Shown here: positions 1 to 24,543 of the stretch, one piece after another | Layout of the letters: the number at the start of each line of letters is the position of its first letter | Numbering within the stretch: position 1 is the first letter of the stretch | IMG/VR virus record: IMGVR_UViG_3300031576_000981 | Coordinates: 1 to 24,543 of that record | Length of the DNA: 24,543 nucleotides | Direction: 5' to 3' (one strand) | Origin: a virus | Notes under the pieces: generated by a model | The model's input: only the letters and a program-made list of their open reading frames with translations | Told to the model about the DNA's origin: nothing | The model's database searches: none | Translations under genes and position numbers: made by a program

Positions 1-99
1 CCACCGCCGCGTACTCGCGGCGAGCGCGCCGTGCACTAGTCGGCGCGATGCGGTGCGGCAGTGGCGCGCTCACTTCGCGCCATCGGCTTGCCGCACCGG
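1..99. repeat. Exact terminal duplication (nt 1-99 = nt 24445-24543). The contig closes on itself, giving a unit genome of about 24,444 bp
   Basis: Compared base by base: both stretches read ccaccgccgcgtactcgcgg...catcggcttgccgcaccgg. This is the usual signature of a circular or terminally redundant viral assembly. It lies inside a tandem repeat, so the closure point and copy number are uncertain. Confidence 0.85.
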
Positions 100-147
100 G
101 GGTGTGGGGCGGACGTACCCGCCCCACGTGGCCGTACTCGGCCACGT
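1..147. repeat. Last full 123-bp unit of the tandem array (1-123), plus a degenerate partial unit that keeps one hairpin, ACGTGGCCG-TACT-CGGCCACGT (126-147)
   Basis: Same unit as 24322-24444. Perfect inverted repeats at 5-22, 25-47, 51-98 and 104-127. Confidence 0.85.
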
Positions 148-160
148 CGCGATATAAATG

Positions 161-185
161 AAAAGCCCCCTGGGTGAGAGGGGGC
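161..185 (-). terminator. Rho-independent terminator ending the leftward early operon
   Basis: On the - strand, GCCCCCT-N7-AGGGGGC is followed by TTTTCATTT, 34 nt downstream of the stop of CDS 219..506. Confidence 0.7.
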
Positions 186-218
186 GGGTGGTCGGTATGC
201 GGTTGTGGGGACGCGTGG

Positions 219-506
219 CTAATCCGGCAGGTTGGCTGCGACTAACTCAGCGAGATTTTCCACCCTGGCGATTTCGTCTTCGCTTACGCCCCACTGTCGT
301 AGGAGGTTGGCGGCTTCCTGTGCGCTGAGGGTGTAGACGGTGGTGCCTCGGCTCTCTTCTGCGCCGTTTGCGCCGCCGTTCTCGTCCTCGTACCTCCACA
401 CGCCGTTCTTCTGGCATGTCAGTCGCTCGGTCGTCCATTCGTGCTCGTGTTCCCAAATGGCCTTCCCCTTTACTTTTGTGATGGTGTCCCAGTTCATGCC
501 GCTCAT
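219..506 (-). CDS. Hypothetical early protein (95 aa)
   Basis: ORF-track 219..551 trimmed to the ATG at 506, which is preceded by GGAGGA-N4. No family recognised. Confidence 0.7.
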   Translation of the reverse strand: MSGMNWDTITKVKGKAIWEHEHEWTTERLTCQKNGVWRYEDENGGANGAEESRGTTVYTLSAQEAANLLRQWGVSEDEIARVENLAELVAANLPD

Positions 507-539
507 GGTGTCCTCCGTTGTGTGTGATGTGTGAAAGTG

Positions 540-575
540 AGTGTAGCACAATCCCGGTCCGAAAATGGCAAAAAG
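540..575 (-). promoter_or_regulatory. Candidate extended -10 promoter (TGcTACACT) for CDS 219..506
   Basis: The reverse complement of 540-548 reads TGCTACACT. A TTGCCA-like -35 lies 19 nt upstream, which is a non-ideal spacing. Sequence-only guess. Confidence 0.3.
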
Positions 576-646
576 TTGGTTAGAGTTTCATGTGTCCTCC
601 GGTTGCCCCGCGCCCGGCGGGGGCGCGGGCGCGGGGCGTGTGGCGG

Positions 647-1213
647 CTAGAAGTGGTGCGGGCAGCCGGGCACCTCGCATCCGTTGGCGGGCTGGCCGTG
701 CTCGCAGCGTGGTGCGTAGTCCTCGCGCTCGCCCTGCACGTCGCCGTACAGGGCGGCTTTGTCGGCGGCGCGGGCGTCCTTCGACTGCGCTGCGCTCTGC
801 TCAGTATGCGCGGGGGATGTGGCCGGGATCGGGGCGGGATCGATGCGCAGCACGCTCTTCTTGCGCCAGGTGTCGATGTGCACGCGGACGCGCTGGCCGA
901 CCAGGTCAAGCGCGGTGGTCGCGCCGGTCGCTGCCTTGAGCGCCTCTTTGTCGGCCTTCGAGCTAACCAGGTAGCCCTTTCCCACTTCGCCGCCGGTTTT
1001 CGCGGCGAAGTAGAGAACGAGCTTCCATTCCTTCTCGTCGTTCGGCTCGGGCTGGACTTCCTCCTCGGCCACTCGCGCGATGGTCGGCGTGATCTCGGTG
1101 GCCTTCCACGCAAGCAGGTCTGCGACTTTCAGAAAGCGCGACGGGAAATAGGAGTCAAGCGTGCGGTTCGGTGCGGGCGTGCGGGTGGCGGGCTTGCGGT
1201 CGTTGTTGTTCAT
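647..1213 (-). CDS. Hypothetical early protein (188 aa) with a C-terminal Cys/His cluster
   Basis: ORF-track 647..1312 trimmed to the ATG at 1213, which is preceded by GGAGGA-TACC. C-terminus reads CEHGQPANGCEVPGCPHH. No family recognised. Confidence 0.7.
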   Translation of the reverse strand: MNNNDRKPATRTPAPNRTLDSYFPSRFLKVADLLAWKATEITPTIARVAEEEVQPEPNDEKEWKLVLYFAAKTGGEVGKGYLVSSKADKEALKAATGATTALDLVGQRVRVHIDTWRKKSVLRIDPAPIPATSPAHTEQSAAQSKDARAADKAALYGDVQGEREDYAPRCEHGQPANGCEVPGCPHHF

Positions 1214-1224
1214 GGTATCCTCCA

Positions 1225-1596
1225 TTAGAGACTGTGCTTGTAGGCGACGACGTGGCCGCACAGGTGGCCGACGCCATTGACGAAGTGCGCCATGCCGTCC
1301 GGCGCACAGCACTCATTGCAGTCACAGTGAATTTCGACGAAACCCGGTCCGTAGTCCTTGCGGCGGAGCGTGGCCTCGGCCTCGGCGGTGCCGGGCAGCG
1401 TGACGTATGCGACGATGCGGACGTTGGTCGCGCCAGGTTCTGGCTCGTCCACGTGGCGGACGGCGGGGACGCTGGCCGCGATGCGCGCGGTGTAGCAGGC
1501 CTCGCGCCAGGCCGACATCGCGGCGGCGTAGGCGCGCTCGTCTGCGCGTGAGACCATCTCGTGCAGACGTGGTTGGGGGGGTAGAGAGAGTATCAT
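1225..1596 (-). CDS. Hypothetical early protein (123 aa), Cys/His-rich C-terminus
   Basis: Trimmed to the ATG at 1596, preceded by GGAGGA-CACC. ATGA overlap with the upstream gene. Motif HCDCNECC...HLCGH. Confidence 0.7.
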   Translation of the reverse strand: MILSLPPQPRLHEMVSRADERAYAAAMSAWREACYTARIAASVPAVRHVDEPEPGATNVRIVAYVTLPGTAEAEATLRRKDYGPGFVEIHCDCNECCAPDGMAHFVNGVGHLCGHVVAYKHSL

Positions 1597-1916
1597 GGTG
1601 TCCTCCGGGAGTAGGTGCGCCTGCGGGCCAATGCCGCCTCGCGGCACAGCGGGCACAGGCGCGGTGTGTTTTTCTGATTTTTCAGGCGGCGCTCAAACTG
1701 GCGGTCGGCGTCCGGCCACGTGCGGACCAGCGTCCAGCCGATACCGCGCTGTGTGATGACCTCCATCAGTCGCGCTCCGTTGCCGGAGTGGTGAGCGTCT
1801 ATGCGCTGGTTCAGGTCGTTGGTGTAGCCGAGATAGTGTCCGGCGACCAGTGGCGTCCCGCGCCGCGATGTGCCGCGCGGGATTGGGTTTTCAAAGTGGA
1901 TGAGATAGACACACAT
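1593..1916 (-). CDS. GIY-YIG-type nuclease domain protein (107 aa)
   Basis: VYLIHF...HYLGYT...NQRIDAHHSGNGARL matches the GIY / YIG / Arg layout of GIY-YIG modules. GGAGG lies 9 nt upstream of the ATG at 1916. Confidence 0.6.
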   Translation of the reverse strand: MCVYLIHFENPIPRGTSRRGTPLVAGHYLGYTNDLNQRIDAHHSGNGARLMEVITQRGIGWTLVRTWPDADRQFERRLKNQKNTPRLCPLCREAALARRRTYSRRTP

Positions 1917-1922
1917 GTTGGC

Positions 1923-2243
1923 CTACCTCCACGACTGGCCGGACGTGTGAAAGCGGATGATGATGAACCACCCGCCGGCGCAGTCACGGCGGACGGTTGC
2001 GGCCGGGCCGAGGCCGCGCGCCAGGCGCGCAGCCTGGCCCCACGCGGCGAACCACGCGCAGATGAAGCCGCGGTGGCGGCCTTCGCGCGAGTATTCTTTG
2101 ATGCCGACGTTGAACAGGGAATTTTGAATGATGCCGATGGTGTGTGACGGGGGCTGACCTGCGCCCCCCCCGCCCGACGGGGGCGGGGGGCTGGGGGGGT
2201 GGGGTTCCACTGCTTGGCCGGGACACTGCATACGACGAGTCAT
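1923..2243 (-). CDS. Hypothetical protein (start uncertain: ATG at 2243 or 2231)
   Basis: The C-terminal two-thirds has normal composition (IGIIQNSLFNVGIKEYSREGRHRGFICAWF...). The N-terminal part runs through a G/C homopolymer hairpin (about 2155-2200). Weak SD. Confidence 0.45.
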   Translation of the reverse strand: MTRRMQCPGQAVEPHPPSPPPPSGGGGAGQPPSHTIGIIQNSLFNVGIKEYSREGRHRGFICAWFAAWGQAARLARGLGPAATVRRDCAGGWFIIIRFHTSGQSWR

Positions 2244-2286
2244 GTTTGGCCTCTGACCGAAAAAACGCGAACTACGAAAACCGCGG

Positions 2287-2532
2287 CTATGCGAACAGGG
2301 GCAACTGCGCGGCCGCCTGGCCGGACCCGACCGCGCCGGTGAGGGGCTGACCGGCGGGGACGAAGCGCGCGCGGGGGTGCTGTGCGTGAACGCCACAGGC
2401 CGGACAACCGCACCAGACCACCGACGAAAACCCGGCGGGGATGGGCGAGCAGAACGCCACAAACGGCTGACCACAGGACGGACAGACGACGGCGGCGGCG
2501 AGAGGGTGGATGGGGGACACCGCGCGCCTCAC
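2287..2532 (-). CDS. Small zinc-ribbon protein (81 aa)
   Basis: CPSCG...CGCPACG (two CxxC pairs). Hand-counted GC3 is about 84%. GTG start in a GTGA overlap with the stop of the upstream frame. Confidence 0.55.
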   Translation of the reverse strand: MRRAVSPIHPLAAAVVCPSCGQPFVAFCSPIPAGFSSVVWCGCPACGVHAQHPRARFVPAGQPLTGAVGSGQAAAQLPLFA

Positions 2533-2790
2533 CACAGCCACACCACGACGACCGCGCCGCGCACCCACACCCAGCGGGCCGCGCCCCACGAGCAGAACGG
2601 GCACAGAGACCAGCGGGAGCAGAAGTGCGAGGCGGCGACGGCGGACCGGAAAACAAAGAGCAAGCGCAGACCGACGGCGGGGGAGAAGCGGAGGCGGCCA
2701 TGCAACGCGCCGGCGGCGCGCGCGAGGCGAGAAAGCCGACGAGCGGCGGGCGGGACGGGGACGGAAGCGGGAGCGAAAGGAGGAGCGGAC
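2529..2790 (-). CDS. Possible A-less ORF (87 aa, built only from F/L/S/C/W/P/R/V/A/G/H); coding strand unresolved
   Basis: GC3 is about 84% and the ORF has GTGA coupling to the next gene. However, all six frames are open here because the + strand lacks T, and the + frame from 2377 shares the same wobble positions. Confidence 0.3.
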
Positions 2791-2841
2791 ATGGCGTGAA
2801 CCCCAATGATTGAAAGAAGAACCGACGAACAGAGGCATGGT

Positions 2842-2915
2842 GGCACGGGTGGAGTGCCGACACAAGCGCACGAACGTGCCGAAAACAGGCACGAACGTGC
2901 CGAAAACCGGCACGA
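2842..2915. promoter_or_regulatory. Operator-like array: GGCAC-N7-GTGCC (2842-2858), GCACGAACGTGC (2868-2879), GGCACGAACGTGCC (2888-2901) and a half-site (2909-2915)
   Basis: Two perfect palindromes with centres exactly 21 bp apart, embedded in a 21-bp tandem direct repeat (2868-2888 / 2889-2909). Confidence 0.5.
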
Positions 2916-3199
2916 AAGAGCCACGAGAGCGCCGGCCCCCGACACCGCGACGCGCAGCCCCCCGGCCTGACGAGACTGGACTTTCCCCCCGGCCCCAGCC
3001 CCAGCCCCGCCCCCAAAAAAACCAACCCTTTAATGAAAACTCTTTTGAACTTGACCTTGAAGATTTTTTAGGGGATGTAGGGTAAGGGTATAAACCTTCT
3101 TTGCGTATGCCGGGTAAACCTTCGTTGCGCCACGACGCCTCACGGTCGTCGGCGCTTCACCGAAGGGACGTCAAAATTATTTCCTTTGATCTCTCTAAT

Positions 3200-3307
3200 C
3201 CGCGCGGCGCGCCAGACCCAAGCGGTACTCCGCTGGAGTCTGGCGCGCCGCGCGGTCGTTACCATGCCTCTGGCGCGACCCAAGCGGTACTCCGCTGGAG
3301 TCGCGCC
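3200..3307 (+). repeat. Twin long hairpins sharing an identical 26-nt apex (3215-3240 = 3277-3302)
   Basis: Hairpin 1 (3200-3255) has an 18-bp perfect outer stem. Hairpin 2 (3272-3307) has an 8-bp outer stem. Both cap AGCGG-TACT-CCGCT, and the outer stems differ in sequence but stay paired. Confidence 0.8.
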
Positions 3308-3325
3308 GGTTTGCTTTTGTTTCCT
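3272..3325 (+). terminator. Candidate + strand intrinsic terminator (hairpin 2 plus GGTTTGCTTTTGTTT)
   Basis: A GC-rich stem is followed directly by a T-rich run on the + strand only. Confidence 0.45.
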
Positions 3326-3493
3326 TCGTCGGAACGCTGTGACTTTGCGGCGGGCTGTGGCTACGGGCAGGCCCGCGGGGTCAGGATCAAGGCTCGGGAC
3401 GCCGATCGCTTTCCTTTAACGCTCCCCGGCTTGGGACGCCGAAGCCTGCACGTAGCCCCTTTCGGGTCGCTGGCTTCTTTCTGCCTGATCTGC

Positions 3494-3521
3494 TTGACAA
3501 CAAGTAAAAGTTGATTATGCT
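3494..3521 (+). promoter_or_regulatory. Sigma70-like promoter, TTGACA-N16-TATGCT
   Basis: Perfect -35 at 3494-3499 and a -10 at 3516-3521, followed by AAGGAG and the ATG at 3541. Confidence 0.55.
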
Positions 3522-3540
3522 AGAGGGAAAGGAGAGGCCT

Positions 3541-3834
3541 ATGCCAACTTTGATGCGGCGTTACGAAGAGTGGAAGCCGGTGGTGGTGGGCGAGCGCGAG
3601 GTGTTGACGATGAGTGAGGCGGCGCGGCGGATCGGGGTTTCGGGATCGGCGCTGCTGGCCTTGTGCCTGCACGGGCGGATGGCGTTGCTGCGGGATGCGC
3701 GCGAGCCGAACCCGCAGAAGCAGCAGCGGGTGTTGGTGAAGGAAGTCGAAGCGGAGATCGAGCGGCGGCGGAGCGAGGCGGGGCACGCCGATGGGCGCTT
3801 GAAGCGCAAGCGTGGGCGTCCGGCCGGGGGGTAG
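3541..3834 (+). CDS. Helix-turn-helix DNA-binding protein (Xis/MerR-type HTH), 97 aa
   Basis: Trimmed to the ATG at 3541 behind AAGGAG. LTMSEAARRIGVSGSALLAL is an HTH of the excisionase family type, and the tail is basic. Confidence 0.65.
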   Translation: MPTLMRRYEEWKPVVVGEREVLTMSEAARRIGVSGSALLALCLHGRMALLRDAREPNPQKQQRVLVKEVEAEIERRRSEAGHADGRLKRKRGRPAGG

Positions 3835-3843
3835 GTTTTTCTG

Positions 3844-3893
3844 AGGAACGAATGAGGAACGAATGCGGTAGGCCGGATGGACGCGGGACGCGG
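3844..3893 (+). promoter_or_regulatory. Tandem 11-mers AGGAACGAATG x2 (3844-3865), abutting a 29-bp element (3865-3893) that recurs inverted at 24185-24213
   Basis: Exact matches read from the sequence. The element ends 45 nt upstream of the -35 at 3939. Confidence 0.7.
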
Positions 3894-3937
3894 GCCGACA
3901 CGGTTAGGATCGGGTTTGGGCAGGGGGGATTTTCCTT

Positions 3938-3967
3938 CTTGACGTGCGTCAAGTTTGGGAGTAATCT
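3938..3967 (+). promoter_or_regulatory. Promoter TTGACG-N17-TAATCT, whose -35 lies inside the palindrome CTTGACG-TG-CGTCAAG
   Basis: The -10 ends 7 nt before the ATG at 3975, implying a leaderless or near-leaderless mRNA. The 7-bp-arm palindrome spans 3938-3953. Confidence 0.5.
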
Positions 3968-3974
3968 CTTGTAC

Positions 3975-4172
3975 ATGGAAGAGATCACAGTGGGGCAGGC
4001 GGCGGAGCGGGCGGAATGCAGTCGGCAGTACATCCACGAGCTGATCGGCGCGGGCGCGGATGGCCCATTTCCGAGCGCGCGCAAGCTCGACCCCGGCGTG
4101 AGCAACTCGCCCTACGTCATCCCCCTCAAAGAGTTTCAGACGTGGCAGAAGAAGCGCGCCCAACCGGCTTAG
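3975..4172 (+). CDS. Excisionase-like HTH protein (65 aa)
   Basis: ITVGQAAERAECSRQYIHELIGAG...YVIPLKEFQTWQKK fits the Xis/AlpA HTH_17 pattern. The gene is convergent with the integrase and flanks the attP candidate. Confidence 0.6.
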   Translation: MEEITVGQAAERAECSRQYIHELIGAGADGPFPSARKLDPGVSNSPYVIPLKEFQTWQKKRAQPA

Positions 4173-4277
4173 GTTGAGCGCGCTTGTCATGCCATTCGGC
4201 CTCAGCGGCCGATCGTGCTCGCGTCCCTGGCAGGCAGAGCGACGATCAGCACATTACAAACCGAACAGCACGACAGT

Positions 4278-4303
4278 TGCCCCAGGCAGGAATTGAACCC
4301 ACA
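4278..4303 (-). other. Candidate attP core: 3' end of a tRNA (T-loop plus acceptor arm), with no 5' half present
   Basis: The - strand reads tgtGGGTTCAATTCCTGCCTGGGGCA, i.e. GGTTCAATTCC T-loop, 7-nt acceptor and discriminator A. It lies 27 nt from the integrase stop. Confidence 0.45.
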
Positions 4304-4329
4304 TTAGAGCCTTAGGGGTTCATTGGGGG

Positions 4330-5184
4330 TCATCGGCCCATGAGCCGCGCCAGCGGCGAGTATTGGGTGAACGCCTTCATGCGCACGCCCCGTGAGTACA
4401 ACTCCACATAATCCAGCGACGACCAGCGTCCGGCCTCCTGCAGGAGGCGCGATGGCGCGCCGTATTCGATGGCGAGCGTGGCAAAGGTGCGGCGGAGCGA
4501 GTGGGGGCTGAAGTGGGGGATGCCGGCGCGGATCGCCAGGCGGCGGCAGAGGGTTTTCAGTCCGCCTCGGGTGAGGGGTTGGCCGCGCGTGAGTGACGAG
4601 CGCGCGAGCGAGACGAAGAGCGTGTCGGCGGCCGCCGCGGGCCGGACGGGGAGCCAGGCCGCGATGAGCGCCGCGGCGTAGGCGTCGAAGACGCCGAACT
4701 TCCACTGTCCCCCTTTGCACAAAACTTTCAGTTGGCCTTGTTCGAGATCGACGTCGGCCAGGCGTAGGCGGCAGAGCTCGGTGGCGCGCAGCCCGGCGCT
4801 GACGGCCAGGCCGACGAGGGCCAGGTCGCGCTTGCCGGTGACGGTGCTGCTGTCGAGGGTGGAGAGCAGGCGCATGAGCTCGTCGGCGGTGAGGGCGCGC
4901 TGTATGCGCTTCGGGTTTCTTGGGAGTTTCAGGTGCGTGACGGTGGCAGGCAGGTCCAGGAAGCGGTAGAGCTTGCGGAGCGCGCACACGGCGACGCCCA
5001 GGCCGGAGCTGCCGAGGCCTCCGGCTTTGCGTTCGGCCAGGTAGCGATCGAGGTCGGCGGGGTTGCTGTTGGCTCGTCCGCCCCAGGCGCTGAAGCGGCG
5101 CAGTTCGGTGAGGTAGGCTTCGACGGTGCGGGTGGAGTGGGTGAGGCTGAGACGATTGTGCAGCTGTTCGAGAGCGGCGTGCAT
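4330..5184 (-). CDS. int: Tyrosine recombinase / phage integrase (XerC/D-like, 284 aa)
   Basis: Trimmed to the ATG at 5184 behind AAGGAG. N-terminal SAM-like core-binding segment (TVEAYLTELRRF). Catalytic-region motifs GLRATEL, HSLRRTFAT and a C-terminal Y-containing tail. Confidence 0.85.
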   Translation of the reverse strand: MHAALEQLHNRLSLTHSTRTVEAYLTELRRFSAWGGRANSNPADLDRYLAERKAGGLGSSGLGVAVCALRKLYRFLDLPATVTHLKLPRNPKRIQRALTADELMRLLSTLDSSTVTGKRDLALVGLAVSAGLRATELCRLRLADVDLEQGQLKVLCKGGQWKFGVFDAYAAALIAAWLPVRPAAAADTLFVSLARSSLTRGQPLTRGGLKTLCRRLAIRAGIPHFSPHSLRRTFATLAIEYGAPSRLLQEAGRWSSLDYVELYSRGVRMKAFTQYSPLARLMGR

Positions 5185-5413
5185 GATCTTCTCCTTAGTG
5201 AGGAGAGTCCGCGCGTGGGTCGCGCGTGCTCGTGCAGTTTTGGAGTGGGCCGCCGTGTTTGCAGCACGGTGGCCCGGCGGAAAGGAAGTGCGAGGTTGGA
5301 GTCGGCTTGACCAGCCGGGCAGTAGAGAAGGAGAGTGGCCAGCCGTTCGGGGCGGGCCACTCTGAACCGGAGGACGCCGGTCGCTGCGTCCATTATAAGG
5401 CATGGAGGACGCG

Positions 5414-5971
5414 ATGAAAGATAGAGGATCGTTTGTGTCGGCGTTGGCCGATTTTTTGACGTGGCTGCTGGCGTTGGGGAGCGTCTCTGCGGCCTGGTGG
5501 CAGACGGCGCGGCTGTTCGGGCTGTTTGGGGACCCGAGCGCGCCGTGGTGGGCCTATCTGGCGGCGTCGAGCATCGAAGGGGCGATCGTGGTCTGCGGGC
5601 TGCTGCTGATGGAGGAGCGCGAGAGCCGCGTCGCGGCGGGCGCGTTCCTGGTGTTCGCAGTGAACGTGGCCGTGAGCGTGCTGGCGCAGATCGGCGAGGC
5701 GGCGATCACGGCCGGGTATGCAGCGCCCACGTGGATGAGTCTGGTCGTGCGGATGATCGCGCCGGCGATGGTGACGCTGGTCGGCGCGAGTCTGTGGGGG
5801 CTGAAGATCGCGCGGGCGCGGGCTTCGGCAGCGGATGGAGCGGATGGAGCGGATGAACGGAGGGGCAAGGCTTCGACGGCCGGCGCGGAGCCGCTGCTGC
5901 AAAGCGTCCCTTTGGGGGATGGGGCCGGGAACGGGCGCGTCCCAAAAGCGAAGGCGATGAAGGGAGAGTGA
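5414..5971 (+). CDS. Integral membrane protein (about 4 TM helices, 185 aa)
   Basis: ATG at 5414 behind GGAGGA-CGCG. Four hydrophobic spans. The C-terminus holds the 9-bp tandem GCGGATGGA x3 (5831-5857, encoding GADGADGAD). Confidence 0.7.
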   Translation: MKDRGSFVSALADFLTWLLALGSVSAAWWQTARLFGLFGDPSAPWWAYLAASSIEGAIVVCGLLLMEERESRVAAGAFLVFAVNVAVSVLAQIGEAAITAGYAAPTWMSLVVRMIAPAMVTLVGASLWGLKIARARASAADGADGADERRGKASTAGAEPLLQSVPLGDGAGNGRVPKAKAMKGE

Positions 5972-5974
5972 GTG

Positions 5975-6430
5975 ATGCCTCGACGTTCGTTCGACCAATG
6001 GCAGAAGGACAGAACTGGCGCGAGTACAACTACACCGGCGGGCGCGGACGACGCCGCTCTCGCCGCCGATACGCCCGTGATCGTTGGCGGCGGGCTGACG
6101 GATCCAAGGGGGGACGCTGGCGCTACGAGCTCGCCCGCCTCGACGAACCGGGCTATCGGGCGTGGATGGCGGCCCGGGCCGAAGCCCGGCGCGCTCGACT
6201 CGTGGCAGCTCCCGTCAAAGTTTCAGGGTTACGTGCGCTGGCTGTACGAGCATGAGGCGATTGAGGTTGTGGTCTTCGTGGGCGGGGCGGAGTTGGTCGT
6301 CGGCGAAACGCGCATCGAGCTCAACCCGGGCCGGTGGATCGTTGTGCAGGTGGACGACAAGATTGAGGGGCTGCCCCCAAACGTGGCGTTCGCGGTGCAG
6401 CGCGAACTTCTGGAAGGGGGCGAGCCGTGA
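5975..6430 (+). CDS. Hypothetical protein (151 aa)
   Basis: ATG at 5975 behind AAGGGAGAG. Tightly packed with neighbours. No family recognised. Confidence 0.6.
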   Translation: MPRRSFDQWQKDRTGASTTTPAGADDAALAADTPVIVGGGLTDPRGDAGATSSPASTNRAIGRGWRPGPKPGALDSWQLPSKFQGYVRWLYEHEAIEVVVFVGGAELVVGETRIELNPGRWIVVQVDDKIEGLPPNVAFAVQRELLEGGEP

Positions 6431-6681
6431 ACGCCTCACTGGGCGTCTCATTGGTGGTGGGCTATGGGGTGCAAAGTCGGGCATGCCTTGACGGGCGTCC
6501 GCCGGTGTACCTGGTGGTGGAGGTCTGTTTCCCCAGGCGCTACAGCCGGACGCTGCTGGTTTCGCGCGACGCGAACGCGGCCGAGTTCGTATGCGAGGTG
6601 CTCGAGGCGCGGCTGATCCGGTTGCGGCTTGGGCTTCCGGCGCTGGGTTTGCCGCTCGCGGCGCGGGGGAGGAGGGTGTGA
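6427..6681 (+). CDS. Hypothetical protein (84 aa, GTG start)
   Basis: GTGA overlaps at both ends, consistent with translational coupling. No family recognised. Confidence 0.5.
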   Translation: MNASLGVSLVVGYGVQSRACLDGRPPVYLVVEVCFPRRYSRTLLVSRDANAAEFVCEVLEARLIRLRLGLPALGLPLAARGRRV

Positions 6682-7322
6682 CCAGGCTGCGGGAGTTGAA
6701 GCAGGGCTACCTGCTGCACGTGCTGTTTGCGTTGATGCTGCTGGGGAAGCCCTCGACGAAGACGGAGATCGCCGACGAGGTGGGGTGCTCGGACGAGGCG
6801 GCCACGAACGCCTGCCGGATTTTGTCGCGCCCGGAGTACAGTCTGGTGGTCGGGCTGCCGAACGGGCGCTGGCCGTGCTGGGCGCTGACTCCGGACGCGC
6901 GCTGCTTTATGTCGTCCCCGGCCGCGGCGATGGATAGACAGGTGTCGATGAATCCGCTGGCAGCGGACTCAGAAGTTATCCACACTACTACTACTACTGT
7001 TTTAAGTATTAACCCTCTAGTTGTGGATAACTCCCCTGTGGATAAGTTGAGTCCGCTGGCAGCGGACTCAGATGGGCAGGGCGCTTTAACGTTTGCCGAC
7101 GCGACGGCGCGGCTGCTGTGCCAGCTGGGGGGCGTGGCGTATGACTATGCGCTGGAGTCGGTGCAGCTGGCGTTGGGGGAGGGCGACACGCCGGAAGACA
7201 TCCGGAAGCAGATTGAGCTCTGGTCGGGGTGGATCGCGCTGCGCTCGCCGGAGATGGTGGGGGGCATGGGGGCGAGCATTGCGCGGAACATCCGGAACAA
7301 TGATTTGTGCGAAGGAGACTGA
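6678..7322 (+). CDS. Winged-helix DNA-binding protein; candidate replication initiator with the origin inside its own gene
   Basis: GTG at 6678 behind GGAGGAGGG. N-terminal wHTH-like segment KTEIADEVGCSDEAATNACRILS. The central low-complexity linker coincides with the DnaA-box cluster. Confidence 0.6.
   Translation: MTRLRELKQGYLLHVLFALMLLGKPSTKTEIADEVGCSDEAATNACRILSRPEYSLVVGLPNGRWPCWALTPDARCFMSSPAAAMDRQVSMNPLAADSEVIHTTTTTVLSINPLVVDNSPVDKLSPLAADSDGQGALTFADATARLLCQLGGVAYDYALESVQLALGEGDTPEDIRKQIELWSGWIALRSPEMVGGMGASIARNIRNNDLCEGD
6953..7072. other. Origin-of-replication candidate: three perfect DnaA boxes and an AT-rich core, flanked by 21-bp direct repeats
   Basis: TTATCCACA at 6976-6984. TGTGGATAA at 7022-7030 and 7037-7045. 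(ACT)5 plus an AT-rich stretch at 6984-7020. TCCGCTGGCAGCGGACTCAGA at 6953-6973 and 7052-7072, each carrying the palindrome CCGCTG-G-CAGCGG. Confidence 0.65.
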
Positions 7323-7323
7323 G

Positions 7324-7635
7324 ATGGCGGCAGTGACGACGACGTTTGATTTGAGTCCGCTCGACGACTGTCTGTTGGTTTTGCTCGGGCGAGCGCGTGA
7401 GGCCCGGCGGCGGTTTGACCTGCAGGATATTTTGGACGCGCTGCGGGCGATGGGCTGGCGTGGGCTGGAGCGTGAGCAGGTCGTCGGGCGGTTGACATGG
7501 CTCCGCCGATGTGGGCTGCTGCGCGAGGACATGCGCCTCGAGGGCGATTTGTACGTGCGGGTGTGGTCCCAGGCGCGTGGGGTGAGGCAGATGCGTGGCG
7601 GTGTGATGCGCTGGCGTCTGGAAAGGAGGGCGTGA
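7324..7635 (+). CDS. Hypothetical protein (103 aa), possibly winged-helix
   Basis: The ATG at 7324 follows the stop of the previous gene directly. TGATG coupling to the next gene. Confidence 0.55.
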   Translation: MAAVTTTFDLSPLDDCLLVLLGRAREARRRFDLQDILDALRAMGWRGLEREQVVGRLTWLRRCGLLREDMRLEGDLYVRVWSQARGVRQMRGGVMRWRLERRA

Positions 7636-7958
7636 TGCCGTTGAAGAAGGTCGTGGGCGATCTGTTGCGCGGCGCGGCGAGGCAGCCGGGGGTGTTGCAA
7701 TCGGTGACATTGAAGAAGGGGCTGCGGCTGGCGTTCAAGATTGACAATGGTCTGACGTATGGCAAGATCGGGCGTGACCGGGTGTATCCGTCCGAGCGCG
7801 AGTGGAAGGCGGTGATGGAGGCGCTGCCGTACCCGGCGCCGGCGGCGAAGCCGCAGTGGCGCGGCGTGGGGGTGGACACGCGGCGCTGGTTGGGGGCGAG
7901 GTGGCGGACGCCGGAGCAGTTGGAGCTGGGTGTGGCGGGTGCTGTAGATGACACATGA
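7635..7958 (+). CDS. Hypothetical protein (107 aa) containing direct-repeat copy a
   Basis: ATG at 7635 behind AAAGGAGGG. Contains GLTYGKIGRDRVYPS, encoded by 7747-7792. Confidence 0.6.
   Translation: MPLKKVVGDLLRGAARQPGVLQSVTLKKGLRLAFKIDNGLTYGKIGRDRVYPSEREWKAVMEALPYPAPAAKPQWRGVGVDTRRWLGARWRTPEQLELGVAGAVDDT
7747..7792 (+). repeat. 46-bp direct repeat, copy a (45/46 identical to 8560-8605)
   Basis: atggtctgacgtatggcaagatcgggcgtgaccgggtgtatccgtc versus the same sequence with a->c at one position. Confidence 0.9.
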
Positions 7959-8590
7959 AACCGAGACTATTGGATTTGTTCTGCGGAGCAGGTGGAGCGT
8001 GTCGTGGCTATCAGGAAGCCGGCTTCTATGTAGTCGGTGTGGACATCAAACCACAACCGCACTATGTCGGGGACGAATTCTATCAGGCCGATGCGTTGGA
8101 GTTCTGCGCGGCGCGCGGGACAGAGTATGATGTGATACACGCGAGTCCGCCATGCCAATTTGCGAGTGAACTGACACCTGTAGCTTTTCGCGGAAGGCAT
8201 CTCAATCTGATACCGCAGACACGCATCGCGTTGGCAGCAACCGGACAACCTTACATCATCGAGAACGTTGAGAATGGGCGTCGCCATCTCATCAATCCCG
8301 TCATGCTCTGCGGTTCAATGTTCGGCTTGAAAGTTTGGCGTCATCGCTATTTTGAATTGTCATTTCCGCCCAGACTCGTGCCACCCTGCGATCATTCAGG
8401 CGTCCCGGTTTTGATTAGCGGAACACGCCGCCGAGACAACGACCGATATGAATTTTCCGCGCAGGCATGCCGGGAGGCAAGCGGACTGAATTGGATGACG
8501 CGAGCGGAAATGGATCAGGCCATCCCGCCCGCCTACACGCGCTATATCGGTGGCTGGCTATGGTCTGACGTATGGCCAGATCGGGCGTGA
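7955..8590 (+). CDS. DNA (cytosine-5)-methyltransferase, short phage type (211 aa)
   Basis: Motif I DLFCGAGG, motif IV SPPCQ, ENV, and a C-terminal QAIPPAYTRYIG. Visibly lower G+C than the backbone. The last 10 codons and the stop lie in repeat copy b. Confidence 0.85.
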   Translation: MKPRLLDLFCGAGGACRGYQEAGFYVVGVDIKPQPHYVGDEFYQADALEFCAARGTEYDVIHASPPCQFASELTPVAFRGRHLNLIPQTRIALAATGQPYIIENVENGRRHLINPVMLCGSMFGLKVWRHRYFELSFPPRLVPPCDHSGVPVLISGTRRRDNDRYEFSAQACREASGLNWMTRAEMDQAIPPAYTRYIGGWLWSDVWPDRA

Positions 8591-8605
8591 CCGGGTGTAT
8601 CCGTC
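8560..8605 (+). repeat. 46-bp direct repeat, copy b
   Basis: See 7747-7792. It is in the same reading phase relative to ORF-track 8550..8867 as copy a is to CDS 7635..7958. Confidence 0.9.
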
Positions 8606-8633
8606 ATGGATATCTGCAAATGGATATCTGCAA
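8606..8633 (+). repeat. 14-bp tandem ATGGATATCTGCAA x2
   Basis: Two adjacent exact copies, ending 6 nt upstream of the ATG at 8640. Shares the ATCTGCAA core with the tracts upstream of late genes. Confidence 0.85.
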
Positions 8634-8639
8634 AGAGAA

Positions 8640-8867
8640 ATGGACTGGCTTTGGCTGGGCGTGTGCCTGTGCTTGCTCGCGGCCTCGGCGCTGGTGGTTG
8701 CGCCAGTGATGCTGAGCAGTCAGTGGAGTCGGCGTGAGGCAGAGCAAGCGGATGCGGCTGCTACTCGAAGACCTGCGTTATTGGTTGATGATAGCGCGGA
8801 TGGACGCGCGCAATTTGCGGCTGAGCCTGGCGAGGGTGAGGCGGATCGTGGCGGCGATGCGGGCTGA
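8640..8867 (+). CDS. Possible small membrane-anchored protein (75 aa)
   Basis: N-terminal TM helix WLWLGVCLCLLAASALVVAPVML, with GC3 of about 85% over the first 27 codons. GC3 drops to about 60% in the part that overlaps the next ORF. Confidence 0.4.
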   Translation: MDWLWLGVCLCLLAASALVVAPVMLSSQWSRREAEQADAAATRRPALLVDDSADGRAQFAAEPGEGEADRGGDAG

Positions 8868-8892
8868 GCGGTTGGACAGAAAGCCCCCGTGA
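8752..8892 (+). CDS. Possible 46-aa ORF (MRLLLEDLRYWLMIARMDARNLRLSLARVRRIVAAMRAERLDRKPP)
   Basis: Too short for the ORF track and found by hand translation. GC3 is about 83%. Its last 31 codons are duplicated as the C-terminus of the radical-SAM ORF with mostly conservative changes. It ends inside the terminator hairpin. Confidence 0.4.
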   Translation: MRLLLEDLRYWLMIARMDARNLRLSLARVRRIVAAMRAERLDRKPP

Positions 8893-8905
8893 GGGGGCTT
8901 TTGAT
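8796..8905 (+). repeat. 110-bp direct repeat, copy 1 (about 90% identical to 9776-9885)
   Basis: Aligned by eye with about 11 mismatches and no indels. Includes the terminator hairpin. Confidence 0.9.
8880..8902. terminator. Bidirectional intrinsic terminator, AAAGCCCCC-GTGA-GGGGGCTTTT
   Basis: Perfect 9-bp stem flanked by an A-run and a T-run. Confidence 0.7.
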
Positions 8906-8921
8906 ATAGAAAGGTAACAAG

Positions 8922-9872
8922 ATGGGCTGGTCTGGAGGATTTGCAGAATGGATAGAGGGCGACACCGCTTATTTGTCTATCGCCTTCTCATGGCGCTTGC
9001 CGGATGCGTATCAACGTGCTGCTTGGTATCATGCACAGGGCTACCGTGTTAGAGCAGGTGGGCCAGGATTATTCGTGCGCCGAAACTATTTGTCAGAAGT
9101 AGCCGAGATCGGCGGCAGTGAGGTAGATGCATTGATACATCATAATCCTCAAGCGACCATAGCGAGTCGAGGCTGTCCTGTTGGCTGTTATTTTTGCATC
9201 GTTCCGAAAATGGAAGGCTTGCAATTCACACTCCTGCCTGACTTCACACCGCGCCCGATCCTATGTGACAACAATCTATCCGCATTGCCAGTGAAGTATC
9301 AGGAGTTCATCATCGAGAAATATCAGGCATTCAGCGTGACACTCACAGATGCCAACAGCGGTTTTGAGCCGCTGACATTTGATGAAAGCACTTACCACCG
9401 ATGGAAAGCGATCTTGCGCGGGCCATGGCGTTTTGCATTTGACGAAACGAAAGAAGAGCCACAGGTCAGGCGCATGATGACTATTCTCAGAGATGAATCG
9501 CCAAGGCGCAAGCAGGTATATGTTTTAATTGGAAATGAACCGGTAGCAGCCTGTCATGAGCGGGCACAAAAGATCATCGAATGGGGCGGTGAGCCATACC
9601 TTCAGCCATTGATTCCACTCAATGCGCTTGGGCGTGATGATCTTAAAGTTGCCTTTGACTGGACATGGCAGAAACTTAAAGACATGCAACGTTATTACAA
9701 TCGTCATCTCTGGCGTTATTTCCCATTGACAGACTATGTCAATCGGAAAGGCCAACAGCCAATTTTTGTGGGTATGCGGATGGACGCGCGCAATTTGCGG
9801 CTGAGCCTGGAGAAGGTGAAGGGCATCGCGGCGGCGATGCAGGCTGAGCAGTTGGACAGAAAGCCCCCGTGA
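8922..9872 (+). CDS. Radical SAM superfamily enzyme (316 aa), subfamily unknown
   Basis: CxxxCxxC cluster SRGCPVGCYFC (Cys85/89/92, codon for Cys85 at 9174-9176), after an N-terminal domain of about 80 aa. G+C is about 45% in a spot count, against about 80% in a backbone line. AAAGG lies 8 nt before the ATG. Confidence 0.75.
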   Translation: MGWSGGFAEWIEGDTAYLSIAFSWRLPDAYQRAAWYHAQGYRVRAGGPGLFVRRNYLSEVAEIGGSEVDALIHHNPQATIASRGCPVGCYFCIVPKMEGLQFTLLPDFTPRPILCDNNLSALPVKYQEFIIEKYQAFSVTLTDANSGFEPLTFDESTYHRWKAILRGPWRFAFDETKEEPQVRRMMTILRDESPRRKQVYVLIGNEPVAACHERAQKIIEWGGEPYLQPLIPLNALGRDDLKVAFDWTWQKLKDMQRYYNRHLWRYFPLTDYVNRKGQQPIFVGMRMDARNLRLSLEKVKGIAAAMQAEQLDRKPP

Positions 9873-9885
9873 GGGGGCTTTTGAT
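9776..9885 (+). repeat. 110-bp direct repeat, copy 2
   Basis: See 8796-8905. It ends 1 nt before the stop codon of the last late gene (9886). Confidence 0.9.
9860..9882. terminator. Bidirectional intrinsic terminator between the convergent rightward and late operons
   Basis: Identical hairpin to 8880-8902, with an A-run and a T-run on either side. Confidence 0.75.
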
Positions 9886-10224
9886 TTAGCAGATGACGAA
9901 CTGCCCGCCGTGGAGCCAGAGTTCGCGGCCAGGCCGGCCGGGCGCGGGGTAGACCTTCCACCACGAGCCGCGGATTTCGTGCACGTCCACGAAGAGCGGC
10001 GGGTTGACCGTCCAGCGGCGCGCCTCGGGGTCGGGAGCGACGTAGACCGGCACGGGCGCGTTGACGTAGGCGCGCACGACCAGGAGCGGCGGCGCTTCGA
10101 GGAGGGTCGGCGGGGCAGGGGCCTCGACGATGTTGAGCGTGAGCGTGGCGGCGACGGCGTGCGCGAGCTGGGCGGGGTCGAGGTCGCCTTCGACGGCGAG
10201 GGTGAGGAATTGGACGCGGGGCAT
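9886..10224 (-). CDS. Hypothetical late protein (112 aa)
   Basis: Trimmed to the ATG at 10224, in an ATGA overlap with the upstream gene. Last gene of the late operon. Confidence 0.6.
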   Translation of the reverse strand: MPRVQFLTLAVEGDLDPAQLAHAVAATLTLNIVEAPAPPTLLEAPPLLVVRAYVNAPVPVYVAPDPEARRWTVNPPLFVDVHEIRGSWWKVYPAPGRPGRELWLHGGQFVIC

Positions 10225-11438
10225 CAGCCGACGACGAGGCCGCGGGAGCGGGTTACGGCGGGCGGCGCGCCGCCCGCCAGCGCCACGCTGAACGCGACAA
10301 GGCCGTTGTCCTCCATCCTGCCGGTCGTGCCTGCTACCTGGCGGCAGTCCCAATTGATCGTCCGCGCGCCGCCGGAATTCAACGTGGTCAAATTGAAAAT
10401 CGCGTGCGGCACTTCGTCGAGCGGATCCCATTGGTCAATGCTGGGCGCGGTCGTCGGATAGGCCGGATCGGAAACGAGCCCGACTCCATCGGCGTTGACC
10501 TGGATGCGCGTTTCGAAATCAGTCGCGGTCTCGTTCACGTCCTGAGTCGAAAATCCCAGGTAGACCCAACTGCCGGTGTTCGTCGGCGTCGGCGCGACCG
10601 TCGCCAGCGTGGTGTAGTCCGGCGTCGTGGCTGGGTCAACCTCGGCGGCGTTGAAGGCGCTGGCGCTCTGCGCGAACTTGCTCAGATTGATTGCGAAAAC
10701 TCTCGTGGCAAGGGCGACGTTCGACCCGGCTTCCTCGAAGGGGCGGACGGCGATCGTGCGCGCTGCGTTAGTCGGCACGCCAACCCAATACAGGTTGTCG
10801 CCCCGCACGTCGTTCGTGGCGTCCTCGCCCTCGGCCTGGCAGGAATTGAGCACCCCCGCGACTGAGTCGTAGAGTTCAAACCCGATCTCATCCACAATCG
10901 TCACAACATCGTGGATCATGTGGCCGACGAAGAGCCAGCGATCCGTCCCGTTCGGGGTAAAGCTGGCGGTGATGGCTTGCGCCGTGGGCGTGGCTGTGAT
11001 CGTGTAATCGGCCAGTACTTCGTTCCAATGATAATCCGTACCGCTCACAAAATCGTCGTCGAGCTTGAGCGCCAAAATCTGCGCGATCCGGCAGGTGATG
11101 ACGTTCGCGCCGGTGTCATTCGAGATTTGAATGTCGATCAACTCGGTCGTGCCGGGCTGAGTGAAGTCGAAAAGAAAAAAATATTCGTGCTCCTGGGTGT
11201 CCGCCGTCAATTCGGCGCTCAGCGTCGCGTCGGCAAAGACGGTCGTCGCGTGTCTCAATCGGGCGCGGGCATTCGACGAACTGCCCGTGTTGGTTAGAAT
11301 GATGTGCGCCAGGATGAGGTAGCGTTTGTTCGCGGTGAACGAACCGGCGGGGATGCTGGCCAGGGTGCTCACCCAGATAGTGGAGTTGGCGGTCGTGCCA
11401 GCCAAATCCTCAGCATAGAGGACTTGCGCGTCAGCCAT
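10224..11438 (-). CDS. Tail / receptor-binding-like protein built from three tandem paralogous domains (404 aa)
   Basis: Trimmed to the ATG at 11438. Three segments of about 125 aa each share a layout (KRYLILAH / DRWLFVGH / GSWVYLGF early, ILALKL / VFAINL / LVAFSVAL late). Position is at the distal end of the tail module. Confidence 0.55.
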   Translation of the reverse strand: MADAQVLYAEDLAGTTANSTIWVSTLASIPAGSFTANKRYLILAHIILTNTGSSSNARARLRHATTVFADATLSAELTADTQEHEYFFLFDFTQPGTTELIDIQISNDTGANVITCRIAQILALKLDDDFVSGTDYHWNEVLADYTITATPTAQAITASFTPNGTDRWLFVGHMIHDVVTIVDEIGFELYDSVAGVLNSCQAEGEDATNDVRGDNLYWVGVPTNAARTIAVRPFEEAGSNVALATRVFAINLSKFAQSASAFNAAEVDPATTPDYTTLATVAPTPTNTGSWVYLGFSTQDVNETATDFETRIQVNADGVGLVSDPAYPTTAPSIDQWDPLDEVPHAIFNLTTLNSGGARTINWDCRQVAGTTGRMEDNGLVAFSVALAGGAPPAVTRSRGLVVG

Positions 11439-11757
11439 TGCTCTCCATCGTATAGATAAGAACAATGCTGTCGGTGTGCAAGTACTCGATATGCTTCAGG
11501 ATATAGCGAGTGTCAATTCCTGCTCGGCATAACGGACAGGGTTTTACCACAACCGCCTCGAACAAAACATCACCCTGATGTTCCGCAGCCCGGTAGACTA
11601 AGTCGCGTCTTTCCAATTCCAAGCAAGCGTCATATTTTGCTTGTGCGTTGGGATCGTCTCTGTTCGGATAAGTCCATATGCCATTCCCCTTGAGCGCATG
11701 TGGCCCTCGTCCGGCAATGTAGTCTAGGAACTCACGATAATCCTGCTCAGTCGGCAT
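11431..11757 (-). CDS. Low-G+C accessory ORF (108 aa) with a C-x2-C-x11-H-x4-H motif
   Basis: CPLCRAGIDTRYILKHIEYLH. Clearly more AT-rich than both neighbours. The start is 3 nt after the upstream stop. Confidence 0.6.
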   Translation of the reverse strand: MPTEQDYREFLDYIAGRGPHALKGNGIWTYPNRDDPNAQAKYDACLELERRDLVYRAAEHQGDVLFEAVVVKPCPLCRAGIDTRYILKHIEYLHTDSIVLIYTMESNG

Positions 11758-11760
11758 ATT

Positions 11761-12186
11761 TCACCAGACAATTCCGGTCACGAGCGGCAGCAGATCTGCC
11801 GCCACGTCCACGCCTGACTCGGCTACCTGTGTAGCCCACTTCGTGGACAATTGCAACCGCACCGCCTCGCGCGCCTGGGTGCGGTTGGGGGCGGGCTTTG
11901 TGTCCAGGTAGGTCGCAGCAGCCGCTTTGATCTTGCCCAGCGCGTATCCTTCGTACTTCGCCAGGATGTAATGCGTCTGGCGCAGTACGCGGCCCTCACG
12001 CCATAGCCGTGTCCGCTCGGAGTATTCAGTCTCGCTCTCGGCGACGAGCTTCGACGGGCGCGTGAGCTTGTACGCCTCCCAATCCAGCGTGTCTTGATCC
12101 GTGATCGTTACGCCCCACAGCCGGGAGAGGAACGTCAGGCGGTCGGCTTCGGTCGCGAAGATGGGCGCGATGATTTGATTTGTCAT
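11761..12186 (-). CDS. Hypothetical protein downstream of the tail fibre (141 aa); a fibre accessory role is suggested by position only
   Basis: Trimmed to the ATG at 12186, in a TAATG overlap with the fibre gene stop. Confidence 0.6.
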   Translation of the reverse strand: MTNQIIAPIFATEADRLTFLSRLWGVTITDQDTLDWEAYKLTRPSKLVAESETEYSERTRLWREGRVLRQTHYILAKYEGYALGKIKAAAATYLDTKPAPNRTQAREAVRLQLSTKWATQVAESGVDVAADLLPLVTGIVW

Positions 12187-13091
12187 TACGTCTTGGAGGC
12201 GCGGATCGAGATGAGCACGCGCGTGACGGTGGCGACCGAGTCCACGTTGAAGGCCAGGATGTCCCCGGCGGCGACGGCCGTCGTCCACGTGCCCAGCGCC
12301 AGGTCCTGGTTCTTCTGCGCGGCGGTGAGCGTGGGCTTCTCCGATCCGGCGATGGTGTCGGCGACGGTGGGCGGGAAGTTGGCGTAGGTGTCCTTCCACA
12401 CGTCTACGACGATGGAGCCGGACTGATCGGCGAGGATGGTCCAGCCGCTGATGGTACAGGCGAAGGGGATTTCCAGGTGTCCCTTCTGGCCGGTGGTGAT
12501 GGCTGAGCCGCCGCCGTCTATGATGAACTCCAGCGCGACGGCGGTGAAGACGGCGCCGTTGAGACCGTCGAGCAGGTCGGCGTCGAGGCCCGAGCCGGCG
12601 CCGTCGTCGTCGAGGATCTCGGTCAGGGCAGCGCCGTCCTGGAGCATGGCGGCGGTGACGAAGTCGGCGGGGATCATGTGGGCGTGGTCGCGGTGGGCGA
12701 AGATGAGCGACGTGCCGGGGGCGGGGGCGGCGGAGATGTTGGCGGGGTTGGTCGCGTCGAGGGCGGTCTTCCAGGAGGGGCGGAGCTCGGCGTTGTCCAC
12801 GCCGAGCACGTTACGCACGCTGGCGGCCGGGATGGAGATGGCCAGGCGCGACCATTTGGGCGTGACGTTGCCGATGATCGTGTCGCCGTCCACGACGGAC
12901 CCGGCGAGGGTGTCGGTGTGGTTTACGCCGTCGAGGAGGGCGTTGGTCGTTCCGCCGGAGAGGGCGATCTCTGTCCCGGCGTCGTCCTTGTAATAGAAGC
13001 GCCCATCGCTCTTGACGTAGAACACGACCAGGTTGGCGGTGGGCGTGGCGGGAGCGGCGGAAACTTCGGTGAGGTTGAATTGGCTGGGCAT
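12186..13091 (-). CDS. Tail fibre protein (301 aa)
   Basis: NALLDGVNHTD, HRDHAH and SGLDADLLDGLNG segments are typical of phage fibre shafts/collars. Position follows the spike-like gene. Confidence 0.65.
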   Translation of the reverse strand: MPSQFNLTEVSAAPATPTANLVVFYVKSDGRFYYKDDAGTEIALSGGTTNALLDGVNHTDTLAGSVVDGDTIIGNVTPKWSRLAISIPAASVRNVLGVDNAELRPSWKTALDATNPANISAAPAPGTSLIFAHRDHAHMIPADFVTAAMLQDGAALTEILDDDGAGSGLDADLLDGLNGAVFTAVALEFIIDGGGSAITTGQKGHLEIPFACTISGWTILADQSGSIVVDVWKDTYANFPPTVADTIAGSEKPTLTAAQKNQDLALGTWTTAVAAGDILAFNVDSVATVTRVLISIRASKT

Positions 13092-13099
13092 GGGCTACT

Positions 13100-13516
13100 C
13101 TACTCGACGAACAGCCGGCCTACAATGTTGAGCGACCCGGCGATGCTGAGCGGGCCGCGCACGGTCATCGTGTGGCCGGCCGGGATGGTGAGAGAGTGAG
13201 CGGCGGGGACCTCGTCGCGCTGGAAGTAGTCCCAGCCGCCGACTGTGGCGTAGACGCCGAGGATCACCCCGTCGCCGGGGTCGTTCTCGTTGAACAGCAG
13301 CACGGCCACCTTGGCCAGGACGGCGAGCGTGGCCGGGTTGACCCAGTCGCCGACGTCGACCGTGACCTCGCCGTGCGAGCCGTCGAGCTGGACGTTGGCC
13401 TCCCAGGTCGTCGAGTTGAACGAGACGATCCGGCCGCGCCGCAGGCGCGGGCCGGGGCGCGCGCCGGGGGCCTGCTTGCTGGCGAGAGTCTGGTTTTCGA
13501 GGGCGAGGAGGCTCAT
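13100..13516 (-). CDS. Baseplate spike-like (gpV/gp45-type OB-fold) candidate (138 aa)
   Basis: GRIVSFNSTTWEANVQLDG...VTVDVGDW pattern, and position directly after the hub-like gene. Weak, motif-level call. Confidence 0.4.
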   Translation of the reverse strand: MSLLALENQTLASKQAPGARPGPRLRRGRIVSFNSTTWEANVQLDGSHGEVTVDVGDWVNPATLAVLAKVAVLLFNENDPGDGVILGVYATVGGWDYFQRDEVPAAHSLTIPAGHTMTVRGPLSIAGSLNIVGRLFVE

Positions 13517-13523
13517 GGGGATA

Positions 13524-13551
13524 GAGATTGGAGATTGGAGATTGGAGATTG
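13524..13551 (-). repeat. Heptamer tandem (CAATCTC)x4 in gene sense, ending 7 nt upstream of the ATG at 13516
   Basis: + strand gagattg x4, exact. Confidence 0.9.
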
Positions 13552-13574
13552 GACGCCTGAACTGCGGCGGGCGG

Positions 13575-15509
13575 TCAGGCGACGCCTCGGAGGGTGACGC
13601 GCTGGTAATATTTGCGGTCGCGCCGGGGGCCGTTGAGCTCCTCGACGAAGCCGAGCACGCGCCAGGGGCCGTTGTCGCCTTCCCAAAAATCTCCGAAGGC
13701 GAGCACGTCGCCGGGTTCGAGCGAGAGGGAGGGCGGGGCTTCGAAGAGTCCGGTGCGCTTCATCTCCTTGGCGAGCACCAGCCGGCTGGCGACGACGGCC
13801 AGGTTCTCGGCGGCGGAGGCGCGTTCCTCGCGGTGGGTGTTGGGCAGACGCCGCCCGGCGTCGGCCTCGGCGGCCTGGTCCAGACTCTCGACGGTGAAGG
13901 TTTCGTCCAGCCCGAAAATTATCAAATGATTCGGGGGCGCGCCGCGCCCGAACTTGCCGGGCCAGTAGGTGTGCTGGCCGGCGGCATAGCCATAGGTGTA
14001 CTGCGCTGCGGGCGCGGCGGTGGGGACGTAGCAGTAGAGCGATCCGTCTTCGTTGACGCGCGCGTCGAAGTTGCCGCGGGCGGACAGGGCCTTGAGCGCG
14101 GCCAGGGCGCTCGTGCCGATCTGGATGGCGAACGAGGCGAGCACGTCGTCCCAGGCGGCGGCGGCGTCGAAGGTCACGGTGTGCACGCCGCACAGCGCGC
14201 AGACGAGCTCGACGAGCTTGTCCAGGCGCTCGCTGTCCCAGCGGAAGAGTTGATCGGCGCGCCAGATGGCGGCCAGCCCGAGCGCGTCCACGGCGCGCAC
14301 TTCGCACAGCAGGTCTTGCGACCCCCAGTGCCACGAGAGCAAATGGAACTGTCCCGCGCTGACGTAGTAGTCCGTCCCATTCACGTTGTAGCCGCGCTCG
14401 AGGGTGAGGAGCGCCAGCGGCTTGGGTTCGGTGATCGTCCCATCCTGGTTGTTGAGCGTGGCCTCGATCTCGGAGAAGTCGCCGAATGTATCCAACAGGT
14501 AATGGGTAAGGGACTTGTTCGTCCAGTAGGTTTGAGCGGCGGAGCGATAGATCAGGTTGCCGATGGCCATCCACACGTAGCCGGACATGGCGGCCAGGAT
14601 CACGAGGGGGGCGTTGGCGACCGCGCCGAGCGATTGGAAGTCCTCGAAGGCCTGGCCGTCGTCGGAGGCGGTGTAATGAGCCACGTCGTCGTCGGTGGCC
14701 CACTCGCGGTGGAGCGTTGCGCTCAGCCACCAGTAGCCGTTGATCCTGGCCTGGCTGAAGGAGAGCATGGTGATAGTCTGGTTCAGCCCGGCCATGCGGT
14801 ACCAGATGCGCGGCGACGACCAGGCGCCGGCGGCGGAGCGGGTGAGGAGCGCGAGCGCGTTGTAGCCGATGGAGGTGAAGTTGGCGGTGACGGCGATGAG
14901 CCAGCGGGAGTTGGCCGAGTCCCACGCGGCGGCCAGGCCGGCGATGGTGGTCGCGGCGAGGGCATTGGAGGCGGCGGCGGCCCAGGTGTCGGCGGCGGGG
15001 TTGTAGAGGCCCCAATACAGCACGCCGGCGATGCCCCAAAAGACTCCGGACTGGGCTGCGCCGCCGGAGACGCCGGCGATCGCGCCGGAGGCGTCGAGCG
15101 CGGCGGCGGGCGCGTAGGCGGCGGCCTCGACCGACCAGGTCTGCCCGCCATCGGCGGAGCGGCGATAGCGCAGCAGGTTGCCGGTCTTCTCCCACACGAG
15201 CACGACGTAGGTCCCGGTCCAGAACAGCGCGGCGTTGGTGTTGATCACGCCGCTGGCGACGAGGGCGGTCCAGGACGTCCAGTTGGCGGCGACGGTGGGG
15301 TCGGTGATGCGCTGCACGTCGATCGCCCCGCCGATGGCCCGGACGCGGACGATCTCGGTCCCGGTGTTGACGGCGGCGGAGAAGGCGGGCGCGCCGGCGT
15401 TGAAGGAAGCCGGATGGAGATGGCTGTTGTCGGCCAGGGTGGCGCGCATGAGGGCTGCGCCCGCTCCGGTTTTTTGGGCGGCGGTGAGGGCGGCGTCAAT
15501 GGTCTTCAT
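13575..15509 (-). CDS. Tail hub/baseplate-like structural protein with an N-terminal Asp-box (BNR) beta-propeller-like region (644 aa)
   Basis: Trimmed to the ATG at 15509. SADGGQTW is a perfect Asp-box (S-x-D-x-G-x-T-W) and TASDDGQAF is a second, weaker one. It is the largest tail gene and precedes the spike-like and fibre genes. Confidence 0.6.
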   Translation of the reverse strand: MKTIDAALTAAQKTGAGAALMRATLADNSHLHPASFNAGAPAFSAAVNTGTEIVRVRAIGGAIDVQRITDPTVAANWTSWTALVASGVINTNAALFWTGTYVVLVWEKTGNLLRYRRSADGGQTWSVEAAAYAPAAALDASGAIAGVSGGAAQSGVFWGIAGVLYWGLYNPAADTWAAAASNALAATTIAGLAAAWDSANSRWLIAVTANFTSIGYNALALLTRSAAGAWSSPRIWYRMAGLNQTITMLSFSQARINGYWWLSATLHREWATDDDVAHYTASDDGQAFEDFQSLGAVANAPLVILAAMSGYVWMAIGNLIYRSAAQTYWTNKSLTHYLLDTFGDFSEIEATLNNQDGTITEPKPLALLTLERGYNVNGTDYYVSAGQFHLLSWHWGSQDLLCEVRAVDALGLAAIWRADQLFRWDSERLDKLVELVCALCGVHTVTFDAAAAWDDVLASFAIQIGTSALAALKALSARGNFDARVNEDGSLYCYVPTAAPAAQYTYGYAAGQHTYWPGKFGRGAPPNHLIIFGLDETFTVESLDQAAEADAGRRLPNTHREERASAAENLAVVASRLVLAKEMKRTGLFEAPPSLSLEPGDVLAFGDFWEGDNGPWRVLGFVEELNGPRRDRKYYQRVTLRGVA

Positions 15510-15759
15510 CGGGCCGGAGCTCTTTGTACTTCGCGCGGGCGGCGTCGTGAGCCAGTTCGTCGGCGTGGGCGGTGAGCATGGCGGCGTGGCGGCGGAGGCG
15601 CGCATAGCGGGCGTGGGCGTTCACGGCGTCGGGATCGCGGTGGCCGCGGGCGTAGCGGCGTTCGTGGTAGATGCACTCGCGGGCGAGGAGCTTGAGCGCG
15701 GTCGCGCCGTCGGCGAGGGCGGGGAGCAGGTCACGGGCCGTGGGGGCTGAGGGCGCCAT
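15496..15759 (-). CDS. Hypothetical protein (87 aa)
   Basis: ATG at 15759. High GC3 by hand count. 14-nt overlap with the downstream gene. Confidence 0.5.
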   Translation of the reverse strand: MAPSAPTARDLLPALADGATALKLLARECIYHERRYARGHRDPDAVNAHARYARLRRHAAMLTAHADELAHDAARAKYKELRPDEDH

Positions 15760-15767
15760 GTGAAGTG

Positions 15768-15799
15768 GGGCGGGGCGGCGGGAGCGCGCCGCCCCGCCC
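15768..15799. other. 13-bp-stem GC hairpin between the holin-like gene and the next gene
   Basis: GGGCGGGGCGGCG-N6-CGCCGCCCCGCCC. No adjacent U-run on the - strand. Confidence 0.6.
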
Positions 15800-15847
15800 A
15801 AAGGAGGAGCTGGCCGCCAGTCGGAGGGGGAGCCAGCGGTCAGCCAA

Positions 15848-16186
15848 TCAGTTGCGCCGGACGCGCGGCATCTCGGCGGTGGGTGCGGAAGGGCGCAAGA
15901 GCGGGGCAGACCCGTTTTTCTTGGCCAGGGCTTCGTGGAGCAGCACCGCGCCGCCGCCCAGCAAGACGCCGGTGAAAATGTAGCCGACGAACTGGGGCAC
16001 GTCGGCCAGGCCGGGCATGAAGGCGAAGGCGTTGAGCTTGCCGGGGACGGCGACGGCCAGCCCGAACGCGAGCGCGATGTAGCGTTGATAGTTCTTGTTC
16101 CACTGCGGATGCGCTTCGAAGATCGGCGCGGCGAGATATTCAACGGCGCTTTGGATCAGAACAGCGAGAGCGAGCAGGCCTTCCAT
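15848..16186 (-). CDS. Holin-like membrane protein (112 aa, about 3 TM)
   Basis: Trimmed to the ATG at 16186 behind AAAGGA. Three hydrophobic segments and a charged C-terminal tail. GVLLGGGAVLLHEAL resembles holin TM3 motifs. Confidence 0.55.
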   Translation of the reverse strand: MEGLLALAVLIQSAVEYLAAPIFEAHPQWNKNYQRYIALAFGLAVAVPGKLNAFAFMPGLADVPQFVGYIFTGVLLGGGAVLLHEALAKKNGSAPLLRPSAPTAEMPRVRRN

Positions 16187-16203
16187 ATTGAATGTCCTTT
16201 CTG

Positions 16204-16231
16204 TGGCAGATTTCAGATGGCAGATTTCAAT
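16204..16231 (-). repeat. 14-bp tandem in gene sense, (TGAAATCTGCCA)-type x2, upstream of the holin-like gene
   Basis: + strand tggcagatttcaga / tggcagatttcaat. Confidence 0.85.
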
Positions 16232-16244
16232 GGATTGTACTCTG

Positions 16245-16925
16245 TTATGGGTTGGACGTGTCCCACTTGTCGAGCCTCCAACCCTGGTCGGCCCAGGGCT
16301 TGCCGGAGCGGGCGGACTGGGCGCGCAGCGTTTCGAGCCAGGCGTTGAACTCGACGAGCCGGGCCGCGCCCCAGGTCTGCAAGGTCTTGGTCTCGTCGGG
16401 GTCAATGTGGACCTGGCCGACCTGATCGACGGTTTCGCTGAGCGCGGCGTAGGCGGCGGCGCCGGTGACCAGGCCCGATTCGTGGTCGGGGCGCACGGTG
16501 GTGATCGCCCCGGAGTCGAGGTTCTGAATGGTGTGGAGCAGGCTGTACCACAGGCGGAGCTCGTCGTTGAGCTGGGGCTGGTCGTTGTCGGCGGTGTCGA
16601 GGAAGAGGACCGGGCTGCCCAGGTCCCACCACAGTCTGAAGCCGCCCACGCGGTTGGGGGGCCAGGTCTCTTCGGCGGGGGTGGAGTCGTAGGGCCACCA
16701 GACTTCGGAGACGTCGAGCAGCCCGGTGAGGGCGCTGAGCGCGATCTCGCGCCCGTCGCCGGGGAGGGTGATAACGGTCTCGGTCGTGTTGGGATGGACG
16801 CGGCTGTAGTCGTGCAGCGCGGTCAGGAGGGCCTCGTCGAGCGTGGTTGTGGACCAGACGGCGTTGGAGGCGTCCACCAGGCGGGCGGCGATGCGAGTGC
16901 GGAACTGGGCGAGGGTTGAAGGCAT
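16245..16925 (-). CDS. Virion structural protein, head-tail adaptor candidate by position (226 aa)
   Basis: ATG at 16925, with no SD; the octamer array abuts the start codon. No motif recognised. Confidence 0.55.
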   Translation of the reverse strand: MPSTLAQFRTRIAARLVDASNAVWSTTTLDEALLTALHDYSRVHPNTTETVITLPGDGREIALSALTGLLDVSEVWWPYDSTPAEETWPPNRVGGFRLWWDLGSPVLFLDTADNDQPQLNDELRLWYSLLHTIQNLDSGAITTVRPDHESGLVTGAAAYAALSETVDQVGQVHIDPDETKTLQTWGAARLVEFNAWLETLRAQSARSGKPWADQGWRLDKWDTSNP

Positions 16926-16973
16926 TGGGTCAGTGGGTCAGTGGGTCAGTGAGTCAGTGAGTCAGTGAGTCAA
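16926..16973 (-). repeat. Octamer tandem array x6, filling the whole intergenic spacer
   Basis: + strand tgggtcag x3, then tgagtcag x2, then tgagtcaa. In gene sense this reads TGACTCAC x3 / TGACCCAC x3. Confidence 0.9.
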
Positions 16974-17269
16974 TCGTCGTTGGGCAGGCCATCGTCGATC
17001 TTGGGATTGAAGGCGAGCCTGGCCGGGTCGAGCGGCGGGAGGACGCGCCTGCCTTCGGCGCGCAGTCGGGCGCGCGCGGCTTTGGGATGGTCGAGCTCTT
17101 CTTCGGTGAAGACGAACTTCTGTCCCTGGTTGACGACGATGGCGAGATCGCCGTTGTCTTTGACGCGGTGCGCGAGCACGTCCTCCGGCTTGACGCCGAG
17201 GATGTGGCAGGCGGTCAGCAGCGGCGCGGGCAGGCGGTCGGTGAGGGGGAGGGGCGCTTTCTTGGGCAT
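16970..17269 (-). CDS. Hypothetical late protein (99 aa)
   Basis: Trimmed from the TTG at 17290 to the ATG at 17269, with GGAG 5 nt upstream. Confidence 0.55.
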   Translation of the reverse strand: MPKKAPLPLTDRLPAPLLTACHILGVKPEDVLAHRVKDNGDLAIVVNQGQKFVFTEEELDHPKAARARLRAEGRRVLPPLDPARLAFNPKIDDGLPNDD

Positions 17270-17283
17270 GAGGGCTCCGGGGC

Positions 17284-17319
17284 GGGGCAAGACAGCGCGG
17301 ATCCTCGCCGTCTTGCCCC
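17284..17319. other. Hairpin GGGGCAAGAC-N16-GTCTTGCCCC between late genes
   Basis: Perfect 10-bp stem. The loop contains GGATCC. Confidence 0.6.
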
Positions 17320-17354
17320 GCGTTAGGGGGTGGTTTTTAGTGGGTGGTCATCCT

Positions 17355-18035
17355 CTACAGCCGCAGGTTGAAGTTGGCGCGCGCGCCGTAGATGTCGAAG
17401 AGGCTGGTGAGAGCCGCGTCGATGGTGAGTTCGACGTAGACCTCGTCGTCGTCGTCCAGCCACAAGGGCGTCGTGATCGTGAGCGTCATTTTGTGTTGAT
17501 CGAGGGTCAGGCGCTCGGCGGCGGTGTCGTGGCCGGCGTCGTAGGTGAAGGCCGGCGCGGCGACGGCGCCAAAGGCGACGGTGTTGGCAGGCAGGGTGGC
17601 GCGGGTGACGAGCGCAGTCACGGCGTCCATGGCGGCGGTGGTGACGTCGTACCAGATGTCAATCGTCTTGAGGTATCCGCCTTTCTGTGCGACGGAGTTC
17701 TGCGGGATGGCGATGGGGATGACCAGGATCGCGGTGGCGTCGGCGGCGGAGCGGCGCTGCATGTAGGTATTGGCGACGCCGCCCACGGTGTCGGTCCAGG
17801 TGCCAGCGGTCTTGAGGATGTCGCTGGGTGGGATAAACTGACTCATGGCGGTGTCGTAGACGTAGCCGCCGAGTTCGGGGCCGAAGCGGTTGGAGATGGC
17901 AAACCAGCGTCTGAGGCCGGCAAGGGTGAGCTGGCCGCTGGCGGCGGCCTGGACGAGCGCGATCAGGATCGCGCCGAGCACGAGCGCGGCCAGGGCGAGG
18001 GTGGTGTAGAAGTAAGCGTTGCTGAAGGCGTTCAT
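17355..18035 (-). CDS. Virion-associated protein with an N-terminal hydrophobic helix (226 aa)
   Basis: Sits directly downstream of the capsid ORF. The remainder is beta-rich. No family recognised. Confidence 0.55.
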   Translation of the reverse strand: MNAFSNAYFYTTLALAALVLGAILIALVQAAASGQLTLAGLRRWFAISNRFGPELGGYVYDTAMSQFIPPSDILKTAGTWTDTVGGVANTYMQRRSAADATAILVIPIAIPQNSVAQKGGYLKTIDIWYDVTTAAMDAVTALVTRATLPANTVAFGAVAAPAFTYDAGHDTAAERLTLDQHKMTLTITTPLWLDDDDEVYVELTIDAALTSLFDIYGARANFNLRL

Positions 18036-18080
18036 GGTTCCTGCTTTCTTTCCTGCCCCGTGGGGGCCGGGCTACTAGGA

Positions 18081-18108
18081 ATTGCAGATTTGAGATTGCA
18101 GATTGGGC
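18081..18108 (-). repeat. 14-bp tandem in gene sense, CAATCTGCAATCTCAAATCTGCAAT
   Basis: + strand attgcagatttgag / attgcagattgggc. Confidence 0.85.
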
Positions 18109-18143
18109 CGGGCGGGCTTCGACGAGCACAGCCTGCCCGGCCC
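18105..18143 (-). other. Stem-loop 8 nt after the capsid ORF stop (9-bp stem)
   Basis: GGGCCGGGC-N21-GCCCGGCCC. No U-run follows, so it may be an attenuator or a processing/stability element rather than a classical terminator. Confidence 0.45.
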
Positions 18144-18150
18144 TCTGCAA

Positions 18151-20385
18151 TTATGCCACGTTGCTCTTGTGCATGGGCCGGAAGTCGGCGACGCCGACGG
18201 CGACGTGGTGCCGGACTTTGACTCTAAATTCGTCGTTCATGAACACGGCGGGGGAGAGTTCATCGCCGGCCACGAAGATTTCGGGCATCAGGCCGAAGGC
18301 CTCGCCGATGCAGACGCCGGGGACGAGCATCGGGTCGCAGACGGCGGCCCAGTCGGTGGCGTCGGTCCACTCGGGGACGGTGATGGGCACGACCGCGCCG
18401 CCGTAGGTCGGGCCTCCGGAGGCGGCAATGCCGGCTTCGACGACGCCTGACCAGCGCGGGATGAACAGCGCTTCGGCCTGGCCTTTGAGCGCGCGCGGGA
18501 CCAGGCAGAACTTGGGATCGAGTGCGAGCTTCGCGCCCGTGCCGATGTAGCCGGCGTCGTTCGAGACGAGCATGGGTTGGTTGTAGACGGCGGCGGCGAC
18601 GACGTCCCAGGCGGCGAAGGTGGTTCCGAGCGCAGTCGTGAGCAGGTTCAAGTGGCCACCCGCGGTCGTGACGGCTGTGCTGTTGAAGAGCGCGCCGCCG
18701 TCTACGAGCGTGGGGCCGATGGCCGCGTTGTCGGTAAACAGGTCGGCGACTTCCTTGGAGATGTTGCGGATGCCGGCGTTGGCGAGCTCGCGCGGGGTCT
18801 GGACGATCTTGCGCGTGTCGTCGTTGATGATGTCCTCCAGGTCGATCCCGACATAGCCGCCGTACTTGACGAACGAGCTGAGCTCGTGGCCCTCGCCGAT
18901 CATGAGGGGCGTGTACTCCGCGCCCTTGGCCACGACGGGCAGGCTGGCGATCGTGCCGGTGATGAGCCAGCGGATCTGCTGCAGGTTGGTGAAGTGCTCG
19001 ACGTGGGCGATCTTGGTCCACCAGTCGTAGCCGGCGCGGCCGAGTTCGTTCCAGCGGGTGACGACGGCCTTGTTCATCACGTTGGCGACGATGGACGCGA
19101 ACGAGCCAGTGTTGAGTTGGGCGTGCTCGGCGTAGTAGCCGCCGTGAAAGTCGCGGTCGCCCGTGAACATCAGGTAGAGCTGGCGAATGCCGTCGAGCTT
19201 GGCGACTTTGAGGGCCTGCAGGGCCGGATCGCGGGCGACGTTGAACAGGTCGTGCACGGCGGCCCGGATGGCGTCTTCGCCGTTGAACATGGCGCTGATG
19301 CGCCCGGGCCCCTGCACCGCAGCGCCGGCGGTGAGCTGACTGACGAGCTCGCGCGCGTCGTCGATCGCGGCCGTGAGCTCGGGCGGGTCAAAGACGCGGC
19401 CGGCAAACTGCTTGCGGACGGCGGCTTGCGATGGGGCAGGGAGCTTCGAGGCGGCCAGGCCGGTGTCGAGCAGGTGGGCGCAGGCCTGCAGCCGGATGGC
19501 GCGCATCTTTTCGACCTCGGCGGTCATGGCGGTCTGCTGCTCCTGCGCGTTGAGGATCACGCGCAGCGCGTCGGCGTCCTTCTGCATCTGCGCCTGGGCG
19601 GTGCTGGAACCAGCCGCGGGCGCGGGCGGCGCGGCTGGCGCGGGGGAAGTGTTGTCGCTCATGTGATTTAGCCTCCACTCTTGCGACTGATTCAGAGCGC
19701 GGAGAAATGCCCCGCCGCGCGCGGGGTCGTACACCAGGTCGAGCGTGGCGATACGCAGGATTTGGATCACTTCAACGCCGGAGGCGGTGAAGTACAGGTC
19801 GAGCGAGAATCCGACGTCGGGCTTGGGTTCGGCCTCGGAGAGCATCTCCTGTCCCAGCTGGCGCACGAGCGGGCCGCTGGGGCCCAGCGGGCGGAGCGAG
19901 AGCGTAATGCCCTGCAGCTCTTCGTCCCACTGCTGGTTGTAGTAGGAGCCGCCCAGGTCGCGGAGATCGCGCATCCACCAGGAATGGTTGACGAAGCAGT
20001 CGAGGTGATCCCACAGCGGCAGGCTGGCCTGGATGGCCGCGGCGGAGAAGTTCCAGCCGTTGGCGTGGCCGGCGGTGATGCCGACGACCTCGAAGTCGCC
20101 TTCGCGGGTGAGGCGGGCGCGGGCGCTGAAGGCGGCGTGCTGTTCGACAAGTTCGGGCATCGTGGACTCCTTCTTGCGGGTTGGGATGCTGGAGAGGTCG
20201 CCGCTTTCCGGCGCGTCGGTTTCTTCCATCTCACAGCGGCAATTGTCGCCGCAGAGTGTGCCCTTGCCAGGGGCCCACAGGTGGGACTTCTGCCAATCGG
20301 GCCGGGTGTGGACCTGACCATTGGCCGTGCGGCAGGTATCGCAGGTGTCGGCGTCCACCCTGGCTTTCCACTCGTACTTTTTCAC
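18151..20385 (-). CDS. Fusion ORF (744 codons): gp7/MuF-type Zn-ribbon tail + prohead protease-like + coiled-coil scaffold-like + major capsid protein
   Basis: aa 1-55: CDTC...GDNCRCEME. aa about 80-235: CFVNHSWW...LDLVYDPARGG, which is protease-like. aa about 242-345: Ala/Gln-rich helical. C-terminal about 400 aa is capsid-like. GTG start in a GTGA overlap with the portal stop. Confidence 0.7.
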   Translation of the reverse strand: MKKYEWKARVDADTCDTCRTANGQVHTRPDWQKSHLWAPGKGTLCGDNCRCEMEETDAPESGDLSSIPTRKKESTMPELVEQHAAFSARARLTREGDFEVVGITAGHANGWNFSAAAIQASLPLWDHLDCFVNHSWWMRDLRDLGGSYYNQQWDEELQGITLSLRPLGPSGPLVRQLGQEMLSEAEPKPDVGFSLDLYFTASGVEVIQILRIATLDLVYDPARGGAFLRALNQSQEWRLNHMSDNTSPAPAAPPAPAAGSSTAQAQMQKDADALRVILNAQEQQTAMTAEVEKMRAIRLQACAHLLDTGLAASKLPAPSQAAVRKQFAGRVFDPPELTAAIDDARELVSQLTAGAAVQGPGRISAMFNGEDAIRAAVHDLFNVARDPALQALKVAKLDGIRQLYLMFTGDRDFHGGYYAEHAQLNTGSFASIVANVMNKAVVTRWNELGRAGYDWWTKIAHVEHFTNLQQIRWLITGTIASLPVVAKGAEYTPLMIGEGHELSSFVKYGGYVGIDLEDIINDDTRKIVQTPRELANAGIRNISKEVADLFTDNAAIGPTLVDGGALFNSTAVTTAGGHLNLLTTALGTTFAAWDVVAAAVYNQPMLVSNDAGYIGTGAKLALDPKFCLVPRALKGQAEALFIPRWSGVVEAGIAASGGPTYGGAVVPITVPEWTDATDWAAVCDPMLVPGVCIGEAFGLMPEIFVAGDELSPAVFMNDEFRVKVRHHVAVGVADFRPMHKSNVA

Positions 20386-21845
20386 GGAGGCACTCCGTGG
20401 CCGTTTCTGCGGTCGTGAGCTAACTTCTCTTTGTCGGGTTCTTCCACGTCGGCGTCCACGTCGGGGTCAGTGGGCTTGACCGTGGGGATTGCAGATTTGG
20501 GATTTGAGGGGGCAGATTTTGGCGGCGGGGCGGCTGCGCCGCGGGCGAGCATTTCCTCGACGTCGATGATCTCCCCGGCGAATTTGTAGGACAGGCGCAG
20601 CAGTTCGGCGTCGTCGACGAGTTGGCGGTCGCGCAGTTCCTTGAACGCGGCCACGATCGTAGAAGCGGCGACGGCCAGGGCGGCATTGTCGCGCCCGGAG
20701 ATGTCGGAAGCGCCGACGCTGATCTCTTCGCGGGCGCTGACGCGCCCGCCGGCCAGGGCGCGGCGCAGGCGCGCGACGTGGAGCACGTCGGCGATCATCC
20801 AGCGGAAACAGAGCTGGCGCTGCTCGTAGTGGCGGAAGGTCGGCCCGCCGGATTGCTCGGCGGTGGTGCGGGTCGAGCCTTCGGGTTCGGCCAGGAAGTG
20901 CATGGGATTGGCCGACCCGGCCGCGATCATTTTCTTGACGGCCAGGCCGTCCTTCTCGGCGTCGGCGGACTCGAGCCGGGGCGATTTGACGTCCCACACT
21001 TCGCTGTTGTCGTGGACGTTCAAGCTTCCGGGGTTGGGCGGGTTGAGATTGAGTTCGGCTTCGCGCTTTTTGCGCGCGGTCTCGTTGTCGAACTTGGCGG
21101 CCACGTCCCAGATGAAGGCCTGGCGGTGGCGGTTGAGCCGGACCCGGTCTTCCAACCAGGCGTCGTAGCGGGTGAGCCAGCGGACGAGCGGGCCGAGATC
21201 CGACTCGCCCCACTGCGCGCCGACAGCGCGGTTGACGGCGTAGTGGAGCACGACGGGGCGGAAGTGGCCGGCGGGCGTCGGCGCGTCGCGGTCTTCGTCG
21301 TAGGCCGGCCAGGGCTTCGGGTCCGGGTCTTGTAGGGTCATCTTCGGATGGAAGAAGGTGGGCTGCTCGACGTCGTTTTTGACGTGGTCAATGTGGTCGA
21401 CGTCGCAGGCCGGGACCCCCCTGACGTAGGACATGCCGGCGTCGTCGGTGCTGAGCAAAATGAAGAGATTGCCGGAGCGGGTGAGCTCGTCGCATAGCTC
21501 CATGCTGCGAATGTTCATGCGGTTGAGGCGGTGCGACCAGAATTTTTTCAGGAAGGCGGCGGTCTCCTCGTGCTTGCAGGCGGGGACCAGGCCGTCGCCG
21601 ACGACGTACTGCGTGGTCAGCTCGACGATGCGGCGCGCGAGCGGGTTGTCGCGCCAGACGAGCAGGGCGTCGAGCAGGATTTCTTCGCGCTTGTAGTCGT
21701 AGCGGTCGCGCCAGTTCTGCGAGGAGGCGGCGCGGGCGCCGATCATGAAGGTGGAGTCGGTTTCGGCGACGGCCAGGGCGACGCGGCGGTCGATCTCTTT
21801 CTGGATCGCGCGGGACAGCTTGGGCTTCTTATGCGCCACGGTCAA
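20382..21845 (-). CDS. Portal protein (487 aa)
   Basis: Size, position between TerL and capsid, and the N-terminal segment RDRYDYKREEILLDALLVWRDNPLARRIVELTTQYVVGDG. The listed start is TTG at 21845. GTG at 21839, with AGGA 8 nt upstream, is an alternative. Confidence 0.75.
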   Translation of the reverse strand: MTVAHKKPKLSRAIQKEIDRRVALAVAETDSTFMIGARAASSQNWRDRYDYKREEILLDALLVWRDNPLARRIVELTTQYVVGDGLVPACKHEETAAFLKKFWSHRLNRMNIRSMELCDELTRSGNLFILLSTDDAGMSYVRGVPACDVDHIDHVKNDVEQPTFFHPKMTLQDPDPKPWPAYDEDRDAPTPAGHFRPVVLHYAVNRAVGAQWGESDLGPLVRWLTRYDAWLEDRVRLNRHRQAFIWDVAAKFDNETARKKREAELNLNPPNPGSLNVHDNSEVWDVKSPRLESADAEKDGLAVKKMIAAGSANPMHFLAEPEGSTRTTAEQSGGPTFRHYEQRQLCFRWMIADVLHVARLRRALAGGRVSAREEISVGASDISGRDNAALAVAASTIVAAFKELRDRQLVDDAELLRLSYKFAGEIIDVEEMLARGAAAPPPKSAPSNPKSAIPTVKPTDPDVDADVEEPDKEKLAHDRRNGHGVPP

Positions 21846-23373
21846 TGTCCTGGAGCGGGTCGCGGCCGGGGACGACGAAGCCCGGGCCGGCGGCGGGCGT
21901 CCACTCCTGCTCGTCGAGCACGGCGCTGAGCGCGGCGGAGATCACGGTGTCGTCGTGAACGAGCTGGCCGGTGGCGGGGTCGCGCGCGCCGGCGGGCGCG
22001 CCCCACCTGAGAGTCTGGTGTAGCCCGGCTTCGTATTGGACGAACTCGAGCTCGCGCCAGAAGGTCGCTGACTCTGGGTCGTCTGCCCCCTCGGGTATGG
22101 CCCAATCCTGCCAGCGTCCGGTTTCGACGATGGCGAGGAACTGCCAGCCGAGTTGGGACTTGGTGGCGGAATTGAAGATGAAGGGGAGCACCTTGCCGGG
22201 CAGGGCTTTGTCGAGGAAGCTCGCCAGCCCGGCGCCTACGCCGGTGGCGTCCACGACCAGGAAGCGGGCGCGCCAATCCACAGCCAGGCGCACGAGAGTC
22301 GAGTAAAGCGTGGTGTGCTTGACGCCGATCCACAGGCGGCGATCCACGGCGCGGTACGAGGGGGCGGCGACGAGGGGATCGCTCACGGTGGCGGGGTCCA
22401 CCTCGACGATGGTCAGCGCGATGGCGTCGCGCTCGGGGTGTTCGAGCGCGGCCAGGCCGACCTTGTCGCCGGTCGCCCCCTCGTCTTCTCCGGCGACGTC
22501 GAGCAGGAAGGCGTAGACGCTGCCCGGGCGGGGCTGCGCCTGGCGCGGGTGGCTGCCCACCATGAGCGCGCGCCGGGCGGCGGGGAACATGCCGCCGTCA
22601 GCGTCGATCTCTTCGTTGTAATACTGAGTCTTGACGAGTGGGTGATTGCGGCCGTACTTGGCGACCTGGCGGGCGACGAAGTCGCCATAGGCCGGGTTCT
22701 CTTTGGAGACCTGGTCGGGGGTGACGAGGAAGACGCGCTGGACGTGGTCGCGGATCTCGGCCTCGCGCAGGCGCTTGATGGTCCTGGCGAGGAGGGTCTG
22801 GGAAGTCCAGGCGGTGCCCCATAGGACCATGGTGGCGTTGGTCGAGGCCATCATGGGCTCAAACTTCCTTCCCCACTCCGACTCTTGAATGTCCTGGGCT
22901 TCGTCGCCTTCGAGCATGAGGGTCGCCGATGCGCCGACGGCGGAGGCGGACGGCTCGGCGGAGAAGAACGTGATCAACGCCTGTCCGAGTTGGAAGATGT
23001 AGCCCTCGCGCTTTTTCCATTGGCCGCGATTGACCCAGTTGTCGAGCGCGCGCTCCAGCCTCATCATGGCGTTGATCGCCTGCGGTTTGAACGTTGGCTG
23101 GGCCTTGACGATCTGCGCGCCGGGAGTGCGGTTGAAGACATTGAGGAGGTAGGCCTCGATCTGCGACTGGGTTTCGTTCTTCCCGGATTGGCGCGGGAAG
23201 AGCACGGCGAATTCGCGGCCCTGCCGGAAGATGACGGAGCGCAAGATGGCGTTGGCCGCCTCGGCCTGATAGCGGTAGAGCTTGCGCCGGATGACGAGCC
23301 CGCTGAACGGTCGAATGCTGCTCAGGAATTCCCTGGCTAGTTTGAACTTCTGGTCTGCGGTGAGTTCGATCAT
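21829..23373 (-). CDS. terL: Terminase large subunit (514 aa)
   Basis: Walker-A-like FPRQSGKNET near the N-terminus. Size and position immediately upstream of the portal. The ATG at 23373 abuts the previous stop. Confidence 0.8.
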   Translation of the reverse strand: MIELTADQKFKLAREFLSSIRPFSGLVIRRKLYRYQAEAANAILRSVIFRQGREFAVLFPRQSGKNETQSQIEAYLLNVFNRTPGAQIVKAQPTFKPQAINAMMRLERALDNWVNRGQWKKREGYIFQLGQALITFFSAEPSASAVGASATLMLEGDEAQDIQESEWGRKFEPMMASTNATMVLWGTAWTSQTLLARTIKRLREAEIRDHVQRVFLVTPDQVSKENPAYGDFVARQVAKYGRNHPLVKTQYYNEEIDADGGMFPAARRALMVGSHPRQAQPRPGSVYAFLLDVAGEDEGATGDKVGLAALEHPERDAIALTIVEVDPATVSDPLVAAPSYRAVDRRLWIGVKHTTLYSTLVRLAVDWRARFLVVDATGVGAGLASFLDKALPGKVLPFIFNSATKSQLGWQFLAIVETGRWQDWAIPEGADDPESATFWRELEFVQYEAGLHQTLRWGAPAGARDPATGQLVHDDTVISAALSAVLDEQEWTPAAGPGFVVPGRDPLQDIDRGA

Positions 23374-23577
23374 TCATGGTTTGACGAGTTTGAACAGAAG
23401 TTCGGCGACGACGCCGAGGATGGTGAACAGCAGCAGCCGGTTCTGGCTGAGCAGCAGCTGCTCGATGCGGTTGAGCTGCGCGTGGTCGGGGCCGGGCGGC
23501 TCGTCGGACTGGCCTGGGTGGGGCGGCGCCGGGAAGAGTCGGCGGAGCGAGGCGGCGAGGAGTTTGCCGCCGTTCAC
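23374..23577 (-). CDS. Small protein between TerS-like and TerL (about 67 aa; start GTG 23577 or ATG 23592)
   Basis: GTGA overlap with the TerS-like stop. C-terminal hydrophobic helix LLLFTILGVVAELLF. Confidence 0.45.
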   Translation of the reverse strand: MNGGKLLAASLRRLFPAPPHPGQSDEPPGPDHAQLNRIEQLLLSQNRLLLFTILGVVAELLFKLVKP

Positions 23578-23942
23578 AGCTCGACTCCCCATTCGGTGCT
23601 GAGCTCGTCCAGGGCCTGGCCGATGGCGGCGGCCATGCCGTCGGCGGCGGCGCCGGTGAGGGCGCGCTGGTCGCGCAGCAGGCGGCCGAGGCGGCTGGCG
23701 TTCTGGCCGTGCAGCCCCAGCAGCTTGACGACTGTCTCGGTGTCTGCCCCCTCGGGGTCGGTGAGTGTGGCGTCGATGTAGGCGGAGAGCTGCGCCTGGC
23801 GCGCCTGGGCGTCGGCCAGAATGTCGGCGATGGTCAGGAGCGGGTGAGGGGGCGCGGCGTAGACGCCGTGCCTGCGGGCGTTGGCGTTGCCGGGCTGGGC
23901 GCCCTTTGGCTTACGCGCGGCGCGGGTTTTGTGAGGGGGCAC
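23574..23942 (-). CDS. Terminase small subunit-like protein (122 aa)
   Basis: N-terminal basic segment with GNANARRHGVYA, the GNxNAxKHGxY-type motif common in proteins encoded upstream of terL. GTG start. Confidence 0.55.
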   Translation of the reverse strand: MPPHKTRAARKPKGAQPGNANARRHGVYAAPPHPLLTIADILADAQARQAQLSAYIDATLTDPEGADTETVVKLLGLHGQNASRLGRLLRDQRALTGAAADGMAAAIGQALDELSTEWGVEL

Positions 23943-24057
23943 AGAAATCGGCTGGGATGGCGAGGCGGCGTGCGACGTGGAAGGCGAGGGTGTAGGCCAG
24001 GGCCAGGAGCAGGATGAGGAGCAGGCCGGCGGCCTGCGCGGCGCGATCCATGTGCAT
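23911..24057 (-). CDS. Possible 48-aa single-TM protein, first gene of the late operon
   Basis: MHMDRAAQAAGLLLILLLALAYTLAFHVARR. GC3 about 85% by hand count. Overlaps the TerS-like start by 32 nt. Short leader without SD. Confidence 0.45.
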   Translation of the reverse strand: MHMDRAAQAAGLLLILLLALAYTLAFHVARRLAIPADFCAPSQNPRRA

Positions 24058-24063
24058 AAGTGG

Positions 24064-24075
24064 AATCTTATAGCA
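24064..24075 (-). promoter_or_regulatory. Candidate late promoter, extended -10 TGcTATAAG
   Basis: The reverse complement of 24067-24075 reads TGCTATAAG, 9 nt upstream of the ATG at 24057. Only a weak -35 (TTGCGT, with a short spacer). Confidence 0.4.
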
Positions 24076-24184
24076 CAACCGTTTTATACGCAAGTTGCGT
24101 GTAGTCGAACATGGGAAGGTTGTAGGGGGCTTGGGGGGGGGCGCACCCACAACGAATGGGCCGGTGGCGCGGGCGGGCTGAAAG

Positions 24185-24213
24185 CCGCGTCCCGCGTCCA
24201 TCCGGCCTACCGC
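24185..24213 (-). repeat. Inverted copy of the 29-bp element at 3865-3893
   Basis: ccgcgtcccgcgtccatccggcctaccgc is the exact reverse complement of gcggtaggccggatggacgcgggacgcgg. Confidence 0.9.
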
Positions 24214-24543
24214 TGGACTGTGCGCGCCGTGCACTAGTCGGCGCGATGCGGTGCGGCAGTGGCGCGCTCACTTCGCGCCATCGGTTTGCCGCGCCGGGGG
24301 TGTGGGGCGGACGTACCCGCCCCACCGCCGCGTACTCGCGGCGAGCGCGCCGTGCACTAGTCGGCGCGATGCGGCGCGGCAGTGGCGCGCTCACTTCGCG
24401 CCATCGGCTTGCCGCGCCGGGGGTGTGGGGCGGACGTACCCGCCCCACCGCCGCGTACTCGCGGCGAGCGCGCCGTGCACTAGTCGGCGCGATGCGGTGC
24501 GGCAGTGGCGCGCTCACTTCGCGCCATCGGCTTGCCGCACCGG
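24205..24543. repeat. 123-bp tandem repeat array: diverged or partial first unit from about 24205, full unit 24322-24444, then a unit starting at 24445 that continues into nt 1-123
   Basis: The period was measured between identical ccaccgccg starts at 24322 and 24445. Only 3 variable positions among the copies. Confidence 0.9.

Follow-up and report, generated by a model that had tools for sequence, protein, structure and literature searches.

A foreign radical-SAM gene in a temperate phage genome and the direct repeats that probably mark its acquisition

Introduction

How did a radical-SAM gene of low G+C content come to lie between two copies of a direct repeat in a high-G+C phage genome, and on what does its product act? 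Phage morons and mosaic junctions arise by illegitimate or homeologous recombination, and the partial flank duplications formed at such junctions are usually lost. Two known phage systems invite comparison. In T4-type phages, PeSL cassettes hold non-essential genes between repeated units with a terminator stem-loop, and by recombining with one another these units allow genes to be added, removed or circularised one at a time (PMC2839356, PMC4122927). Phage M6 gp53, an isomerase in thymidine hypermodification that resembles spore photoproduct lyase (SPL), was described as the first known case of a radical-SAM enzyme that installs a DNA modification; it models on SPL and clusters with a 5-hmdU kinase, an amino-acid transferase and a PLP enzyme (PMC8989533).

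The locus lies in a 24,543-nt stretch of viral DNA, hereafter the window. Integrase, terminase, portal and capsid-protease genes identify the window as a temperate tailed phage; an Rfam search of the whole window gave no match and a tRNA scan found none. The foreign gene is situated where the early genes, which run rightward, converge on the leftward virion operon, with the following features (basis in brackets).

7635..7958, plus strand: gene X, a resident phage gene of 107 aa with copy 1 of a 51-nt repeat inside (homologues; ENA gene call)
7742..7792: 51-nt direct repeat, copy 1, within gene X (94% identity to 8555-8605, spacing 813)
7955..8590, plus strand: short C5-type DNA methyltransferase, 211 aa (phrog_363 match, motifs)
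8555..8605: 51-nt direct repeat, copy 2, a gene-X-like fragment 3' of the methylase (repeat comparison)
8606..8633: exact 14-nt tandem duplication (ATGGATATCTGCAA, twice), directly 3' of 51-nt copy 2 (repeat search)
8734..8892, plus strand: ORF A, an orphan small ORF, 52 aa from GTG or 46 aa from the ATG at 8752 (GC3 0.83)
8796..8909: 114-nt direct repeat, copy 1 (repeat search)
8880..8901: hairpin 1, terminator-like on either strand, with a 10-bp G+C-rich stem (pattern count, folding, consensus scan)
8910..9775, plus strand: low-G+C import proper, a 12-nt leader and radical-SAM codons 1-285 (G+C profile)
8922..9872, plus strand: radical-SAM ORF, 316 aa, family core residues 1-285 (ORF list, homologues, model)
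9174..9197, plus strand: CxxxCxxC cluster motif, C85, C89 and C92 (invariant in two alignments)
9776..9889: 114-nt direct repeat, copy 2, high in G+C and resident-like (repeat search, G+C profile)
9777..9872, plus strand: foreign 31-aa C-terminal tail of the enzyme and stop, in the ORF A frame of copy 2 (absent in homologues)
9860..9881: hairpin 2 (pattern count, folding, consensus scan)
9886..10224, minus strand: last gene of the convergent late (virion) operon (ORF list; ENA call, 112 aa)

A large family of radical-SAM proteins

Several lines of evidence support the assignment of the window protein as a genuine radical-SAM-fold enzyme, predicted to cleave SAM. The ORF carries GCPVGCYFC, and the three cysteines of this motif are invariant in the 41 and 45 homologues of two alignments; D116, N117, N118, R170 and other positions are likewise invariant among the 45. 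PF04055 scores 14.1 bits for the window protein, under the gathering cut-off of 29.5, and reaches E <= 0.01 in 17 of the 41 homologues (best 2.7e-7). A single-protein sequence search of the PDB gave no match. The AlphaFold (AF2) model (pLDDT 90.7) consists of a truncated B12-binding-like N-domain, about 75 aa long and with too few strands for a complete Rossmann fold, followed by a partial-barrel radical-SAM core. Its best Foldseek matches in the PDB are AprD4 (6fd2, E 2.4e-6, TM 0.57), MgmA (9ccb) and MiaB (7mjw), and every one of the best matches is a radical-SAM enzyme, the probability being 1.00 for AprD4, MgmA, MiaB and MtaB and 0.99 for LipA. No QueE, viperin or NrdG occurs among the Pfam and NCBIfam matches of the 41 family members, and QueE and other viral radical-SAM models in BFVD match at E 0.02 or worse only. 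Profiles and fold comparison, the latter a check that the original prediction had proposed, thus agree with its description of a radical-SAM enzyme that has an N-domain of about 80 aa and does not belong to the usual phage families.

The nearest folds differ from the window protein in instructive ways. AprD4, a radical-SAM 1,2-diol dehydratase with a B12-binding-like N-domain, likewise places a Rossmann-like domain before a CxxxCxxC radical-SAM core; however, it has 454 aa against 285 in the window core, its N-domain is complete and is joined by C-terminal elements, the two proteins are 14% identical, and no aminoglycoside pathway genes lie near the window gene. Weak profile matches favor B12-binding radical-SAM families, and the best of these, as judged by sequence profile, are with class B, cobalamin-dependent radical-SAM methyltransferases (MgmA 9ccb/TIGR04014, TokK): the 9ccb profile matches at E 0.016, and TIGR04072 and TIGR04014 match some family members at about 1e-7. 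The B12-binding domain PF02310 is found in 9 of the 41 homologues, only in the longer ones, whereas the window protein has no match to it and an incomplete Rossmann domain, which makes cobalamin use doubtful. MiaB/RimO (7mjw, 4jc0) provide the third-best fold match and a similar sequence around the cluster motif, but the window protein has no conserved cysteine before residue 85 and no TRAM domain, its homologues ending at about residue 285-295.

By sequence comparison these proteins form a large, unnamed family of more than 3,900 clusters that has no curated family entry. Database searches returned 3,242 and 3,929 matches, 518 representatives were obtained at 50% clustering, and all contexts examined are phage-like. 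By tblastn the enzyme had no match in 50,697 isolated phage genomes, nor in plasmids; cultured carriers are Rhizobium sp. BK313, Methylobacterium haplocladii NBRC 107714, Brevibacillus ginsengisoli KCTC 13938, Chelatococcus reniformis and Azospirillum picis. Literature searches on the family, on DUF5131 and on phage systems combining radical-SAM enzymes and methylases yielded no description of the family.

Acquisition of a single low-G+C gene

The radical-SAM gene has a G+C content of 49.0% (46-51% in 200-nt windows), somewhat above the original estimate of about 45%, compared with 64% in its flanks. Across 65 loci, the G+C of the family gene follows that of its flanks (r = 0.90, mean difference -0.011), and the window gene is the extreme outlier among them (0.490 vs 0.642, difference -0.152). 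We rejected low G+C as a trait of the family, as in all other loci the gene tracks its host genome. Nucleotide homology to the closest relatives (72-75%) is limited to 8922-9761 and ends at the ORF limits. In a genome of 64-65% G+C, the low-G+C foreign DNA is the segment 8910-9775 alone, namely the short leader, which carries an AAAGG ribosome-binding site, and codons 1-285. Since copy 2 of the 114-nt repeat is high in G+C and resident-like, the gene came without co-imported low-G+C flanking homology; of the import proposed originally, the recent entry of a low-G+C gene therefore stands and its arrival together with such homology does not.

The insertion follows ORF A and its terminator and precedes the end of the late operon, whose last gene has its stop codon within the end of 114-nt copy 2, and the terminator-like hairpin 3' of the radical-SAM gene is a copy of the resident one. 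An extra gene of deviant composition (0.49 vs 0.64 G+C) between resident genes is what is expected of a moron, and like morons this single gene lies between two resident transcription units, beside a terminator. We found no promoter belonging to it, and the partial duplication of its flank, usually lost in such cases, is still preserved. A scan of the 20 nt from hairpin 1 to the start codon revealed no sigma-70-like promoter; expression would require read-through.

The flanking repeats as a probable recombination scar

The two 114-nt copies are identical at 105 of 114 positions (92%), without gaps and at a spacing of 980 (blastn of the cassette flanks, E = 1.6e-41), so that the direct repeats first described as 110 nt at about 90% are real and were, if anything, slightly understated. 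They bracket an 866-bp segment of 49% G+C within surroundings of 64%. Both contain the hairpin AAAGCCCCCGTGAGGGGGCTTT, which occurs exactly twice in the window against none expected, with folding energies of -20.8 and -24.7 kcal/mol (z = -3.0 and -4.5); a consensus terminator scan lists it on the minus strand only. The last 31 codons and stop of ORF A, whose GC3 is typical of resident genes, lie inside copy 1. ORF 8640-8867, which overlaps ORF A, is an alternative candidate coding frame through the repeat.

The enzyme ends in RMDARNLRLSLEKVKGIAAAMQAEQLDRKPP, 77% identical to the last 31 residues of ORF 8734/8752-8892, which bears out the proposal that its C-terminus is a diverged copy of the small-ORF tail: codons 286-316 come from repeat copy 2. 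Homologues end 3-9 residues past a conserved PxF, and the tail is absent from all of them; in the model it forms a helix at lower confidence (pLDDT 64-76). Sequence comparison thus supports the view that codons 286-316 are foreign to the enzyme family. The nine differences between the copies are clustered and all non-synonymous in the frame used, a pattern unexpected under a simple neutral-scar model.

One explanation of this arrangement is that the cassette or the duplication is a chimera of metagenome assembly. The window derives from one short-read metagenome contig, its composition jumps abruptly, and no relative with a matching arrangement was found. Against this, a second assembly record of different length (ENA ERZ27247320, 24,462 bp) matches the window at 100% identity across 19,435 nt that include both repeats, although it may share the window's reads; the copies differ from each other; the ORF is intact and in frame over both junctions; and comparable scars occur on unrelated contigs. 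We regard a chimera as highly improbable, in keeping with the earlier judgment that an assembly duplication is unlikely.

Most likely, the 114-nt repeats are a recombination scar and not a part of any machine. An out-of-register exchange between two related high-G+C phages would leave the upstream gene and its terminator duplicated on the far side of the new gene, an outcome that insertion of a circularised fragment by a single crossover would equally produce. The redundant copy would then have eroded to the still-needed terminator, and this erosion would have left its last 31 codons fused in frame to the enzyme. We infer this order of events, as the empty site and the donor phage were not found. 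Neither turned up in searches of IMG/VR with the hairpin pattern or with gene X, nor in searches of IMG/VR and metagenome contigs with the neighboring 413-aa late protein; a 24-mer of the repeat was not found in metagenome contigs, in a search that also missed the window's own contig; and the relatives found for the capsid and for a 301-aa virion protein had neither the radical-SAM gene nor ORF A nor the late-operon end.

Comparable scars are found at other members of the family and in the window itself. On an unrelated contig (L056), a 32%-identical member closes with 31 nt that exactly repeat the end of the upstream methylase, corresponding to its last 9 codons and stop. Two loci (L051, L026) have the ribosome-binding site and start duplicated at both gene ends, and in another (L021) partly similar genes flank the radical-SAM gene on both sides. 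Of 54 radical-SAM genes, 4 have exact repeats of at least 17 nt at their boundaries, as compared with 1 of 304 other genes, this one being the window's methylase. This methylase matches phrog_363 'DNA methyltransferase' (7.6e-34) and PF00145 at 15.8 bits, below cut-off; its translation shows FCGAGG, PPCQ and ENV motifs, relatives are found in mycobacteriophages and IMG/VR, its G+C of 0.52-0.57 lies below that of the surroundings, and its last 12 codons come from copy 2 of the 51-nt repeat. Gene X, which holds copy 1, is annotated in the ENA record and has distant homologues in capsid-related phage loci that have in common the motif R[DN]xVYPSxxEW and its continuation. Taken together, the absence of the tail in homologues, the high-G+C copy 2, the 51-nt repeat of the methylase and the L056 locus would favor a scar.

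The enrichment of direct repeats at the gene's boundaries, its travel as a single-ORF unit and the presence elsewhere in the window of a tyrosine recombinase are points that could instead suggest a dedicated mobile cassette, be it integron-like with attC sites, PeSL-like or homing, in which the repeats are recombination sites. A GIY-YIG ORF, also located elsewhere in the window, might be added to these. However, the repeats differ from locus to locus, derive from the local neighbor gene, range from 17 to 114 nt and have no common motif; the hairpin is confined to the two sites in the window; the unit has no promoter and no RYYYAAC...GTTRRRY attC core pair; and no recombinase or nuclease lies inside the cassette. 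An integron attC cassette was rejected, each copy having one GTTGGAC and no same-strand partner core. Membership in the PeSL family was rejected as well: PeSL units carry a strong early promoter and form a dispersed family, whereas the window unit exists in two copies, lacks a promoter-like site and is the 3' end of a neighboring gene. We consider a mobile cassette of any of these kinds improbable and retain the recombination scar as our reading.

It had also been suggested that ORF A, as the peptide neighbor of the enzyme, could be the precursor of a RiPP matured by it. Adjacency and the common tail sequence are the only points in favor. ORF A has no homologue among 5.8 billion proteins, its sole match being a 46-aa gene call (P0327) on a JGI contig, and in 72 loci no small ORF is conserved within 700 nt of the radical-SAM gene, which leaves the idea without comparative support. 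Moreover, SPASM and RRE domains are absent, the homologues stop at about residue 285, and a terminator-like hairpin separates ORF A from the enzyme gene. By these comparisons a RiPP system appears essentially refuted, and we assign it a negligible chance.

Association with DNA methylases

A DNA methylase lies within 500 nt of the radical-SAM gene in 15 of 72 loci against 4.6 expected (p = 7e-6), while the control, DUF5131, is found at this distance once against 2.4 expected. The co-occurrence analysis called for in the original prediction therefore reveals a significant excess of methylases directly adjoining the family genes. These methylases come from three Pfam families, and by chemical class the partners are C5-cytosine, N4/N6 ParB-fused and Dam-type D12. 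Within about 8 kb, methylases occur in 28 of the 72 loci (~40%), and gene tables show three further methylases. Other neighbors are DnaB, an SNF2 helicase, a Cas4-like exonuclease, ASCH and DUF5131; the last was rejected as a close partner, being present in 20 of the 72 loci yet not adjacent.

Such adjacency could indicate an obligate two-gene hypermodification module, in which the methylase makes the base and the radical enzyme elaborates it. It is significant across the family, and the two genes overlap by a few bases in three loci (L004, L020, L052) and lie 1-5 bases apart in two (L050, L058). On the other hand, the partner methylases are chemically different, only ~40% of the loci have any methylase within 8 kb, and the radical-SAM gene is missing from all 56 loci anchored on the methylase family of the window. 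In the window, 332 nt and a terminator-like hairpin lie between the two genes, and a repeat of its own flanks each of them, which points to separate acquisition. The two-gene module thus holds as an excess of adjacency and fails as an obligate pairing, and we think it very unlikely. Based on these sequence comparisons, the adjacency suggests a theme of DNA modification or anti-restriction in which the two genes form a non-obligate pair; it could also reflect insertion hot spots common to accessory genes.

Possible targets of the enzyme

The neighbors of the family are replication and modification genes, which provide a hint of function: the enzyme may serve, by means of a 5'-deoxyadenosyl radical, in accessory modification of nucleic acid (probably DNA) or in anti-restriction, and it may act alone and not as the obligate partner of a methylase. 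Against a DNA role, no nucleic-acid-binding domain was detected in the protein, no other hypermodification genes lie nearby and the median pI of the family is only 8.5. M6 gp53 offers a precedent as a phage-encoded radical-SAM enzyme, and DNA as the target is a feature of gp53. The window family differs from it, as SPL is not among the top 50 PDB fold matches and no kinase, transferase or PLP hypermodification set occurs among the neighbor families. PADLOC defence models gave no meaningful match.

A tentative alternative is that the target is not DNA but tRNA or rRNA, a host protein or a small molecule, so that the enzyme would tune translation, counter defence or constitute an auxiliary metabolic gene, with the methylases adjacent merely through insertion hot spots. 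Of the fold neighbors, AprD4 has a small molecule as its substrate, MgmA a protein and MiaB tRNA, and none acts on DNA; most loci have no methylase nearby; and the gene entered the window and L056 recently, each time at a gene boundary, as fits co-location at hot spots. Conversely, TRAM or any other RNA-binding domain is absent, the N-domain has no conserved cysteines that could hold an auxiliary cluster, the loci examined show no partner or substrate gene conserved next to the radical-SAM gene, and it is methylases of three Pfam families, and not the DUF5131 control, that adjoin the gene above expectation.

The reading that we favor as a whole, and hold to be fairly probable, is that of a phage with one recent foreign gene, in which the repeats are a recombination scar and the product is a stand-alone accessory enzyme of nucleic-acid modification or anti-restriction. 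A bolder idea, and an unlikely one at present, is that this compact family represents a new class of phage DNA-modifying enzymes, which would place a radical-derived mark (e.g., C-methylation or a carbon-centred change of base or sugar) and be collected beside orphan methylases of several classes as an additional layer of protection against restriction.

The family is present in thousands of sequences of uncultured phages and prophages and is enriched beside methylases; this enrichment and a core of 285 aa, which is easy to express, make it a tractable candidate for new nucleic-acid chemistry. The cultured carriers would allow prophage induction and gene deletion. The window itself preserves two adjacent and still legible scars of acquisition, a rare snapshot of the entry of accessory genes into a phage genome, and these scars show how acquisition can append foreign C-terminal tails to incoming proteins.

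A low-G+C gene between repeated flanks

A repeat search of the window recovers a two-copy direct repeat (8796-8909 and 9776-9889; 114 nt, 92% identity, no gaps, spacing 980) around a radical-SAM ORF of 316 aa (8922-9872, + strand) that contains GCPVGCYFC, and comparison of the upstream with the downstream flank by blastn gives E = 1.6e-41. Both repeat copies contain the hairpin sequence AAAGCCCCCGTGAGGGGGCTTT, which occurs exactly twice in the window and in none of 100 shuffles, folds with a 10-bp stem (-20.8 and -24.7 kcal/mol; z = -3.0 and -4.5) and is flagged as terminator-like by a consensus scan on the minus strand only. The final 31 residues of the radical-SAM ORF duplicate, at 77% identity, the end of ORF A, a small ORF at 8734/8752-8892. 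The original prediction of this arrangement is confirmed as a whole, but its figure of about 45% G+C for the enzyme gene was slightly low. The measured value is 49.0% (46-51% per 200-nt window), compared with 64% in the flanks and 65.5% in the entire window. The unique DNA between the repeats (8910-9775) coincides exactly with the low-G+C block, and repeat copy 2 is high in G+C, resembling the resident genome. No promoter-like site was found between the first hairpin and the radical-SAM start codon, 20 nt further on. A trivial assembler artefact is unlikely to lie behind this structure, in line with the doubt originally voiced about a simple assembly duplication: ENA contig ERZ27247320 (24,462 bp vs 24,543 for the window), which may derive from the same reads, matches the window at every position of the 19,435 nt compared, both repeat copies included.

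An unnamed compact radical-SAM family

A search of 5.8 billion proteins yielded 3,242 matches to the window protein, the best 65-81% identical and nearly all 272-312 aa long; a profile search for the family gave 3,929 matches, and 518 were found when representatives at 50% identity were scanned exhaustively with HMMER. In two alignments (41 and 45 diverse members), C85, C89 and C92 never vary, and nor do W24, G46, G84, D116, N118, R170 and W247. The window protein scores 14.1 bits against Pfam Radical_SAM (cut-off 29.5), a model matched by 17 of the 41 members, and nine longer members match the Pfam B12-binding domain. The top NCBIfam matches of the family (~1e-7) are B12-binding radical-SAM families, and in PHROGs the window protein matches phrog_9298, 'radical SAM domain protein' (1e-9). 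The family is large, tightly conserved and without a name, curated libraries do not know it, and the enzyme is an unnamed compact variant inside the radical-SAM superfamily.

The fold search suggested in the original prediction used an AlphaFold2 model from 45 sequences (pLDDT 90.7, pTM 0.83) and placed AprD4 nearest in the PDB (E 2.4e-6, TM 0.57), followed by MgmA, MiaB, MtaB and then LipA; no close match was found among viral structure models. The window protein is similar in structure to AprD4 and to class B enzymes such as MgmA but has no complete cobalamin domain, and it has neither the auxiliary cluster nor the TRAM domain of MiaB. Its N-domain comprises only ~75 residues and, judging from the model, looks like a cut-down form of the B12-binding-like domain kept by longer relatives. 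A long-form member with a fuller N-domain lies at 3433-3873 of locus L131, with a DUF6884 gene and a protein containing DnaA_N immediately before it. Membership tests rejected QueE, viperin, NrdG, methylthiotransferase and SPL-like identities, which agrees with the earlier failure to place the enzyme in families typical of phages.

Recent acquisition of a bare gene

All contexts examined are phage-like, with neighbours that include terminases, lysis genes, DnaB, SNF2 helicases, a Cas4-like exonuclease, ASCH, DUF5131 and DNA methylases. Among species-representative genomes, the gene is found in the Alphaproteobacteria Rhizobium, Methylobacterium, Chelatococcus, Sphingomonas, Azospirillum and Roseibium, and also in Dehalococcoidia, Brevibacillus and many further phyla; 50,697 isolated phage genomes and 72,556 plasmids yielded no match. 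The Dehalococcoidia MAG CBDFJL01 has three copies at different places (L031, L039 and L046; contigs 3, 3 and 1), pointing either to a set of related prophages or to an element present in multiple copies.

Over 65 loci the G+C content of the family gene tracks that of its flanks (r = 0.90, mean difference -0.011), and the window is an extreme outlier (-0.152). Low G+C is therefore not a property of the family but a sign of recent transfer. The closest relatives (76-81% protein identity) reside in contigs of 52-59% G+C, and nucleotide similarity to them (72-75%) is confined to 8922 to ~9761, so the transferred unit was the bare gene. The import originally proposed is supported, but arrival together with low-G+C flanking homology is not. 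Close homologues stop 3-9 variable residues past a conserved 'NRKGxxPxF', and the window protein reads ...NRKGQQPIFVG and then 31 further residues from repeat copy 2. The core of the family is hence present in full, whereas the tail, a helix of lower confidence in the AlphaFold2 model, is foreign.

Comparable repeats and their probable origin

The window methylase, a C5-type enzyme encoded at 7955..8590, is also of lower G+C and is associated with a repeat of its own:

7742-7792 and 8555-8605: 51-nt direct repeat, 94% identical, bracketing the 3' part of gene X (a resident phage gene, 7635..7958) and the whole window methylase gene

Copy 1 falls within gene X, whose homologues in related phages have in common the motif R[DN]xVYPSxxEW and its continuation, so copy 2 is a leftover piece of an X-like gene and, in another frame, encodes the last 12 codons of the methylase. 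Given this bracketing, the methylase seems to have been acquired in the same manner, either earlier or in parallel. Immediately after copy 2, an exact tandem duplication of 14 nt (ATGGATATCTGCAA x2; 8606-8633) shifts the frame into ORF 8640-8867, which continues as a putative membrane protein (MDWLWLGVCLCLL...).

Similar structures flank family genes elsewhere. A second, independent case of a copied tail is found in L056, an unrelated contig from a Hydrogenedentota MAG, where the family protein shares just 32% identity with that of the window: the contig's radical-SAM gene lies 36 nt downstream of an N6/N4 methylase and ends in an exact 31-nt copy of the methylase's last nine codons and stop, with the frame kept (AELAQGRLF*; 389-419 and 1295-1325). 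An RBS and start codon are doubled, one at each gene end, in L051 (7981-7997/8823-8839) and L026 (7950-7968/8918-8936); the flanking genes of L021 (7375-7995 vs 8896-9324) have two short segments in common, order kept; and a 75-nt intergenic unit flanks the L048 gene as a direct repeat (7282-7353/9558-9632). Exact boundary repeats of at least 17 nt are found at 4 of 54 family genes vs 1 of 304 further genes of comparable size from those loci, the single exception being the window methylase. The repeats differ in each locus and are drawn from the local neighbour gene, which makes a dedicated recombination site unlikely. Neither an attC core pair nor a promoter was found in the 114-nt repeat, and the hairpin is confined to its two sites in the window. 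The arrangement resembles classical morons and the PeSL-bounded genes of T4-type phages (PMC2839356), but lacks what defines PeSLs and integron cassettes.

From these sequence comparisons, we infer that the repeats are a well-preserved acquisition scar and not a functional device. An out-of-register exchange between two related phages would have placed a duplicate of a flanking gene after the incoming one; the same topology would result from a circularised fragment inserted by a single crossover. The redundant copy would then have been worn down to what is still needed, that is, the terminator in the window, the RBS and start codon in L051 and L026, and the stop codon in L056, and the 8% difference between the 114-nt copies would reflect the divergence of the two parent phages. 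The pattern of these differences does not fit neatly with a scar: eight of nine are concentrated in 8831-8870; read in the frame that ORF A and the tail share, each of the seven codons altered ahead of the stop specifies a different amino acid; and, of the seven changes within the overlapping ORF 8640-8867, five are synonymous in its frame. Codon-position G+C favours the latter frame first and that of ORF A (8734-8892) from about 8720-8750 onward. Overlapping genes, one gene with a frameshift, or a bias towards G-to-A changes at NGG could account for this frame conflict at 8640-8892.

Two further genes of the window are as follows:

1593-1916, - strand: small ORF with a GIY-YIG nuclease domain (Pfam E 1.7e-5)
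18151-20385, - strand: 744-aa protein matching head maturation protease and major capsid families (phrog_133, phrog_4523, PF25209)

The former could be a free-standing homing-type endonuclease of the same phage. The matches of the latter indicate a fused protease-capsid gene, and its relatives at 45-84% identity are common in IMG/VR.

Possible functions

The original prediction, which is partly supported, paired the enzyme with the adjacent DNA methyltransferase as a possible DNA-modification or anti-restriction module. Counting methylases from three Pfam families, we find one within 500 nt of the family gene in 15 of 72 non-redundant loci, above the 4.6 expected under uniform placement (binomial p = 7e-6). 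The adjoining families are C5, N6_N4 (often fused to ParB) and D12. This excess would suit an obligate two-gene module, but a methylase of any kind comes within 8 kb in only ~40% of loci, and the adjoining classes are unrelated in their chemistry. The radical-SAM gene is missing from all 56 viral loci collected around the window's methylase family, and in the window itself each of the two genes looks like a separate acquisition, with a hairpin between them. An obligate pair is therefore unlikely and a stand-alone enzyme is favored. That it serves as an accessory in a DNA-modification or anti-restriction gene set is a tentative reading, and action on something other than DNA is about as probable. 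Among phage radical-SAM enzymes, M6 gp53 alone is reported to introduce a modification into DNA. It is SPL-like and located in a thymidine-hypermodification cluster (PMC8989533); the window family differs on both counts.

The suggestion that ORF A might be a RiPP-like peptide substrate fails: its only database match is a 46-aa gene call (P0327, from a JGI contig that equals the window in length), and no conserved small ORF was found beside other family members. In 20 of 72 loci (L001, L012, L015, L018-L021, L023, L025, L027, L030, L031, L034, L037, L039, L045-L047, L051 and L132) the family gene has a DUF5131 (PF07505) gene within ~8 kb, on its own strand in every case; among methylase-anchored control loci, 5 of 56 have one. 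DUF5131 adjoins the family gene in only one locus vs 2.4 expected, and is mentioned once in a radical-SAM resource paper (PMC9477430). This is a widespread and tractable phage enzyme family, statistically tied to DNA methylases, and is worth testing.

Follow-up and report, generated by a model that had tools for sequence, protein, structure and literature searches.

An orphan, hairpin-rich 123-bp tandem repeat in the spacer upstream of the packaging operon of a Chloroflexota-type temperate phage

A 123-bp unit, 77% G+C and largely made of perfect palindromes, is repeated head-to-tail in the spacer upstream of the packaging operon of a small (24.4-kb) temperate tailed phage of Chloroflexota type. 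We examined it in the whole 24,543-nt stretch of DNA from which it was first described (the window), in a second assembly of the same phage and against about 200 related loci. The array is an orphan, unstable intergenic tandem repeat, a feature of a kind already known but with a new sequence. We favour, with about even confidence, the interpretation that it is a young, dispensable and lineage-specific DNA minisatellite which, if active at all, serves as a hairpin roadblock or insulator.

The terminase relatives of this phage are Chloroflexota prophages and phage contigs, mostly from Anaerolineae (Bellilinea, Pelolinea, Leptolinea and Anaerolineaceae MAGs). Annotation of the early region with Pfam and PHROG identified a tyrosine integrase (4330-5403), a DNA methyltransferase and a radical-SAM-like protein, and recognised no Rep, initiator or Par protein there. 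Reading along the minus strand, the early block is followed by an intrinsic terminator, a variant hairpin (H1') with the rest of the array, about 170 nt that include a further hairpin at 24173-24191, a promoter-like box and the packaging operon. The array is therefore situated, as the sequence-only reading had placed it, in a gene-free gap upstream of the packaging operon, between a minus-strand terminator and a minus-strand operon; the gap measures about 550 bp rather than the 650 bp or so first estimated. The terminator of the upstream operon (165-185, minus strand) consists of GCCCCCT-N7-AGGGGGC followed by TTTTCATTT, directly precedes the array in the direction of transcription and matches the closest relative, L001, at 38 of 42 positions (90%).

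On the other side of the array, a putative late promoter with an extended -10 element (24067-24093, minus strand; TTGCGT, 15 nt, TGC-TATAAG) was read from the sequence as TTGCGT-15 nt-TGCTATAAG, and 37 of 47 positions are kept in L001. A consensus scan of both strands called no promoter, the putative late promoter included. This box is about 10 nt before the first ATG, so that the mRNA would be nearly leaderless. The genes that follow, all on the minus strand, encode a 48-aa hydrophobic protein (23911-24057), for which homologous small ORFs are found in the same place in L001, L002 and L004, a 122-aa "TerS-like" protein (23574-23942), a 72-aa protein and the large terminase TerL (21829-23373; weak Terminase_6C and PHROG TerL matches), and then the portal (20382-21845) and a protease-capsid fusion (18151-20385). 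The TerS role of the 122-aa protein is putative, assigned by position only. The protein has a basic, disordered N-terminus, a GNxNAxxHGxY motif and then three long helices; it had no match in Pfam or PHROG, and its 343 homologues are all unnamed. Its AF2 model (pLDDT 83) gave no significant fold match in the PDB, with T4-type small terminases appearing only at E values of about 3-6.

Positions 1-99 of the window repeat 24445-24543 exactly, as in the assembler-style terminal overlap of a circular-style contig, and therefore the genome is 24,444 bp long and the array contains three units, not about 3.8. The array had been described as continuing across the junction to about nt 147. Unit 3 does resume there, at 100-146, but the 99-nt overlap had been counted twice. 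The true three-unit array thus occupies 24222-24344, 24345-24467, and 24468-24543 plus 100-146. An exact-protein look-up with TerL retrieved a second assembly, ENA contig ERZ27247320:k141_3047514 (L005). Outside the array, the approximately 9.2 kb compared between L005 and the window contain 2 mismatches. No other contig covering the array was found by exact-protein look-ups, and those with the neighbouring 221-aa and 95-aa proteins returned no matches.

In L005 the array is internal, with unique sequence on both flanks, which shows that the junction implied by the ends of the window is real; since this k=141 contig crosses the array between unique flanks, at least two tandem units are real as well. 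L005 carries two units, compared with three in the window. Its length, 24,462 nt, equals 24,444 - 123 + 141, which would be consistent with a 141-nt overlap and one unit fewer. The difference between three and two units may reflect a true variable-number tandem repeat (VNTR) or an effect of the assembler. Divergence is about 2% between units, as against about 0.02% between the window and L005 outside the array.

Tandem Repeats Finder (TRF) recovered the 123-bp head-to-tail period over 24222-24543, with 97% matches, as expected from the earlier description. An inverted-repeat scan and direct reading found the four hairpins exactly as they had been given. H1 is CGCCGCG-TACT-CGCGGCG, with a 7-bp stem and the loop TACT; H2 is CGCGCCG-N9-CGGCGCG, with a 7-bp stem and a 9-nt loop; H3 is nested, with an outer stem of 10 bp and an inner stem of 7 bp; and H4 is GTGGGGCGG-ACGTAC-CCGCCCCAC, with a 9-bp stem and the loop ACGTAC. 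Together the stems account for 14+14+20+14+18 = 80 of the 123 nt of each unit, the value of about 80 originally reported. The motif YACT is common to the loops of H1, H2 and H3, a likeness spotted post hoc.

All 40 stem pairs are Watson-Crick in the ancestral-looking unit, the consensus contains neither G-U pairs nor bulges, and 99.4% of cells are paired across the four distinct units known from the two assemblies. Perfect short-loop hairpins number 12 in the approximately 370 nt of the array and 38 in the remaining 24,070 nt or so of the genome, a roughly 20-fold difference in density, and no further copy of the array hairpins was found elsewhere in the phage genome. Compared with dinucleotide shuffles, a single unit has z = -4.1 when folded as plus-strand RNA (-84.6 kcal/mol), -3.4 as minus-strand RNA and -7.0 as DNA. 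The G+C content of the array exceeds that of the phage as a whole (65.5%).

The units were said to differ at three sites, and they do: unit nt 54, 87 and 95 in the original numbering, all of them transitions. Unit 1 (24222-24344), in which the hairpins run in the order H2-H3-H4-H1, carries T54, T87 and G95 and is identical to unit "a" of L005. Unit 2 (24345-24467) carries C54, C87 and G95, and every one of its stems is perfect. The first 76 nt of unit 3 are at 24468-24543, within the region where 24445-24543 is duplicated as window 1-99, and the rest (100-147) contains H4 (104-127) and the variant terminal hairpin H1' (126-147), ACGTGGCCG-TACT-CGGCCACGT. In comparison with H1, H1' keeps the GTACTC loop and the two closing pairs, while five of the seven stem pairs are swapped in both arms.

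Positions 54 and 95 are partners in H3, and their variation had been taken as a compensated base-pair change that identified the plus strand as the folded strand. Neither claim survives comparison with the second assembly. The second unit of L005 reads C54...A95, and across both assemblies the pair occurs as C:G, T:G, T:A and C:A, that is, in all four combinations, so it is not consistently compensated. The C:A of this near-identical phage is mismatched if the plus strand folds and could form a wobble pair only if the minus strand does, so the argument for plus-strand folding fails. Positions 54 and 95 share one kind of substitution, C to T within GG[C]GCGG, seen once in each arm of the palindrome, and recurrent hotspot mutation or inter-unit recombination, with no selection for pairing, fits this pattern as well as selection does.

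The array is non-coding, as had been proposed. G+C content is flat over the three codon positions in every frame (0.74-0.80), as against 0.63-0.77, 0.45-0.54 and 0.87-0.90 at the first, second and third positions of the neighbouring genes, and the public contig L005 has no gene called over the array. The 41-aa repeat obtained by translation was rejected as a protein-coding sequence on this codon-position composition. Nor is the array a CRISPR, a point on which the first description was also right: it shares with CRISPR arrays the regular spacing of palindromic repeats but differs from them in that its near-identical units abut without spacers, the 123-bp period being the length of the unit, and no CRISPR direct-repeat family of Rfam matched.

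Searches for homologues were negative throughout. Neither megablast of the whole window nor blastn (word size 11) of the array gave any match in phage and plasmid collections. The exact H4 24-mer was absent from IMG/VR, from the GTDB representatives (one genome for each of 185,579 species) and from JGI metagenomes, collections in which the window itself is also not present. Blastn of the array against 198 related loci found no homologue. A search of related contigs with a covariance model had been suggested as a check on covarying homologues; a model that incorporated all four distinct units and their complete structure found none in 1.65 Mb from about 200 related loci, the best non-self score being 27 bits, inside a coding region. 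Rfam 15 gave no match over the window at gathering thresholds, and in E-value mode gave only chance-level matches over the array (at most 17 bits, E of at least 1.5). A literature search on tandem arrays upstream of terS, or on Anaerolineae prophages, found nothing directly relevant.

The relatives show that the array is not conserved. L001, with a TerL 82% identical, has no trace of the 123-bp unit between its conserved terminator and promoter; its spacer holds an array of a 57-bp unit in 2.2 copies plus a degenerate third copy. The only block conserved between the two spacers, besides the promoter and the terminator, is an imperfect hairpin, GACGCGGCTTTCAGCCCGC, which is single-copy in the window (24173-24191, minus strand), between the array and the promoter, and is 18/19 identical to both copies in L001, where it forms part of the 57-bp repeat unit. 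A resemblance of the L001 array to a type I-C CRISPR repeat ("ATTGAAAG") was considered and rejected, since there was no meaningful Rfam match. In L002, L003, L004 and L200, whose TerS-like proteins are 48-67% identical (62% in L002 and L003, both without an array), and also in L215, which is more distant, the spacer is plain and about 100-190 nt long.

We ran TRF over all fetched loci and scored recurrence in the interval 500-2000 nt upstream of TerL. After de-duplication, 12 arrays fell between -2000 and -500 among the approximately 118-146 loci that cover those 500-nt bins, whereas the other upstream 500-nt bins held 0-2 arrays each. A second peak, contributed by more distant relatives, was found just after TerL. 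The upstream arrays (unit length in bp x copies) are those of L001 (57 x 2.2), L009 (36 x 2.8), L014/L091 (159 x 2.6), L019 (291 x 2), L029 (190 x 1.9), L040 (74 x 2.4), L082 (98 x 3.4), L111 (100 x 2.3), L117 (44 x 4.2), L134 (60 x 1.9) and L175-177 (52 x 2). Their units, of 36-291 bp and 34-69% G+C, are mutually unrelated; half of the unit lengths are not divisible by three, and in ORF maps of eleven loci no ORF of gene-like composition covered the array. Only about half of these arrays form strong hairpins: with mononucleotide shuffles, z was -5 or lower for L009, L014, L082, L111 and L117, and near 0 for L001, L019, L029, L040 and L175. The great majority of relatives have no array in this spacer. 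The pre-packaging spacer is thus a recurrent site of tandem amplification, without a common sequence or structure.

In the mechanism that we propose, a cluster of four perfect palindromes, together 123 bp long and 77% G+C, would have been amplified in tandem to two or three copies, and units would be gained or lost through slipped-strand mispairing or unequal recombination between units. The spacer, the only non-coding one of any size in the late region, may be a permissive hotspot for tandem amplification across the phage group. The palindromes would act at the level of DNA, where they are the same on both strands, and their perfect stems would be the expected product of template switching and hairpin-templated repair, not of a selected RNA. 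We prefer such DNA-level processes because the stems are perfectly Watson-Crick paired, the two strands are symmetrical, H1' replaces H1 as a block and the C-to-T hotspot is mirrored. If the array has any effect, it may be that of a bidirectional hairpin roadblock or insulator that backs up the terminator at 165-185 and would shield the late promoter and the packaging operon from read-through and antisense transcription; located after a canonical terminator and before the putative late promoter, it could insulate the packaging operon. The array hairpins have no U-tracts, however, which counts against the insulator idea.

In its behaviour the array resembles BIME-2-type palindromic tandem clusters and bacterial minisatellites or VNTRs. 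With the REP/BIME elements of enterobacteria it shares an intergenic location just after the 3' end of an operon, GC-rich palindromes in tandem, and a copy number that differs between close strains, with the proviso that the difference of three versus two units seen here could be an assembly effect. The roles proposed for REP/BIME elements are transcription attenuation and effects on mRNA or topology, with no sequence-specific essential function. REPs are imperfect palindromes present in hundreds of dispersed copies on host chromosomes and linked to RAYT transposases; in the phage array, the stems are perfect, each unit combines four different palindromes, and searches of the phage, of the genome and metagenome collections and of the related loci revealed no second locus. 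Like minisatellites such as the mycobacterial MIRUs, the array is intergenic, head-to-tail, lineage-specific and variable in copy number, with near-identical copies. MIRUs have units of 40-100 bp, form dispersed families, are often in phase with the flanking ORFs and are not hairpin-saturated, whereas the array is hairpin-saturated and is a single-locus orphan in a phage. The crr region of phage P4, also from a small temperate element, has two direct repeats of about 120 bp, and recalls the array in unit length and layout. It functions through short type I iterons that are bound by the alpha primase-helicase, and acts jointly with a separate ori. Neither iterons nor an alpha-like protein could be found in the present case, which reduces the resemblance to unit length. 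The lambda cosB and SPP1 pac sites are likewise repeated elements immediately upstream of packaging genes. They are short TerS-binding sites that change together with TerS, whereas in L001 the TerS-like protein is 91% identical but the array unrelated, and other relatives have no array.

The last comparison bears on the possibility that the array is a packaging signal, a pac/cos recognition or accessory array bound or wrapped by the oligomeric small terminase encoded downstream. Its place directly upstream of the packaging operon is the usual one for cos or pac, tandem arrays are found there repeatedly across the phage group, and the L009, L082 and L117 contigs end in or near such arrays, although contigs ending in repeats are ordinary assembler output and are uninformative. 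We nevertheless regard this function, one of those put forward by the sequence-only reading, as rather unlikely. The TerS-like protein of L001 is 91% identical, N-terminus included, and is accompanied by an unrelated array, which gives the proposal no support; a sequence-specific partner should be conserved together with the TerS-like protein, and the array is not. Most relatives have no array, the conserved block that is neither promoter nor terminator is a different hairpin (24173-24191), and the identity of the 122-aa protein as TerS is itself putative. Capture of a REP/BIME-like palindromic family from the host, which landed in the phage spacer and was amplified there, seems to us unlikely. 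It would agree with the G+C content of the array (77%, compared with 65.5% for the phage) and with the fact that BIME-like clusters vary in copy number. What is more, tandem arrays of dispersed hairpin repeats are known from related Anaerolineae loci: in L096 a 40-bp CCTCCCCTT..AAGGGGAGG unit is found in two locations, and in L082 related arrays of the CACAGAGA type flank TerL on either side. However, the phage has no second copy; no exact H4 24-mer occurs in the representative genomes of the 185,579 species or in the JGI metagenomes; and neither blastn nor the covariance model found a match in about 200 Chloroflexota loci.

A reiterated structured RNA, its four hairpins per unit serving for instance as a decoy or as a signal for processing or antitermination, would explain why each unit folds so stably (-84.6 kcal/mol, z = -4.1), the 99.4% of paired cells across four distinct units and the retention of the loop from H1 to H1' while five pairs are swapped. 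We judge it very unlikely, and this suggestion too gained no support from Rfam or from the covariance-model search. Both strands fold equally well, the consensus is free of G-U pairs and bulges, the relatives have no homologue, and the array is between a terminator and an inferred promoter, with no promoter called on either strand by the scan. Nor does the variation within the locus point to a conserved structured RNA family, as it comprises one block swap, the change from H1 to H1', which is not five independent events, and one site (54/95) where all four combinations occur, one of them a mismatch. We consider it highly improbable that the array is an origin of replication, an iteron array or a centromere-like element to which an initiator or partition protein of the phage binds. 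The direct repeats do adjoin a short AT-rich patch (window 150-165), the array follows the early gene block, and the GC skew has one sign round the whole genome, so that skew is uninformative and cannot place an origin elsewhere. The AT-rich patch, however, is the T-tract of the terminator; the array is missing in relatives that have some of the early genes in common with this phage; and the iteron or centromere-like function earlier suggested is not borne out, for the unit contains no short iteron (the only recurring hexamer belongs to palindrome arms common genome-wide) and no Rep, initiator or Par protein is recognisable. A more canonical candidate is found at the divergent early promoters (2854-3100), where three 21-bp GTGCC-N7-GGCAC repeats accompany an AT-rich tract. 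That the array, or its copy number, was made by the assembler is extremely improbable. The window does end inside the array with a 99-nt overlap, the assemblies disagree (three versus two units), and the phasing of alleles in repeats is error-prone; against this, the k=141 contig spans the whole array with unique sequence on both sides, the distinguishing variants within units are less than 99 nt apart, and similar arrays are found within long prophage contigs of relatives, such as that of L014/L091 in a 423-kb contig.

Several features remain puzzling under the minisatellite interpretation: each unit is saturated with hairpins, the stem swap between H1 and H1' spares the loop, three loops share YACT, and arrays recur in this spacer. 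Hairpins over 80 of 123 nt and the H1/H1' swap look more designed than neutral duplication needs, and selection, rather than a permissive spacer, could be the reason that arrays recur here. A bolder proposal, quite unlikely in our estimation, is that the array is one case of a class of multi-hairpin cis-elements that phages of Anaerolineae-type hosts have repeatedly evolved before the packaging operon. If so, a loop-specific protein would recognise the hairpins, with their shared YACT loops and exchangeable stems, in the form of single-stranded DNA or of RNA, with possible roles in starting or enhancing packaging or as a decoy against host defence.

For annotation, the minisatellite interpretation carries two lessons: a hairpin-saturated array with a seemingly compensated pair can be a fast-evolving DNA minisatellite, and a case for covariation that relies on three copies can be undone by a single extra assembly of the same phage. 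At the level of the family, the recurrence of unrelated arrays is a modestly interesting point about these Chloroflexota phages, a poorly known group. If that recurrence reflects terminase-induced breaks or selection for an insulator, arrays in this spacer would serve to mark the region where packaging starts and would provide a natural VNTR for tracking strains in metagenomes.

The first 99 nucleotides of the window are an exact copy of its last 99 (positions 1-99 and 24445-24543), which makes the window a circular-style contig; its true length is 24,444 bp, and it was opened at a point within the 123-bp tandem array. Between the two closest phages, the window phage and L001, the only block of this spacer that is kept, besides the terminator and the promoter, is an imperfect hairpin, GACGCGGCTT[T/A]CAGCCCGC, at 24173-24191. 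It occurs once in the window and is triplicated within the 57-bp array of L001, with copies at L001:3773-3791 and 3830-3848 among them. As a candidate conserved cis-site, this hairpin is preferable to the 123-bp array. The late promoter-like box, with an extended -10 (TGCTATAAG), is found at 24057-24075 and at L001:4000-4025. The ATG of a 48-aa hydrophobic protein, encoded by the first gene of the packaging operon, follows this box by only ~10 nt; given the inferred promoter, that gene would therefore be leaderless or nearly so.

In the P0020 lineage (L210-L216), Logan contigs from five sequencing runs (L210, L211, L212, L214 and L216) start at the identical base, which lies within the small hydrophobic ORF, 43 nt before the TerS-like gene. 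A repeat, a variant or a physical end could account for this shared start.

At the divergent early promoters lie three 21-bp tandem units (2854-2916), each forming a small hairpin of the type CGTGCCG-AAAAC-CGGCACG, and an adjoining, strongly AT-rich tract (3010-3100). As a candidate operator or origin, this combination is more canonical than the 123-bp array. A separate, perfect 12-bp GC hairpin, GCCCCGCGCCCG-N9-CGGGCGCGGGGC, is located at 605-637, in the interval that separates two minus-strand genes, 647-1312 and 247-549.

Two late genes on the minus strand have short tandem repeats, given here as + strand sequence, directly upstream of their start codons: GAGATTG, 4.3 copies, at 13524-13553 (gene 13100-13516), and GTCAGTGA, 5.5 copies, at 16929-16972 (gene 16245-16925). 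These repeats could represent unusual 5' leaders, or tracts prone to slippage. The radical-SAM-like gene at 8922-9872, around which the GC content is low (52-57%), is bracketed by a 33-nt direct repeat, GTTGGACAGAAAGCCCCCGTGAGGGGGCTTTTGAT (8870-8905 and 9850-9885), that contains a terminator hairpin. This arrangement resembles a cargo ('moron') cassette that has been inserted.

Tandem arrays of dispersed hairpin repeats were found in Anaerolineae loci (L096:8927-9124 and 11309-11402; L070:1938-2026; L082:1-336 and 3309-3473), comprising 40-42-bp CCTCCCCTT..AAGGGGAGG units and CACAGAGA-type units. They resemble REP/BIME-like families of the host that colonise prophage spacers too. In a Brevefilum MAG, a genuine-looking CRISPR array (L144:1047-2844; repeat GTTTTCCCCACACACGTGGGGGTGTACC, 61-bp period) is situated ~2-4 kb upstream of the terminase of a related prophage.

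Across the whole window, the GC skew of the + strand is positive in all 1-kb windows (0.007 to 0.32), whatever the gene orientation. The coding strand of the late genes, most of which lie on the minus strand, is therefore rich in C, a pattern suggestive of a one-directional, replication-driven strand bias.
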